A DNA stretch of 64,000 bases from Pseudomonadota bacterium (lineage in GTDB: Bacteria > Desulfobacterota > Desulfobacteria > Desulfobacterales > RPRI01): the NCBI GenBank assembly GCA_043825875.1, contig JBDRRF010000079.1, forward strand, positions 192,001-256,000, written 5' to 3'. The position numbers and the translations under genes are program-made. Of the stretch, positions 1 to 64,000 are shown piece by piece (within the stretch, counting starts at the first letter, position 1; each line of letters starts with the position of its first letter). Below the pieces are notes generated by a model, which made no database searches, was not told where the DNA came from, and saw nothing but the letters and a program-made list of their open reading frames with translations.

Positions 1-1874
1 TCTTTAGCTTCGATATTTATGAAATCTCTGGTTACAGGAAAGTATATGTCAAATCGGCTTCCTCCTTCTTCCCTGTTTGTAATATCTATATAAGCTTTGT
101 GATCTTCAACGGTACCCCTGACCACTGTCATACCTAAGCCTGTACCGCTTCTTCCCATCTTCTTTTTTGTGTAAAAAGGTTCAAAAATTTTTGATCTGTC
201 TTCAATACTAATCCCAATCCCTGTATCCGATACGCTAAGAATCACATAATCGCCTCCGGGAATATTTTGGAACCCTTCGTAAGGCTGATCCAAATGACGG
301 TTTTGTGTAGTTACAAGCACTTCTCCTTTTCCATCCTGAATTGACTCACTGGCATTTGCCATAAGATTCATCAGGACTTTTGTAATATGGAAAAAAGAAC
401 CCCGGTTATTAAGAAGCTCCGGATCCAAGTTCAATTCATATTTGATATTGGAATGATATTCTGTCATTTTTTCATGTTCAGGAGTCTTTAAATATTCGCT
501 TATTATATGGTTGAGGTTAACTACTTCTTCTACAGTAACTCCTCTTCTTGCAAGCGTTAGAAGATCCTGTACGATAGCTGCGGCCTTTTCTCCGGATTTC
601 ATTATCTGCAAAAGGGGCTCTGCCATAGGACTGCCCGGAGGCATATCAAGAAGAAGCAATTCAGGATATCCGACCAGGCCTCCAAGGATATTATTCAGAT
701 CATGTGCCACCCCGCCGACAAGAGTGCCGATTGCTTCCATTTTTTGGGCCTGCTGAAGCTGCGTCTCGATGCGTTTCCTATTGGTGATATCTCTTGCAAA
801 AGCGCAGCAGTATTCCTGGCCTTTAAACCGGACGTAATTAAAATTTGCTTCAATAGGAAAGAGTCTTCCTGTTTTGTCGCGCATCATGGATTCCCTGGTA
901 ACAACTTGTTTATTCTTAAGATCTGTCCAGTGGGCGTTCCATGTGTCCCTATTAAAATTAGGAACAATAAAATTTATATTATTTAATTTAAACTCATTAA
1001 TTGTATATCCCAAAGATGCGCATGCTACATTATTAGCATAAATATATTGTCCTTCAGGGTCAACCCAGAAGGCCATGTCTCCCATATAATCAACCACATA
1101 ATTTGTAAACAAAAGAGCATTGTCTCTTTCCTGAATTTGTGCAAGCATATTGTTGAATCCGTCATAAAGCGTGCCCAGTTCATCGGAATATTTGGTATCT
1201 ACACGGACAGAATAGTCTTTTTCTGCAGATACATTTTCCATTGTATTCGAAAGTTTCAGTATGGGATCTGATATGCTTTTTTGAAGTTTAACGGAAAGGA
1301 AATAGGCCAGTACAGCGCAAACACACAGAATTGCAACGCATAAAATAATATTCCAGAATATCTGTGTATAAAGGCTTGTCATGTTTGCGCATACATAGAT
1401 ACTACCCTGATATTCTTTCTCAAAATTAATTGCTACAAACATACAGAGAAGTTTTTTGTAAAACATATATGAAGCGCCCATATAGTTGGACCACTTTGAG
1501 TCAAGCGCTAAAAACTTATTAAATTTCAAAAATTTCTCGGAGTCGGTTTTCTCTTTTATCTTGTTTTCGGGAACATATTCTGCAAATAATTTTCCGTTTC
1601 CATCAACAATACAGGCATAGCTGATGTCAGGCTCTGTTTTAAGGGCGGATAATGTTTCTGCGGCAGACTTCTTATCATTAAATATAATGGCTGCTTTACT
1701 GTTGATTCCGATAGTATTTGCAAGAGTTGATAATTTAGCAATTGCTGCGCGCCTGGATGAGATAATATTGGCTGAAATAAAACCAATAGATGCCACAATA
1801 AGCGAAATTATGCTTATAAACATAATAATGGCTATCAGTTTATGTTTTATCGATAAATCTTTGAGTAATCGCAT
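1..1874 (-). CDS. Membrane sensor histidine kinase (periplasmic CHASE8-like domain, HAMP, PAS, HisKA, HATPase); 3' end runs off the window
   Basis: Manual translation from ATG at 1874: MRLLKDLSIKHKL, TM1, a second TM, HAMP (LQKSISDPILKLS), H-box GGVAHDLNNIL in the same frame, and G-boxes DTGIGI and GTGLGM. Absent from the ORF track because there is no stop in the window. Confidence 0.9.
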   Translation of the reverse strand, partial: MRLLKDLSIKHKLIAIIMFISIISLIVASIGFISANIISSRRAAIAKLSTLANTIGINSKAAIIFNDKKSAAETLSALKTEPDISYACIVDGNGKLFAEYVPENKIKEKTDSEKFLKFNKFLALDSKWSNYMGASYMFYKKLLCMFVAINFEKEYQGSIYVCANMTSLYTQIFWNIILCVAILCVCAVLAYFLSVKLQKSISDPILKLSNTMENVSAEKDYSVRVDTKYSDELGTLYDGFNNMLAQIQERDNALLFTNYVVDYMGDMAFWVDPEGQYIYANNVACASLGYTINEFKLNNINFIVPNFNRDTWNAHWTDLKNKQVVTRESMMRDKTGRLFPIEANFNYVRFKGQEYCCAFARDITNRKRIETQLQQAQKMEAIGTLVGGVAHDLNNILGGLVGYPELLLLDMPPGSPMAEPLLQIMKSGEKAAAIVQDLLTLARRGVTVEEVVNLNHIISEYLKTPEHEKMTEYHSNIKYELNLDPELLNNRGSFFHITKVLMNLMANASESIQDGKGEVLVTTQNRHLDQPYEGFQNIPGGDYVILSVSDTGIGISIEDRSKIFEPFYTKKKMGRSGTGLGMTVVRGTVEDHKAYIDITNREEGGSRFDIYFPVTRDFINIEAK

Positions 1875-1894
1875 ATAGACCTGTTCTTCCGCAA

Positions 1895-2455
1895 TTAATA
1901 TTCAATCTTTCTTGCCAGCGATAAAAGATCCGACCTGATTTTAAGGCCGGACTTTTCTGCTGCCTTAATGTTGATATCAAAACGTATTTTATTTTCCATT
2001 CTGACAAACCCAATTATGCCGCCTTTTTCTATAAAATTATTTATATCGCTTACTGTAAGTATGTCCTTGTTTTTTAAGGCATTTAATATTGTTATAAGAT
2101 TATTTTCCTCAGAAGCACTTATGAAAATAACATGACAGCCATTAATCCGTTTTGTGTTTGACAAAGTTTTGACACGAAGTTTTTTGCCTTTTACAGTTTT
2201 ATCCTCAATAGCCATAAGTTCTTTAATAACCCGATCATCGCCAAGTATGCCTATTACAAACGGCTGATCTGTTGTATCATTAGCGGCTGATGCAGGCCAT
2301 TCAACAAATTTGGCGAAATTATAAATAAAGGCGGCCTTCAGCTTGGATTCCATGGATGAATATTCCGATGAATAACTCCAAGATATCGGAATTGCAATAG
2401 ATATTATAGGAACCATAATAATCCAACATATATATTTTATTATCCGATGTGTCAT
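1895..2455 (-). CDS. YfiR/HmsC family periplasmic protein
   Basis: LKAAFIYNFAKFVEWP and KIRFDINIKAAEKSGLKIRSDLLSLA motifs; N-terminal signal sequence. Confidence 0.9.
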   Translation of the reverse strand: MTHRIIKYICWIIMVPIISIAIPISWSYSSEYSSMESKLKAAFIYNFAKFVEWPASAANDTTDQPFVIGILGDDRVIKELMAIEDKTVKGKKLRVKTLSNTKRINGCHVIFISASEENNLITILNALKNKDILTVSDINNFIEKGGIIGFVRMENKIRFDINIKAAEKSGLKIRSDLLSLARKIEY

Positions 2456-2527
2456 ATTATTAGCTGTGTTTTATCTTAAGATATTAAATTGGTTATGTAA
2501 AATCATTTTAATACTATACAGATGCTT

Positions 2528-4624
2528 TTAAAAATACCATGTTGCCTTAAGATAGAATGATCGCTCCACCTCGTATGTTGCAAAATTCAGATAATCTTCT
2601 TTATATTCCTGATGTTGGCTATCAAAAATATTCTGCCCCACAACAGATAACTCAAAATTTGGGGTTGGTTTCCATCCCAGACGGGTATCTATCATACAAT
2701 ATCCATCTATATTTACAGAAGATATTTCATCCACATAACGAAACCACATATCCAATTCCAGATTCATGGGAAGATCCATGGAAGATCGGAAAGAAAATTG
2801 ATGCTTCGGAACCGCGCTGTCAAAAGTTTCGCTAAGATAAGCGACTTCCGCAGATTTTGATGTCAGGTCCATAAATAGATAGGAATAAGATGGTTTGATT
2901 TTCCACCATAAAAGCGGTTTCCATTCTACAGATAGCTCAACGCCGTATGTATTTCCATAAACCTCGTTGGTAGTGTTGACGGGCAGTACAAGGTGAGGAG
3001 GAAGAGGAGAAAGTTCAAAAACTGGGGTCGTATTATAAGCGCTTGATCTGAGATGGTCATATTCATTATAGAAAGCGGCGATATCCATGGAAAGTAATTC
3101 ATTTATCTTATTGCGATACCCTATTTCGTAGGCATAAAGAGTCTCTGACTTAAAATCATCATTAGTAATATTTGATATAATCATTGGAAATCCTGATGGA
3201 TTTTGAGAAGTGCCGGGTGGAATTACAAGAAGATTAGCCCGAACATCATGTTCGGATCTTGAAGGCGTTCTCACTGCTCTTGAAAATGAAGCCCATATAG
3301 AATTATGTTTATCAGGAGTCCAGAGTGCCCGTACATTGGGCTGGAATTCAAAACCGCTGTAGTCATTGTGTTCAATTTTTGCACCGAGAGTCAGCCTGAG
3401 ATGATCTTCCACTATTGTGATATCATCCTGGACAAATGCGCTTAAAAGGTCATCAGTGCGGCTTTTCGGGTCAACAAATACCATGAAGGAAGACTTTATA
3501 TTATCTCTTATAAGCCGGTATCCAAGGCCCCATAGGAGTTCGTGCTTTTCCCATGGGAAAAACCTGTGTTGAAAATCCAGATCATATGTATCAATTGTTG
3601 GATTAAGTGCGGACTGTTGTATCCTTGTCCTGTCATAATACATTTGTAGAGCCATATCCGATTTGTTCGATAAAATCCGGCTCCATCTGAAAAGAAAATT
3701 TGTGCCATCGGATTTGGAGTCTTCATCAATAGAGTTTGAATAGGGTGGGATCAAAGATGGAACTAAGATCGTCTGACCTCCATCCGAGCGGTAATGATTC
3801 CCCTCAAACATAACGGAATCTGCTGCTGTTGGGTTCCAATCCGTTCTAAATCCCAATGTATAAATATCCCAGTCATCTGCTGCATCACGCCCTGATGATA
3901 ATTTGGATTCATCCCTGTCTGCATATTTACCAAAGACACGGTAGCAAGCATTTTCGCCAAGCGAATCACCAAAACGAAAATTCCCGAATCCTCTTTCTTC
4001 CTTTCCGGCTCCGGCGCTTACAAGCCCGCCCTTTGTATCGTAAGTGCTTTTGGTAATAATATTTATAACGCCGTTTACGGCATTTGCCCCCCACAAAGCG
4101 GCGCCGGGGCCCCGGATTACTTCTATCCTGTCAATATCTTCAAGAATGGTGTCCTGAATATCCCAGAAAACACCGGAAAAAAGAGGAGAGTACACCGAAC
4201 GTCCATCCATCAATACAAGCAGCTTGTTTGCATATCGGCTGTTGAATCCGCGTGAGGATATGGCCCATTTGTTTGCATCAATTTTGGCTACCTGTAAACC
4301 GGGAACCATGCGCAAAGCCTCGGCAATTGATGTTACCCCGGAGCGCCTTATATCTTCCTGTGTAATAACAAAAGCAGCTGCAGAGGTATTTGCGATTGTC
4401 TGGCTCTTTCTGGAACCAGTGGTAATTTCAATTTCCATGAGGTCCTGGATACTCAACTCAGTCAGGTCGGCATAAGATTTTAATTCCGAATTATATATGC
4501 CGCCAAAGACCATACCGGGCAAGAAAGATAAATAAATACTTAGCAGAACCCCAAAAATTTTATATTTTAAAGAACTGCTTGCATAATTTACCATCTTCTT
4601 GAAGGAAAAATAAATTTTTCTCAT
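2528..4624 (-). CDS. TonB-dependent receptor
   Basis: Plug motifs (VITQEDIRRSG, IDRIEVIRGPGAALWGANAVNGVINIIT); C-terminal aromatic WYF. Confidence 0.93.
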   Translation of the reverse strand: MRKIYFSFKKMVNYASSSLKYKIFGVLLSIYLSFLPGMVFGGIYNSELKSYADLTELSIQDLMEIEITTGSRKSQTIANTSAAAFVITQEDIRRSGVTSIAEALRMVPGLQVAKIDANKWAISSRGFNSRYANKLLVLMDGRSVYSPLFSGVFWDIQDTILEDIDRIEVIRGPGAALWGANAVNGVINIITKSTYDTKGGLVSAGAGKEERGFGNFRFGDSLGENACYRVFGKYADRDESKLSSGRDAADDWDIYTLGFRTDWNPTAADSVMFEGNHYRSDGGQTILVPSLIPPYSNSIDEDSKSDGTNFLFRWSRILSNKSDMALQMYYDRTRIQQSALNPTIDTYDLDFQHRFFPWEKHELLWGLGYRLIRDNIKSSFMVFVDPKSRTDDLLSAFVQDDITIVEDHLRLTLGAKIEHNDYSGFEFQPNVRALWTPDKHNSIWASFSRAVRTPSRSEHDVRANLLVIPPGTSQNPSGFPMIISNITNDDFKSETLYAYEIGYRNKINELLSMDIAAFYNEYDHLRSSAYNTTPVFELSPLPPHLVLPVNTTNEVYGNTYGVELSVEWKPLLWWKIKPSYSYLFMDLTSKSAEVAYLSETFDSAVPKHQFSFRSSMDLPMNLELDMWFRYVDEISSVNIDGYCMIDTRLGWKPTPNFELSVVGQNIFDSQHQEYKEDYLNFATYEVERSFYLKATWYF

Positions 4625-4687
4625 ATAATATCCTTGCTTTACCCCAAAACAATAAACATTATCAATTTACAATAAAATCATTCTTGT

Positions 4688-4829
4688 GAGCCACTTTCAA
4701 AACGTTTCAGTTTGGTCAAGCTCAAGGCGGGCGATAATTTTAACCACAGGAATACATGGAGTATTTCGAGGATTAAAATTTGAGCCCAACGCAGAAATCG
4801 GCCAAAATGGGGCGTTTTGCAATTGGCTC
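4688..4829 (+). repeat. 142-bp MITE-like element, copy 1
   Basis: Terminal inverted repeats GAGCCACTTTCAAAACG ... CGTTTTGCAATTGGCTC; near-identical to copies at 5450, 14813 and 22854. Confidence 0.9.
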
Positions 4830-4848
4830 TAAGTTTTTGCATTAAAGC

Positions 4849-4865
4849 AGCAATTAATATGCCAG
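4849..4865 (-). promoter_or_regulatory. Putative sigma54 (-24/-12) promoter for the receptor-YfiR-kinase operon
   Basis: Minus strand CTGGCATATTAATTGCT: GG-N10-GC spacing fitting TGGCA-N6-TTGC. Confidence 0.6.
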
Positions 4866-5449
4866 CAACATAAATTGGCAAAGTATATGTAGATAATTAT
4901 TAAAATCAGAAGATAATGTTATAGTTTTTTGCAAAGCTGTAAAAATATATTCAACAAAGACTATGAAAATAAAATATCAATTCGCCAAACAATTGACACT
5001 TTAACAGATAAAACAATGGGGCATAGAACCTATATTTCTTTGTTGATATATGGGCCGCTTTTAAGTATCAAGCGGATGGATATTTTTAATTTTATATGTA
5101 CAATTAATATGAGACAAAAATAACCGGGAAAAATTTATAACTATGAGAAGAAAAACTAATACTGATTTTCTTATATAATTTTTTTATCAACATTTGCAAA
5201 TATTTTGTTGATAATATTGTTCAAAAAAGGTAGAAACTTTTTTAATATTTATTTTACTTTTTTTATCGGAAGAGTAAATTAAGGTGTTTTGTGCCGCCTG
5301 AAAGGGTGACTAAAATTATGTTTGTTCGACTTTCCCACATCAAAAAACGATCATTAAAACATAAAAAAGCTTGTATCTTTGAGATGGCCCTTTCTTCTTT
5401 ATATTGTTGAGGGCTATTATTTTATTTTCAGAGAAACCATTAAACAATA

Positions 5450-5591
5450 GAGCCACTTTCAAAACGTTTCAGTTTGGTCAAGCTCAAGGCGGGCGAAAAT
5501 TTCAACCACAGGAATACATTAAGTATTTCGAGGATTGAAATTTGAACCCAACACAGAGATCAGCCAAAATGGGGCGTTTTGAAACTGGCTC
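5450..5591 (+). repeat. 142-bp MITE-like element, copy 2
   Basis: Same sequence and terminal inverted repeats as copy 1. Confidence 0.9.
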
Positions 5592-5695
5592 ACTAAATAT
5601 GTAAAGCTTATAATTATGTATAGATAGCAGATTATCAATGATCAATACTATGTTTGGATTTCTGTTGAAACAGATAATTTTAAGGAGGGGAAGTC

Positions 5696-6079
5696 ATGAA
5701 AATGAACAAAATGAAATTTGGCGGAAAAGATTTGATTGTTGACGATATCTTAAATGGTATAAGTCGTGATGTATTATATTCTTTATCTTTCGAGCAACTG
5801 GCAGAGATTAAAAAAGCTGTTGAACAAAATTTGCCGAAAAAGAAACAACATTCCATCGATGTGCATTTTTCCATCCCTCTTTTATTTAAGCGGTTCTATT
5901 TTGTTTTTTCTTCAGGACCGGATAATCGTGGGGACAAAAAACCTCCTGAAGAGATAGCTAATCTTCGTGTTAAGACTCAGCCAAGTGATGTGGCAATTGT
6001 TGTCGCAGGTTTTTTATGTATTTCCGCTTTCATGGGCACTATACTCTATAAGATCTTTCAAGTAATAGCCGCTCGTTAA
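5696..6079 (+). CDS. Hypothetical membrane protein
   Basis: 127-aa ORF with strong RBS (AAGGAGG) and a C-terminal hydrophobic helix. Confidence 0.7.
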   Translation: MKMNKMKFGGKDLIVDDILNGISRDVLYSLSFEQLAEIKKAVEQNLPKKKQHSIDVHFSIPLLFKRFYFVFSSGPDNRGDKKPPEEIANLRVKTQPSDVAIVVAGFLCISAFMGTILYKIFQVIAAR

Positions 6080-6090
6080 TTTTGCTATAT

Positions 6091-6135
6091 AAAAAAAGAC
6101 CCGAAAAGGGCTAAAACCTCTCCGGATCTTTTTTT
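6091..6135. terminator. Probable bidirectional terminator between convergent genes
   Basis: Imperfect stem flanked by an A-tract and a T-tract. Confidence 0.5.
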
Positions 6136-6145
6136 GCTAAAAAGA

Positions 6146-8116
6146 TCAAGCTACCGACATTTCTCTTCTTGCCGCCATGTCAACTAATACTCGCTCTTTT
6201 CCTTTGTCAAGGCCAAGGGCATTTCTTTTCTTGTCGATATGGGCAATCATCATTTTTGCCATTTCATAAGGATCAGCATTAAATCCCCATTTCCCGAATC
6301 CCTGCTGTTCAAGTCCTTCAAAAAGAAGCTTGTGAAACTTTGTGTCTTCTATTATCGGGAAAGTAACACCAAAGACCGTATATACACCGGATGCCACAAA
6401 ATACTGTCCGATGCAGATGGCCTTTTCACTCATCCATTCCGGAGCAGCGCCTGCTACCGGAAGATCGGCAATGCTGTTTCCCAGCCCACCTTCTTTAACC
6501 ATCTGTGATGCTGCAACCAGAATACGACTGTTATCAACGCATGATCCCATTCCAAGAACAGGTGGCATACCAACCGCTTCGCAAACTTCTCTTAATCCCG
6601 GGCCTGCAAGGCAAGCGGCTTCAGGCGTATAGAGTCCGGCTTTGGCAAGAGCAATCTGTGCGCATCCGGTCTGAAGCACAAGCACATCGTTTTTAATGAG
6701 TTCTTTTACAAGCTCAACATGAACCCAGTCCTGTTTTACTCTTGGATTTGTGCAGCCGACAACACCTGCCACACCACGGATTCTTCCGTTAATTATGTTG
6801 TCATTTAATGGTGTATAGCTTCCTCTGAATGTTCCGCCTAACATGTAATTGATATACTCATGTGAAAAACCGTGTATGCCGATATTTTTAATTTTTGGAA
6901 TTTCTATTGGGAGACTACGGTTCTTAAACCTGGTTATTGCTTTAATTACGATTTCATCTGTGCATGATCTTGGATCATGTTCATTAAATTCAATATGCTT
7001 AGCACCTTCAATATGGCAACGGGGATTTGTAGTAAACAGATGTGTCTTATAACACTCGGCAACCTTGACCAGTCCCTGTTTAATGCATTGAATGTCAACT
7101 GCCATAGCATCTACCGCACCGGTTACAAGGATAGCTTCGGTTGACATAAAGTTGCCGGCATGGGGAACGCCGTGGCGGGACATCATTTCAGCACCTGAGC
7201 AACACATACCTACAAGATTTATCCCTTTAGCTCCTGCATCTTTTGCTGCCTGTATAAGTGAGGGCTCGTTTACCGATAAAAGCATTGATTCAAAAAGGTT
7301 CGGCTCATGACCATGAATAATTACATTAACCTCGTTTTCCTTTAATACTCCCATATTCACTTCGGCGCTTACAGGTGTTGGGGTGCCGAACAGTATATCG
7401 CATATTTCTGTTGCAACCATTGATCCGCCCCATCCGTCCGCAAGAGCTGTTCTACTGCACTGTTTTGTGATGTTTTCGTAATGCTGGTCAACTCCCATGT
7501 GTGTTCTGTTCATAAGTTCCATGATTTCGCGCATTGCGCCTCTGGGCACTATGCCGTGTTTCCGCCATGTTTCTAATGTTTTTTCAGGAACTCTTTTTGC
7601 AAAAGGAATTTCGCCTTCAACCTGGGTATAGGTTTTTTCCAGTTCATGATACAAATCTAACGCAATGTCTTTTATATCGCGTCCATCAACTTCAATCCCT
7701 ATTGAACGTGCAACATCTTCCAATTTATAAGGATCTTTAATTTTATACTCTGTATTTTTTCCGGTTACTACTTCCCTGAAAAGCTCAAGCATTGCCATAC
7801 CATGATCATTATGACATGCAGATCCTGCCGCAACCATACGAGCAAAGTTTCTTGCCATAATTGTATCGATAGTTGCACCGCATACACCTACTTTTCCGTA
7901 AGGATCTCTCGAATTAAGCCTGCATGGCCCCATTGCACAATGTTTACAGCATGCAGAATCTGCTCCTATAGGACATGCCTTCATGCTTAAAGCCCTGTCA
8001 AATGCAGTTTCAACACCGTCTCTTTTAGCTTTTTCAAGCATCTGGGCTGTAGCATCACAAATTGTAAGATCTTTAATGTTTACTGATTTTTTTGAAGCGC
8101 TTTCTTCCTTTTCCAT
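6146..8116 (-). CDS. cooS: Anaerobic Ni-containing carbon monoxide dehydrogenase catalytic subunit
   Basis: D/B-cluster CPIGADSACCKHCAMGPC; C-cluster ligands HGHEP, GMCC, DIQC, VGCTN, TGCA, MGSCVD; SEKA lysine. Confidence 0.96.
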   Translation of the reverse strand: MEKEESASKKSVNIKDLTICDATAQMLEKAKRDGVETAFDRALSMKACPIGADSACCKHCAMGPCRLNSRDPYGKVGVCGATIDTIMARNFARMVAAGSACHNDHGMAMLELFREVVTGKNTEYKIKDPYKLEDVARSIGIEVDGRDIKDIALDLYHELEKTYTQVEGEIPFAKRVPEKTLETWRKHGIVPRGAMREIMELMNRTHMGVDQHYENITKQCSRTALADGWGGSMVATEICDILFGTPTPVSAEVNMGVLKENEVNVIIHGHEPNLFESMLLSVNEPSLIQAAKDAGAKGINLVGMCCSGAEMMSRHGVPHAGNFMSTEAILVTGAVDAMAVDIQCIKQGLVKVAECYKTHLFTTNPRCHIEGAKHIEFNEHDPRSCTDEIVIKAITRFKNRSLPIEIPKIKNIGIHGFSHEYINYMLGGTFRGSYTPLNDNIINGRIRGVAGVVGCTNPRVKQDWVHVELVKELIKNDVLVLQTGCAQIALAKAGLYTPEAACLAGPGLREVCEAVGMPPVLGMGSCVDNSRILVAASQMVKEGGLGNSIADLPVAGAAPEWMSEKAICIGQYFVASGVYTVFGVTFPIIEDTKFHKLLFEGLEQQGFGKWGFNADPYEMAKMMIAHIDKKRNALGLDKGKERVLVDMAARREMSVA

Positions 8117-8237
8117 GTGCTCCTCCCTTCGTGGAAAGATTATATGTTATATTGAATTGAAATAAATTGGACAAAATTATAATAGGAATTATTATTATTA
8201 AGAATAAGATTTTTAATATTATTGTCAAGCACAAGAT

Positions 8238-10211
8238 TTGATACATATAAAAATAATGGGGGATCTAGTGGTAAATAACAAAATATTTACGAATGAATCC
8301 AACAGGTTGATAAATGAAAAAAGTCCGTATCTTTTACAGCATGCCTATAACCCTGTAAATTGGTATCCATGGGGAGATGAGGCCATCAACAGAGCCGTAA
8401 AAGAGAATAAACCAATTATATTATCGATAGGTTATTCTACATGTCACTGGTGTCATGTAATGGAAAATGAATCATTTACAAATAATAAAATTGCAAAAAT
8501 TATGAATGATAATTTTATATGTATCAAAGTTGACAGAGAAGAGCGGCCGGATCTGGATCGTATCTATATCAGCGCTGTTACAGCACTGACAGGTTCTGCC
8601 GGATGGCCTTTAAATGTTTTTCTGACACCAGAGCTCAAACCCTTTTTCGGAGGTACTTATTTTCCTGCAAAGTCAAATTTCGGCATGACCTCCTGGCCCG
8701 ATTTATTAAACAAAATTGCGTCTATATGGAAAGATCCGGTTGCACATAAAGATATTATTACATCTGCTGATAAAATTACTGATATTATAACAAAGAATCT
8801 TTCTTATGAAAAGGGGTTTTTACCTTCAAAAAAAGACAAACAGAGTCATCTATACGATGCTTTCAAATATTATTCATCTTCTTTTGATAATAAATATGGT
8901 GGTTTTGGAAAAGCGCCCAAGTTTCCTTCACCTTCAATATTCAAATTTCTTTTTGCCTATTTCACTTATGCAAAAAAAATCGAAGAGTCGGCTTTGGCAA
9001 AAAGAGCTCTTCATCTGGCTGATTATACCTTAAAAGCAATGGCGAGCGGTGGTATTTATGATCAAGCAAGAGGAGGATTTCACAGGTATTCAACTGATGA
9101 TAAATGGCATATTCCGCATTTTGAAAAAATGCTCTACGATAATGCCCAGCTTGTTGTGTCATACCTTGAGGCATACCAGATAACATCCGATAAGTTTTTT
9201 GCAGATATTGCCAAAGAAACGTGCGATTATATTCTTTCCGATATGACAAATTCTTTTGGTGGTTTTTATTCTGCTGAAGACGCAGACAGTTTCCCCGGGC
9301 AAAACTCTAATGAAGAGTTTAAAGATCCCTTAAAAAAAGTAGAAGGTGCTTTTTATGTTTGGGACAAAAATGAAATAAATGAAATCCTGGGAGAAGATCC
9401 GGCAGAAATATTTTCATACCGATTCGGCGTGATGGAAGAAGGAAATGCAGCACATGATCCACATGGATATTTTGAGAAGCAAAATATTCTTTATGTTAAA
9501 CATTCGATTGAAGAAACTGCAAAAAAATATAATCTATTGCCGGAAAAGGCTGATAAAATAATATGTGATGCAAAAGACAAACTTCTTAAGTCTCGTACAA
9601 ATAGAGCAAGACCGCATCTTGATGACAAAATACTTACTTCCTGGAATGGTCTTATGATATCGGCTTTTGCCAAAGCATATAAAATCCTTGGCAGTAAAAA
9701 GTACTTAAAAGCTGCAAAGAATGCTGCCGTATTCATAATGTCAAATCTTTATGATGAAAAGACTGGAAAACTTTATAGAAGATGGCGGGAAGAAGAAAGA
9801 GCCGTTTTGGGAATGGGAAGTGATTATGCATTTTTCATTTCAGGACTTATAGATCTTTATGAATCGGATTCCGATAATAAATTGCTTGATACAACTATTG
9901 TGCTTTCTGAAGAACACTTGAGATTGTTTTATGATGAAAAGTATGCAGATTTTTATATGACCAGCAATGAGCATGATAAACATCTTATCATCCGCATAAA
10001 AGATGATTCGGACAGCGTAATTCCGGCACACGGTTCTGTAGCAATCCAAAACCTTTTACGGTTATCAAAGATAAGCGGCAGAACGGATTTTAGAGAAATT
10101 GCGCAAAAAACCATAGAAGCAGCTTTATCGGCAAACACTTTTCATCCTGCCTTGTTTCCGTATATGCTGGCCGTGGTGTGTGATACGTTGACTGAAGAAA
10201 CAATATTATAG
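8238..10211 (+). CDS. Thioredoxin-domain YyaL/SSP411 family protein (start possibly GTG 8268)
   Basis: [47 protein letters not shown]. Confidence 0.92.
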
Positions 10212-10289
10212 TGTAAAATAATATTCCGATTCAAATCATAATTGTTTTGCTTAAGGTATTTGCTATTTTATTATACAGAATACTGCTTA

Positions 10290-10751
10290 CTATATTTTAC
10301 GTTTTGTCTTCCATCCGTACCACAAACCAAATATACCAAAAATGATCGAAAAACCCATAATTATTTTTTCCGCCCGTGTTATACCGGAAGAAGCCGCACG
10401 TGATTTCGGGCCGGCAGTCTTGGATTCGTTGTTAATAATTGTTACCTCCGCATTTACTGCTATGCGGTGGCCCATACCATCCTTAACTACAACCCGCCAC
10501 TGACCTTTTTTATCAGGATAAAACATAAAATGACCGTTACGATCACATCGACCGGTTTGAAAAGTAATATCAGAATCAAAAGATGTGATCTCAACAGACG
10601 CATAACTCATAGCTTCTCCGTCATCATATTCCGATGTTAAGAGATAGCCTTCCGATCTTGATATATAACCAAGGGTTCCGTGTGAAAACCCTGATGTTGC
10701 ATTCAATAAATTAATTGCTATACAGATTATAGTAACAATAAAATTTCTCAT
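10290..10751 (-). CDS. Putative nickel/cobalt uptake accessory protein (signal peptide, mature N-terminal His, C-terminal TM)
   Basis: SHG after signal peptide, DGMGH motif, C-terminal TM; follows the DUF4198 gene. Confidence 0.65.
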   Translation of the reverse strand: MRNFIVTIICIAINLLNATSGFSHGTLGYISRSEGYLLTSEYDDGEAMSYASVEITSFDSDITFQTGRCDRNGHFMFYPDKKGQWRVVVKDGMGHRIAVNAEVTIINNESKTAGPKSRAASSGITRAEKIIMGFSIIFGIFGLWYGWKTKRKI

Positions 10752-10839
10752 TCCCCTACCCTTTTTGTCTGTGATTGATCAGACAAAGCCAAGCCTGATC
10801 AATCACACAAATAGCCGGTGTCCTGTCGTTATAGCTATA

Positions 10840-11622
10840 CTATTCAACAGCAAAAGTTAATGTTGCCACATATGATTCAACATCGCATTTGGATATATCT
10901 GAATATGGGACTTCATGGGATACCTTGATCAGCCATATTCCGGGCTGAAGAATACGAATTCGGGCTTGTCCTTTTTTATCCGCTGATGTGGCATAAGCAA
11001 AAGTATTTGGTTCCGTTGAAAAGCCAACATAGGTAGCAAAAACGTTTCCGCTGTAAGGTTTCCCATCCACTAAAACCTGAATGGGCATATAATCACCGGC
11101 ACGGAGTCTGGCAGGATTTTCAAGGGCAATAATTTCTATAGGATGACCTATAACTTTATCCGCTTTTCCTTCTTTTCCTACACTTGCTATCGCTTTCATA
11201 CACATATGAGCATAAGAACAGCGTATAACATTTTTCAATCCCGTTTTGGGTTCTCTAACTCCTCCTTGTGCAGTCTTTGTATAATAACCGGCCTTTCGGA
11301 TAGCTGCTACGATATAAGCTCCGTCAATATTAAGAGTATTGCCGGATTGCAGTTCTACTTCACTTGTGTATTCGACTGTTTGTTTTGTTTCGTTCGGGCT
11401 TATGATAGTAAGAGTTTGTACTTCATCTTTTTTAAGAAACCCGTCTATCGGATAATGATGCCCCCAACCTAAGGTAAATTTCAGGGTCGAACCTTTTTTA
11501 GGATTATAATCTGTTAAATTAACCCATGGAAAATGAGCATAAGCTGGAAAAGCTGTTAACAATAAAGCTGCGAAAAATGCACATACAATAGTAAAGCTTA
11601 TTACAATTTTTTGTTTTTTCAT
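10840..11622 (-). CDS. DUF4198 family periplasmic protein (putative Ni/Co binding)
   Basis: AYA-HFPW mature N-terminal His, GWGH, PIEIIALENP, GIWLIKV. Confidence 0.8.
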   Translation of the reverse strand: MKKQKIVISFTIVCAFFAALLLTAFPAYAHFPWVNLTDYNPKKGSTLKFTLGWGHHYPIDGFLKKDEVQTLTIISPNETKQTVEYTSEVELQSGNTLNIDGAYIVAAIRKAGYYTKTAQGGVREPKTGLKNVIRCSYAHMCMKAIASVGKEGKADKVIGHPIEIIALENPARLRAGDYMPIQVLVDGKPYSGNVFATYVGFSTEPNTFAYATSADKKGQARIRILQPGIWLIKVSHEVPYSDISKCDVESYVATLTFAVE

Positions 11623-11646
11623 TTTTATCTCCTCTTTTTTATCTGT

Positions 11647-13647
11647 TTAAAATTCAAGACTCATCTTCACGATAAAGGTGCGCCCGGCATAATAACTGTT
11701 TTCGCTGCTCTTCGTGGAATCGAAGATATCGTCTGCTTCAAAAGATATTTTGCTCCTTTTGGAAAGATATTTATATATTTTTGCTTCCACTGTAGTATAG
11801 TCGCTGATTCTCGTTGTATTATCCGAATCAGTATATTGCCGGCCCGTATAGGTAACTCCCGTCCTGGCACCCAGCCCCAAAGAGTCCCATTCATATCCGG
11901 TTCGCAGTGAAATGCTGTGTTTCGGAATATAAGTCAGCTCTTTTCCGGATTCTTTGTTTTCGGTTTTGGTATATGTATAGGAAAGGGATACATCAAATGC
12001 CCGTCCAAGATAAGCGTTTCCCATTAACTCTATTCCCTGAGTCCAGGCTTTTTCTACGTTTTCATATTTTACCAGAGGAAGTCCGTTATAAAGAGTTCCT
12101 GTATCAACGGAAACAACCATATCCTTTACATCATTACGAAAATATCCCAGATTGAAAATCAGGTTATCTTCCAGCAGTCGTTGTTCTAAACCGATAGTAT
12201 ATCCAACTGCTTTTTCAGGCTTTAGCTCGGGATTTGACTGTGCATACCAGCCTCCGTGCCTGTAAGGGGCATCATAATATAATTGCCGTATGGTGGGTGA
12301 TTTAAAGGATCGTCCAACAGAACCGCGAAGTATGGAAGACTCCATAAGACGGACCATGAAGCTGAACTTCGGATTTACTTCATCTCCGAATACGGAATGG
12401 TCATCATAACGGGCTCCGCCGATAAGTGTTACACGATCCCAAAAACTCAACTCATCCTGCAAGAAACAGCTTTTTGTACGAACGTTTTCATCTACGTTTA
12501 CTATAGACCCATCCTGATTTTCTATCATAAAATCAATTTTCTGGGCTTGATATTCTCCACCGGCAGAAAGGATATTGTTTTTTGTCATATGCCAGGTGTA
12601 TAAGAGTTCGCTCTGGTTAAAGGTAACATAACCGTCTTTATATCCGTGTTCATAACCCGGATAGCCATGCACAAAATCCCATTTATACGTATATCCTTTT
12701 ACTGATAAAATATGATCTTCAGCTACTCGCCAATCTCCTCCTATGGAAACACGATGACTTGTTTCTTCCCGGCTATCTGTTTTTTCGTAATCACTTAATT
12801 CTACCTTGGTAAACAAATTAATATCTTCTGTTATACTAGTATCAAGCTTTCCCAAAAATGAATTCCGGTCCGAAGCAAGAGGATCTACGGTAATATCATC
12901 AGCTCCTTCATAGTTATACGAAATAAGGTAGGAGGTAGAATCCGTTATACGATCACCAAAACCAAAATATGCCTGGGACATGTTTCGCTTTCCACCCACA
13001 TTTTCTTCGGAACTGCCTGCAACTTTTCGTTTGACCTTATACCATCCGTAAGACCCGCCTGCCCAGCCTGTCGGCTTATTCGGGGTTTTTTTTGTGATGA
13101 TATTGATAACACCGGCCATGGCATCACTTCCGTAAAGAGCTGACCCCGGCCCTTTGACGACTTCAATACGCTCAATCATGTTAACCGGTATCTGGTTTAA
13201 TCCAATACCATATTCGCCCATACCGCCGCTCTGGCCGCAACCCATAGCCCGCTGGCCGTCAATTAAAACAAGGCCGTAACCGCTATCAAAATCAAGCCCC
13301 CGCATGGCGGAATGCCATGTATATGTACCGAAAACATCGCTGTGGTTGGCAACACTTAAGCCTGGGACTTCCTTTAAGACATCCATGATATTCTGGGCAT
13401 TGCTTTTTTCGATTTCTGCGTTTGTTATAACAACGGTTTCTACAGGAACATCTTCTAAGGTATGAGAGGTTTTAGTTGCAGTAACAACGATTTCCTGAAG
13501 CTTCGTGATGTTTTTGCCATCATCGATTTGTATATTGTAATCATTGCCTGAATCCGTTTGAAGAGATTCGGCATAGCCTATTTGAGTATAAGCCATAAAC
13601 AACACAGATAGTAATACAACAGTAAAACGTGGTTTAATTTCTTTCAT
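11647..13647 (-). CDS. TonB-dependent receptor (putative metal/nickel uptake)
   Basis: IVVTATKT box, IERIEVVKGPGSALYGSDAMAGVINIIT, terminal F. Confidence 0.92.
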   Translation of the reverse strand: MKEIKPRFTVVLLSVLFMAYTQIGYAESLQTDSGNDYNIQIDDGKNITKLQEIVVTATKTSHTLEDVPVETVVITNAEIEKSNAQNIMDVLKEVPGLSVANHSDVFGTYTWHSAMRGLDFDSGYGLVLIDGQRAMGCGQSGGMGEYGIGLNQIPVNMIERIEVVKGPGSALYGSDAMAGVINIITKKTPNKPTGWAGGSYGWYKVKRKVAGSSEENVGGKRNMSQAYFGFGDRITDSTSYLISYNYEGADDITVDPLASDRNSFLGKLDTSITEDINLFTKVELSDYEKTDSREETSHRVSIGGDWRVAEDHILSVKGYTYKWDFVHGYPGYEHGYKDGYVTFNQSELLYTWHMTKNNILSAGGEYQAQKIDFMIENQDGSIVNVDENVRTKSCFLQDELSFWDRVTLIGGARYDDHSVFGDEVNPKFSFMVRLMESSILRGSVGRSFKSPTIRQLYYDAPYRHGGWYAQSNPELKPEKAVGYTIGLEQRLLEDNLIFNLGYFRNDVKDMVVSVDTGTLYNGLPLVKYENVEKAWTQGIELMGNAYLGRAFDVSLSYTYTKTENKESGKELTYIPKHSISLRTGYEWDSLGLGARTGVTYTGRQYTDSDNTTRISDYTTVEAKIYKYLSKRSKISFEADDIFDSTKSSENSYYAGRTFIVKMSLEF

Positions 13648-13768
13648 CTTTATATCCCTTGTTTATATTAATCTTAGAGCCTCCATGTTAAGGAACATTT
13701 GACTGCCGGGATATTCAATGATAAAAACAAACCCGAACTCCGGATATTCCTTCTGGAGATTCACATCT

Positions 13769-13814
13769 AAAGGCAGCCGGTTTATCCTTTGCCGGGGAAA
13801 CGGCTGCCTTTTTT
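13769..13814. other. GC-rich hairpin in the receptor leader (terminator- or attenuator-like)
   Basis: AAAGGCAGCCG ... CGGCTGCCTTT inverted repeat. Confidence 0.55.
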
Positions 13815-13860
13815 ATTTTAAGTAAATTACTTGTTCTTATATTTCAATTCCTTATAAAAA

Positions 13861-13919
13861 ATAAAAAAGCCACGAAGTCAGGGGCAATGCCTGCCCTTAA
13901 GCCTTCGTGGCTTTTTTAT
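13861..13919 (-). promoter_or_regulatory. Structured leader/terminator hairpin motif, copy A
   Basis: Minus strand AAAAAAGCCACGAAGGC-TTAA-GGGCA...TGCCC-CTGA-CTTCGTGGCTTTTTT. Confidence 0.6.
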
Positions 13920-13977
13920 TACGAAACCTAATTTGGTTTTAACTATAAATCTTTTATGTTAAATTCTACCGATATTT

Positions 13978-14175
13978 TCAGTCAACTTGTTCTTCAAGCA
14001 AAATTTTATGTTCCACAAGCTTCATTCCTTTAATCTTGCCCCTCACCATTGTTTGATCGCCGAAAATACCTACCAACCGCCATGTCTTGTCGTCTTCCGG
14101 TTCAATAATATCTACTGATTCCATTAGAAGCTGCTCTTGACCATCTTTAACCAGATATGCATTAGCCTCACACAT
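13978..14175 (-). CDS. cooT: CooT family nickel-binding protein
   Basis: 65 aa, N-terminal MCEANAY (Cys2), GIFGD, LVEHKILL. Confidence 0.85.
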   Translation of the reverse strand: MCEANAYLVKDGQEQLLMESVDIIEPEDDKTWRLVGIFGDQTMVRGKIKGMKLVEHKILLEEQVD

Positions 14176-14602
14176 CTTTTATCACCTCCTTGATTTTCTC
14201 CACCGCCACCTGCACAAGATGCGGCAGTGGTTCCATAGATATTCCGATAATATTTATGTTTTCCTGTGAAATAGGCAGTAATATTTTTACAGCCTTGCTT
14301 GATGTAACTGCCTCTGCTATTTTAGGCGTTACTTCGCCCAGCATGGCATTTGCCCATGTGATACCAACAGATCCTACTATACAATCGGCATCAATTAACA
14401 TCCGGCAAATAGCATTTTCTCCGCTTGCCCCCTTATTTGCACCAGCTTTGAGCATTTGTGCCGTTGCAATTGCGTTTGTTCCCAAAGCTATCAACTCCAC
14501 ATTTTCAGCAAATGCATGCTTAAGGTATTTTATCAGAGTAGCTCCTATACCACCCCCCTGTCCGTCGACAATACATATCAGTTCAGACATACACGGACTC
14601 AC
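14168..14602 (-). CDS. DUF3842 family protein (start probably ATG 14590)
   Basis: IVDGQGGGIG, ALGTNAIATAQMLKAGANKGASGENAI, MLGEVTP. Confidence 0.85.
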   Translation of the reverse strand: MSPCMSELICIVDGQGGGIGATLIKYLKHAFAENVELIALGTNAIATAQMLKAGANKGASGENAICRMLIDADCIVGSVGITWANAMLGEVTPKIAEAVTSSKAVKILLPISQENINIIGISMEPLPHLVQVAVEKIKEVIKDV

Positions 14603-14673
14603 TAAACTCTATTGAAATTTTTAAGAAAAGAAATCGTATTTCTTTCACAAACAACCTCCTGAAAGTAATATAG

Positions 14674-14727
14674 CGTTTGTCAAAATAATGTTTTGGTTCA
14701 ATATGTAATTATTTGGAACATTTGCTA
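14674..14727 (+). repeat. 54-bp direct repeat, copy 1
   Basis: 48/54 identical to 21820-21873 by manual alignment. Confidence 0.8.
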
Positions 14728-14730
14728 CAA

Positions 14731-14790
14731 ATAAAAAAAGCCATGAACACCGGGTAGTTATTAACCCAAGCCTTCATGGCATTATTTATT
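14731..14790 (-). promoter_or_regulatory. Structured leader/terminator hairpin motif, copy B
   Basis: Minus strand GCCATGAAGGC-TT-GGGT...ACCC-GGTG-TTCATGGCTTTTTTT. Confidence 0.6.
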
Positions 14791-14812
14791 AATGGAAATG
14801 GTTAGATATACT

Positions 14813-14954
14813 GAACCACTTTCAAAACGTTTCAGTTTGGTCAAGCTCAAGGCGGGAGAAAATTTCAACCACAGTAATACATAGTGTATTTCGAGGATTG
14901 AAATTTGAGCCCAACGCAGAGATCGGCCAAAATGGGGCGTTTTGGAACTGGCTC
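14813..14954 (+). repeat. 142-bp MITE-like element, copy 3
   Basis: Same element; flanked by ATACT on both sides. Confidence 0.9.
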
Positions 14955-15182
14955 ATACTGTTTATTATAGCATCTTCATGATGCCAATCGATAGTTTGTA
15001 TGTACTTATGCCGTTTAAAAGATAAAAGTCAAGGGAAAAATTTTAATGCCATATAGCATTGATCATGATTCTTTTCTCTTTGTGCATGAACGCAAATACG
15101 CATAAAATAAAATTTATATAAAATCTTCAGCAATTCTTTCAAATGAATAATAAAGGCCGTGCAAACAAATATAACTATTACT

Positions 15183-15995
15183 TCACTTTGTTTCTATCAA
15201 GGCTTTATCAAACAAACTGTCCCGGGCATTTAAGGCTTCCCCAAGAGCGGCATTAATTTGTGGTTCTTTAGGTATAAATAGCAAACAGTCAAGTTTCTCC
15301 TTTAAACTCTTCACCAAACCAATGTTTAGAGCACCTCCACCAGTAAGTACACAATCGCCTTCCGGCCTGATTCTTAATACCAGGTTTGCTACTTTGTTAG
15401 CAATGGAAGCATGAGCACCGGCCACAATGTCTTCCTTTTTCTGCTGCTCCGCCACACGGGAAATCACCTCGGATTCTACAAATACTGCACAACTCGTGGT
15501 AAATTTCACTTCTTTCTCGGCTTTAAGTGAAATCGAGCCAAGATCATCAAGTGTTACACCTAAGACGCGGGCAAGTACTTGTAAGAAACGGCCGTTTCCG
15601 GCGGCGCATTTCTCATTTGCAATAAATTCCTTCATGCGGCCTTCTTCATCAAGCTTTATAACCTTTGTGGATTGGCTGCCGATATCAATAACTGCTTGTG
15701 CAGACGGAAAAAGATATCTCGCCCCACGCACCTGGCAGGACATATCGGAAATTTGCCGGCTTGCAAAAGAAACGTTTCCAGCCCCATAACCTGTGGCCAC
15801 AATTTCAGCAATATCTGTCATGACAAGCCCGACTTTTTCCAGTGCAGCTTGCATTATCTTTTCAGCCGTTTCTTTATAACATTTTCCGGAAGGCATTGCC
15901 CGGCTAAAGACTATATTATCTTTGTTTAAGATCACCACTTTAATAAAAGCAGTACCCATATCAATTCCGGCCAAGTAAGTTTTTTTTTCTGACAT
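15183..15995 (-). CDS. ASKHA-type ATP-dependent activator subunit (HgdC/BcrAD/BzdPQ family)
   Basis: GIDMGT, DIGSQSTK, KCAAGNGRFL, SCAVFVESE, LTGGGA. Confidence 0.9.
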   Translation of the reverse strand: MSEKKTYLAGIDMGTAFIKVVILNKDNIVFSRAMPSGKCYKETAEKIMQAALEKVGLVMTDIAEIVATGYGAGNVSFASRQISDMSCQVRGARYLFPSAQAVIDIGSQSTKVIKLDEEGRMKEFIANEKCAAGNGRFLQVLARVLGVTLDDLGSISLKAEKEVKFTTSCAVFVESEVISRVAEQQKKEDIVAGAHASIANKVANLVLRIRPEGDCVLTGGGALNIGLVKSLKEKLDCLLFIPKEPQINAALGEALNARDSLFDKALIETK

Positions 15996-16013
15996 TTTAT
16001 TCTCTAAACGTTC

Positions 16014-16868
16014 CTATTCGTAAAAGGTCGCTTTTCCCAGTTGATTTGCCCTGTGCCTTATAGACCCTCCCTTCTCAAGCGACTTTATAGCAAGATCTCT
16101 GCCCAAAAGAGCAGCCCCGATCGCTCCTGTAAGAAGCGGCTCCTCCGGTACAAGCGCCGGAAAACCCAACTTCTCTTCAAATGCCTTAAGAAGGCCTGCA
16201 CTTTTAGCACCGCCACCTGTTATAACAACATCTTTTTCAACTACTAGCCTTTCGGCCAGTTTGAAAACCTGCCTTGATATAGCTGCAAAAATTCCTGCCA
16301 TGATATCCTCCAGTGCCGCCCCATCAGCTAAGCTGGAAATTATCTCCTGCTCGGCAAAAATAGTGCAGATATTGCTTATTTCTTCTTTCTTTAAAGCCTT
16401 AAGCGCCAGTTGGGACATTTCTTCAAGTGATATCTCCAAAGCTTCTGCAATAACCTCAAGAAAACGACCAGTACCGGCAGCACACTGGTCATTCATGGCA
16501 AAATTTGCGACTTTGCCATCTTTAAGCTTGATCGCCTTACTGTCCTGGCCACCAATCTCTATGATGGTTCGAACGGTGGGAAAAAGGCTGTACACACCAC
16601 GGGCATGGCAGGTAATTTCCGTTATCTGTTTGTCGGCAAAAGGAACATTGATTCGACCATAGCCGGTTGCCAGCACATAGCTAACATCTTTAAATGAGAT
16701 CCCTGCTTGCTCCAGGGCCTGCTCCATTACTTTATTTGATAGCCTTCGATGTTCAGCGCCTGTGGGACCTATCACCGACGTTATTATTCCTGTGTTCATA
16801 AGCACCACCTTGGTCATAGTGGAGCCAATATCTACACCCGCAGAAATTAAATCCATACTTTTATCCAA
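16014..16868 (-). CDS. ASKHA-type ATP-dependent activator subunit (HgdC/BcrAD/BzdPQ family)
   Basis: GVDIGSTMTK, TGYGR, EITCHARG, CAAGTGRFLE, CTIFAE. Confidence 0.92.
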   Translation of the reverse strand: MDKSMDLISAGVDIGSTMTKVVLMNTGIITSVIGPTGAEHRRLSNKVMEQALEQAGISFKDVSYVLATGYGRINVPFADKQITEITCHARGVYSLFPTVRTIIEIGGQDSKAIKLKDGKVANFAMNDQCAAGTGRFLEVIAEALEISLEEMSQLALKALKKEEISNICTIFAEQEIISSLADGAALEDIMAGIFAAISRQVFKLAERLVVEKDVVITGGGAKSAGLLKAFEEKLGFPALVPEEPLLTGAIGAALLGRDLAIKSLEKGGSIRHRANQLGKATFYE

Positions 16869-17031
16869 AGAATATTCCCCTGCTCTTCCCTGTATTTAAT
16901 TTATCAAGTTTGTGAATAAAAGGCTGAATTTCGAATTATAAACTTTTTTAGTTCTTTGAAACCTTACTCGATATCATACCTTATCTCTACATTCGATATT
17001 CATTATTCTTTATTCGATATTCAATAATGTT

Positions 17032-18318
17032 TTACCACCTGGTTTGACCTCGCTGTGTCAATATCTCCATAAAGCCATCCATTTTACTGTTGAAATCAGC
17101 CGAAGAATAAAATCGTCCGTCGCATGGATCGCCCTCTACTTCCACTGCCGGTAGCCCTGTCTTTTCAACCAATGCTTCCATGAGATCACCACTGCCAAGC
17201 ATTTGCACCTGGCATGTTCTATGCTTTTGCAATATTAATCCGTCAAGAGAAAAACCTTGAATCTGCTTCAAAAGATCCTCGACTCTTGTCGATACACCCA
17301 GATTACTCTTGTGAAAGTAGATGGTTTCAACCATGCTTTCTATGGGCTTTTTTGGATCTATTCTGTCATAGCCGAAATAGTAAGGAAACATGCCTACTAC
17401 GGGAACTGCGCCATATTGGATAAATTTCTTCGAGATTTCGGGATTTTTGTGTGGAATTGAAGCAATATCCCAGTATAGCCGGTATTTCTCATCGGTTACC
17501 AAAGAGCCAATATTATTTGCAACTCTTTCCTCCAATTCTTTTTTCATTTCCTCGTAGTATGTCACCGCCTGGGGTGAACACCGATACATATAAAAAGGAA
17601 ATACATTATCAAAAGCATCCATGGTAGTCATTGGAGACGGTGTATGTTTGCAAAGCCCAAGGCAATCATGCCAGAGCCCGGCTACTTTTGATTCTATTGC
17701 CATACACTCGGAAAGCTTATCGTAACTGAATTTATTTCCCGTAAGTTTCTCCAATATTGGGATTATATCCTTAACTTCTTGGGTACCTTCCTTTACCAGA
17801 CCTTCTATTTGCTCCTTACTGAGACTGTCATGAATGCGGGGCCTTTCCATTACGATAAGAGGAACATTATAAATCTCGGAATATCTCTTAAACTTCTTGT
17901 AAAGGCCGGGGCAGTAAGTTACGCATATCAAAACATCCGGCTTAGGCAATCCTCCAAAAGGAAGCTTTTCTTTTTCCTCTTCCTCTGTTCCGTCTATGGC
18001 CCCGATAAAATTTCTTATTACGGAACAAAGGTCGGAAGAATAACCGAGTGCATCTGCCCTCTGGCACAGCTCCGTGCTGACACCTTCTACAGCACATATA
18101 GCTCCATAACCTTCCGGGAAAACTGTTGTGATACCCATTGATGTAAGCAACTCGAAAGGACTCAAAGTAGTGCACCAGGCAACTAACTTGCCCGCTTCGC
18201 GGCTCTGCTTTACTTCCTGCCAGTAATTTAATACAAATCCTATTGATTTTTCTGTCATTTTCAAAGGTTGAACTGATGTTTCCATAAAATAATCCTTCCC
18301 TAATATTGGTAAGGTCAA
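17032..18318 (-). CDS. 2-hydroxyacyl-CoA dehydratase / class I aryl-CoA reductase subunit (HgdA/BcrB/BzdO-like); start probably 18285
   Basis: GYSSDLCS, GGLPKPD..C, RTC, EGDPCDGR; three candidate FeS cysteines. Confidence 0.88.
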   Translation of the reverse strand: MTLPILGKDYFMETSVQPLKMTEKSIGFVLNYWQEVKQSREAGKLVAWCTTLSPFELLTSMGITTVFPEGYGAICAVEGVSTELCQRADALGYSSDLCSVIRNFIGAIDGTEEEEKEKLPFGGLPKPDVLICVTYCPGLYKKFKRYSEIYNVPLIVMERPRIHDSLSKEQIEGLVKEGTQEVKDIIPILEKLTGNKFSYDKLSECMAIESKVAGLWHDCLGLCKHTPSPMTTMDAFDNVFPFYMYRCSPQAVTYYEEMKKELEERVANNIGSLVTDEKYRLYWDIASIPHKNPEISKKFIQYGAVPVVGMFPYYFGYDRIDPKKPIESMVETIYFHKSNLGVSTRVEDLLKQIQGFSLDGLILQKHRTCQVQMLGSGDLMEALVEKTGLPAVEVEGDPCDGRFYSSADFNSKMDGFMEILTQRGQTRW

Positions 18319-18354
18319 AGCTGGCTTTCGTTCATTATTATTTCATAAACGGAA

Positions 18355-19479
18355 CTATTCCATTATTTCCAAAAATGCCTGGAGTCTGTTACGTACCTGC
18401 CCTGAAGCGCCTGAATGATGCATTTCCAGAATCAAAATCGGCATGCCTTCCTTAGTCAACCTTCTTGTTAGTGTCGGAATATCAAATAATTGTGCTTCGC
18501 AATACTTAAGCACCAGTACTACTATGCCATCAGCCTTTGTCTCCTTAACAAATTTTGAAATATAATCAACCCAGTCATTGCCCGGGTAAAGTTTAGTAGG
18601 ACAGGGAACATCCTCCTTATAATGCTTAACTATTGCATCCATAGGATTTATTGTTTCATCAACCAGGGTATAAAAATATCTCCGGCCTACGTAAAGATCA
18701 TCATCGACTATTTGTGCCCCCAACTCCTCAATTATATCGAGTATCTCCAGTTCGGGCATATCGCAAAGACTTCCGCTAACTACCAGTCGGATCTTTTTGC
18801 TTTTTACTTTCGGTTGTTTTTTAGCTTCTTCAATAAATTGTAACAAAAGCTCGTTGTGGTCCTCTTTTGGCATCAACATTGCCGCTGCTATTACTGTCGC
18901 AAGGTCACGAGCCATAAAGAGCCCTGGATTATCGGTTCTTATATTATAGAGTTCTTGCAGCAATTTTTTGTTTTTATTATATATGGCTATGCTTTTTTTA
19001 AGATCGCTGTCGGTTGTTTTCCGCCCACTCAATTCTTCTACTCCTTTTTTTAAGTCATTAAATTGAGACAAAAGGCGACCATCGGCGTATGACATTGCCA
19101 AATTTTTTGGAAGTATAAGCTGCTTATAAAAGGAATCGGGACTGTGCCGTATCCATATATCGGAGATTAATTGCTCGGTTAGACAGTAGTCGGAAAAGAT
19201 TACTCCATCGAGATAATCCATTTTTCCTTTCACGCTAAGATCGAAGTTGCCACGCACAAGATCGCAAACATATGGATGGCAATATTTATCTCCCAATGTA
19301 ATTCGCTCATTACTACCTAAAAGCTGAATGGGCAATATCCCAGCGGCATGGATGATCTCCTCCGGGATATACATGGGAAAACATCCCAGAATTTTTTTAC
19401 CTGTTTCTTTCTTCCACCTTGTAAGCCAACTATGGGGATCTTTTACTATCGGAGTAAACTTTTTCAAAAGTTCTTCCAT
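18355..19479 (-). CDS. 2-hydroxyacyl-CoA dehydratase / class I aryl-CoA reductase subunit (HgdB/BcrC/BzdN-like)
   Basis: PEEIIHAAGILP, YVCD, DYC, KYCE, RLQAFLE. Confidence 0.88.
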   Translation of the reverse strand: MEELLKKFTPIVKDPHSWLTRWKKETGKKILGCFPMYIPEEIIHAAGILPIQLLGSNERITLGDKYCHPYVCDLVRGNFDLSVKGKMDYLDGVIFSDYCLTEQLISDIWIRHSPDSFYKQLILPKNLAMSYADGRLLSQFNDLKKGVEELSGRKTTDSDLKKSIAIYNKNKKLLQELYNIRTDNPGLFMARDLATVIAAAMLMPKEDHNELLLQFIEEAKKQPKVKSKKIRLVVSGSLCDMPELEILDIIEELGAQIVDDDLYVGRRYFYTLVDETINPMDAIVKHYKEDVPCPTKLYPGNDWVDYISKFVKETKADGIVVLVLKYCEAQLFDIPTLTRRLTKEGMPILILEMHHSGASGQVRNRLQAFLEIME

Positions 19480-19504
19480 CTGATTTTTTCTCCTTTTTTA
19501 GTAT

Positions 19505-20485
19505 CTAAGCAAGAAAATACCTGAGCAATTCATCCCTTAGCGGAACATCCTTTGCAGCTTCCACAATTCGTTTGAGTCCATCACGAATTGTGACTTTTGT
19601 CGGACCGATAAGTTTGTGCATCTTTGTCAAATCACCTACAACCGGGCTGACTGGGCTCGGTATATCCGAAAATTTAGGTTCGATATCTGTCAGTTCCTTA
19701 AATATTTTGCACCAGTCTTCAAGTGAGGCCTGTTCACCGCCCCAGTTAACAATTGTTGCAGGAACACTCGCAACATCCAACATTCTGGGGATTGTACTTA
19801 AAATATCATCATTGTGGATCGGATTATACATATTAGGTCTGTCAGGATGCAAATAAATGGAAAGGCCGCGCTGCATACCCAAATAGATCGCCGCAGGCCA
19901 GCTGTCAATCACACCATAAGGAACATTAAGCCGCGCAATGGTTGTCGGGATCTTGTTCACCCTTGCAGCAGCACGGACAACAGCCTCAGCCATAATTTTG
20001 GTATATGGATAGGTAGGTATCATGTTACCGTGATTGATACCGCCAATAGCATCGGTTTCTACAAACTTATGTTTGGGGCCTTGATATTTATAGACTCCCA
20101 TAGTGGAACAATGAAAAAACCCCTTCAGACTTGATAAGCGTGCCATTAACAAAGCAACAAACTCGGCGTTTGAGGCAATATCACGATCCCAGTCATCATG
20201 TCCACCTCTTGTTACTGCGAAGTTTAAGACATAATCAAAGTCATCGGGAAGATCGGAAAAATCGCTTGTTGCAAAATCAGCAGTAACACATGTAATTCCT
20301 TCCTTTTCGAGAAACTTGCGCGCATCCTCATTTGTAAAACGGGCAATTCCCCAGACATCGTTGTTCTGAACAAGTGCTAATGCTACCGGCATCCCAACCT
20401 GGCTGGTAGGGCCGGTTATAAGAATTTTTTTCTTCTTGATAGGGAGGGTGTCAACAATCTTTTGATTTACTTTTTCATGAATCAT
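19505..20485 (-). CDS. NAD-dependent epimerase/dehydratase (extended SDR)
   Basis: ILITGPTSQVG Rossmann motif, CSTMGVY, YPYTK (YxxxK), RLNVPYG. Confidence 0.85.
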   Translation of the reverse strand: MIHEKVNQKIVDTLPIKKKKILITGPTSQVGMPVALALVQNNDVWGIARFTNEDARKFLEKEGITCVTADFATSDFSDLPDDFDYVLNFAVTRGGHDDWDRDIASNAEFVALLMARLSSLKGFFHCSTMGVYKYQGPKHKFVETDAIGGINHGNMIPTYPYTKIMAEAVVRAAARVNKIPTTIARLNVPYGVIDSWPAAIYLGMQRGLSIYLHPDRPNMYNPIHNDDILSTIPRMLDVASVPATIVNWGGEQASLEDWCKIFKELTDIEPKFSDIPSPVSPVVGDLTKMHKLIGPTKVTIRDGLKRIVEAAKDVPLRDELLRYFLA

Positions 20486-20638
20486 TTTTCAATCTCCTTT
20501 TTGTTTAGAAGGGTTCGCAAAAGAAATGTTGGCGGGGTATAAAACCCAGCTTTACTTTCATTCTCGTAGGACGTCATTTTATATGCCGCAACCAGTGCAG
20601 ATCAACGGCTTTGCATAAGTACCATTTCATCGGCATAA

Positions 20639-20989
20639 CTACTGCGTGTGTACTGAAAAACTGCCGGTAACAGGTATTGTAACACCAGTAATAAACCTGG
20701 CATCTGATGATGCAAGGAATGCCGCGTTTAAGCATATGCAGCTTCTTTCAACTATCCCAGGTTTTCGATATCAGCTTTTTTTTATATCACCGCCTATAGT
20801 TATCTTTGAGAAGTCTCTTCATGCAATTCATTCAAATAATTGGCATCATTTTCCGTGCAGAAATAGGACCCGCTGAAATACTTTGTAACATTGCCCGCAA
20901 TCTCCTGCCCCTTAAAGATTGCAACAGGATCATTTTCCAAACACTTTTTCGCGAGCTTTGCCCACCGCAGATTCAGTTGCTGTTTCCAT
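20639..20989 (-). pseudogene. Degraded, internally deleted classical SDR oxidoreductase remnant
   Basis: C-terminal fragment AAFLASSDARFITGVTIPVTGSF-stop; RBS AGGAGG and ATG at 20989, but frames are broken. Confidence 0.6.
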
Positions 20990-21005
20990 AATAAAGCACC
21001 TCCTG

Positions 21006-21581
21006 CTAACAATACATCTCAATTAATTTATCTTTCATTTTTTTAAATGAGTAAATTTTTGGATGAAAAACATAATTAAAGCCTATACCCTGTAAAACCC
21101 CTCCGAATAGCTGGGCTTCGGTTTCAGGGTCTTTATAACCGCGTGCCCTGAAATACTTTTCAAACATTCCGGTATATCCCTCAAGCAACTCTTTAAATCG
21201 TTTATCAAGAACATCAATTACCGGAAGATGTGTAAACATACTTAAATATAATTTCCAGAAATCCAGATTAATTTCGATTTTCTCCTGCATCTGTTCAAAA
21301 AAATTTCTGAGTTCTTCATTCGTCAAAGTTTCATCTTTATTAGGATCAAGCAAGCCTATCAGGTTATTTGAAAACATAAAGATTGTTTCAGAAATCAGAG
21401 TTTCTTTGCTGTCAAAATAATTATATATCAGCCCGTAAGAAATACCGGCTTCATTTGCAATATCTTTCATGGATGTCTGATAATATCCTTTTTCCGCAAA
21501 TAGTTTGAGTGCAGCATCTAATATCATTGCTCTTTTTTTTTCACGGATAGCTTCAAATTGTTCCACAGTTCTAGGCGACAT
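21006..21581 (-). CDS. TetR/AcrR family transcriptional regulator
   Basis: [41 protein letters not shown] helix-turn-helix. Confidence 0.93.
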
Positions 21582-21633
21582 ATACTCTTCCTCTGCTTAG
21601 TTTGGAAAAATCAGTTTGCGATTTAATTTATGA

Positions 21634-21649
21634 TTGATTGTTAAGTCAA
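21634..21649. promoter_or_regulatory. Imperfect palindrome, candidate TetR operator
   Basis: TTGATT-GTTA-AGTCAA about 50 bp upstream of tetR. Confidence 0.35.
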
Positions 21650-21819
21650 TATTAAACATTTGAATTTTGCTCGTCAATGCATTTATTATGGATTTTTAAG
21701 CGATGCCCTTTATACAGGCAGAATGAAAACATTATATATATTATAATATTAATATATTAACTACATTTCTCCGATAAGAGCCCAGAAAATAAACGAAATC
21801 TAAAGGGTAACTTTTATCA

Positions 21820-21873
21820 CGTTTATCAAAATAATGTTCTGCTTCAATTTGTAATTGTTTGGAACATTTGTTA
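21820..21873 (+). repeat. 54-bp direct repeat, copy 2
   Basis: 48/54 identical to 14674-14727. Confidence 0.8.
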
Positions 21874-21880
21874 TATGCAA

Positions 21881-22798
21881 TCAGGTATTTTTTAATAGAT
21901 AGTTAATCTCTGCCTTTACTCTTTCAACACATTGTCTGCCTTCGGCAATTGCTTCTTTTGCACGGTGAAAGTCCAATAATCCGATATGAGATAATTTCGG
22001 AGTCAGTAATATATCCGGAGGGTCTCCGGCAATACGGCTTCGTGTAATTCTGTCTTGTGCAATATTTATCGAGTTGGCGATTGCATCAATTAAGTTTGGC
22101 GCGTTATCAACTTCTTCATCTTTATCTTCATCTACGGTTGATCTGAATTCCCAATCACTATACTTTTTCACGAAACCGGAAATCTTGCTGAAAACATCTG
22201 CCTCTTTATTTTTAGCCGGTCTCTTTGTTTTATTAAAATGTTTACCAACAATATCACTATTCAGATTTACTGCAATTACTACATCCGCACCCAATGCACG
22301 ACAAACAGAAATAGGCACCGGATTAACCAAACCACCATCTACAAGCCACTGATCATCTTTATTTATTGCCGGAAACAGACCAGGCAGCGAAATAGATGCC
22401 CACACCGCATCCAGAACCGAACCATTGGTAATCCAAACTTCTCTGCCAGTTGCTATCTCAGTTGCTACAGACGCATATTTTTTAGAAAGATCTTCAATTA
22501 AAGAACCGTTTTCAGAAACATATTCATTCAAAAATTCTTGAAGCTTTTTTTTGTCGATAAACCCGTTTAAAGAAGTTTTTATCTCAAAATATTTTACTAG
22601 TTTAAATTTGGTTAATGAACATACCCAGCCTTCCAGCTTATCAAGATTATTTGAAACATAAGATGCTCCTACCAATGCGCCAATAGAAGTGCCGCATACC
22701 ACATCAGGCTCAATTCCCATATCAATAAGTGCTTTTATAATACCTATATGCGACCATCCACGTGACGAACCACTTCCAAGTGCTAAACCAATATTCAT
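21881..22798 (-). CDS. rssA: Patatin-like phospholipase RssA family
   Basis: LALGSGSSRGWSHIG, GTSIG nucleophile, LVDGG, RSRIAGDPPD. Confidence 0.88.
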   Translation of the reverse strand: MNIGLALGSGSSRGWSHIGIIKALIDMGIEPDVVCGTSIGALVGASYVSNNLDKLEGWVCSLTKFKLVKYFEIKTSLNGFIDKKKLQEFLNEYVSENGSLIEDLSKKYASVATEIATGREVWITNGSVLDAVWASISLPGLFPAINKDDQWLVDGGLVNPVPISVCRALGADVVIAVNLNSDIVGKHFNKTKRPAKNKEADVFSKISGFVKKYSDWEFRSTVDEDKDEEVDNAPNLIDAIANSINIAQDRITRSRIAGDPPDILLTPKLSHIGLLDFHRAKEAIAEGRQCVERVKAEINYLLKNT

Positions 22799-22853
22799 TT
22801 TTTTCCTTATTTCTTCTTACTGTGGGAGCGTATCGTTTAATCCTTAATCATAA

Positions 22854-22995
22854 GAGCCAGTTTCAAAACGCCCCATTTTGGCCGATCTCTGTGTTGGGCT
22901 CAAATTTCAATCCTCGAAATACTCAATGTATTCCTGTGGTTGAAATTTTCGCCCGCCTTGAGCTTGACCAAAATGAAACGTTTTGAAAGTGGCTC
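22854..22995 (-). repeat. 142-bp MITE-like element, copy 4 (inverted)
   Basis: Reverse complement of copies 1-3; ATAA on both flanks. Confidence 0.9.
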
Positions 22996-23006
22996 ATAAG
23001 AAAGCA

Positions 23007-23639
23007 TCAATTACTGATTGCAGGCGCTTTGTGCAGAAATTCTTTTCCATTCACCTGGGCTAATAAAAAATCTACCAAATCGCTTCTGGATAATGTAAAA
23101 TTAACCACTCCTTTGCCTGTATAGCCGGCATTTACTTTTCCTGTTTTCGGTTTATTGTTAAGAAATGGAAGTCTTACAATCGTCCAATTTAAACCTGACT
23201 CCCGGATAATACCGGCCGTTTTAACAATATCGGAATAAGCATCACCCATCAGAAGCCTTATCATCATGACCGCAAGGCGGAATTTAAGATCAAAAGAATC
23301 ATTGGGATCAGAAGCACTGGGCGTTGCCGTAGCAATTAACCGGTCTATATTTTTCTCTTTCATTGCTTTAACAATGTTTGCAATACCCTCTGCTACCAAA
23401 CAGCCCTTTACCCTTCCGGGAGGCCCTAAAAGGCTGATAACTACATCCGCTCCTTCCATAGCCTTTTTAATTGCTTCAATATTATTCAATTCACCATTTA
23501 CAACTTTTAAATTCGGGTGGCTAAAGTCTATCTTGGAAGGATTTCGTGCATATGCCGTTACTTCATATCCTTCATCAAGCGCTTGTTTCGTAAGTATTTT
23601 TCCACTTAAACCGGTTGCTCCAAAAATAGTTAGCTTCAT
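23007..23639 (-). CDS. NAD(P)H-binding oxidoreductase (BVR-B/flavin reductase-like)
   Basis: MKLTIFGATGLSG, NWTIVR, LSRSDLVDFL. Confidence 0.88.
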   Translation of the reverse strand: MKLTIFGATGLSGKILTKQALDEGYEVTAYARNPSKIDFSHPNLKVVNGELNNIEAIKKAMEGADVVISLLGPPGRVKGCLVAEGIANIVKAMKEKNIDRLIATATPSASDPNDSFDLKFRLAVMMIRLLMGDAYSDIVKTAGIIRESGLNWTIVRLPFLNNKPKTGKVNAGYTGKGVVNFTLSRSDLVDFLLAQVNGKEFLHKAPAISN

Positions 23640-23824
23640 AGCAATATTTACTCCTTTCCTTTAGAAAATGGTTTGGAATTTAACATAGGCTGGAATAACA
23701 TCAAGCCTCAAATACTGCCCTGAACAATGCGCGGATTTAACCAGCTTAAAGTTAATACCGGCAAGTCTGCTCTTGACTCCCACTAAACCAAGAAGGACAT
23801 AGAGCAAACTTAATCCCATTCCCT

Positions 23825-25102
23825 TCACTGCTTGGCTCCGGCCTTGATAAGCAGATCTTCAATCTCAGGGTGGCCATTCTTGGAGGCAAACATTAAGGCA
23901 GTCATATCTTTATTATCTTTGGCATTGATATCAGCGCCCTTTGCCAGCAGTTCCTGCACAATCTCAAGCTGACCATTCAAAGCGGCAAGCATCAATGTGG
24001 TAAAACCACTTTTGTCCTTGGCATTGATGTCAGCGCCCTTTGTCAGTAGATATGGTACAACTTCACGATAACCATTCGAAGCGGCAGCCATTAATGCGGT
24101 AAAACCGCGTTTATCCTTGGCATTTACATCAGCGCCTTTTGCCAGCAGCTCTTGCATAATTTCAAGGTGACCTATAAAAGAGGCCGCCATCAATACGGTA
24201 GTACCATCTTTGTCTTTGGCATTGACATCAGAGCCTTTTGACAGAAGCTCCTGCACAATTTCAAGGTATCCCTTTGAAGCGGCAAGCATCAATGTGGTAA
24301 TACCACTTTCGTCCTTGGCCTTGACGTCAGCGCCCTTTGTCAGCAGATATGGTACAACTTCACGATGACCATTCGAAGCGGCAGCCATTAATGCGGTAAA
24401 ACCACCTTTGTCCATGGCATTGACATCAGCGCCTTTTGCCAGCAGCTCCTCTACAATCTCAAGGTGACCTTCAAAAGATGCAGCCATCAGCGCAGTAATA
24501 CCATCTTCATCCCCGGCATTAACCTCAGCACCCCTTGCCAGCAGATTCTGTACAACCTTAAGGTGACCCTTCGAAGCGGCAAGCATAAATGCGGTCCAGC
24601 CATTTTTATCCTTGTTATTAAACTCCGCCCCCTTTGCTAGCAGATCCTGCATAATTTCAAGGTGACCCCTCTCTGAAGCATACATCAGTGCGGTCTTTTC
24701 ATTTTTATACCTGGCATTTACATCAGCACCCTTTGCAACCAACTCCTGCTCAATCTCACGATAACCTTTCAAAGAAGCAGCCATCAGTGCGGTTAAGCCA
24801 TTTTCATTCTTGGCATTGATCTCAGCACCCTTTGCCAGCAGTTCCCGCACAATCTCAAGGTGACCATTAAAAGAAGCAGCCATCAGTGCATTACCTTTTT
24901 TACTCTTGATGTTGACATCTGCTCCCTCTGAGATAAGCCGTTTCACTTCAGGCAAGTCACCACTGTCTATTACTTTAACAAAATCTTCGTTTACTCCTGC
25001 AATAGCTGCAACCGTAGTCCATATTATAATGGCTATAATAGATATTGCTGTTTTTATTTTAGAACCAATCATACAATTTATACTCAATGAACTTTTCATC
25101 AT
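23825..25102 (-). CDS. Secreted ankyrin repeat protein (about 11-12 repeats)
   Basis: 33-aa repeats G.TALM.A...GH.EIV.ELLAKGADVNAKD; N-terminal hydrophobic signal. Confidence 0.95.
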   Translation of the reverse strand: MMKSSLSINCMIGSKIKTAISIIAIIIWTTVAAIAGVNEDFVKVIDSGDLPEVKRLISEGADVNIKSKKGNALMAASFNGHLEIVRELLAKGAEINAKNENGLTALMAASLKGYREIEQELVAKGADVNARYKNEKTALMYASERGHLEIMQDLLAKGAEFNNKDKNGWTAFMLAASKGHLKVVQNLLARGAEVNAGDEDGITALMAASFEGHLEIVEELLAKGADVNAMDKGGFTALMAAASNGHREVVPYLLTKGADVKAKDESGITTLMLAASKGYLEIVQELLSKGSDVNAKDKDGTTVLMAASFIGHLEIMQELLAKGADVNAKDKRGFTALMAAASNGYREVVPYLLTKGADINAKDKSGFTTLMLAALNGQLEIVQELLAKGADINAKDNKDMTALMFASKNGHPEIEDLLIKAGAKQ

Positions 25103-25249
25103 TCTCCCTTATCTTTATTAACTGTTAGTTACTATGATATTCTTCTATCCTTGGGCTTAGCAAATATTTGTTGCAATAACTTCTGCCTTACCGGCTATAT
25201 GCCATATGCAATATAAATATTGGCAATCAACAATCTTACTATCAATCTT

Positions 25250-25642
25250 TTACTTAGAAAACCTGATTGTTAAAGACGTGACAACTCCCCATACCCAATT
25301 AAACAAAAAAACCAGTGCCGGTGTTAAAAGCCCAAGCTCTATGCCTGCAATACCCTTATTTGCTTTATAGGGAAAAACAACAAACAATTGAACCATTGTC
25401 GGGAAAAGACTCAGTAAAGTCCCTTTGAAAAGTGGTTTGGAACTTAACATAGGCAGGAAAAATATCAGCCCCCATATACCACCCCAAACTATACGAGGAT
25501 ATAACCATCCAGGAGTTAAAGCAGGAGCAATTGAAACACCCAAAGATTTACTTATCCCCAAATCACCGAACAGCCAAACAACCAGGCTGTTCGCTAAAGC
25601 TCCCAAACACCCGGCTGCAAAGTAAATTAATAATTTTTTCAT
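25250..25642 (-). CDS. Hypothetical integral membrane protein
   Basis: 130 aa, about four hydrophobic segments, LYPRIVWGGIWG. Confidence 0.8.
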   Translation of the reverse strand: MKKLLIYFAAGCLGALANSLVVWLFGDLGISKSLGVSIAPALTPGWLYPRIVWGGIWGLIFFLPMLSSKPLFKGTLLSLFPTMVQLFVVFPYKANKGIAGIELGLLTPALVFLFNWVWGVVTSLTIRFSK

Positions 25643-25694
25643 TATTTTTGTTTCCTTAACTATCTTTCAACACAAAGGTCAGCGAGAGGCCGAT

Positions 25695-26744
25695 TTATGA
25701 TTGATTCGCCTGTCCTTTTTTTCTTAGGATTCCTTCCATTGTCTTGATTATCTCCTTAGAAGGTACATTGTGCTCTCCAAGGATCAGTAGTGCAAAGTTA
25801 TCGGCAAGTATCTCTTCTGGATGTATGATGTATTCAGTATTTCTGCCAATCTGTTCAAAGAACCCTGAAATCTGCTGAACACCTGCCAGTCTGGGTCTTC
25901 GACCATCATATGATGCTCTTACATTGGGAGCTTTGTTTTGTCGTTCTACCAAAAGAAATTGGAATTGAAGATATTCAAAAAACTCTCCCCCACGTGCAGT
26001 GTTGTACTTCTGGGCGACCGAGAAGAGGATTGGAATAGCCCAACTGTCTTTTCCGCGAATTTTGATGAAAATACAGTGGTCATTAATAGGAGCATCAGGA
26101 TTAGTGATTTTTAGTTGTTTCAATTCTGCCGGAAATTCTACTTCATCACACTTCACAAATCCGATAACTGCGTATAGCTTCTCCCGCAACTTATGATTTG
26201 CACGAGAAAGTATGTGGAAAAGCTCATGGTAGATAGTTTTTCGAATCTTTACTACAGAGGTTAAGATTTCAGCTTTCGGAAGGATTATAGCATTAGCTCG
26301 TGTGTATGGAGCTCTACCTTCTTCGTTTCCGGTCGTCTTGATCAAAAAAACCTTCTTTGGAAACGGCAAAGAGAATGGTTCAAGTTTTTTCTGAATGCCC
26401 TTCAATGCATTAGTTACCTTTTGTTTTTCGGAATTGTTCCATTCAAGAACATTTTTGCCGACAAACTCCAGGTACTCCTTTTCGGAAACACGTTTGTCAG
26501 TTTTCATCCGAGCAGCCCGGTCGAATGGACTCAAACGTTGGATAAAATCATCACGACTCGTTAGGATCTTTCTGGCCTCATTAACTGTTGCAAAATAAAA
26601 GGTCGTACCATCTCGAAGACTTATCTGGGCTTCACACAACTGAGCCGCCAGAACAAAAACAAAGAATATAAATATTGATAACCTTTTCATAACCATCTCC
26701 TTGCAAAATGAGAAATTGTAGCCACAAGATTTAAGGCACAGCAC
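25695..26744 (-). CDS. Secreted putative zinc metallopeptidase (start probably at MKRLS)
   Basis: Signal peptide, HELFH (HExxH), downstream HPEEILADNF. Confidence 0.7.
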   Translation of the reverse strand: MLCLKSCGYNFSFCKEMVMKRLSIFIFFVFVLAAQLCEAQISLRDGTTFYFATVNEARKILTSRDDFIQRLSPFDRAARMKTDKRVSEKEYLEFVGKNVLEWNNSEKQKVTNALKGIQKKLEPFSLPFPKKVFLIKTTGNEEGRAPYTRANAIILPKAEILTSVVKIRKTIYHELFHILSRANHKLREKLYAVIGFVKCDEVEFPAELKQLKITNPDAPINDHCIFIKIRGKDSWAIPILFSVAQKYNTARGGEFFEYLQFQFLLVERQNKAPNVRASYDGRRPRLAGVQQISGFFEQIGRNTEYIIHPEEILADNFALLILGEHNVPSKEIIKTMEGILRKKGQANQS

Positions 26745-26749
26745 TTGGG

Positions 26750-27241
26750 CTATTTATGCTGGGATGATTTTGCGCCACTTTTTTCAAGTATCGAATAAAT
26801 TTTATCTGCTACTGATTTGGTTTTTGAACCTTCAAGGACAAGGAAACAAACATTCTTATCATAAACCTGAAGAGATATTCCTGTAATTGGCTGCGTATGT
26901 ATTTGCGCCATTGAATCTTTATCATGCAAATCGATATAAAGCCAAATCCCGTCCGGGTCAGGGTTTGGAACTCCGGATATCCACCCGGCAGAATGTTTTG
27001 AATCGTGGGTATGGTAGCTATAGTCCACTCTTAAATTTTCAATGTCTGTATGCTTGTCAATTGAGAATTCTTTAAGTTGTGGATATACTTCCTTCAAATT
27101 TGAAATTTCTTCAGAAACTTTTTTTATAAATTCTTTATATTTCGCTGTATCCGCCAAGCTGCTCTCCTTATATATAAAAATAAGAGCCAAAAGAAGTATA
27201 TAAAATAGTATTCGACTATATGGATTGTGACATAACTTCAT
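26750..27241 (-). CDS. Hypothetical exported protein
   Basis: 163-aa ORF with N-terminal hydrophobic segment. Confidence 0.7.
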   Translation of the reverse strand: MKLCHNPYSRILFYILLLALIFIYKESSLADTAKYKEFIKKVSEEISNLKEVYPQLKEFSIDKHTDIENLRVDYSYHTHDSKHSAGWISGVPNPDPDGIWLYIDLHDKDSMAQIHTQPITGISLQVYDKNVCFLVLEGSKTKSVADKIYSILEKSGAKSSQHK

Positions 27242-27311
27242 AATTTTTATTCCGGTAATATCGCCAGCTGTTCAAGGGTAAAAAAGATCAATATGTCTAC
27301 TTAATGCGCTA

Positions 27312-27686
27312 TTAATGATAAAGAGGAATTATAATAACTATATACATTAATACCGCAATTAAAACACAAAATAAAATATTTTCTAAATTTTCTACTAAAT
27401 TTCTTTTTTCCCCGGATTCAAATACATCTGAAGGAAGACCTCTTTTGTCTACATACTCTTTTATCATTTCTATAGCTTCTGAAGTATATTGATTTGGAAC
27501 ATAAAAGTTATACCAATTATTAATTCTATAAGATGGACCAATACGAGAATCTGCTATATTAGTCTCTTTCTTCGAATAATAAAACGGTATATTTCTTTCT
27601 TCGAATTTTGCGAATAACACATCATATCCGGACAATTCAAAAGTTCTATGTACACATATAAATGTAAGGCTATCGTTATTATCCAT
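27312..27686 (-). CDS. Hypothetical protein with C-terminal TM
   Basis: 124-aa ORF. Confidence 0.6.
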   Translation of the reverse strand: MDNNDSLTFICVHRTFELSGYDVLFAKFEERNIPFYYSKKETNIADSRIGPSYRINNWYNFYVPNQYTSEAIEMIKEYVDKRGLPSDVFESGEKRNLVENLENILFCVLIAVLMYIVIIIPLYH

Positions 27687-27829
27687 AAATCACAAAGCAA
27701 ATACTAGTTATATTGCTCCAAACAGGTGCAAACCCTACCCCCAGGAAAAGTCCAAAGCAAGCTTGACTTTATTAGTTTTTCAATATTTTTACGATTACTA
27801 TTTTACATAATTTGCATGGCCAGTTGAAA

Positions 27830-28162
27830 TCAATCAATATATTTTCCAATCACACTATGATTTATCTTAATTTCATGAATAAGGCGGTCATAATGTCGCA
27901 TCCGGATTATGGAACGTACAATCAGATAAGCACCAAAAACAATCAGAGCAAGACTAAATGCACCTAATGGAACAAGCAGATATAATACATTAAGGACATC
28001 ATAATATCTTGAAGTAGCTATCAGAAAGCTAACCACAGACAATGGTAAAGCCAATACTGCTATACCTGTTCGCAATACGGATAATGACGTACGCTTTTCC
28101 GCCAAGACAAGCTGCGCCTCATTAATTGCTATTGAATCAATTTCTGGTTTCTCGTCGCTCAA
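27830..28162 (-). CDS. DUF202-like small membrane protein
   Basis: LAEKRTSLSVLRTGIA motif, two TMs; TTG start with RBS. Confidence 0.75.
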   Translation of the reverse strand: MSDEKPEIDSIAINEAQLVLAEKRTSLSVLRTGIAVLALPLSVVSFLIATSRYYDVLNVLYLLVPLGAFSLALIVFGAYLIVRSIIRMRHYDRLIHEIKINHSVIGKYID

Positions 28163-28191
28163 ATTTTATACCTTTTTTTATAGATAATTTT

Positions 28192-29142
28192 TTACGCCTT
28201 CATTTCTTCAATGCCTTCATAAATACGCCGATGTTTTAGCTCTGGCAACAATTCACTCCTAAACCGGGAGGTTTCTCCATAATAAGATACACGCCCTATG
28301 TCTATGAAGTCCTTGGTCAATGGACTTTTAGTTCCAAAGACTCTTGACACAAACTCAAATGTTTCAGCAGCAAAATATATGAGACATAAGGGCATTCGCC
28401 ATGGTTTACTGCATCCCCATAAATCGCATGCAAAATCGAGAAATGACTGTAAGGTATCATTACCTTCATCACCGACATGGTAAACACCAATTGCATTTTC
28501 TTTCCTGATTGCGGCCACAACTGCTCTGCAAAAGTCAGTCTTAGAAATCAAATGTATTTCGGTTGGTTCCTTCCAAACACCAAGCAGATATCTTTTTGCA
28601 AACCATTTTGCAGCATCTATCATCAGAATACCTTTGCCATAAACCATTCCTACCCTAAGCGATACCGAGTTTTCGATTTCATTGAAAAGATATTTTTCTT
28701 CCTCAAGTCTTGTCTTGGCATGGACAGATACCGGTTTGCCGGCCAAGCTGCCCGTAGCAGGCACCTTTCTTGAGGTTGGCCCCTCAACATGTGGAAAACT
28801 GATCAATATCATTTTACTTATATTTTTTTCTTTAGCAACCCCAATAAGATTTTTGAAATACTGAATGTTTGTTTCGTGAAGGAATTTTTCCGGATCAGCC
28901 TTAAACAGTACTCCTGCGAAATGAACTATTGTGTTAACACCATCCAGACATTCATACAATGTTTCAGGTTTTGAAAGGTCCGCGCTTCTTACTTTGATCC
29001 TTGGATTTTCTCTAAGATCATAAGGTACTTCTTTTCGGTGCTGCATGAGAATCAAGTTCAGATCTTTTTCATTATCTCTAATATGCCTGGACAGCAAGCT
29101 ACCAAGATTTCCTGCCGCTCCCGTAATCAGAATATTTTTCAT
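28192..29142 (-). CDS. NAD-dependent epimerase/dehydratase family
   Basis: ILITGAAGNLGS, IVHFAG, LRVGMVYG. Confidence 0.85.
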   Translation of the reverse strand: MKNILITGAAGNLGSLLSRHIRDNEKDLNLILMQHRKEVPYDLRENPRIKVRSADLSKPETLYECLDGVNTIVHFAGVLFKADPEKFLHETNIQYFKNLIGVAKEKNISKMILISFPHVEGPTSRKVPATGSLAGKPVSVHAKTRLEEEKYLFNEIENSVSLRVGMVYGKGILMIDAAKWFAKRYLLGVWKEPTEIHLISKTDFCRAVVAAIRKENAIGVYHVGDEGNDTLQSFLDFACDLWGCSKPWRMPLCLIYFAAETFEFVSRVFGTKSPLTKDFIDIGRVSYYGETSRFRSELLPELKHRRIYEGIEEMKA

Positions 29143-29277
29143 TTTATCCTTAAAGTATTACGCTTTGCTCACCGGACAATTAGAAGAGTAAAAAGTATTT
29201 TTCCGAGTAGTAATCTGCTATGGTTAATTTGTGTCGCATGCAAGCTTAATAATTATATCGGCACAATGATAGTATCT

Positions 29278-29360
29278 GGGGTCGAATCATAAATATTAAC
29301 TATCAGATTTGAGTAATTAATAATTAAGATGTGAACCCATTTAGTTCTCTATTTAGTTCT
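29278..29360. repeat. REP-like inverted repeat with duplicated tail
   Basis: GGGGTCGAATCATAAATATTAA ... TTAATAATTAAGATGTGAACCC followed by ATTTAGTTCT twice; a similar arm GGGTCGCATCTTAAAT lies near 33357. Confidence 0.5.
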
Positions 29361-29371
29361 GTACTATTCCC

Positions 29372-30085
29372 TTACCATATGCCAGGTAGAAGCCTGTAGC
29401 GGGTATCTTCGGCATATGCCTTATAACCTTCCAATTCTTTGTGGAGGGTGCGATCCTCAAGAGCGGTTCTAATAGTGAACAATAGCATCAAAGCACCGGC
29501 AGGAAAAAATGTCCACCAGGAACCCAGGATCAAGGGCATTGCTGCTAAGAATATGATGTAGGATGCGTATCCGGGATGTCGAACGATACTGTATGGTCCC
29601 GTTGTAACAACTTGATGTTCACGATCATTTTGTATGCGTACGAATTGTTCGAAATGTGCATTTGTGATCATAGCCCATGTACCGAATGGCCACGTTAGAG
29701 CCAAGAGACCAAACCCGATATAAAGCGTAGCAAGAGACATGCCAGACCATCCAAAGCGCCAGTCCAGACCTGCGACAACAGGCGCAATCAGCTCCTGGAT
29801 AACCATCCAGCATAATGTGAACAGTTTATCAAATGTCTTTACACCGCTATGCGAAGTTCCACGATGATTGAGCGTTTCCGGGACTCGTTGAGCGAGTATA
29901 ACAAGCATAATGATTTCCAAAACTAATGTGGAAATGATCCAGATCCAACCCCGTACCCAATGAACGGTACCAGCTGCAACAAAGAGAATCACCGCATACA
30001 CAAGGATAAGACTTATACGATGAATGGCATACCAGTAGCCATGTTTATCAATTTTTGTACCCATATTTCTCCCTTCTACATTCAC
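29372..30085 (-). CDS. Isoprenylcysteine carboxylmethyltransferase family membrane protein
   Basis: HQVVTTGPYSIVRHPGY, RTALEDRTL, YRLLPGIW. Confidence 0.9.
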   Translation of the reverse strand: MNVEGRNMGTKIDKHGYWYAIHRISLILVYAVILFVAAGTVHWVRGWIWIISTLVLEIIMLVILAQRVPETLNHRGTSHSGVKTFDKLFTLCWMVIQELIAPVVAGLDWRFGWSGMSLATLYIGFGLLALTWPFGTWAMITNAHFEQFVRIQNDREHQVVTTGPYSIVRHPGYASYIIFLAAMPLILGSWWTFFPAGALMLLFTIRTALEDRTLHKELEGYKAYAEDTRYRLLPGIW

Positions 30086-30270
30086 TTAGCTTGGTGCTAT
30101 CTTTATCGTCCAACCCACAAACCCCGCAGTCAGCACAATCCATGGTGATAATGTTATAATTTTTATAAAAGATTAATGTTTTTTAACCTGTTGTAAAATA
30201 TCAAATTTTTCAAAGAAATCAATAGAGACTTTTACAATAAGATTAAGGAAGTCTAATTCTTTTGTTTATA

Positions 30271-30340
30271 TAGTAATATAATACTAAGAAAGACATCTGA
30301 TAGAAACTACCTAACCAAATAGCGGCCCCGATATCCCCCT
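30271..30340 (+). repeat. Gene-end repeat R1
   Basis: CTAAGAAAGACATCTGATAGAAACTAC...CCCCGATATCCCCC. Confidence 0.85.
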
Positions 30341-30371
30341 TGCGTAGCTTTTCTTTTTGAGACGCGTATTC

Positions 30372-31484
30372 CTATACAGCACTTAAGACCATATCATACT
30401 CAGGTGCCATGTTCAGCCAGGAATACTGTTCAATACAATGGCGGAAATTCTGCTGTCGGATCGTCTCGATCTCCCGCAAGGACCATGCAAGTTTTTCAAC
30501 GAGTTCCTGAAAATCATCGTAAAAGAGTTCAGGATACTCTTCATAAGGAACAAGCTCCGGATAAGTAAGACGCTTTGGCAATAAGGGATAACAACCACAA
30601 TAGAGGGCTTCAACAAGACTCGCTCCGAAAAAATCGTGGTGGGATGTCACCGGTACGATGTCGGCGCGATAAAGCCACTGTGCGTATTCCAAAAATTCCT
30701 CAGCATACCCATAGTGAACAACCTTGTTTCCCAACTTCATGCGAGCCGTCTCAAAAATAGGGCAGTTTTGGCGGAAACTTTCTCCAAGAATTGCAACACG
30801 AAAATCCAGACCTTGCTCGTTCAGCACAAAGAGGGCCTGGAAGAATTCATCAGGATTTTTATCGTATTCCCAACGATGGTTCCAAAGAATCAGTGGAGCG
30901 TGATCGTGATGTTCTTTACTCTGTTGTTGCAGCTCAGGATTCTGAAATTTCTGAAAATCTACTCCGAGAGGTAACACCCTGCTTTTGTCTCGAATGGTTG
31001 CTACTGTTCCCAACTCGTTGCAATCGGGGAATTGTTTCAGGAAGCGGGGTAATTCGTCAAAAAAGCTTGTGTAATGATACTGTGAGTTGAACAACACCGC
31101 ATCTGCCGCAAGCGCAGAGCTATAATTGATAAATCCATAATGTTGATCTCGCTTCTGTAGAATATCTCTATCCGTAGGCAGCCTGGGATAACATATTTGG
31201 CTTTCGTGGAAATAGATCGCAGCAGGAATCGCAGAGGTCTTGTCGCGAGTCAAGGCCAGAAAGGTTGTCAAATCGAGCATATCAGAGACAAGAAACATAT
31301 CCGGCATCGCACCGGACTCCAAATATTTTTTTGCCAGAGTAACTGCGCCGCCATGCATACGCCACTTCCAATGATTCCCACTGAGACGCAGAATGTCAAT
31401 ATTGTGTTCGCTATAATGAGCGTATGCTGTTGCCCACGCTGCATGCGAACCGGTAAAAAAAGGTTCAATTAGTGTAACATTCAT
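30372..31484 (-). CDS. GT-B glycosyltransferase, DUF3524/GTDC1 family
   Basis: EPFFTGSH, HWKWRMHG, YFHESQ, WNHRWEYDKNP, DFFG..VEA. Confidence 0.88.
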   Translation of the reverse strand: MNVTLIEPFFTGSHAAWATAYAHYSEHNIDILRLSGNHWKWRMHGGAVTLAKKYLESGAMPDMFLVSDMLDLTTFLALTRDKTSAIPAAIYFHESQICYPRLPTDRDILQKRDQHYGFINYSSALAADAVLFNSQYHYTSFFDELPRFLKQFPDCNELGTVATIRDKSRVLPLGVDFQKFQNPELQQQSKEHHDHAPLILWNHRWEYDKNPDEFFQALFVLNEQGLDFRVAILGESFRQNCPIFETARMKLGNKVVHYGYAEEFLEYAQWLYRADIVPVTSHHDFFGASLVEALYCGCYPLLPKRLTYPELVPYEEYPELFYDDFQELVEKLAWSLREIETIRQQNFRHCIEQYSWLNMAPEYDMVLSAV

Positions 31485-31543
31485 TACGATTCTGTACTAT
31501 CCTATTGGTCTGTTGATAATTCTGTATGTCCATAGATAATGGG

Positions 31544-31596
31544 CTAAGAAAGACATCTGATAAAAACTATATAACTAAAGGTCGTGAAATCCCCCC
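31544..31596 (+). repeat. Gene-end repeat R2
   Basis: CTAAGAAAGACATCTGATAAAAACTATATAACTAAAG...ATCCCCCC. Confidence 0.85.
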
Positions 31597-31610
31597 AGGT
31601 GATACCTGTA

Positions 31611-32936
31611 TTATTTTACTTTTCCATTCACTGCCTCTATGGTCACAAACATTTCATCTGTTAATTCGCCATCCGTAACTTTAAATAAGAATCGAAATAA
31701 GCCGGCAGAACCCGGTTTCCATGAAAAAGATCCACTTAGGGAATCAAATGAAACATCTGAAGGAACAGATGATCCATCTGCCATATCAATTGAATAGGTT
31801 AATTCATCTCCATCATCATCTGTGGCTTCAACAGTAAAGGCCACTAAAGTTTTCTTTTTTACGGTAATGTCTTGCCTTTGTGTAAAAACTGGCGCTGAGT
31901 TTGGAATAATTGGTGTTAACAGTAGTCCTTTTCTTGAACCATCATCCAAATCTATGTATCCTGTTATCCAGCCGGATTCATTTATGTCTCCAATATATGT
32001 TCCCACAATATTTAGACCATCTATATTTAAGATTAATTCATTTATTTCCTGTTCGGGAACATTATAGATAAAGGCACTTTGGGTTTGTTCGGATGACGTC
32101 ATAACACCAAGTATTATTGTGCCGTCACCATTGATAGCGGTACAGGAGCCGGACTCAAACCCTTGAGGTAAATCAATTAAGGTTGGAATTGAATCCGCTG
32201 TTTGCCAATAGCACGGTATCTTTAATCCGTTATATAATATTGAGCCTATAATATTCCCAATGTTATTTATCTTCGCAACTATATAATCTTCATAATTTGG
32301 ATGTTCTGCAAGTAATCTTTCTCCTTCAGTCTTGTGATAGATGAATGATTTTTTTTTATTCTTACCGGCTATATATATATCACCATACCCAATGGCATAA
32401 CCATTATCATTTATACTTAGGCCATGTGAATAATGATCCAAATTTAAGCTTTGACCCATTTCTAAAATCCCGGTAGTTTCTGAATAATATTGCGCAGAAA
32501 GATTAAAATCTGATATGCCAGTCCCAACTACTTCATTAATATTATTTATTGAATTTCCGTCCATTCCGATATATTGAATCAAATTATCCCGGTAGTTCCA
32601 AATATATCCATCATCACCGTTGCTTGGGGCTAGCATTCCACAACTTAATCCATTATCATTGAGATCACATAAATATCCATTCTCAATTGGAAGTTCATAT
32701 ATAATGTCCAAATTCATATCCCATACATAAGCAACAGTATTTAAGAGGCTGCTTGGTCCAATATCATAACAAAAGCCAACAACCTCCCCTGAGTTATTTA
32801 TGTTTCCCAAAACAGAATATTGTTGCCCATTAAATGAATCTTTTAATGTTATTTCATACTCAGTTGCTTGTCCAAAATTTTGTAATCCCAAAAATACCAC
32901 TAACGCTAAAAGTATGCCTTTAATTTGAGTCTTCAT
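31611..32936 (-). CDS. Secreted repeat (beta-propeller-like) protein with C-terminal Ig/cadherin-like domain
   Basis: Signal peptide; repeated IN..G..VG motifs; NSAPVF...ATDDDGDELTYS...VTDGEL. Confidence 0.75.
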   Translation of the reverse strand: MKTQIKGILLALVVFLGLQNFGQATEYEITLKDSFNGQQYSVLGNINNSGEVVGFCYDIGPSSLLNTVAYVWDMNLDIIYELPIENGYLCDLNDNGLSCGMLAPSNGDDGYIWNYRDNLIQYIGMDGNSINNINEVVGTGISDFNLSAQYYSETTGILEMGQSLNLDHYSHGLSINDNGYAIGYGDIYIAGKNKKKSFIYHKTEGERLLAEHPNYEDYIVAKINNIGNIIGSILYNGLKIPCYWQTADSIPTLIDLPQGFESGSCTAINGDGTIILGVMTSSEQTQSAFIYNVPEQEINELILNIDGLNIVGTYIGDINESGWITGYIDLDDGSRKGLLLTPIIPNSAPVFTQRQDITVKKKTLVAFTVEATDDDGDELTYSIDMADGSSVPSDVSFDSLSGSFSWKPGSAGLFRFLFKVTDGELTDEMFVTIEAVNGKVK

Positions 32937-33037
32937 TTTAAACCTCCCGACAGTTTCAATGTTATTATTAAGAGAATAGATCCTTTCCGTTATTTATTGT
33001 CTATCCACTAATTCAAAAATCAGGATATGCTTATTCA

Positions 33038-33345
33038 TTATTTAGTTTTTGATCTAATCTCTTGCTTGGCTACGTCCTTAGAACCATAAGCCTTTAAGTA
33101 AACCTCTTCGTATTTTACACTCCACCATAACAGCTCGATAAATATATTGTTCCTCCACCGCCCTTTGCCATCCATGCTGATTCGTATCTTGTTTGCTTTA
33201 AGAATTCCGGTAAATGCTTCCGAAGTAAATTGACTGCCCTGATCGGCATTGAAAATATCAGGCTTCCCAAAACGTATTATTGCCTCTTCAAGCGCCTCTA
33301 TACAAAATAAATTATCCATCGTGGTAGACACACGCCAGGATAAAA
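33038..33345 (-). mobile_element. IS3-family transposase fragment (integrase core), truncated
   Basis: LSWRVSTTMD, KPDIFNADQGSQFTS, ISMDGKGRW, SVKYEEVYLKAY; N-terminus missing. Confidence 0.88.
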
Positions 33346-33510
33346 AGAAAATATTAGGGTCGCATCTTAAATGTTTATTTTTTTTAATTCTATTGGCACA
33401 ACCTTTTAGCATGCGGTCACTCTGTATCTTATTTGCAAATTAAGTTTACTAGTTTAATACGCACCTAATACTACCCCTTATTACGCTTCTTTCTTTTTTA
33501 ATTTCCTTTA

Positions 33511-33577
33511 TAGTAATATGCTAAGAAAGACATCTGATAAAAACTATATAACTAAAGAACACCCCCGATATCCCCCT
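33511..33577 (+). repeat. Gene-end repeat R3
   Basis: TAGTAATATGCTAAGAAAGACATCTGATAAAAACTATATAACTAAAG...CCCCGATATCCCCC, directly abutting GTTAGGC at 33579-33585. Confidence 0.85.
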
Positions 33578-33588
33578 GGTTAGGCACT

Positions 33589-34110
33589 TTAATGCAACTG
33601 CATCAATAGCTTATTGAGAAGCTTAGTTTCGTACCTATTAAAATAATTTTTAAGTTTGAAGCTCATTCTTTCTTTATAATTTTTTTGCATATCTAAAGCT
33701 TTAATCATATTCTCTGGGTTTTTTGAACGCAAAAGTTTCTGCAATTCCTCATCTCTTTGAATAATGGCATGGGATGATATTGTTATCTGGCGTTCTGCGC
33801 AAAATTCGGCAAGCTCAACGAAATTATTAAATTTATTGACTACCGTAGTATCCTCTCTCCTGTCGCTTGAATATGAATATATTCGATAACCATCTTCATC
33901 AAGAACAATATGTGAAGCATCACTTCTTTCTGCTAATGGTTCATATTTCTTACCTATAAAAATTGGGTAGTATCTTGTCTTGAACATCAACTCGCCTATA
34001 TTATGAATACCAGCTTTAAGCTTTTCTTTCTTGGGGGCAGGGAGCCCGAGACTTCTTATCGAGCCGTTTAAAATAAGCCTACAAATACTTTCAATTATTA
34101 TTTTCTTCAT
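33589..34110 (-). CDS. Hypothetical protein (gene cassette ORF)
   Basis: 173-aa ORF bounded on its coding strand by GTTAGGC upstream and GCCTAAC downstream. Confidence 0.7.
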   Translation of the reverse strand: MKKIIIESICRLILNGSIRSLGLPAPKKEKLKAGIHNIGELMFKTRYYPIFIGKKYEPLAERSDASHIVLDEDGYRIYSYSSDRREDTTVVNKFNNFVELAEFCAERQITISSHAIIQRDEELQKLLRSKNPENMIKALDMQKNYKERMSFKLKNYFNRYETKLLNKLLMQLH

Positions 34111-34125
34111 GATATTAATTCCGTG

Positions 34126-34255
34126 GCCTAACGCTCCAAATCACCGAGTGCAAATGGCTTTCACCAAATTATGCAAAAGCCAAAAAGCGTCGATGAATAA
34201 TGACTTGTTAAAAAGACCCACGGCCTTTTGCATCCGGTGCATTTGGCGGTTCGGG
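34126..34255 (-). other. Integron attC recombination site (130 bp)
   Basis: Minus strand: R'' CCCGAAC, 5-nt spacer, L'' AATGCACC with an extra G relative to L' GGTGATT, extended stem, R' GTTAGGC. Confidence 0.8.
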
Positions 34256-34783
34256 CTGAAAGTTCATTCTGTTTAAAAACCCATCTTCATATTTAACCTG
34301 CGTTAAGAACCAACCACGATGCAATAATTCTTTCTTTTTCAATGCGTTGATAAACCCATGTCCAATAATTACAATTCTTTCATTTTCTAAAAGCTTTAAC
34401 TCGATTGTTTCAACTATTCTCTTTACCCTCTGCCTGACCTCTTTAAAAGATTCACATTTTGTTTTAAGCCCTAATAACCAAAGTGACCTCGAAATGAATA
34501 ACCATAACTTTGCCTTAAGCCGCACTGGAGGAAATACTATCAATGGGATTTCTGCTTCACGGAATATTGAATCCTCAATGATCTTTTTGCCTATGAGCCT
34601 TCCAGTTTCAATACTTCTCATAAGATCACTTGTATATACGATCTCTTCCTTATCTCTTTCGATTTCATCAATGCAAATTCCTGCCGCACTTTACCTTTGT
34701 AACCAGAGCGGAAAATCGCCCCCAGAAATTATTTCACTATCAGAGACTGTTGGTTTTGCATGACGATAAATAATTATTTCCAT
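34208..34783 (-). pseudogene. Histidine phosphatase family cassette gene with an in-frame stop
   Basis: MEIIIYRHAKP from 34783, TAA at 34691-34693, then the same frame continues YTSDLMRSIET...IIGHGFIN. Confidence 0.8.
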
Positions 34784-35233
34784 TTTCCAAGAACCGAACA
34801 GTTGAGATATATGGAAATTTTTTCCACCTATTGCCTATAATACAATGGAACATTTTCCATCTATTGCGATATTAAGCATACAAACATGGAAAACTTGGAA
34901 TTAAATTTTTCATGTATGAGTTTCATTATTAAATAGTATGGAAATATAAAAAACCGCGGATTGCAGCGCCGCAATATTGTTTTTATAAATTGTTGATCGT
35001 TTTATTTAGATTGAATCATACCAAGTTTCCAATAAACATATTATATAAAACTGGCTGAATCTTAATATTTTTGAGGAGTTAAAGCATACAAACATTATTC
35101 ATCTTTATATGTCAATAATTATTTAAGTAATGACAAGTAACCAATTGTGCTTCACATTTTATAAACTTGTAATCCATGTCTATACTGGGCACTGGCTTTC
35201 GAAACTATACCATACTATAATTATTGATTCCTT

Positions 35234-35316
35234 TGTCATTACGAGAGAAGTGAGAAATGTTTTTTTTAATATGGTTGTAAGCTTTAAGATTTCTCGGCTA
35301 TTGCCTTGAAATGACA
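35234..35316. repeat. REP-like palindromic element
   Basis: TGTCATT...GAGAAAT ... ATTTCTC...AATGACA nested inverted repeats. Confidence 0.5.
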
Positions 35317-35365
35317 TTACTACACAGTCTCTTTTCTCCGGTGCGAAGATAAATGAGATAATATT

Positions 35366-35569
35366 TCAAACTTTTTTTTCATTTACCAATCGCGCAAAGT
35401 GTTCAAAAGATCTGTCATATGTTTTTTCCGCATCAGCGGAAAAACAGCATCCGGGCAGTTGTCTGCTTTTCAGATGATATTTCAAGCATTCGCAGCAGTA
35501 GCCTTTTTGTTTACAAGGTTCATAACTACAGTTACAAGTTGTGAGATTCTTTTCGACTTTGCATTCCAT
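35366..35569 (-). CDS. Small Cys-rich protein (DUF6485-like)
   Basis: [18 protein letters not shown]...QLPGC.F....EKTYDRS. Confidence 0.8.
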
Positions 35570-35576
35570 AATACTA

Positions 35577-36395
35577 TCACTCCTTTTTTTGTTTTACAAC
35601 TTCGTCTACCAGCCTTTTTACTTCTTTAAGATACATCTCCATCCCTACTGCAAAAATAGTATTATGATCGGCATCCGGTATTTTAAGAAATTTTTTGTTT
35701 GGTGAAGAGCTTGCATCAAAAAGAGCCTGGCCGTCAGTAAAGGGAATAATATGATCATATTCAGCATGTATGATAAGTACCGGTTTAGCAAAGTTTCGCA
35801 TATTATCTATATTATGAAGATCGTGTTTCTCATCAATTCCCAATCTGTGGATATCAACTCCTATAAGACTTAACAGCGGAAGGACATTGGCAAAGCCGCT
35901 TTCTATTATAAGACCATCTATATCATTTTGATAATGTCCGGCAAGTTCAAGAGCAGAAGCACTCCCAAGAGATCTTCCCATAACAAGTATCGGCCCGGAA
36001 TAGTCTTTTTGCTTAAGCCACTGCTTTATATAATCAAATATCACATGACAGTCGCGCATCATGTTTGTAACTGTAGGAGTTCCTGCTGAGCGACCGTATC
36101 CCCTGTAGTCCACAGGAAGAAAGTTGAAACCTATTTTTGTATATACAGGGCCTAAGTCATCATAGTCAGATACAATTTCACCGTTTCCGTGAAAATAAAG
36201 GATCACGGGAGCAGACTTTTCCGCACTGTGCAGTTTCGCTCCAATAGATATGCCGTTTTCAACAGGAATAAAAATATCTTCCACCTCTTTTGCAAATGTT
36301 AAAGAGTCTCCCCAATCCGGCCTTGGATGAAAAAGAAGTGCCAATATCTCCGGCTGGTCAAGTGAAGAATAATCGGCTCCGGAAAAATCGTTCAT
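35577..36395 (-). CDS. Alpha/beta hydrolase
   Basis: YFHGNGE, DYRGYG, GRSLG nucleophile, ADHN. Confidence 0.9.
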
Positions 36396-36438
36396 ATGTT
36401 AACCTCCTATATTTTATTTATCTTGCTACTCTTTTACT

Positions 36439-37740
36439 TCATATCAGTTGTTCTATTTCTTTAATTATTTTATTTATTTCATCTATGCGATGGTCGTTAT
36501 CAGTAAGCGGCAATGCTTTTTTATACATATCAAGAGCCTCCAGATATTTTTTTTGCTCGTTTTTCAATTGAGCGTAATGATAGTATATCTTAAAAGAACC
36601 GTTATCAACAGCCAAAGCATTTGAAAGATAAAATTCTGCAAGATCGAGCTGTTTGGTACTTAAGCAAAATTCCCCAAGCCTGAACAATACTTCTTCATCA
36701 ATTGTTAAAATCGAAAGAAGTTTTGCAATCTCTGCATTGTATTCCAATGTCTGCCCGCTTGATTTATACCCAACAGCGGCTACAATATGCGGCATAGGAT
36801 GATCAGGATGATTTTCTATTGCTTTTTCTGCCAGGCTTAATGCTCCTTGCACCCTACCCTCTTTCAAAAGCTGTTCGGCCTGCTCAACTTCATCCTGCAA
36901 GACAAGCAACCGATAATCGATATCATCTCCGTTTACAAAAACATTAAAAAAGTGGCTGAATGCCCCATCTTCTAAAGTACCGGCCAGCGGAGCACCGGAG
37001 CCTCCGGCAATTATCTGGCTCAATCCGGAAACTACCGAATAATTATAAACATGCACATGCCCGGCAAATACCATATCAACATTGTACTGCTTTAGCAGAC
37101 CGGCAAGTTCATTACGCTTTTCCGGATATTTATTCAATGAATCCTCCTGATGTTTTATCTTAGGATATAAAGGCCTGTGCAGCAGTACAAAAATATGTTT
37201 ACCTTCAGCCCCCTTCAAATCATTTTTGAGCCACTCAAGTTGTTTACCCGTAATCAGGGCCTCTTCACTCTCAAGTTCACTGCATAATATGATAAAATGA
37301 CAATTCTTTACATCAACCGAATAATAAAGCGTTCCGGTCTCCTTGTTTATATATCGTTTTGCAAATGCTTTTCTGGCTTGTTTCGTATATCCGGCATGAT
37401 TTCCCATAGTGATGTATAAGGGAATATTCTTTTCCCGTATCAGTGCTGTGGCTTTCTCAAAATCCTCGAATTCTTTTTCTGCCTTTTTTTCTGAATCAGC
37501 ATCATAACCCAAAACAAGATCGCCGGTATTAAGTATCAGTGCAGGATCAAGTTCAACAGACTTGTTAACTGCCTTGTAGTATATATATGGTTGTTCCGGC
37601 CGAAACTCATTTGCCGGGCGGTTATCACCCATAACTACAAAATTTAACGCTTGTTCTTCATGCTGTTCAGCCGCATAAACTGTCCATGAACCAAACAATA
37701 AAATCAGCAAAACAGAAACAGAATATATTTTTCTTTTCAT
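36439..37740 (-). CDS. Exported metallophosphoesterase with C-terminal TPRs
   Basis: GDNR, TGDLV, GNH, HRP, GHVH; helical TPR-like tail. Confidence 0.85.
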   Translation of the reverse strand: MKRKIYSVSVLLILLFGSWTVYAAEQHEEQALNFVVMGDNRPANEFRPEQPYIYYKAVNKSVELDPALILNTGDLVLGYDADSEKKAEKEFEDFEKATALIREKNIPLYITMGNHAGYTKQARKAFAKRYINKETGTLYYSVDVKNCHFIILCSELESEEALITGKQLEWLKNDLKGAEGKHIFVLLHRPLYPKIKHQEDSLNKYPEKRNELAGLLKQYNVDMVFAGHVHVYNYSVVSGLSQIIAGGSGAPLAGTLEDGAFSHFFNVFVNGDDIDYRLLVLQDEVEQAEQLLKEGRVQGALSLAEKAIENHPDHPMPHIVAAVGYKSSGQTLEYNAEIAKLLSILTIDEEVLFRLGEFCLSTKQLDLAEFYLSNALAVDNGSFKIYYHYAQLKNEQKKYLEALDMYKKALPLTDNDHRIDEINKIIKEIEQLI

Positions 37741-37757
37741 ATCTTACCCTTTCCTAA

Positions 37758-38123
37758 TCATCCCCCGGTAAGTTTGACTTTGTAGCCAAGCATGCCTAAT
37801 TCTTTTTCCAGCACACCCCTGTGATCTCCCTGAATTTCAATTACTCCGTTCTTTACACTGCCACCGCTCCCGCACTTTTGTTTAAGGACTTTCGCAATAT
37901 TTTTCAGATCTTCATCATCTAAAGGCAAACCGGTTATCAAGGTTACACCTTTTCCTTTTCGCCCCTTTGTTTCTCTCATTAACCTTACTATCCCATCGCT
38001 TTTAGGAGCAGATTGTTTTTTCCGGCAAATACAATTTACGACAGGTTTATTGCAGGCAGGACACATTTTACCAAACTCTGTTGAGTAAACCAAACTGGTA
38101 TTTTTATTATTGTGAACTTTCAT
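37758..38123 (-). CDS. yciH: Translation initiation factor SUI1/YciH
   Basis: RETKGRKGKGVTLITGL, LKQKCGSGGSVK, IEIQGDHR. Confidence 0.92.
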   Translation of the reverse strand: MKVHNNKNTSLVYSTEFGKMCPACNKPVVNCICRKKQSAPKSDGIVRLMRETKGRKGKGVTLITGLPLDDEDLKNIAKVLKQKCGSGGSVKNGVIEIQGDHRGVLEKELGMLGYKVKLTGG

Positions 38124-38775
38124 AGCGGATTTTATATTGTTTTTGGAAGTAATTTCAGCGAAGTTTCATGCGCCCGTTTATCAATTAATAAATAACAAGC
38201 TGCCTCGCCATTGTTGAGTAGTCCTTCGAACCCTATAAATATGGATATTTTCCCGTATGCATATATTTTTTTATATATGCACACAATATATGCTTCCGTC
38301 AATATCTGAGTTTTGCAGCAACTAAAGACGCGGTTATGCAACGAGTTTCCGGACTCCTAAAAAGATAAATTTCATCTCCTGCAAATCAAATACATTAAGC
38401 CAATACAAATTTACACTATTAATTTGAATAGTTCGGTTTTTTCATATCATTATCAAATGCTGTTTAAAAATAGTTGATAAAAATAGTTTGATAAAATCCA
38501 TTAATTGAATTAAAATTTATATATAATTTATTTTTGTTTGGACAGAATTATTTCTTATACTAAATCTCTCGTATTCCTTCAGGATAAAGCTCACGTAATT
38601 TGACGCTAATCTGAACATCAGTGAAACAACCAGACCTCTTAAAACGGTTATAGCAAATTTTCGTATCTTGTTAATTTAATTGTTTGTATGTGTTTATATT
38701 AATTCATGGACTAAAGCATTTAAATTAGATCAATTAAAACCGATTGGCATAACATAAACATGAAAGGAGGTTATA

Positions 38776-39399
38776 ATGGAAAGACAACTTATCAATTATA
38801 AAACTTTACTTAATGTTACAAAGGTCATTTCACATTCTAAAGATCCGGAAGAAGTAGCACTAATGACAGTTGAAAGCATCAAGCACGCATTGGGAGCAAA
38901 GGGCTGCGCGTTATTTCTGATCAATCGTAAAACCAATATGCTAGAATTGGCAACTTCTTATGGATTGAGCAAAGAGTATATCAACAAAGGCCCTTTAAAT
39001 TCCCTACGTTCCATTGCTCAATCGCTGGAAGAAGGGCCGGTGGCAATTTGCGATGTTATGGACGACCCAAGGATTCAATACCCGGAAGAAGCAAAAAAGG
39101 AAGGAATCGCTTCTATTTTGTCGGTTCCGATCATAGTCGGCGGCAATATAATGGGAGCGATGCGTGTTTATACTTCGGAAGCATGGGACTTCACATTGGA
39201 AGATGTTAACTTTGTTCAGGCCTTGGCCGAACTTGCCGGAATGTCAATTAGTATGGCCAAGTATTCAAAAGGATTAAAAAGCAGCATCGAAGTCTTAAAA
39301 ACAATGAGAGAGGTTGAAATTCACAAATCTACAAGAAGAACCCCCTATGAGGGTGTTCCTGTAAGTGTTTCTTCAAAAGAACTCCCTATGCATGCTTAG
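38776..39399 (+). CDS. Standalone GAF-domain protein
   Basis: GLSKEYINKGP, DDPRIQYPEEAKKEGIASILSVPI; RBS AGGAGG. Confidence 0.85.
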   Translation: MERQLINYKTLLNVTKVISHSKDPEEVALMTVESIKHALGAKGCALFLINRKTNMLELATSYGLSKEYINKGPLNSLRSIAQSLEEGPVAICDVMDDPRIQYPEEAKKEGIASILSVPIIVGGNIMGAMRVYTSEAWDFTLEDVNFVQALAELAGMSISMAKYSKGLKSSIEVLKTMREVEIHKSTRRTPYEGVPVSVSSKELPMHA

Positions 39400-39520
39400 C
39401 AATCAGAGTTTGAGGTAATAAATGACAATAAACACCAGGGGCATCTAATCACGTTTTTTTGAGAATTTATTTAGTCAACAGGTGCCCCTTATTTATTGTT
39501 AATAGCAAGACTACTGTTCT

Positions 39521-39790
39521 TCAAAGACCCTTCATACTAAACAGCACCACCTTATCTCCAAGTAATTTCACATTAATATACTTCTCATTATTACCCCATT
39601 TACAAGTTTTCGCACCCATGGCACCGGAGCATCTATCAGCTTCACCCAAAATTTCAATTACTTTGTTATAATCCATGCCTAATTCCAAACGGCCATAATT
39701 TTCCGAAGTTAACTTGCTGCACCCAATTGCAAACAAAAAGGATATGGCTAAAATACAAAGCAAAGTTTTTTTTATTATTTTATGTCGCAT
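39521..39790 (-). CDS. Small lipoprotein (DUF3862-like)
   Basis: Lipobox AIGC, SKLTSENY..LELGMDY. Confidence 0.75.
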   Translation of the reverse strand: MRHKIIKKTLLCILAISFLFAIGCSKLTSENYGRLELGMDYNKVIEILGEADRCSGAMGAKTCKWGNNEKYINVKLLGDKVVLFSMKGL

Positions 39791-40071
39791 TTCATCTCCT
39801 AAGAATATAATTTTAAAGTCAAAAATTTATGGGAATATAACAAAAAAACCGGAAATTGGCAAAGTATAAACCAATTTACAATTTTTGCATTGTATTTATA
39901 TGGAGCAGTTTTTCGTACCAAGTTTACTGGGTTTTATCATTATTGACAGTTGAGCACTATAGGTTTATTTTATTAGATATTGTATTTTGAACATAATCAT
40001 GTCCTATCCAATTACATTTCAAAACCAGCTGAGTCGTTTAATATTTAAATGAAACAAAAGGGATAATAATA

Positions 40072-40995
40072 ATGCAGCAGTTAAACGAATATATCTCAGT
40101 ATCTCCTGAACTGTTTGAGAAAATAGTAATTTCTCTTGTTGTTCTGATTGTTTTTAGCATAGGCAGAATCGTCTTGAATCTTGTTGTAAAAAGAAAATTT
40201 ACGGATGCAAGGCGGGCATACCATTATCGCCGTTTTATCTTATACACATATACCATTCTTTTGGTGCTGATTATAGGACGAATATGGGTAAAAGGAATAG
40301 ATTCAATAACGACTTTTTTAGGTTTAGCAACAGCCGGTATCGCAATAGCTATGCATGATACCATTGCGAATCTTGCCGGATGGCTTTTTATCATCTGGCG
40401 TAAACCTTTTTCCGTTGGGGATCGTATTGAAATTGGCGGTGTAGCAGGCGATGTTATTGATATCAGAATTTTTCAGTTCAGCCTGATTGAAATCGGGAAC
40501 TGGGTTGATGCTGATCAAAGCACGGGAAGAATTATTCATATCCCAAACAGTAAAGCATTAAGAGAACCTTTGGCTAATTACCAAATCGGATTTGAACATA
40601 TCTGGAATGAAATTCCTGTACTTATAACATTTGAAAGTAATTGGAAAAAGGCGAAGGAAATACTAAATAATATTGTCTTAGACAAAACCATGCACCTTTC
40701 CAAAGGCGCACAGGACCAGATACGAAACGCTGCAAAAAAGTACTTTATATTTTATGACAAGCTTACCCCTATAGTATACACATCAGTCAAAGACAGCGGT
40801 GTTTTACTGACTCTTCGTTATCTTGTTAAGCCTCGTGAAAGAAGAATAACGGAACAGCAAATATGGGAGGCGATTCTGGATGCTTTCGGAAAAGATAAAG
40901 AAATAGATCTGGCATATCCTACTACCAGGTTTTATAGTGATAATAGTGAGTGCCAAAAAGGGTTCAAGGAGTCAAGGATGCAAGGGGGCGAGTGA
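40072..40995 (+). CDS. MscS family mechanosensitive channel
   Basis: KPFSVGDRIEIG, GDVIDI, STGRIIHIPNS, LAYPT. Confidence 0.92.
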   Translation: MQQLNEYISVSPELFEKIVISLVVLIVFSIGRIVLNLVVKRKFTDARRAYHYRRFILYTYTILLVLIIGRIWVKGIDSITTFLGLATAGIAIAMHDTIANLAGWLFIIWRKPFSVGDRIEIGGVAGDVIDIRIFQFSLIEIGNWVDADQSTGRIIHIPNSKALREPLANYQIGFEHIWNEIPVLITFESNWKKAKEILNNIVLDKTMHLSKGAQDQIRNAAKKYFIFYDKLTPIVYTSVKDSGVLLTLRYLVKPRERRITEQQIWEAILDAFGKDKEIDLAYPTTRFYSDNSECQKGFKESRMQGGE

Positions 40996-41137
40996 AAGGC
41001 TTAAAATATAATGAATTAATAGTTTGGCAACAATCCTATCAGTTATGTTTTAACGTTTGTAAAATCAACAAACAACCTCTTGAACCCTTGAACCCTGGAA
41101 CCCTCGAATCCTGGAATCCTGGAATCCTGGAATCCTT
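40959..41137 (+). repeat. Paired inverted 8-bp repeat arrays enclosing a four-helix-bundle gene remnant
   Basis: 5' GGGTTCAAGGAGTCAAGGATGCAAG; 3' CTTGAACC/CTGGAATC repeated about seven times; the interior encodes YNELIVWQQSYQLC. Confidence 0.7.
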
Positions 41138-41171
41138 TGATAGATTAAAATGCTTCCGTTATAAAAAAGTA

Positions 41172-41894
41172 TCAACTAAATGCATCCCTCACATTTCGCT
41201 CAATTGTCTGAAAAAACTCTGGGCTTAATGCATATGCTAGCACCTCAAATTTCCACATGGTTTCGTCAGAGTTTTCCTTAAGATTAATTTGCGGCTCTTT
41301 TTTAATACTTGCACCTGTTGAAAGCATAATAGCATTTTTTATCAGATTTTTTGCTTCTTCTATCGAAGCTTTCTTTTTTATTTCAATATCAAACCGGTGC
41401 AAAGTTGTCTTGTCCCGTGGCTGAATCTTATAATGGATAGCAGAACTTATTTTGCTATAGGGGATTTTAACAACAGCACCATCCTCTGTTGATAAAATCA
41501 AATTCAGATAACCGGCTTCAACAATTACACCCTCAATTTCATTTAACATGATATGCTGGCCCGGCTGATAATTATCGCCCAACTTGAGCACAAAACCTGC
41601 AATAAAGTCTTTTGCCATAAACCAGCCAAGCCAGATTACTATAACGGCAGTTATGCTTATTACAGCCAAAAAATAATAATCACTGTCTTTTAATGTTATA
41701 TGAAGACCCCAAAATCCAAAAACACTCCATATCAGTATTTCAGCAATCTGGAAAAATTGTTTTGTCCGGTTCTTTTGGATCTTTACTATAATTGTTTTGT
41801 TTATAATTTTTAATGCAAAGGAAAGTAATATCCCAAGCATAATAACTATCAGTAATGATAATCCCGAAAACTCAATATTTAACAACTCATTCAT
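41172..41894 (-). CDS. MscS-domain membrane protein
   Basis: Three N-terminal TMs, DFIAG, GQHI, EGVI, KIPYSKI; ATG overlaps the upstream TGA (ATGA). Confidence 0.8.
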   Translation of the reverse strand: MNELLNIEFSGLSLLIVIMLGILLSFALKIINKTIIVKIQKNRTKQFFQIAEILIWSVFGFWGLHITLKDSDYYFLAVISITAVIVIWLGWFMAKDFIAGFVLKLGDNYQPGQHIMLNEIEGVIVEAGYLNLILSTEDGAVVKIPYSKISSAIHYKIQPRDKTTLHRFDIEIKKKASIEEAKNLIKNAIMLSTGASIKKEPQINLKENSDETMWKFEVLAYALSPEFFQTIERNVRDAFS

Positions 41895-44800
41895 AAGAGA
41901 TCCATTTCTTCTAAACAATTAGTAATTAAAGGTTGAATATAAGGACTAATTTGCATGATCCCCGGACGAATTTCCTTTATAATCCCGCTTCTCTTAAGGG
42001 ATTGAACCACGAGATCTGTTTTTTCTTCGTCACCGCCAAGAAGCTGTTTAAGTCGAATATCACTAAGATGTTTGTGCAGCATAAATTGCTGAAGAGTAAT
42101 CAGCCAGTCCATCTTCATTTTTTTAAGAGCCTGATTGTTTGCAGCAATTGGAATTCTGATATCTATGGTAAGCGGATTTACCTTCACAATATTACTGATC
42201 CAGTAATGTATGGCCTGACCGATATTGCCGTTTGAGATTCCAAAATATTTATTAAATAACCCGGCAAGACGGAAATTCGAAATTAAATCTTCATTTAGCT
42301 TGCCCAGTTGAAATTTTAAACCTGTGGAACGATGTCTGAGCAGTATTGCCTCTTGCAGCTCTTCAGAATCAAAGGGTTGGCATTCTATAGCGCTGATAAA
42401 AGCATTTTCAATCGGTTTTAGCCTGTTGATAAATTTAAAACTGCGCGTTCCTGCATTTACAATAAAAAAGCATCTATCACTATATTTGTATATCAGATCA
42501 ATAATTTCTTCTATTACGGCAAAGCCTTTATTGCTGCGCTGCCACCAAAGTTCCATATCATGAAATATAATCGTGCTGTTTTGTTCAAGATTATTGAACA
42601 CCTTTTTATAATCCCCGTTTTGCTTCAGTATATCCGTTAAGCGATTTTTAAATTCATTTGGATCTATACTTCCGCCATCAGGTGGAAATACATGAAAAAT
42701 ATTTTTACGATCGAAATACTTGTTTGTTATGGAACGGCATAAGGTAGATTTGCCGGAGTGGCGATCTCCTATAACAAGCAGTGCTCCATTGTATCCCTGA
42801 CGATATGAATCGATAGCTTTTTTTGCACAATCCATTTCATATTTTCTATCAATTATAAATTCTTTGCCGATTATCTGGTTGCCTAAAAATAATTGTTTGT
42901 AATAAAAAGGCAGTATACGGTTTATTTCATTATCCGGTGTCAGCAGTTTTACCATTTCAAGAAGGTGGCCTGTTTCGGTCTGATAAGTTGCGGAAACTCT
43001 GCTTATTTTTTTTGCAAACAAAATCCCTTCGCTTTTTTGATAGATAAGCCTGACCACAAGATTTTTGCTCTGTGTTTTCAACCATTCGGATATTTTTACT
43101 GCTTGTGTAAATATTTTACGGCCTTCTCTTGTGCGGATAGTTTGCTTTAATTCTCCGGCAGTTTTTGATATTAGATAAGGACTCATTTTTTCAAATGTTG
43201 CGCCAAGCAGGCGTTTAAATTCTGCCTGGAGATTTTGCTGAAGTTTTTCAATATTGTTATTTTCAGCGCTTATCCTGTCAAGGCCGCTTTTTACAATAAC
43301 TGACAAATCGGGAACTTCCTTTTCATTGGAATCGGCATTGTTGGCATCAGATAAAAGCGAGAGATTATGATTTGTAAATCTGACAACATCCTGAGCGATA
43401 TCGTTTGTTTTTTTAAGACTTGTGGAAAGCTCGGATATATGCTGCCGTAGCGGATCAATAAGTTCCGTTTCGATCAGGAAACCGGCATAACGAAGTAAAT
43501 TGATATTTAACATTAAAATATCACAGAACTGCTCCTGCTCAATTTTTTCACATGATTCTTCCGTCATAAGTTCAATGGTATCAGGCAATTCTTCTTCCGC
43601 TGCCTGTATATCTTTAACCAGTTCATTAAATAATGAGTCCGGATTAATTATTCCCTGTAAAAAAACAGGCCAGCTTATATCCTCTTTTTCCTCTGAATTA
43701 ATCGATTTCAAGTCAGTCTCTAATTTATCGAGTCTGCTTGAAAAATTATTTCCTATGCTTAATTGTATTCCATTGATGAATCGATCAAGAATAGTATTTA
43801 TGCGGTTTTGAAAATTTTTAATGGTTAAATCTTCAATCAATGAATTCACGATTAATCTTTGATGATTAAACCATGTATCGGGAATTTCCTGTAATTGTAT
43901 ATCAGATAACTGTTTTTTATTAAGTTGTTTATTTTTCTTTTTTATGATGCGGTTTACATTAGCACTTTCCAGATCAATAGACATCATCTGCATAATCTGG
44001 TAAAGGTTTTGTCGCAGCTCATCCGATGAGTTCTGGTAGTCTTTCTGACAATTATCCAGAACCGATTGTAATTTCTCTTTTATTTTTATTATTTCCTGAT
44101 CATATATTGTTTCATCTATACTATCTTTTTCAAGTTCCAGCCCAATAGCATTAAGACTGTCTGATACGAAAATAAATAATTTTTGCAAATCCGATATCAG
44201 GTTGTAGTTTTGCAACCCAAAATCCTGTAGATGCTTATAAACTACATCCTGCTCAATTTGTTTTATTAAGGTATTAGCAAATAAACGCATCCGGATTTTA
44301 CGGCGGATTGCCATATCACCACTTTTTAACTTAACTTTTTCCCAAATTGAAGTCCTGTTTGCAATTTCATCTGTTTGGGCAGACTCAATAAATATGTTTA
44401 ATTCGGATGGGCTATCGTTATGTATTTTCTGTAATTCCACAAGGAGCGCCTGAAGACCTGCTGACAAACTGTCTTTTTGTTCTAGCAGTGTAGTATCCTG
44501 AAAACTCTGAACAATCCGGTTTGAGTTAAAGAGATAGTTACTGAAAGCATGCGCCAAAGCGTTTTTGATAGCTTGCACTTCAAAATGGTTTTTATCGGGA
44601 AAAGCTTCTTTAAGCTGATTGATGTTTCTTTCAACCAGCTTTTCGATTTCTTTTAACAATAAAAGATTTTCTGCATGAATGATCTTTACTGAACCGTTTT
44701 GATACCTGGCAAATGCTTCTTCTGTTTTTGCATGAATATCAGCCATACTGTCTGCAAGCACTTTATGCTTAGGCAAAACCAGCGAGGGCGGAATATAATC

Positions 44801-47023
44801 GTAACCAATATAATTGTCTGGCATAATTCTGGTTTGTTTAATTGCATTCGCCCTTTCAAGCCCGGTATGAATAGATTTAAAAAAGGAGGATGCTTGAATC
44901 AGCAGGACTGTACCCAATGTTTTAAGGATGTTATCCGTATCTGATATGTACTGGGCAACATTTTCCTTTTCGACATCTGTTAATCCAAGTATTACAAGAT
45001 CCGAATCCTGAGACTCTTTGGCAATAATTTCATTAACGGAACTCCGATCGATATTGTTGTTGATTATTTTTATACCGGCTTCAATTCTGTATTCTTCAAT
45101 TACATTGTTTATGTTTCTATATATTATATCGTTTAATGAAGAATCTTCATTTATAATTAAAATCCTGGCATTTGTGTCTTCCCATTCTTCGGTCATTTTC
45201 AAAAACTTTATCAATGTCAGCCCTAAAGACACCGAATTGCTGCCGCCGCCCCACCAGAGATCTATTGTTTTATGGGAACCAAATCCCTTTTCAAAATGGT
45301 AGTCGAGCAGAAAAATATTATAATCAAGCTTTTTGAAACTTTTAATTACCTGGGCAAATTTTTCGGGCTGCTTGCTGGTTCGTGCCCATCCGAGCATAAC
45401 CGAATTAGGTTCAATACCGGCAAAACCATATACTTTCGTTATGGTTTCCATTCCTTCATAAATATCGTTTACTTCCATGTGCCTTGTAAATATACCGGTA
45501 AATTCGGATTCTTTTTCATCTGATGCCTGCTGGACTTTAGGGGCAATATTTTCAGTTTTCTTGTTTTCTATTAAATTAAAATTGGAAATAATTCCTCTCT
45601 TATGAACAAGCCAGCGCCCAAATTCCAGCAAATGGGGGCGCGCTACCGTTCCACCGCTGAAAAGTATTATATTGGGACGCCAGTTTCTCTGCTGTTTTAC
45701 AGTACGATCAAGATGGTTGAGTCCGTATCTTAAAATAGATGACCAGACACCTTCCCAAGTATCACCTGAATCCAGTGTCAGTTCTTTTTTCTTAAGAAAA
45801 AGAAATATGGAACTCATAATAATAACCGCACCTATCAGAGCTATAAAATCCAGTTCAAGCATTAAGATAAAACATACTACTGCCCCGATAATGCTCACCC
45901 ACCCAGGAATTTTAAAAGAAGGCATAAAATCTGTGCTGGCCCATTTTTCTATGGCACAGCTTAAATTTAAAAAGCCGTATGTGGTGATAAAAAACATTGA
46001 CACTACTCTTGCTATCAGATTCAACTCACCTATGAGAATGCCTGCTTCCGCTATTATAAAAGACAGTATAAGAGCATTTCGCGGGTCATTTGTCTTACCG
46101 TAACCTTTGGCAAAAATACGAGGTGTAATTCCGTCTGATGATGTTGCCTGCAGAATACGGGGCGCTCCTAATATACTGCCTATAGCAGAAGATAATGTTG
46201 CTCCCCAAATGCCAGCTACAAGCAAAGGTGAATAAAATGATATTTCAAGTAAAATATTCGGATTGTTCACCAACTGGTCGGAATTAATCCGGAAAGAAAA
46301 AAATGCGGCAAGACCAATGTAAACTAACAATCCCAAGGCGATTGCGCTTATTGTTCCAATGGGAATGGATTTTTTTGGATCTTTAAGGTCTCCGGACATT
46401 GATACCCCGGCCTCAAAACCTGTTACAGCCGGGAAATAGATAGCAAACAGCATGATAAGTGGAACAGAAGTTGTCACTGGATCAATAAGCGGTTTTACCG
46501 GTGCAAAATCGCCTTTTCCGAAAAGGATAGTAAGAAGGGACAAGACAATCGTAGTCATAATAATATATTGTGTTTTTATTGCCAGAGAAGTACTGATAAT
46601 AACCAAAGTGCCTACAAGGATAATAGCTATAGTTCCGGTCAACCGGATTGTATCTTTAGTAATCGGTAGCCCCCAAAAGCCCAAAAAACTTTCGGAAAAG
46701 CCTATTAAATATAAACTAATACTTAATGACATGCCAAAAAACAGAGCAATACCAAGCGTTCCGCCAATAGATAAGCCCATACTGCGGGAAATTATATAGT
46801 AGGTTCCGCCCGCCTTTACTTTTTTATCGGTTGCTATGGATGAAACACTAAGACCTGTGCAAACTGAAACAATATGTGCCACCAATATAATACCAAGTGT
46901 AAGAACAAATCCGGCCTGTCCTACTATCCAGGGCAGGCGCATATACATAATAACGCCAAGAATAGTTAAAATTGAAGGCGTAAATACTCCGCCGAAAGTT
47001 CCGAGTTTTTTATCCTGTGCCAT
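41891..47023 (-). CDS. Cation-chloride cotransporter (SLC12-like APC permease) fused to a long helical region and a P-loop NTPase domain
   Basis: LGTFGGVFTPSILTILGVIMYMR, FPAVTGFEAGVSMSGDLKDP, NWRPNI; Walker A GDRHSGKST near the C-terminus. Confidence 0.9.
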   Translation of the reverse strand: MAQDKKLGTFGGVFTPSILTILGVIMYMRLPWIVGQAGFVLTLGIILVAHIVSVCTGLSVSSIATDKKVKAGGTYYIISRSMGLSIGGTLGIALFFGMSLSISLYLIGFSESFLGFWGLPITKDTIRLTGTIAIILVGTLVIISTSLAIKTQYIIMTTIVLSLLTILFGKGDFAPVKPLIDPVTTSVPLIMLFAIYFPAVTGFEAGVSMSGDLKDPKKSIPIGTISAIALGLLVYIGLAAFFSFRINSDQLVNNPNILLEISFYSPLLVAGIWGATLSSAIGSILGAPRILQATSSDGITPRIFAKGYGKTNDPRNALILSFIIAEAGILIGELNLIARVVSMFFITTYGFLNLSCAIEKWASTDFMPSFKIPGWVSIIGAVVCFILMLELDFIALIGAVIIMSSIFLFLKKKELTLDSGDTWEGVWSSILRYGLNHLDRTVKQQRNWRPNIILFSGGTVARPHLLEFGRWLVHKRGIISNFNLIENKKTENIAPKVQQASDEKESEFTGIFTRHMEVNDIYEGMETITKVYGFAGIEPNSVMLGWARTSKQPEKFAQVIKSFKKLDYNIFLLDYHFEKGFGSHKTIDLWWGGGSNSVSLGLTLIKFLKMTEEWEDTNARILIINEDSSLNDIIYRNINNVIEEYRIEAGIKIINNNIDRSSVNEIIAKESQDSDLVILGLTDVEKENVAQYISDTDNILKTLGTVLLIQASSFFKSIHTGLERANAIKQTRIMPDNYIGYDYIPPSLVLPKHKVLADSMADIHAKTEEAFARYQNGSVKIIHAENLLLLKEIEKLVERNINQLKEAFPDKNHFEVQAIKNALAHAFSNYLFNSNRIVQSFQDTTLLEQKDSLSAGLQALLVELQKIHNDSPSELNIFIESAQTDEIANRTSIWEKVKLKSGDMAIRRKIRMRLFANTLIKQIEQDVVYKHLQDFGLQNYNLISDLQKLFIFVSDSLNAIGLELEKDSIDETIYDQEIIKIKEKLQSVLDNCQKDYQNSSDELRQNLYQIMQMMSIDLESANVNRIIKKKNKQLNKKQLSDIQLQEIPDTWFNHQRLIVNSLIEDLTIKNFQNRINTILDRFINGIQLSIGNNFSSRLDKLETDLKSINSEEKEDISWPVFLQGIINPDSLFNELVKDIQAAEEELPDTIELMTEESCEKIEQEQFCDILMLNINLLRYAGFLIETELIDPLRQHISELSTSLKKTNDIAQDVVRFTNHNLSLLSDANNADSNEKEVPDLSVIVKSGLDRISAENNNIEKLQQNLQAEFKRLLGATFEKMSPYLISKTAGELKQTIRTREGRKIFTQAVKISEWLKTQSKNLVVRLIYQKSEGILFAKKISRVSATYQTETGHLLEMVKLLTPDNEINRILPFYYKQLFLGNQIIGKEFIIDRKYEMDCAKKAIDSYRQGYNGALLVIGDRHSGKSTLCRSITNKYFDRKNIFHVFPPDGGSIDPNEFKNRLTDILKQNGDYKKVFNNLEQNSTIIFHDMELWWQRSNKGFAVIEEIIDLIYKYSDRCFFIVNAGTRSFKFINRLKPIENAFISAIECQPFDSEELQEAILLRHRSTGLKFQLGKLNEDLISNFRLAGLFNKYFGISNGNIGQAIHYWISNIVKVNPLTIDIRIPIAANNQALKKMKMDWLITLQQFMLHKHLSDIRLKQLLGGDEEKTDLVVQSLKRSGIIKEIRPGIMQISPYIQPLITNCLEEMDLL

Positions 47024-47144
47024 ACTTTACTTACTCATTTCTGATAATTTTTTGGTTAATTATATGGGAAACATAACATACTTTAAATAATTTCACTATC
47101 ATGTCAAACAACTATTAAGACATTATGGATCATAATATCTACGG

Positions 47145-48182
47145 TTATTTTTTTGACCTGAAAATTATCCATACAGCTAAGCTCATAACCAGCAAAGCAA
47201 TTACATTTAATGTATATGTAAAAAACATATTCCCTGAAAAATAAGGCCAGACCCGTTCTATGGCATATTTTTCTATCTTGTCTTCAATATCAACTGATGC
47301 ATCCACAGGAAGAATCCACTCTGACTCATCATCCTTGTTAATAGTGATTACAATGGCATGATTAAATTGCTTATGTTTATTCTCATGCAGATGTGCTCCG
47401 CCGCCGCCGGTTATGATAAAATTCGTTTGCCCGGTATTTATTCGCGCATACCCGTGGTAGTCACCCGCCAATACATAATCAATTCTCTTTTTTTTAAAAA
47501 GTGAGATCAATTCGTCACTTTTATCAAAAATTTTAGCAGAAAAGACGCTGCTAACCGGAGGAGGGATATGCATAAAAACAAATCGTTTCTTAAATTTTAA
47601 AATATATTCTTCCGGCATTTTATTAAGAAAATCTATACTTTCATGACTGGGATAGGTTCCTCCAAGAATGCGAAGAAAAATAAAAAGACAGTGCTGGTAT
47701 TCAAAGCTAAAAATACTGGGCCCGTAGTCATGCTCAAAACGCGTAATCGGAAAGCTTTTCTCACTAACATCGTGATTTCCCGGCACGTAAAAAACGGGAA
47801 AAGGCATAGCAAACTCATCCGTACATTCCGCCCGGAAATACCGGTGATCATCTTCTGTTGGATTGTCAGCACAGTCACCCAGTAAAACTGCAAAATCTAT
47901 CGGAAGTACCCGCAGCTTTTCCGCCAACCGTTCAAAGGTACCAACACTTCTTGTATCTCCTATCACCGCAAATGAAAAAGACTTTTTGTCAGGCTGCTTT
48001 TCCAAACTCTCCCGATTTTTGATAAAATTGCCAAAGTTGGAAGGAAGCGGTTCATCTGAACCTTGCCGGGCAGATATGACATAGAGTTCAAAAGCAAAAA
48101 ATACTGCAATTATAAAAAAAGTTACCATTGCAACAATACTTAAAACACCCAATTTTTTTCGTGCTTGTTTTTTATTTTTCAT
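47145..48182 (-). CDS. Membrane-anchored metallophosphoesterase
   Basis: GDTR, LGD, PGNHD, HIPP, GDYHG; N- and C-terminal TMs. Confidence 0.85.
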   Translation of the reverse strand: MKNKKQARKKLGVLSIVAMVTFFIIAVFFAFELYVISARQGSDEPLPSNFGNFIKNRESLEKQPDKKSFSFAVIGDTRSVGTFERLAEKLRVLPIDFAVLLGDCADNPTEDDHRYFRAECTDEFAMPFPVFYVPGNHDVSEKSFPITRFEHDYGPSIFSFEYQHCLFIFLRILGGTYPSHESIDFLNKMPEEYILKFKKRFVFMHIPPPVSSVFSAKIFDKSDELISLFKKKRIDYVLAGDYHGYARINTGQTNFIITGGGGAHLHENKHKQFNHAIVITINKDDESEWILPVDASVDIEDKIEKYAIERVWPYFSGNMFFTYTLNVIALLVMSLAVWIIFRSKK

Positions 48183-48313
48183 GTTTTTAATTATGCCTCG
48201 TATCGATTATATATCCATTTCACAATTATCATCTATTATAAAAACAAACATTATGAAGATTCAATGAATATACTTTTTTATACAAATAACAGGCTCTCTC
48301 CAAAGCATAGCAT

Positions 48314-48532
48314 TTACATTTTATCATTATGGCATTTCAGGCATCCCGTAAATTTAGGATGAGGACTTGCCGGAGCTTCATCGGCATTATCAGGATGATG
48401 GCAGGACAAACATTGGCTGTCAGAAATTACACCATCGTGGATATCAGGAAAATTTTGAATGGATTTTCCATGTATTCCCATATATGCACATCCGGTAATA
48501 AGAAGAATAAATATGAGACATATTTTTTTCAT
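48314..48532 (-). CDS. Small diheme c-type cytochrome lipoprotein
   Basis: Lipobox ITGC; two CxxCH motifs (CLSCH, CLKCH). Confidence 0.8.
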   Translation of the reverse strand: MKKICLIFILLITGCAYMGIHGKSIQNFPDIHDGVISDSQCLSCHHPDNADEAPASPHPKFTGCLKCHNDKM

Positions 48533-48581
48533 TATGTTGTCCTTTAAAAATAAAATTATCCGCCGCTATAAATCAGCTTTT

Positions 48582-49247
48582 TTAATCACTTAATTCACCG
48601 TCTTTTAGTTCAAAAACCCGATCTGCCATTGATAATAATTCAGGATCATGCGTAGAAAATACTACAGTGCTTTTCTGCATCCGGCTAAGCTCCCGTATAA
48701 GGGACAACACATATTTGCCTGTAGCCGTATCAAGGCTTGCAGTCGGTTCATCTGCAAACAGTATTTCAGGTTTATGGGAAAGTGCTCTTGCCACAGCAAC
48801 CCTTAAGGTCTCTCCACCGGAAAGCTCAGACGGCAAAGCATTTTGTGCATCTTGCATCCCTATAATCGATAACAGTTCCGAAACTCTTGATTTTATCCTG
48901 GCAGATGTTTCGTTATTTAAATGAAGGGGAAAAGAGATATTTTCAGATACGGTTAGATAAGAAAGAAGATTTCCCTGCTGAAAGACAAATCCGGTTTTTG
49001 TTCGTAATAATTTTGACAACTGCTTAGCGCTTAATGTTTTTAAATCAATGCCGGAACATACGACTTTACCGCTGTCAGGGCTTTCCAGACCGCAACAACA
49101 ATTTAAAAGAGTGGTTTTGCCTGATCCTGATTTTCCCTTTAATGCGATAATCTCACCTTTTTCAACATTAAGGCTGATATCTTTTAACACATTAACCTGC
49201 CTTCTTCCTGAATCAAATGCTTTAGATATATTATACACATTTAACAT
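48582..49247 (-). CDS. ABC transporter ATP-binding protein (LolD/MacB-like)
   Basis: GKSGSGKT, LSGGE, ADEPT, THD. Confidence 0.92.
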   Translation of the reverse strand: MLNVYNISKAFDSGRRQVNVLKDISLNVEKGEIIALKGKSGSGKTTLLNCCCGLESPDSGKVVCSGIDLKTLSAKQLSKLLRTKTGFVFQQGNLLSYLTVSENISFPLHLNNETSARIKSRVSELLSIIGMQDAQNALPSELSGGETLRVAVARALSHKPEILFADEPTASLDTATGKYVLSLIRELSRMQKSTVVFSTHDPELLSMADRVFELKDGELSD

Positions 49248-49257
49248 TAATTTGGCC

Positions 49258-50457
49258 TCAACGGTTTCTTAATATTTTTGCCGCATTACTTTTCATGACA
49301 ATAATCATAGGCCATAGTGCTGCAAGTAAGCTGAAAACAAATGCCAGTACAGGAGGCACCAAAAGAGAATTGACAGTAAGCCTTGGATAGATGATTCCGG
49401 ATATCACAAAATACTTGTTATGCGAAGTCATCTGAGTAAGATCGATACCTGATCCGGCAAACCATCCGCACAAAATGGCTCCGGCAACTACTCCGGCAAG
49501 GGCTGCAAAAATGTTTAATATTATAACTTTGGACATAATAAAAAAAGCCATAAGGCCCGGAGAAAGACCCATTGTTTTTAAAATTCCGTATTCACGCAGA
49601 TTCTTAAGGATAAATATTACAAATGCACATGCCACACCCACAGCAACGATGAAAAATACAATAATAGTAACTATATCCATGCATACCTGATTTAAATCCG
49701 TAAGCTGTTTTAGATCCGGCATCAAATCATACCATGCATGAAAAGCTCCTTTGCCCTCACTGATCTTTTCATATTCGGTAATTATTTTTTCAGGATTTTC
49801 ACCATCATTCAGAAAAACAGCCGCATTCCAGATTACTACATCTTTTGGAATATCTTTTATATTGCAAAATACGATTTCATCATCAAAGCCCCCTATTCCG
49901 GTTTCATAAATTCCCGAAACCGTAAATTCAATCGGAGCTGAGTCAATACTTTTCTGAAAATACAGGTGGTCATTGATATCTGCTTCAAGCTTTTTTGCAA
50001 GAAATTGTCCTATATAAATTTCTTTTTCAACACCACTTAAATATTTACCTTTGATTGTTTTTTTAGAAAGTCCCGTTGCTATTATTTCTTTCTTATAGTC
50101 AACACCGGTTAAAAGTATGGTTTCTATCCGATCTTTATTTTTAAATATTGCCGGGCATATTTTTCTTTCCAGAACATGCCTTACTCCTCTGATCTCAAGA
50201 GATTGAGGACGAATACTGCCAGGAAGATTCATTCCCTGGATATGTCCTGAATAAAGCCCTGTCGAATTTCTGATCATGGCATCATTTGTTCCTGTTGCAA
50301 GAGCGGATAAGAAGACAAGAGTAGCAACAGAGATAAAAATCATAAATGCGAGAACAAAAGTGGCTCTCCATGAACGCGCAAGAAATTTCAAAGCAGTTTT
50401 TAGTATGAAAAAAAAGGTTCGCATCATGTTAATCCGTATATCACGATTCTTTAACAA
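49258..50457 (-). CDS. ABC transporter permease (LolC/E, FtsX-like)
   Basis: 4-TM topology with large periplasmic domain, REYGILKTMG. Confidence 0.88.
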   Translation of the reverse strand: MLKNRDIRINMMRTFFFILKTALKFLARSWRATFVLAFMIFISVATLVFLSALATGTNDAMIRNSTGLYSGHIQGMNLPGSIRPQSLEIRGVRHVLERKICPAIFKNKDRIETILLTGVDYKKEIIATGLSKKTIKGKYLSGVEKEIYIGQFLAKKLEADINDHLYFQKSIDSAPIEFTVSGIYETGIGGFDDEIVFCNIKDIPKDVVIWNAAVFLNDGENPEKIITEYEKISEGKGAFHAWYDLMPDLKQLTDLNQVCMDIVTIIVFFIVAVGVACAFVIFILKNLREYGILKTMGLSPGLMAFFIMSKVIILNIFAALAGVVAGAILCGWFAGSGIDLTQMTSHNKYFVISGIIYPRLTVNSLLVPPVLAFVFSLLAALWPMIIVMKSNAAKILRNR

Positions 50458-51472
50458 GAAATGGTGCAGCTCCTATTTGCCTTGCTATAAAACTTATCGC
50501 CAAATTCTTCATCCCAGAATGATCTTTTTCGAAAAGATCACCGAAACCTTTATCAAGATAATCAAAAGACAAGCAAGATGCTTTTTTTTGTGCATCAGGA
50601 AAATTTAAAATCAGGTCTTTATCATCGGCAGTACCGTGTGATGCCTTATCCATAAGCATTGTGCGAAAGGCTTCCCGATTTCTCTCATCTGGTTCATGAT
50701 AAATAAGGGATGCAATATAATTATTTCTTTTCATCCGGATATCTCTTTTCAGATCCACCATATCATCCATAATCTGGCAGCCCATTCCGATATTATAAAG
50801 AGCATTTAAAAGCTTTTGCTTTTTGCCTGAATCAATGCTTTCCAAAAGAGCCGGAACAGCCCATGGGCATTGAAACAAAACACCTGTTTTATAATGATGC
50901 ACTTTTGATAAAATAATTTCGGGTTTAAGAAATTCTTTAACACCTGCTTCTTCAGATGCTTCCTGAACCCCGCTTTTGATAAGGGCTTTTAGTGTCTCAT
51001 GGGCGGATATGATAATATTTTCGAAGGCAAGCTTGCCGGATAAATGTTGTTTGCAAAGAAGTTCAAAAAGCACCCTGTCCGACACCATTATGTCAATAAC
51101 CGACCGGAAGCGGTAGCTTTTTTCAGGCAGGCTGGTATCCAATGTTTTTTTATATTCATCATCTAATATATTATCACAACCTGTTACCATACCCCTGATG
51201 CAGTGGTTGATTGCAGCATAAAAGATTCTTCGATCCGCCGGTATATTTGCTTTATGATAGGAATAGATAAAAAGAAGCGAGAAAAAATTTCTTTCAAGTG
51301 AATAGAAATCTTTAGATGGATTTTTCAGTGAAATGCCACTTCCTCTGATAACACCATCTGCAATATTCCAGTATTGCGATAGAGCAGAAAAAAGGTCCTC
51401 TGTAAGAGTTTTGAAAATATTAACTGACTTAGGATCATTAAACAAAAGATCTATATCATCTGATAAAACCAT
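50441..51472 (-). CDS. Class I isoprenoid synthase-fold protein (prenyltransferase/terpene synthase-like)
   Basis: Asp-rich CDNILDDE and QIMDDMVD motifs, HYKTG motif; ATG 51472 with GGGAG RBS (the ORF track extends to 51553). Confidence 0.75.
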   Translation of the reverse strand: MVLSDDIDLLFNDPKSVNIFKTLTEDLFSALSQYWNIADGVIRGSGISLKNPSKDFYSLERNFFSLLFIYSYHKANIPADRRIFYAAINHCIRGMVTGCDNILDDEYKKTLDTSLPEKSYRFRSVIDIMVSDRVLFELLCKQHLSGKLAFENIIISAHETLKALIKSGVQEASEEAGVKEFLKPEIILSKVHHYKTGVLFQCPWAVPALLESIDSGKKQKLLNALYNIGMGCQIMDDMVDLKRDIRMKRNNYIASLIYHEPDERNREAFRTMLMDKASHGTADDKDLILNFPDAQKKASCLSFDYLDKGFGDLFEKDHSGMKNLAISFIARQIGAAPFLVKES

Positions 51473-51521
51473 ATAAGAAAGCTCCCGCAGTATTACTGAT
51501 ATAAGTTTAATGAAACAATTT

Positions 51522-52169
51522 CTAAGGCTTTCTGCTTGAAAAAACTGCAACATACCCCAGAAATGTATTTATCAGCTCAGGTTTGGCAAACCCTGATTCT
51601 TCTATAAGACCAGGCAAAACACCTCTGATATTTTCACCGATTTCAGGCTGCATGAACATCCATCTTGCAAAATAAGATGTCATGGCTCCTAAAAGGTTTG
51701 TGGGAATATGCATATCTGCAATTACAAGACGGCCCCCCGGTTTCAGTACCCGAAACGATTCATCAAGTGTTCTTTTTTTCAGATCCAGATCTATATGGTG
51801 AAAGAAAAAACTTGAAACAACACTATCAAAACTTTCATCTTCAAATAAAAGATTTTCACCTGCCATGATTTCAAACTTACAGGTTTCGCTTTGTCTTTTC
51901 TTTCTTGCAGCTGCTATCATCTTTGAAGCGGCATCTATGCCCACAGCCATTGCGCCTGAATCGGCATTTAGTTTTTTTGATATCAATTCGGCAACAAGAC
52001 CTGTACCGCAACCTATATCAAGAATTCTATGTTCAGCTTTAATATCAAGAAGCTCAAGCAAAAGCAGATTAATTTGCTTTTGTTTTCCGAAAAGAACAAG
52101 AGGCTCGGTAAAATCATAGATCGGCGCTGCAATATCAAGGGTTCTTCCGCGTGTTTGAATAGTTTTCAT
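51522..52169 (-). CDS. Class I SAM-dependent methyltransferase (UbiE-like)
   Basis: ILDIGCGTG, SFDSVVS, RVLKPGGRLVIAD. Confidence 0.9.
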   Translation of the reverse strand: MKTIQTRGRTLDIAAPIYDFTEPLVLFGKQKQINLLLLELLDIKAEHRILDIGCGTGLVAELISKKLNADSGAMAVGIDAASKMIAAARKKRQSETCKFEIMAGENLLFEDESFDSVVSSFFFHHIDLDLKKRTLDESFRVLKPGGRLVIADMHIPTNLLGAMTSYFARWMFMQPEIGENIRGVLPGLIEESGFAKPELINTFLGYVAVFSSRKP

Positions 52170-52208
52170 AAATATTTAAATTATTCTCCAAATTATTGCT
52201 AAGAAAGG

Positions 52209-52401
52209 GGCCCAGGATTCGAGGGGTCAAGGGTTCAAGTGTATATTTTTCCTGTTCTCTTCTACTATAATGATATGTATAATGTTGTCATTGCTCTTTA
52301 CAGCTTAAAACCAAAAATACAAGACCTTTGCCAAGCCTTTAATTCTTGATAATTTTTTATCATTCGCTTGAATCCTGGAACCCTTGACTCCTTGAACCCT
52401 T
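52209..52401 (+). repeat. Paired inverted 8-bp repeat arrays (same family as 40959-41137)
   Basis: CAGGATTCGAGGGGTCAAGGGTTCAAG ... CTTGAATCCTGGAACCCTTGACTCCTTGAACCC. Confidence 0.7.
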
Positions 52402-52467
52402 ATTGTATCACCAAAGACATAAAGATGATTCATACTTTATTAAAAAGCAATCTGACTTTATCAACTT

Positions 52468-53634
52468 TTAATTTTCCTTCAAAGCTTCTACAACATTCAT
52501 TCTCGATGCTCTGAATGCCGGAAGTATTCCACCGACAAATCCCATTATAATAGAAAACAAAAGCGATTTATATATAATTTCAAATGTGATCGTAAAATTA
52601 AAAGAAAGCTCTGAAAATGTCTGAAAATTAGTTGTTGAAACAGTTATAAACTGCATAAAAGAACCTAAAATAAGCCCAACGATTCCGCCTATCAAACCAA
52701 GAAGTAAAGATTCCATAAGAAAAGCCAGAAGAATGGTTCCCCGGTTGAATCCAAGAGCGCGAAGGGTTCCTATTTCACCGGTGCGGTTTGCAACAGCCGA
52801 ATACATTGTTATCATTGCTCCAACAATCGCTCCTATTGAAAACACGAGAGTAAGCGTTTCTCCTAATACCCTTAAAAACTTGGCCATCATTTCCGATTGT
52901 TCTTTATAATACTGCGTTTCGCGTTTTGCTTCAAGTGTGAGTCTTGGATCATTTTCAATATTATTTTTAAATGTCGTAAATTCGGAGGATTTTCTTAATC
53001 TAAAGAGAACAGATGAATAAACTGGCCTTCTGAAAGCCGGCATAAACTGCTCAACATCTCCCCATATTTCCGAACTGTAACCCGTATTTCCCGCATCAAA
53101 TATACCTACCACTCTCCATGACCGCATTCCAAAAGAAAGAGGTTGCCCAATCCCGATACCTTTAAAGCCCTTTACTATACTTGTTCCAACAACTATTTCC
53201 GATGTGCCGGGTCTTGGCATACGGCCTGCAATAATTTTAACCTGCGGCCTCAGCATTAAAGAATTTTCTGAAATTCCTCTTATTGTAACATTCGCAGCGG
53301 TATTAGACTCTTTCTTCTCAAGGGTAATAAGAACAACAAGTTCTTTTGCAAGAAGAGTACGTCCTTTATTTCCTATCGCAATTTGAGGACTGGCTTCCAC
53401 AATCGAAGCCTGCTGTCTTTCAATTCCGCTTTGCACTTCGGAAACAGCGGATCTGCGGATAACTACAACATTGTCAAACGTTCCCGTATCAACGAGTGTT
53501 TTTTCCAAACCTTCGGCAAGCATTACTATCGAAGCAAAAACAAAAACAACAAGAGACATCCCGGCAGCCGTAAGAAATGTGGTAAGTTTTCTTGCCAGCA
53601 AGTTTCTAAAACTATAAAAAAACAAAAGCCCCAT
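52468..53634 (-). CDS. ABC transporter permease (MacB-like)
   Basis: SFRNLLARK, RTGEIGTLRALGF, PAFRASR. Confidence 0.9.
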   Translation of the reverse strand: MGLLFFYSFRNLLARKLTTFLTAAGMSLVVFVFASIVMLAEGLEKTLVDTGTFDNVVVIRRSAVSEVQSGIERQQASIVEASPQIAIGNKGRTLLAKELVVLITLEKKESNTAANVTIRGISENSLMLRPQVKIIAGRMPRPGTSEIVVGTSIVKGFKGIGIGQPLSFGMRSWRVVGIFDAGNTGYSSEIWGDVEQFMPAFRRPVYSSVLFRLRKSSEFTTFKNNIENDPRLTLEAKRETQYYKEQSEMMAKFLRVLGETLTLVFSIGAIVGAMITMYSAVANRTGEIGTLRALGFNRGTILLAFLMESLLLGLIGGIVGLILGSFMQFITVSTTNFQTFSELSFNFTITFEIIYKSLLFSIIMGFVGGILPAFRASRMNVVEALKEN

Positions 53635-53641
53635 TATTTTT

Positions 53642-54817
53642 TTACCCTATTCTTCCTAACCCGCTTGCAATGGGAACAGTTACCGCCTGTTTTATCGGAA
53701 AAACCGCAGCTACAATTCCCACAATAATACTTGCAATAATATCAAGATAAATAGTTTCTTTTGAAATATTGAAAATAGGAAAAAAATCTCCCACAGCACC
53801 TACAAAGGCATCAGCCGCAGGGAATGTAACGATAATGCCCATAAGACCTCCAAGAGATGTTATAAGCAATGATTCTCCTAAAATAAGCCCTGTGATATAG
53901 AAACCCCCGAAGCCAAGAGTTTTCAAAACCGCATATTCATTCATGCGTTCACGCACGGACATAGCCATAGTGTTTGCGACAACAACCATTATAATTACGA
54001 TAACAACCATGGTAACAAGCTCTATTACAGTAAGAATTGTCTGGGTAAGAGACACAAAACTCATCTGAAAGGCCTTTTCCGTTTCCGTCAGAGTTTCAGC
54101 ATAGGAATTTTTAAACATTTTATCTATCGCCCGCGCGGTTGTTGCTGCTATATCAGGAGATCTTACTCCTATCATATAAAAGCCAACCTGGTCAGCTCTT
54201 CGTGGCAAAAATTTTTTAACGGTTTCATTCAAATATTCCCAGTGAAAGAAAAACTGGCTTTCATCTATATTTTTATGGCTTCCCTTATATATGGCCTTTA
54301 CAACAAATTCCCAGTTTCCCGGATAAATTGTTCCTTTTAATACTACCGTATCTCCAAGTTTCCAGCCGAATCTTTTGGCAAGTTTTTCACCAACAACACA
54401 ACCTTTTCTTTCTCTTAAAAATGAGCTTTTCCGGTCTGGAGGTATCACAAATTCGGGGTAAAGATCTAAATAGTTCTTTGATTCAACAGCGAAGTTAGCG
54501 AAAAAATTCTTTTCATTTATATAATAAGCTCCAAACCAGCTTCCGGCAGCTACTAGTTTTACTCCATCCACATTACGAATTTTTTCTTTGTAGGAAATAG
54601 GCAGAGGAAAAATCAAAGAAATAGAATTACGGGTTACAAGACGGGTAGCCGAAGATGCATCAACTCCGGCATACCAGGCGCTGATAACAGTTCTTAACAA
54701 ACCGAAGGCAAGAATCGCAACACAAATGCCGCAGATTGTAAGAAAGGTTCTGAGTTTGTGTCTAAACGCATTCCTGAAAAGAAGTTTGAGGAGCATCTGC
54801 AAGAATACCTTTATCAA
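53642..54817 (-). CDS. ABC transporter permease (MacB-like); start probably 54796
   Basis: FRNAFRHKLRT, RERMNEYAVLKTLGF. Confidence 0.9.
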   Translation of the reverse strand: MIKVFLQMLLKLLFRNAFRHKLRTFLTICGICVAILAFGLLRTVISAWYAGVDASSATRLVTRNSISLIFPLPISYKEKIRNVDGVKLVAAGSWFGAYYINEKNFFANFAVESKNYLDLYPEFVIPPDRKSSFLRERKGCVVGEKLAKRFGWKLGDTVVLKGTIYPGNWEFVVKAIYKGSHKNIDESQFFFHWEYLNETVKKFLPRRADQVGFYMIGVRSPDIAATTARAIDKMFKNSYAETLTETEKAFQMSFVSLTQTILTVIELVTMVVIVIIMVVVANTMAMSVRERMNEYAVLKTLGFGGFYITGLILGESLLITSLGGLMGIIVTFPAADAFVGAVGDFFPIFNISKETIYLDIIASIIVGIVAAVFPIKQAVTVPIASGLGRIG

Positions 54818-55466
54818 GATACATTATGCTGCCGGCTTTTTTTGCAGCTCTTGGATCATGTGTTACCATTACAATAGTCTTTCCAATTGAATTGCTCAAA
54901 TTTTCCATAAGATTGAGCACCTCCTGGGCAGACACTCTGTCCAGATCACCGGTTGGTTCATCTGCTACAAGAATAGCCGGATCGGTAACAACCGCTCTTG
55001 CTATTGCAACCCGCTGCTGCTGTCCACCTGATAACTGACCCGGATAATGATCCATCCTGTCTTCAAGCCCAACCAGCTTTAAAGCCGTATGTACATGCTC
55101 TTTTCTCTCTTTTTTGGAAAGCCTGGTTAGAATCAAAGGCAATTCAACATTTTCAAAAGCGGTCAGCACTGGAATAAGATTGTAAAACTGGAAAATAAAA
55201 CCTACATTATCGGCTCTCCACTTTGCAAGTTCGGTTTCTACCAGCAAAGAAATATCGATGCCCTGTATTATAATGCTTCCGCTGTCCGGCTTATCCAGTC
55301 CTGCTATCAGATTTAAAAGAGTACTTTTACCGGAACCTGAAGGTCCCATTAAAGCAAGAAAATCATTCTCATTAATATCAAGAGTTAAATTTTCTAAAAC
55401 CATTATCGACTGATTACCGCGCCGATATGATTTTGTAAGATTTTTAATTTCTATAATAGGCGCCAA
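54762..55466 (-). CDS. ABC transporter ATP-binding protein
   Basis: GPSGSGKST, LSGGQQQR, ADEPTG. Confidence 0.93.
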   Translation of the reverse strand: MAPIIEIKNLTKSYRRGNQSIMVLENLTLDINENDFLALMGPSGSGKSTLLNLIAGLDKPDSGSIIIQGIDISLLVETELAKWRADNVGFIFQFYNLIPVLTAFENVELPLILTRLSKKERKEHVHTALKLVGLEDRMDHYPGQLSGGQQQRVAIARAVVTDPAILVADEPTGDLDRVSAQEVLNLMENLSNSIGKTIVMVTHDPRAAKKAGSIMYLDKGILADAPQTSFQECV

Positions 55467-55475
55467 CTGTTAAAT

Positions 55476-56693
55476 CTACTCCTCAAGGACTTTAACTTTT
55501 GCGTCTGCCCTTACTTTGTCAAGCGGTTCGGTTATTAAAAATTCTCCGATTTTAAGACCTTCTATCACTTCCACCATGTTTTCGAGTTTCTTTCCGGTTC
55601 TGATTTCTTTTTTAACCGCTTTGCCGTTTACTACAGTAAATACAAATGAATTGTCTTTATCTTTTATGACAGCTTTTGCCGGAATAGCCATTACGGCATT
55701 TTGTTCATCCGGTAAGATTTCACGTGAAAGAAAGGCCACTTTTGCGCTCATTTCAGGAAGTACTCTAGTGTCTTTATTCGCAAATGCCACTTTGACCATA
55801 ACAGAAGCCTTTGTTCTGTCTGCTGTCGGAACCACCATGTGAACCTTGCCCATAAAACGTTCATCCTGTATGGCATCAAGCCTTATTTCACAGGGCTGGC
55901 CATTTTTAACAGTGTTAATATTGGTTTCCGAAACATCTACTTCAACTTGCAGAGAATCCATATCCGCAATATTAACAACAGCCGCCTTTGCATCCGCTGC
56001 AGCACCAATTGGAGTTACAATATCACCAAGATCTGCGTTTTTTGTAAGAACCACCGCATCAAACGGCGCACGCATATTGGCATATTCAAGCGCAACTTCG
56101 GCTTCTCTTAATGCCGCCTCACTTGCCTTTATCGCAGCCTTTTGAGCTGATACAGCAGCCTTCGCTCTTTTATATCTTGCATTTGCAATATCATACTCGG
56201 CTTTTGACACGCCATTGATATCGGCCAGCTTCGATATACGACTATAATTTAAAGAAGCATCATCAAATTCAGCCATGGTCTGCTCAAGCACAGCCTTGGA
56301 AGCATTTACATTGGCAATAGCTCTGTTTTTTGCAGCTATAGTATCATCATTTTCAAGCCGTGCTACTATTTCTCCTTTTTTAACTTTATCACCTTCTTCA
56401 ACACCCAAATATACAAGGCGTCCGGTAATTTTAGAAGAAATAGCCGCTTTTCTCTGGGCTACAACATACCCGCTTGCATTTAAAAGAGTATAGGTCTGGG
56501 ACGGATATATGTTCATTACTTTAAGACCACGGACTGAAAGAGCCGGAGTTAAATACCCATTTTTATAAAGAACCGCGATTGCGACAAATATCAATATTGC
56601 TATCAGCAAGATATAATATTTTTTCTTTTTCCCGGAACCTGAAATTCTTTCGTCTTTTTCTATACGAAGTTTGGAAATATCTCCATCAGGCAT
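55476..56693 (-). CDS. Efflux periplasmic adaptor (MacA-like membrane fusion protein)
   Basis: N-terminal TM, VEEGDKVKKG, coiled hairpin, RAPFDAVV. Confidence 0.9.
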   Translation of the reverse strand: MPDGDISKLRIEKDERISGSGKKKKYYILLIAILIFVAIAVLYKNGYLTPALSVRGLKVMNIYPSQTYTLLNASGYVVAQRKAAISSKITGRLVYLGVEEGDKVKKGEIVARLENDDTIAAKNRAIANVNASKAVLEQTMAEFDDASLNYSRISKLADINGVSKAEYDIANARYKRAKAAVSAQKAAIKASEAALREAEVALEYANMRAPFDAVVLTKNADLGDIVTPIGAAADAKAAVVNIADMDSLQVEVDVSETNINTVKNGQPCEIRLDAIQDERFMGKVHMVVPTADRTKASVMVKVAFANKDTRVLPEMSAKVAFLSREILPDEQNAVMAIPAKAVIKDKDNSFVFTVVNGKAVKKEIRTGKKLENMVEVIEGLKIGEFLITEPLDKVRADAKVKVLEE

Positions 56694-56740
56694 TGATGTA
56701 TCCTCATAGCATTTGTCAAAATAATATTCCGGTTGATTTT

Positions 56741-57643
56741 TTAACCTCTCGGATGATATTTACTGTGTACTTTCCTTAAATGATCCCGTACTACATGAGT
56801 ATATATCTGAGTTGTTGAAATATCAACATGCCCCAGCATTAACTGAACCGACCTTAAATCAGCGCCGCCTTCCAGAAGGTGGGTTGCGAAAGAATGCCTT
56901 ATACTATGGGGCGTTATTGTTTTTGTTATTTTTGCCAGAATTGAATATCGCTTGATTATTTTCCAGAAGCCCTGACGTGTCAAAGGTTTTCCGCCTCTAC
57001 CTACAAACAAAAAGTGGCTCACACTATTTTTTAAAAGTTGCGGTCTTGCAGTATTAATGTATTCACTTACTTTATCTTTTGCATAAATCCCAATAGGAAC
57101 AATTCTTTCTTTTGAACCTTTACCAAAAACTCTAACAAAGCATGCATCCATATTTACATCAAATAGCTTAAGACTTATAAGTTCCGAAACCCTGAGGCCT
57201 GCGGCATACAAAAGCTCAATCATGGCGCAATCTCTTAATCCTGCCGGTTTACTAACATCAGGAGTAGATAAAAGACATTTAACCTCATCCTGGGTCAAAA
57301 CATTCGGAAGATAGAAGCCACTTTTGGGAAGATCGATAACACTTGTTGGATCACTGGATATGTACTTTTCCCGTACAAGAAATTTATAAAACCCCCTTAG
57401 GGTCACAAGATGTCTTGCCCTTGATCTTGCCTTAAGCCCTTCATCTCTTAATGCGATAATATGCTTAAGAATTGTCGGCGTGTCAGCCTCCGAGATATCT
57501 CTGATACCATGTTTGCCTAAAAAAGTAATATAAGTTGCGATATCGCTTCCATAAGATTCAATAGTTTTCTTTGAAAGTCCTTTTTCGACAACAAGGTAAT
57601 TAAGATATTGATCAACAAGAGAGTCTATTGAAGGCATCCGCAT
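56741..57643 (-). CDS. xerD: Site-specific tyrosine recombinase XerD
   Basis: LLYAAGLRVSEL, GKGSKERIVP, TPHSIRHSFATHLL, LGHVDISTTQIYTHV, HPRG terminus. Confidence 0.93.
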   Translation of the reverse strand: MRMPSIDSLVDQYLNYLVVEKGLSKKTIESYGSDIATYITFLGKHGIRDISEADTPTILKHIIALRDEGLKARSRARHLVTLRGFYKFLVREKYISSDPTSVIDLPKSGFYLPNVLTQDEVKCLLSTPDVSKPAGLRDCAMIELLYAAGLRVSELISLKLFDVNMDACFVRVFGKGSKERIVPIGIYAKDKVSEYINTARPQLLKNSVSHFLFVGRGGKPLTRQGFWKIIKRYSILAKITKTITPHSIRHSFATHLLEGGADLRSVQLMLGHVDISTTQIYTHVVRDHLRKVHSKYHPRG

Positions 57644-57648
57644 TAACC

Positions 57649-58764
57649 TTATTTGTAAGAAATTATTTCCTCTAGTTTGTTTAGCACCTCTGCTCCTTTG
57701 TCTCTTACAACTACCATATTTTCAAGTCTTATACCACCCCAGCCGGTAATATATATTCCGGGTTCGACAGTAAACACCATTTGAGGCTCAAGAACCGTAC
57801 TACTCAAAGATCCGACTCTGGGGCTCTCATGCACCGAAAGACCTGTACCATGTCCAAGACCATGTGTGAATTTTCCGCTAAATTCTGTGCTGTCAATATG
57901 ACTGCGCGCGATTTTGTCAACAGACTTTGAATCTGAACCTGGAGCTATTGCATTTACTGCAAGAAGCTGGGCATCAAGTACGGCTTTATATGCCTTAATA
58001 AAATATTCATCGGGTTTTCCGATAACTATAGTTCTTGAAATATCAGAAAAATAACCTTCAAGTTCTGCACCCCAGTCAAAAAGTATAGGTTCATTTTCCT
58101 TAAATGCCCTATCTGAAGGAATTGCATGAGGAAGTGCGCTGTTTGGCCCTGATGCAACAATAGTGGGAAAAGACAAGCCATCCGCTCCGGCCTCATGCAT
58201 GGCTTTTTCAATAAGCCAGGCTGCCTCTTTTTCCGTAACCCCGGGCCTGATTGAATCCTGAATCCTGATAAACGCCGTTTCTGCTATCAGCAGAGCTTTT
58301 TGTATCAACTCAATCTCTTCTTCATCTTTTATTTCACGCAATGTCTCAACAATATTTTCGGTTTCCACCAGTTTGACTTCAAGACCGCTTGATTTTATCT
58401 CTTTACATATTTTTCTGTAATCAAGATATGACAGCCTGACACTTTCAAATCCAAGCCTTTTCGTACCAAGTTTTTTCAGAATCGCAGGTATTTGTTTGGC
58501 CAGACCTTCTTTATAACAAACAATTTCATAAAGATTTCCAGCTTCCCTGATAGCCTGCTCTTCATAACGGGAATCGGTGGCAAGAATAAGACCCGCTTTT
58601 GAAATAAACAAAACTCCGGAAGATTCATCAAACTGGGAGTCATGGCCTTGAAATCCGCTTAAATACCTTCGGTTTTCACCTACCATTACCATGAGGGTAT
58701 CGAGGTTTTTATCGGATATGATTTCTTTTATACGAAGGATTCTGTTTTCAATAACACTGCTCAA
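57649..58764 (-). CDS. Xaa-Pro aminopeptidase (M24 family)
   Basis: SDISRT, HGLGHGTGL.VHE.P, TVEPGIY, GIRLE. Confidence 0.92.
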   Translation of the reverse strand: MSSVIENRILRIKEIISDKNLDTLMVMVGENRRYLSGFQGHDSQFDESSGVLFISKAGLILATDSRYEEQAIREAGNLYEIVCYKEGLAKQIPAILKKLGTKRLGFESVRLSYLDYRKICKEIKSSGLEVKLVETENIVETLREIKDEEEIELIQKALLIAETAFIRIQDSIRPGVTEKEAAWLIEKAMHEAGADGLSFPTIVASGPNSALPHAIPSDRAFKENEPILFDWGAELEGYFSDISRTIVIGKPDEYFIKAYKAVLDAQLLAVNAIAPGSDSKSVDKIARSHIDSTEFSGKFTHGLGHGTGLSVHESPRVGSLSSTVLEPQMVFTVEPGIYITGWGGIRLENMVVVRDKGAEVLNKLEEIISYK

Positions 58765-58889
58765 CTGATTCTCCTTAAATTGATTCAGGGTAGATCATAT
58801 TATCATGCAGATAAAAAAAATAGCCTCCTAACATCATAACGGTGCATTTTCCACAAATCCCATTTGATTGAAGGCGACTATTTAATATG

Positions 58890-59216
58890 TTAAATGAGCA
58901 CACCGTACCTCTTAATTTCCTGGGCAAGTGTACTATATCGATCTTCAAGGTCTTGAGGAGAAAAGGGAAGTGGTTCGATGTGTGAGTCTATCTCAAGAGC
59001 TACCTTACGCAAAAACATCATTTCATTTATACTATCTTGCCCGAACTGTGAAGAAATTACTGCTATATCGATATCACTGTCCGGTTTTGCCATTCCCTTA
59101 GCATAAGAACCAAAAAGAATTACTTTTGATACTTTTATCCCTTTTTGCTCAAGAAGCGCTATATATCTGTTGATTGAATTAATCTCTTTTTTCCCTAAAG
59201 ATGTTTGTTTAGCCAT
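58890..59216 (-). CDS. Minimal nucleotidyltransferase (MNT antitoxin)
   Basis: LFGSYAKG....DSDIDIAV. Confidence 0.9.
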   Translation of the reverse strand: MAKQTSLGKKEINSINRYIALLEQKGIKVSKVILFGSYAKGMAKPDSDIDIAVISSQFGQDSINEMMFLRKVALEIDSHIEPLPFSPQDLEDRYSTLAQEIKRYGVLI

Positions 59217-59584
59217 ATCAAAATCTTTTTTGTTTTATTAATATATTTTGAAGTAAATCTCTTATTAGCTTTCTTATAGAAGCTGAATTTATAATCATCG
59301 TATCTTGCTTCAATGTTAAAAGTGCTGATCTCAGCAAGCTCATTTTTTTGTTTAACGGATAATGTTATCTCTGTTTTTTCTGCCAAACGAACCAAATCGT
59401 GCAAAAGAGGAGGCGCTTCTTGTGTTTTTTTAACGATTATTGCTTTTAGAATTTTTTCTATACTCAAATGACAGAAAAATAAAGCATGAAGGTATCTCTT
59501 ATTCTCAAAAAGAATTACTGCGGTTTCAAAATCCTGCTTAGAAACTACTGACCAGTATTCAACTATTTTTTGTTCTTCATTCAT
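59195..59584 (-). CDS. HEPN domain protein
   Basis: FFCHLSIEKILKA, HDL..LA, EARY; overlaps the MNT gene. Confidence 0.88.
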   Translation of the reverse strand: MNEEQKIVEYWSVVSKQDFETAVILFENKRYLHALFFCHLSIEKILKAIIVKKTQEAPPLLHDLVRLAEKTEITLSVKQKNELAEISTFNIEARYDDYKFSFYKKANKRFTSKYINKTKKILIWLNKHL

Positions 59585-59858
59585 ATTTTTTATTATAAGT
59601 TAATTTTTATAATTTTACCATGAAAAATTATTAGGTTGTCAGAAATACCGAACGATGTAATTAAAGCAGAACATAGTTGACCATATTACTTCCTTATTGA
59701 CTGATCATCAGGCAACAAATATCCTGCAACTTGGAAAGAATATCTACAATTTCTACATATATAAGGATAATAAATTATTGTGCTATAGGCTCTAACGTCC
59801 TTGGACTTATTGAAACGATCATTAAAAGCCAAGAGCCGATCTAACCCCTTATTCCTTT

Positions 59859-60989
59859 CTACTTCGCTTCTGTGGTAAATGCCCAAGGAGTAACCGCCAT
59901 ATCAATTCCGGCCGTGCTCCTGTAGCCACATTTTCCCGCTAAGCCAAGCGAGAACGAATATGTGTAGTCTGGTTTTAAACTGCCGTCTATCTTGACCGCA
60001 AGAGTCCTGGAATCTTTCCAGTAGGCTTTTTTGTAGCAAAGACCGGTATCTCCGCAAGGAGTTTTGATACACACTATTTGCATCATGTCCGTGTTAAAAT
60101 GCACCACAATTTCTTTAAGATCTGTCGGGACATTGATGGCATTATTCGCGGGAAACATGTCAACAATCTGAGGCTGCATAAGAATTGGCTCATATTTGAC
60201 TGCTGCGAGGTATAGCAACCACTTGCTTTCAAGCTCTTTCATCGGGATGTTTAACACATTCTGAGATGATTTTCCTAAATCGCGTGTGGTACCGATATCC
60301 TTAACAAACTTCCAAAAACGCTCTTCACCATAATTATCCATCACAAAAAAGTTAAAGCTAGCCCCCACGTCATAAGCATACCCTAAATTTGGGTTTGTAC
60401 CCGGCGGACCATAATAGACAGACCATTTTTGCACTTTCCCAAAACTGACATTGTTTTTTGTCTGCTGCACTTTGGCGACGTTTAGGGCCTGCTCTTTGTA
60501 TGCCGGTAGCTTATCAGCGGCAATCGCCCCCATGATATTGGCTAATCCCTCATCAATAAAGCGAAATTGTTCCAACATACTTGCACCTGCAGTAAAATGA
60601 TGCAAGCCAATATGTGACGATTCATGGGCCACCAGTCCGGGACCACCAGTTGAACTATACAGATGCCCTATGGAAAGACTGATTTTATCCCTTGAGGGAT
60701 TAAAATATGAACCTGAGTCTTCACTATAATAGACGACCGTAAAGATCATTGGAAGATGTTCACCATAATACGTATGCAGCATGTCCCATACCGCGTCGTA
60801 TTTCTCTAAGGAATTCTGGTGAAGGTCATAATAATGATGACCAATATCCTCTGCCATTGTTGTTACCGGATTCCATCCACACATCATAATCACAATAAGC
60901 ATAAGAATATATCGATGTGGTCTGAAGCGGAAAATATCTAGCTTTTTGCGTCCAAGTGTCATATCATTCACCACCTTTAGCAATTTCAA
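59859..60989 (-). CDS. Exported gluzincin-like peptidase with C-terminal Ig-like domain
   Basis: AHESSH plus DEGLA third ligand; P.NNA.NVP...IVVHFN Ig-like motif. Confidence 0.7.
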   Translation of the reverse strand: MKLLKVVNDMTLGRKKLDIFRFRPHRYILMLIVIMMCGWNPVTTMAEDIGHHYYDLHQNSLEKYDAVWDMLHTYYGEHLPMIFTVVYYSEDSGSYFNPSRDKISLSIGHLYSSTGGPGLVAHESSHIGLHHFTAGASMLEQFRFIDEGLANIMGAIAADKLPAYKEQALNVAKVQQTKNNVSFGKVQKWSVYYGPPGTNPNLGYAYDVGASFNFFVMDNYGEERFWKFVKDIGTTRDLGKSSQNVLNIPMKELESKWLLYLAAVKYEPILMQPQIVDMFPANNAINVPTDLKEIVVHFNTDMMQIVCIKTPCGDTGLCYKKAYWKDSRTLAVKIDGSLKPDYTYSFSLGLAGKCGYRSTAGIDMAVTPWAFTTEAK

Positions 60990-61488
60990 TAACGATTTCG
61001 ATTATTTTCTTGCATCGTAACAATATATAGAACAGCTTCCTCTCAATACCGTGAAATTGGAAGGCTGTCAATATTGCATTTAAATTATTTGATCAACATA
61101 TAATTGATTTTATTAGCATTGTCTAACTTGTTCAATATCCAATTGCTTTTCTTAGGGAGTTAACTGTTCAATAACGATGCAGCCTTTTCGGTTTCCGTTT
61201 TGACTATGTTTTACGTAATTCTCGAGATATGTCTTAATTTAAACGGGCACTATGCAAGCGAGAAAAACAAGAGAGCGAGGTGCCTGGTGAGCAAATGCCC
61301 AAAAAAACCAAGCTACAAAAAAGGATTGAGGAAGAATGCCTTTTATCTCAGTAATAGCAATATCTTATACTGGATAAGGAAGTGCTCTTAATATTACGCT
61401 TATCTTGTATGGGATTTTTAGCCAAAATATGATAAAAAGCTAAGCATCTTATTACAATGTAATAAAAATAAAGCCGGAGCATTTAAGC

Positions 61489-64000
61489 TTGCATAATATA
61501 AAACAGCAAAATTTATTAATTAACAAAATCGAATTCAGGATTAAAAAAGCAATGCGGGCTGACAGGCCGGTTCTTTATCGCGATATCGCAAAACTGAAAA
61601 ACGCTGTTTCCAAAAACTTTGCCGGGCAAAAAATTGAAAGTCTGCTTTCTGATATTACAAAAAAGCTTGATGCTTCAATTCATGAACAAACATTAAGAAG
61701 AAATAATATCCCAAAATTTGATTTTGATTCCGATCTTCCCATAACTGCCAAAAAAGATGAAATAATAGATTCTATTGTTAAAAATCAGGTTGTTATTATT
61801 TCGGGTGAAACCGGATCAGGCAAAACCACACAGTTGCCGAAATTCTGCCTTGCTGCAGGAAGGGGAATTTTTGGGAAGATTGGCTGTACCCAGCCGAGAA
61901 GAATTGCCGCTATTACCGTTTGTGCACGTATTGCACAGGAACTTTCTGAGGAAACCGGAAAGTCTGTCGGCTACAAAATCCGTTTTGACGATAAAACGCA
62001 TAAAGACTCATATATAAAAATAATGACCGACGGCATTTTGCTGGCGGAAGCCAATAATGATCCGTATCTTAATGAATATGACACTATAATTGTTGATGAA
62101 GCACATGAAAGAAGTCTTAACATTGATTTTATACTGGGAGTGCTGAAAACTCTTTTAAAAAAAAGAAAAGACTTAAAACTGATTATTACTTCTGCAACAA
62201 TTGATACCGATAAATTTTCAAAAGCTTTTGATAATGCACCTGTAATTGAAGTTTCAGGCAGGATGTTTCCTGTTGATGTTCGCTATCTTCCTGTTGATTT
62301 TGAACCTGAAAAAGATGAAGACAAAAGCCATGCGGATCTTGCAATAGAAGCTGTTGATAAAATAGTAAAAGAAAATCCATACGGCGATATACTTATTTTC
62401 ATGCCCACAGAATTAGATATCAGAGAAGCAACCGAAATTCTTGAAGGAAGAAAATACAGATCCGTTGAGATAATACCTCTTTTTGCAAGGCTTCCGGCTT
62501 CAGAGCAAAAAAAGGTATTTTTGCCTCTTTCTGCAAGAAAGATTATTATATCAACCAATATCGCAGAAACATCTATTACTATCCCTGGCATAAAATATGT
62601 GATAGACACGGGACTTGCCCGCATCCCGCATTATACTCCAAGATCGCGCTCAACCGCTATGCCAGTAGTTTCCGTTTCAAAAAGCAGTGCTGACCAGCGA
62701 AAAGGAAGGTGCGGAAGAGTAGAAAACGGCATCTGCGTGCGTCTTTATACTAAAGAAAATTACGAAGCCCGCTCTCTTTATACGCTGCCCGAAATTTTAA
62801 GGTCAAATCTTGCCGAAGTAGTATTGAGAATGATTGCTTTAAAACTTGGCGAAGTATCTTCCTTTCCTTTTATAGACAGGCCTTCGCCAAAAAGCATCAA
62901 GGATGGATATGATATTCTTCTTGAACTGGGAGCAATAAAACAGGAGCCAGGCAATAAGGCGCTCTATTGCCTAACCCCAACCGGCAAACTTATGGCATCC
63001 CTTCCGGTTGATCCCAGGCTTTCAAGGATGCTTATTGAAGCACCGAACAGAGGCTGCCTTGAAGAAATGACAGTAATCGCCTCAGCCATAAGCTCTCAGG
63101 ACCCAAGGCAAAGACCTGCCGATAAAACGGAAGAAGCAGACAGGGCGCACAAGGTTTTTTCAGACCCACTTTCAGACTTTATAACTCTTCTTAATATATG
63201 GAATAAATATAATGAGGCTTCAGGTACTACTTCCGGTGCAAGAAAATTCTGCAAAGCAAACTTTCTATCTTTTAGAAGGATGAAAGAGTGGCGCGATATA
63301 CATACACAGATAACAAATATACTAATTGAAACCGGTATGAAAAGCAGGAAAACAGAAAGTGGGAAAGCTTTAAGCGGTGCAAATAAATCAGACAGCAAAT
63401 TCAGCCCGCTTTATACTGCCATTCATAAATCAATACTCAGCGGCTTTTTGTCAAATATTGCCATGAAAAAAGAGAAGAATAATTTTTGTGCAACAAGAGA
63501 TAAATCCGTTATGATATTTCCCGGCTCAGGATTATTCAAAAACCCACCGACATGGATAGTATCTGCCGAAATGGTTGAAACATCGCGTTTTTTTGCAAGA
63601 ACTGCTGCAACCATAGAAAGCGCCTGGATAGAAGAAATCGGAAAAGAGCAGTGCAAATACTCCCATTATGGACCACACTGGGATAGAAAACGCGGAGAAG
63701 TTGTGGCCATTGAAAAAGCAAGTTTATACGGACTTGCAATCGTTGCCGGACGATCCGTATCTTACGGAAAAATAAATCCGGAAGAAGCATCTGATATTTT
63801 TATAAGATGCGCCCTTGTTGAAGAAGATATCGACACCTTTTTGCCTTTCATGGAACATAATAAAAATATAAAAGAAGAAGTTCTGGATATGGAAAACAGG
63901 TTAAGAAAAAGAGATGTTTTCGCAGGAAATGAAACCATCTTTGAATTTTATAAAAAACAGCTTCCTGGAATCTGTGACATTCGCACACTTTCCAGGCACA
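61489..64000 (+). CDS. hrpA: ATP-dependent RNA helicase HrpA, runs off the window (start TTG 61489 or ATG 61552)
   Basis: Manual translation: GETGSGKTTQLPK, TQPRRIAA, MTDGILL, DEAHERSLNIDF, TSATID, QRKGRCGR. Confidence 0.95.
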   Translation, partial: MHNIKQQNLLINKIEFRIKKAMRADRPVLYRDIAKLKNAVSKNFAGQKIESLLSDITKKLDASIHEQTLRRNNIPKFDFDSDLPITAKKDEIIDSIVKNQVVIISGETGSGKTTQLPKFCLAAGRGIFGKIGCTQPRRIAAITVCARIAQELSEETGKSVGYKIRFDDKTHKDSYIKIMTDGILLAEANNDPYLNEYDTIIVDEAHERSLNIDFILGVLKTLLKKRKDLKLIITSATIDTDKFSKAFDNAPVIEVSGRMFPVDVRYLPVDFEPEKDEDKSHADLAIEAVDKIVKENPYGDILIFMPTELDIREATEILEGRKYRSVEIIPLFARLPASEQKKVFLPLSARKIIISTNIAETSITIPGIKYVIDTGLARIPHYTPRSRSTAMPVVSVSKSSADQRKGRCGRVENGICVRLYTKENYEARSLYTLPEILRSNLAEVVLRMIALKLGEVSSFPFIDRPSPKSIKDGYDILLELGAIKQEPGNKALYCLTPTGKLMASLPVDPRLSRMLIEAPNRGCLEEMTVIASAISSQDPRQRPADKTEEADRAHKVFSDPLSDFITLLNIWNKYNEASGTTSGARKFCKANFLSFRRMKEWRDIHTQITNILIETGMKSRKTESGKALSGANKSDSKFSPLYTAIHKSILSGFLSNIAMKKEKNNFCATRDKSVMIFPGSGLFKNPPTWIVSAEMVETSRFFARTAATIESAWIEEIGKEQCKYSHYGPHWDRKRGEVVAIEKASLYGLAIVAGRSVSYGKINPEEASDIFIRCALVEEDIDTFLPFMEHNKNIKEEVLDMENRLRKRDVFAGNETIFEFYKKQLPGICDIRTLSRH

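Follow-up and report, generated by a model that had tools for sequence, protein, structure and literature searches.

The window analysed here is a stretch of 64,000 nucleotides (positions 192,001 to 256,000 of contig JBDRRF010000079.1, assembly GCA_043825875.1), in one part of which three unrelated minus-strand genes (30372-31484, 31611-32936, and 33589-34110) are each followed by a copy of a short repeat, designated R1, R2, and R3, respectively. The three co-oriented copies described in an earlier note, which was made from the sequence alone, were recovered with a 26-nt core located on the plus strand at 30284, 31544, and 33521 with at most one mismatch; 100 dinucleotide shuffles yielded no match at all. 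R2 and R3 have an exact stretch of 38 nt in common, and over 44 nt R1 and R2 are 77% identical. As stated in that note, the end which is C-rich on the plus strand lies close to the stop codons of the three genes (at ~32, 14, and 12 nt, respectively), and the genes capped in this way are indeed unrelated and non-syntenic. The features of the locus are as follows, all coordinates being those of the window:

29372-30271, minus strand: ICMT gene (29372-30085; Pfam ICMT/PEMT) with its upstream region to junction J
30272-30339, minus strand: R1, read as a solo TIRtron left end, ~68 nt; outer edge (G-run) at 30339, inner edge at junction J (30271/30272)
30340-31547, minus strand: glycosyltransferase (GT) module, composed of gene 30372-31484 and its flanks (upstream, 63 nt; downstream, 32 nt)
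31548-31596, minus strand: R2, read as a solo left end, ~49 nt, lacking the inner GGGGAC box
31611-32936, minus strand: lineage-specific gene for a secreted Ig-domain protein (Pfam He_PIG/Big_9)
33053-33343, minus strand: internal piece (291 nt) of an IS3-type transposase gene (Pfam rve, E=7.5e-12)
33345-33469, minus strand: second part of R3 ('long form'), read as a second left-end relic, which is assigned to a different TIRYT subfamily and includes a relic start codon
33470-33576, minus strand: first part of R3, read as a left end with leader, ~100 nt, start codon decayed to ATA
33579-34131, minus strand: integron-type cassette, starting after GTTAGGC (34131-34125, minus strand) and ending with GCCTAAC (33585-33579)
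34126-34255, minus strand: attC-like imperfect hairpin upstream of the cassette, both ends pairing over ~25 bp with bulges

Genes and modules between the repeats

The GT gene encodes a protein with the Pfam domains QTMAN_N and Glycos_transf_1, and the module that contains it is foreign to the genus (present in none of 16 congeners). Its relatives are found in G082, a genome of another family (88% amino acid and 90% nucleotide identity), and in contigs of run X3 (~95%). The outside likeness of the module ends exactly at the outer edge of R1 and exactly at the inner edge of R2, the latter being defined by the GT homolog of run X3, which is alike up to 31547, while likeness to G082 extends up to 31511. 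On its other side, the inner edge of R1 marks the start of synteny with the congener G008 and with runs X2 and X4. In general, the repeat copies are sharply delimited at the outer edge and raggedly at the inner one, those in the window extending over ~68, ~49, and ~100 nt and the copy C109 over at least 103 nt.

The Ig-domain protein was not found in the 16 congeners by protein search, and a search of 400 further genomes of the order gave no DNA match over its gene. The IS3-type fragment is devoid of IS ends, and IS copies of congeners resemble the window only over 33053-33343. The ICMT stretch (29372-30271) is syntenic with G008 and shows 96% nucleotide identity to G008:C125. The earlier claim that the ICMT gene, too, ends next to a REP-like end is only partly right: in the window itself, the 3' flank has ~7 nt in common with the repeat start, and in relatives a full copy abuts the ICMT stop codon in G008 and in two other metagenome runs (X2/X4). 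A tyrosine-recombinase N-terminus considered upstream of the ICMT gene was dropped, since Pfam gave no support for it.

The cassette next to R3 holds gene 33589-34110, which belongs to no Pfam family and whose hypothetical product was found in none of 400 other genomes of the order, while the remainder of its attC is missing. The motif GTTAGGC reported at 33579-33585 is present; read on the minus strand, it is the GCCTAAC at the cassette end, which is the exact complement of the starting GTTAGGC, and R3 begins 2 nt later. The proposal that R3 truncates an attC right after its inverse core is therefore plausible from the intact core and from a contig of run X2, which is ~90% alike over 34119-33579 and whose likeness ends at the last base of the core. 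The hairpin at 34126-34255 has a fold z-score of only -1.1 to -1.5, and a BLAST search of the genome with this attC found nothing else. Our own attC scans were unreliable, the strict one giving two matches genome-wide and the loose one missing the attC at 34126 and picking up a different 124-nt repeat. A targeting of attC hairpins by the repeats, as had been suggested, is conjectural, an attC adjoining two of the 14 copies seen.

The repeat family in the genome and in its relatives

Twelve copies of the repeat, hereafter called units, are present on five of the 118 contigs, with a uniform orientation within each contig, and 11 of them lie at most 17 kb from another copy. The units are ~49-120 nt long and 77-95% alike, and eight of the 12 begin -1 to 59 nt after a co-oriented open reading frame. 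No conserved target sequence or tetranucleotide was found before the copies. The DNA folds of R1, R2, and R3 have energies of -3.2, -2.4, and -6.2 kcal/mol (z = +0.25, +1.58, and +0.11), a z range of +0.1 to +1.6 that marks the units as unstructured; having no hairpin, the copies are neither attC nor REP sequences. The view that the repeats are not attC sites thus held, whereas the label 'REP-like' failed, the copies being free of palindromes. A RAYT gene (NF047646, 89 bits, cut-off 80) is located near a single copy, C91a, at a distance of 270 nt downstream and on one side only.

Scanning for a pattern of 17 specified bases gave 103 loci in genome contigs, about as many as are estimated to occur by chance in the collection, and the profile identified an element at one of them, L100. 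In metagenomes, the pattern scan yielded seven loci, two of which contained units, while a transposase gene was present at none of them. On contig L184, a 5'-truncated unit directly follows R' of an attC-like hairpin.

Relationship of the repeats to TIRYT elements

TIRYT proteins are Y1 HUH tyrosine transposases with a DnaA-like helix-turn-helix motif (Di Nocera et al. 2013, PMC3733652; Quentin et al. 2018, PMC6006769). According to the portions of these papers at hand, their genes are flanked by terminal inverted repeats (TIRs) sharing GGGGWSAS, and the TIR families are moderately abundant and occur as solo, dimeric, or clustered copies. Read on the minus strand, each copy of the repeat in the window corresponds to a left terminal repeat plus leader, the longer copies including a relic start codon. 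On L100, a contig of a metagenome-assembled Desulfobacterales genome, the core stands in inverted orientation around a gene for a 335-aa protein with Y1_Tnp and Bac_DnaA_C domains. Among 30 order-level TIRYT genes of other genomes, GGGACG precedes the ATG by 56-59 nt in 27 cases (positions -80 to -40 were searched), and CGTCCC follows within 120 nt of the stop codon in 24 cases; in the unit, GGGAC lies 54 nt before the relic ATG. The head motif of the units, GGGGACGT or GGGGACAT, agrees with GGGGWSAS at 6-7 of 8 positions and is more decayed in R1, R2, and R3, and the local head motif GGGGACG(T/C) is one position off the published one.

A profile of 45 TIRYT left ends, none of which came from this genome, detected in a genome-wide search two full TIRtrons, a MITE-like copy, and the unit C116a (E=0.0012). 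When the units were tested directly, nine of the 12 scored above all 3000 random segments, R1 being beaten by three of these controls and R2 by 70. The first part of R3 reached 7.2 bits, above all 3000 controls. R2 on its own does not score against the TIRYT profile; its membership in the family derives solely from its identity to R3. The second part of R3 is shared with C91:32198-32428 of this genome and in part with G008, and its identity comes from one alignment to the left ends of the TIRYT genes at G008:C134 and at C83 of this genome; as the left-end profile fails to detect it, the support for this second relic is modest. In the reverse direction, a profile of the units found none of the TIRYT left ends among 30 order-level and 27 genus-level loci, which is explained by the divergence of the sequences, the left-end profile test having worked.

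TIRYT homologs occur in 14 of the 17 genus genomes and in 62 of 121 genomes sampled across the order. The genome studied here contains an intact TIRYT gene (C79:72412-73416), one with a single stop (C83:70454), and one cut by a contig end (C17:2373-3353), which is located inside an Rhs gene. An intact TIRYT gene with the left end of the subfamily itself was not found in the 17 genus genomes or in the seven metagenome matches. No inverted partner of the 28-nt core was detected at up to six mismatches, and all 12 copies are solo and co-oriented. They fit the 'single' class of dispersed TIRs, not a complete TIRtron, in the terms used in the available portion of Di Nocera et al. (2013), and the family is, as far as that portion goes, the same kind of dispersed TIR family as described there. 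The idea that the repeats are ends of a mobile element agrees with their homology to TIRYT/TIRtron left ends, and the suspected relation to REP-associated tyrosine transposases also stood, by way of the TIRYT relatives and of C91a.

Origin of the locus

We interpret the repeats as solo, inner-truncated left ends of TIRYT/TIRtron elements, nested in a strain-variable rearrangement hot spot, and not as parts of a dedicated gene-capture machine, and assign to this reading a probability of roughly 0.6. The ancestral element would have consisted of a gene for a Y1 (HUH) tyrosine transposase with a C-terminal DnaA-like helix-turn-helix motif, enclosed by TIRs headed by GGGGACG. Each copy would have retained the outer repeat, and the longer ones also the leader and the relic of the transposase start codon, while the gene and the right end were lost. 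Presumably spread by a TIRYT enzyme, such copies may have accumulated in a strain-variable stretch, pointing the same way as the genes. The sharp outer edge would then be the terminus of the element, and the ragged inner edges would stem from later deletions and patchwork joining, which may have involved the acquired GT module, the IS fragment, and the second left-end relic. The succession of R3, this relic, and the 291-nt internal IS3 fragment looks like nesting and filler DNA, the fragment representing the filler. In line with this reading, a decayed TIRYT remnant adjoins the same junction J in G008. The ends may have broken, nested, or recombined, and the seams would be the outcome. A simple insertion with random deletion afterwards poorly explains the exact limits of the GT module at the outer edge of R1 and the inner edge of R2, the flank differences between this genome and G008, which at R1 and C109 concern the outer side only, and the position of eight of the 12 copies just after a co-oriented open reading frame. 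The type of repeat is already known, and the seams at the outer edges give a hint that the ends attract new DNA.

An alternative is capture at the outer edges, where solo left ends would serve as docking sites; a TIRYT HUH enzyme would nick the outer edge, gene-sized DNA would be joined to it, and 'unit plus gene' blocks would stack head to tail as at attC/attI and be excisable between successive outer edges. Sharp seams at outer edges in three independent comparisons speak for such a process, namely those between the GT module and R1 (against G082 and run X3), between the cassette core and R3 (against run X2), and between the ICMT stop codon and the unit that is present in G008, X2, and X4 but absent from the window. 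Further points in its favour are the gene-sized GT module with its short flanks and foreign origin, the co-oriented and clustered arrays, the unit on L184, and the terminal box, which is duplicated in tandem at C116b/c and at the left ends of many TIRYT elements. Ragged inner edges, however, imply that each 'unit plus gene' block would need an illegitimate join, and an identical block was never seen in two contexts. In the contigs of the probable source run, no joint bypasses a unit-bounded block or closes it into a circle, although contigs, as opposed to reads, lose rare forms; excision and the proposed role of the repeats as recombination sites that add genes are conjectural. Moreover, the break between this genome and G008 at C91c lies 80 nt outside the unit within the neighbouring gene, the polarity of G008 at ICMT is reversed, with the outer side being the conserved one, and no TIRYT biochemistry is reported in the literature retrieved by full-text search, as far as its text was available. 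Taken together, we regard capture as unlikely, and its extension to an HUH-driven cassette system still more so, in which TIRtron left ends would be attC-like docking sites whose arrays expand and are reshuffled independently of any integron integrase and intermingle with true cassettes because both use single-stranded substrates.

Host recombination is a further alternative. Units and former full TIRtrons would then act as dispersed homologous stretches, between or beside which DNA is swapped by homologous or homology-facilitated illegitimate recombination, e.g., after uptake from related strains. The loci C79 and C91 are mosaics that were reshuffled between this genome and G008, the piece exchanged at C91c comprises the unit together with the final 17 codons of the gene beside it, and at C109 the break with G008 falls inside the unit. 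Units of this length and degree of likeness, however, are poor RecA substrates, and the nearest relatives of the GT gene carry no unit, so that homology cannot have guided the entry of this gene on both sides, which makes such portable homology a rather improbable source of the locus as a whole. An assembly artefact, in which contigs of different organisms were joined at a common repeat, might be suspected from the 118 contigs of the assembly and from the contigs of the probable source run, which break inside the 38-nt core of R2 and R3, over the IS, and over long-form repeats, for which reason the joins at R2 and R3 rest on the assembly. The depth, however, is uniform at ~27x across ICMT, GT, Ig, and cassette (27.2, 27.0, and 26.8), a single contig of 7.2 kb bridges R1 with both flanks, another runs continuously from R2 through the Ig gene into the IS fragment, and swapping R2 and R3 yields a closed circle and not a linear alternative; we consider an artefact highly improbable. 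A regulatory module, i.e., a promoter or leader recruited before cargo genes, is suggested by the TTGACA located ~22 nt inside the head motif of TIRYT left ends and followed by an A/T-rich, -10-like stretch, and by the orientation of the units towards downstream genes. Against it, the -35 position is decayed in the subfamily, R2 retains only 49 nt, the promoter scan predicted no sigma-70-like site on the minus strand inside R1-R3 and a regional total below the shuffle mean, and an Rfam search of 20000-45000 (E<=5) yielded no family match for the unit and nothing beyond three eukaryotic matches attributed to chance, which leaves this explanation with hardly any credibility.

TIRYT elements are widespread, yet little studied. 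If our reading as solo left ends holds, the locus offers base-exact cases of solo TIRYT ends at the borders of horizontally acquired genes and of a broken integron attC. Should the link be causal, the ends would represent a so far unrecognised route by which environmental bacteria patch genes into variable regions; should it not be, the result would still explain a class of 'cassette-like' repeats and be a caution not to read them as new recombination sites.

Comparison with known repeats and mobile elements

With TIRtrons (TIRYT corresponding to the TnpA-Y1 subclass 2.1 of Quentin et al. 2018, PMC6006769, in the portion at hand), the family shares the gene for a protein with Y1_Tnp and a DnaA_C-like helix-turn-helix motif between inverted repeats headed by a GGGG-rich box, as well as dispersed solo, dimeric, or clustered TIR copies in moderate number and without a hairpin. 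It differs from the TIRtrons in the accessible parts of the published descriptions in that only left ends with leader and relic start codon and without an inverted partner occur, in that the head reads GGGGACG(T/C) and not GGGGWSAS, and in that copies stand at exact seams of acquired modules, one of them after an attC inverse core. Neither gene-module seams nor attC adjacency are mentioned in these parts of PMC3733652 and PMC6006769.

Like REP/REPIN sequences, the units are short, have presumably spread from sequences flanking a related Y1 transposase, and are mostly located just downstream of genes and clustered, but they lack a palindrome (fold z >= 0) as well as inverted doublets, and no GTAG tag was noticed by eye. 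With a RAYT gene near C91a only, on one side, and with only 12 copies and no hairpin, an assignment to REP/REPIN was rejected. The resemblance to integrons lies in the stacking of gene-sized, promoter-poor, unrelated genes that share one orientation and whose stop codons are each followed by a repeat, and the genome does contain attC-like hairpins and four intI genes, the nearest of which is ~125 kb away on the contig. The units, however, lack the R''/L''/L'/R' symmetry, and R3 seems to interrupt an attC; as no R''-L''...L'-R' imperfect inverted repeat with RYYYAAC and GTTRRRY boxes is present, a variant attC was also rejected. IS200/IS605 elements with PATEs and IS91/ISCR elements likewise involve HUH chemistry and a fixed insertion orientation, and ISCR elements pick up genes next to one defined end, but the units have neither subterminal hairpins nor a conserved target tetranucleotide, and where the surroundings of copies were read, a Y2 rolling-circle transposase did not come to notice. 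The end of an IS3-family element was excluded, since the rve piece is internal and no IS3 sequence lies beside the other 11 units, and a tRNA/att fragment was rejected as well. An interpretation of the units as MITEs was discarded because they have one end only; a related, MITE-like element of ~150 nt with both ends is present on C17.

The repeat units and their distribution

The core described in the earlier note was recovered as three co-oriented copies (R1, R2, and R3), a 26-nt core at positions 30284, 31544, and 33521 of the plus strand with at most one mismatch; no match to it was obtained in 100 shuffled sequences. R2 and R3 have 38 identical bases in common, and R1 and R2 are 77% identical over 44 nt. 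All genes of the repeat stretch are located on the minus strand, and the proximity of the copies to the stop codons of three unrelated genes was confirmed, each unit beginning, in minus-strand reading, with a G-run (its outer edge) shortly past the stop:

30372-31484, minus strand: QTMAN_N/glycosyltransferase (GT) gene; R1 starts about 32 nt past the stop
31611-32936, minus strand: Ig-domain gene; R2 starts about 14 nt past the stop
33589-34110, minus strand: gene without Pfam family; R3 starts about 12 nt past the stop

R1-R3 do not fold (z = +0.25, +1.58, and +0.11), and no Rfam family matching the units was found. With a profile built from the copies, 12 family members were detected in the 4.77-Mb genome (G000), which are located on contigs C79 (the three in the window), C91 (three within 16.6 kb), C116 (three within 1.7 kb), C33 (two within 0.6 kb), and C109 (one), and have the same orientation within each contig. 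A weaker sister group is present on C28, C110, and C17. Eight of the 12 units start -1 to 59 nt past a co-oriented ORF (minimum length, 80 codons). On C33 (400-1100), an Rhs/YD-repeat gene is interrupted by a unit, with a core segment duplicated on both its sides. A different repeat of about 190 nt (locus L034:798-984, corresponding to C91:31621-31807 of G000) is far commoner than the units and occurs in dozens of copies in the congener G008 and in G011 and G013 (more than 50 matches each).

Relationship to TIRtron left ends

There is good support for identifying the repeat as a TIRtron left end. Passages in Di Nocera et al. 2013 (PMC3733652) describe TIRtrons as RAYT-like genes with long terminal inverted repeats on their flanks, GGGGWSAS as common to many of these repeats, and, in some genomes, moderately abundant TIR families that are solo, dimeric, or clustered; a passage in Quentin et al. 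2018 (PMC6006769) assigns proteins of the Y1_Tnp/DnaA_C type to TnpA-Y1 subclass 2.1 and identifies them with what Di Nocera et al. 2013 call TIRYT, i.e. Y1 HUH tyrosine transposases with a DnaA-like HTH. Read on the minus strand, the G-run of the unit is followed by GATATC and then by a GGGGAC box and A/T-rich sequence; an ATG with purine-rich sequence in front of it lies about 54 nt past the box. GGGACG is found 56-59 nt upstream of the ATG in 27 of 30 TIRYT genes taken from the order's other genomes (region searched, -80 to -40), and its inverse, CGTCCC, no more than 120 nt past the stop in 24 of them. In an uncultured Desulfobacterales MAG contig (L100), one match of the collection scan, the unit core is present in inverted form on both sides of a 335-aa gene, which encodes a Y1_Tnp domain and matches Bac_DnaA_C weakly.

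A left-end profile was constructed from the 45 usable left ends of 55 loci, with G000's own loci excluded. A genome-wide search of G000 with it retrieved the two complete elements, at C79:72337 and C83:70383, together with unit C116a (E=0.0012) and a C17 copy resembling a MITE. Nine of the 12 units outscored every one of 3000 random 160-nt genome segments; the number of these controls matching a unit was one for C116c, three for R1, five for C116b, and 70 for R2. R2, of which only the outermost 49 nt are present, is a family member by virtue of its identity to R3. Judged by eye, the left ends most similar to the units belong to the TIRYT lineage that includes C79:72412 and G011:C163.

G000 contains the following TIRYT genes:

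C79:72412: intact; 5 kb from an integron integrase gene
C83:70454: with one stop
C17: inside an Rhs gene (at C17:1-3354, a full TIRYT gene directly before the DPxGL-type end of the Rhs core)

Of 17 genomes of the genus, 14 have homologs, as do 62 of the 121 genomes sampled from the order. A TIRYT gene carrying the unit subfamily's own left end was found neither in the 17 genus genomes nor among the metagenome matches, and no inverted partner of the subfamily was found in G000. In many TIRYT left ends (loci L189, L190, L195, L197, L198, L206, L215, L259, and L264), the outermost 13-70 nt are duplicated in tandem two to five times, a habit also seen in C116b and C116c. A short GGGGTCAAACCTTGA-type motif repeats in tandem near several units (C116:90000-92500, C33, C17) and close to where the TIRYT element on C83 has its left end (C83:70340).

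Edges of the units and neighbouring DNA

The genome is a 118-contig assembly. At contig level, the probable source run has even depth (about 27x) across the four genes, and one of its contigs bridges R1; contigs end inside the core common to R2 and R3, where the joins depend on the assembly. The outer edge is identical in every copy, while the inner edges vary. Synteny with G008 and with contigs of two other metagenome runs (X2, X4) begins at 30271, and R1 therefore comprises 30272-30339; in G008, a decayed TIRYT remnant adjoins this junction. The GT gene has an N-terminal domain as in tRNA-queuosine mannosyltransferases (PF12038, E=9e-57). It is a recent horizontal acquisition, because it was found in none of 16 congeners, yet is 88% identical (amino acids; 90% in nucleotides) to a gene in G082, a genome of another family. 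The likeness to G082 covers 30340-31511, and contigs of run X3, about 95% alike, reach about 30338-31547; the GT module is therefore 30340-31547, leaving only 31548-31596 for R2. The outer edge of R1 is the exact end of the module's likeness to outside relatives.

R3 extends for about 100 nt and is followed by a stretch that aligns as a putative second left-end relic, of another TIRYT subfamily, which the left-end profile does not detect, and then by 291 nt from the interior of an IS3-type transposase gene, with no IS ends. At C109, DNA common with G008 is restricted to the inner side and starts within the unit; at C91c, likeness to G008 breaks off within the neighbouring gene, 80 nt beyond the unit. 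The 5-kb segment specific to G000 has its right border (35359) 7 nt past the stop of a DUF6485 gene, with no unit there; in G008 (C146:116445), a TonB-dependent receptor gene follows instead.

The ICMT gene (29372-30085, minus strand) was previously noted to end next to a REP-like end; in the window, its 3' flank has only about 7 nt in common with the unit start. In G008, the ICMT stop codon is overlapped by a long-form unit with 94% identity to R3, and this unit takes the place of the 5' part of the next gene. The same joint is present in the X2 and X4 contigs, which stem from two other studies.

Origin of the array

How the array arose is not well supported. A nest would be the most economical account: whole elements or only their ends would have inserted repeatedly in a variable region, interiors would later have been lost or overwritten, and surviving ends would mark old breakpoints. 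In keeping with this, the inner edges are ragged, a second relic is stacked behind R3, IS sequence is present as filler, and these loci are generally mosaic when G000 and G008 are compared. The account fits less well the gene-sized GT module, whose likeness to outside relatives ends exactly at a unit edge on either side, the lineage-specific outer side at R1 and C109, and the position of most copies directly past stop codons. These features would agree with a more active role of the outer edge, at which new DNA would be joined by a TIRYT nuclease or by host repair; we rate this as a minority possibility because no excision joint (in source-run contigs), re-used block, or enzyme for the unit subfamily was found.

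attC-like sites

The gene at 33589-34110 stops 3 nt before GCCTAAC, the exact complement of GTTAGGC, and R3 starts 2 nt further; GTTAGGC also ends an attC-like imperfect hairpin at 34126-34255 (weak z, -1.1 to -1.5). An X2 contig is about 90% alike over the gene, and the likeness ends at the last base of the core. Both the core layout and this end fit a cassette whose attC would have been cut off after the inverse core, as had been proposed. On a metagenome contig (L184), an attC-like hairpin (z = -3.1 on one strand) has its GTT-box directly followed by a unit that lacks the first 18 nt. Two of 14 examined copies lie at an attC, too few for a claim that units target attC hairpins. In G000, four integron integrase genes pass the TIGR02249 cut-off (the closest lies about 125 kb from the window):

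C51:167791-168738
C68:56602-57549
C107:658-1617
C79:66182-67111

Another repeat, distinct from the units, about 124 nt long and bounded by inverted ends (TCAAAACG ... CGTTTTGA), folds end to end and looks MITE-like or attC-like. Its copies, 86-96% alike between G000 and G008, are:

Window: 4697-4820, 5459-5582, 14822-14945, and 22863-22986 (the last inverted)
G008: L051:1853-2003, L052:9643-9813, and L052:16680-16829
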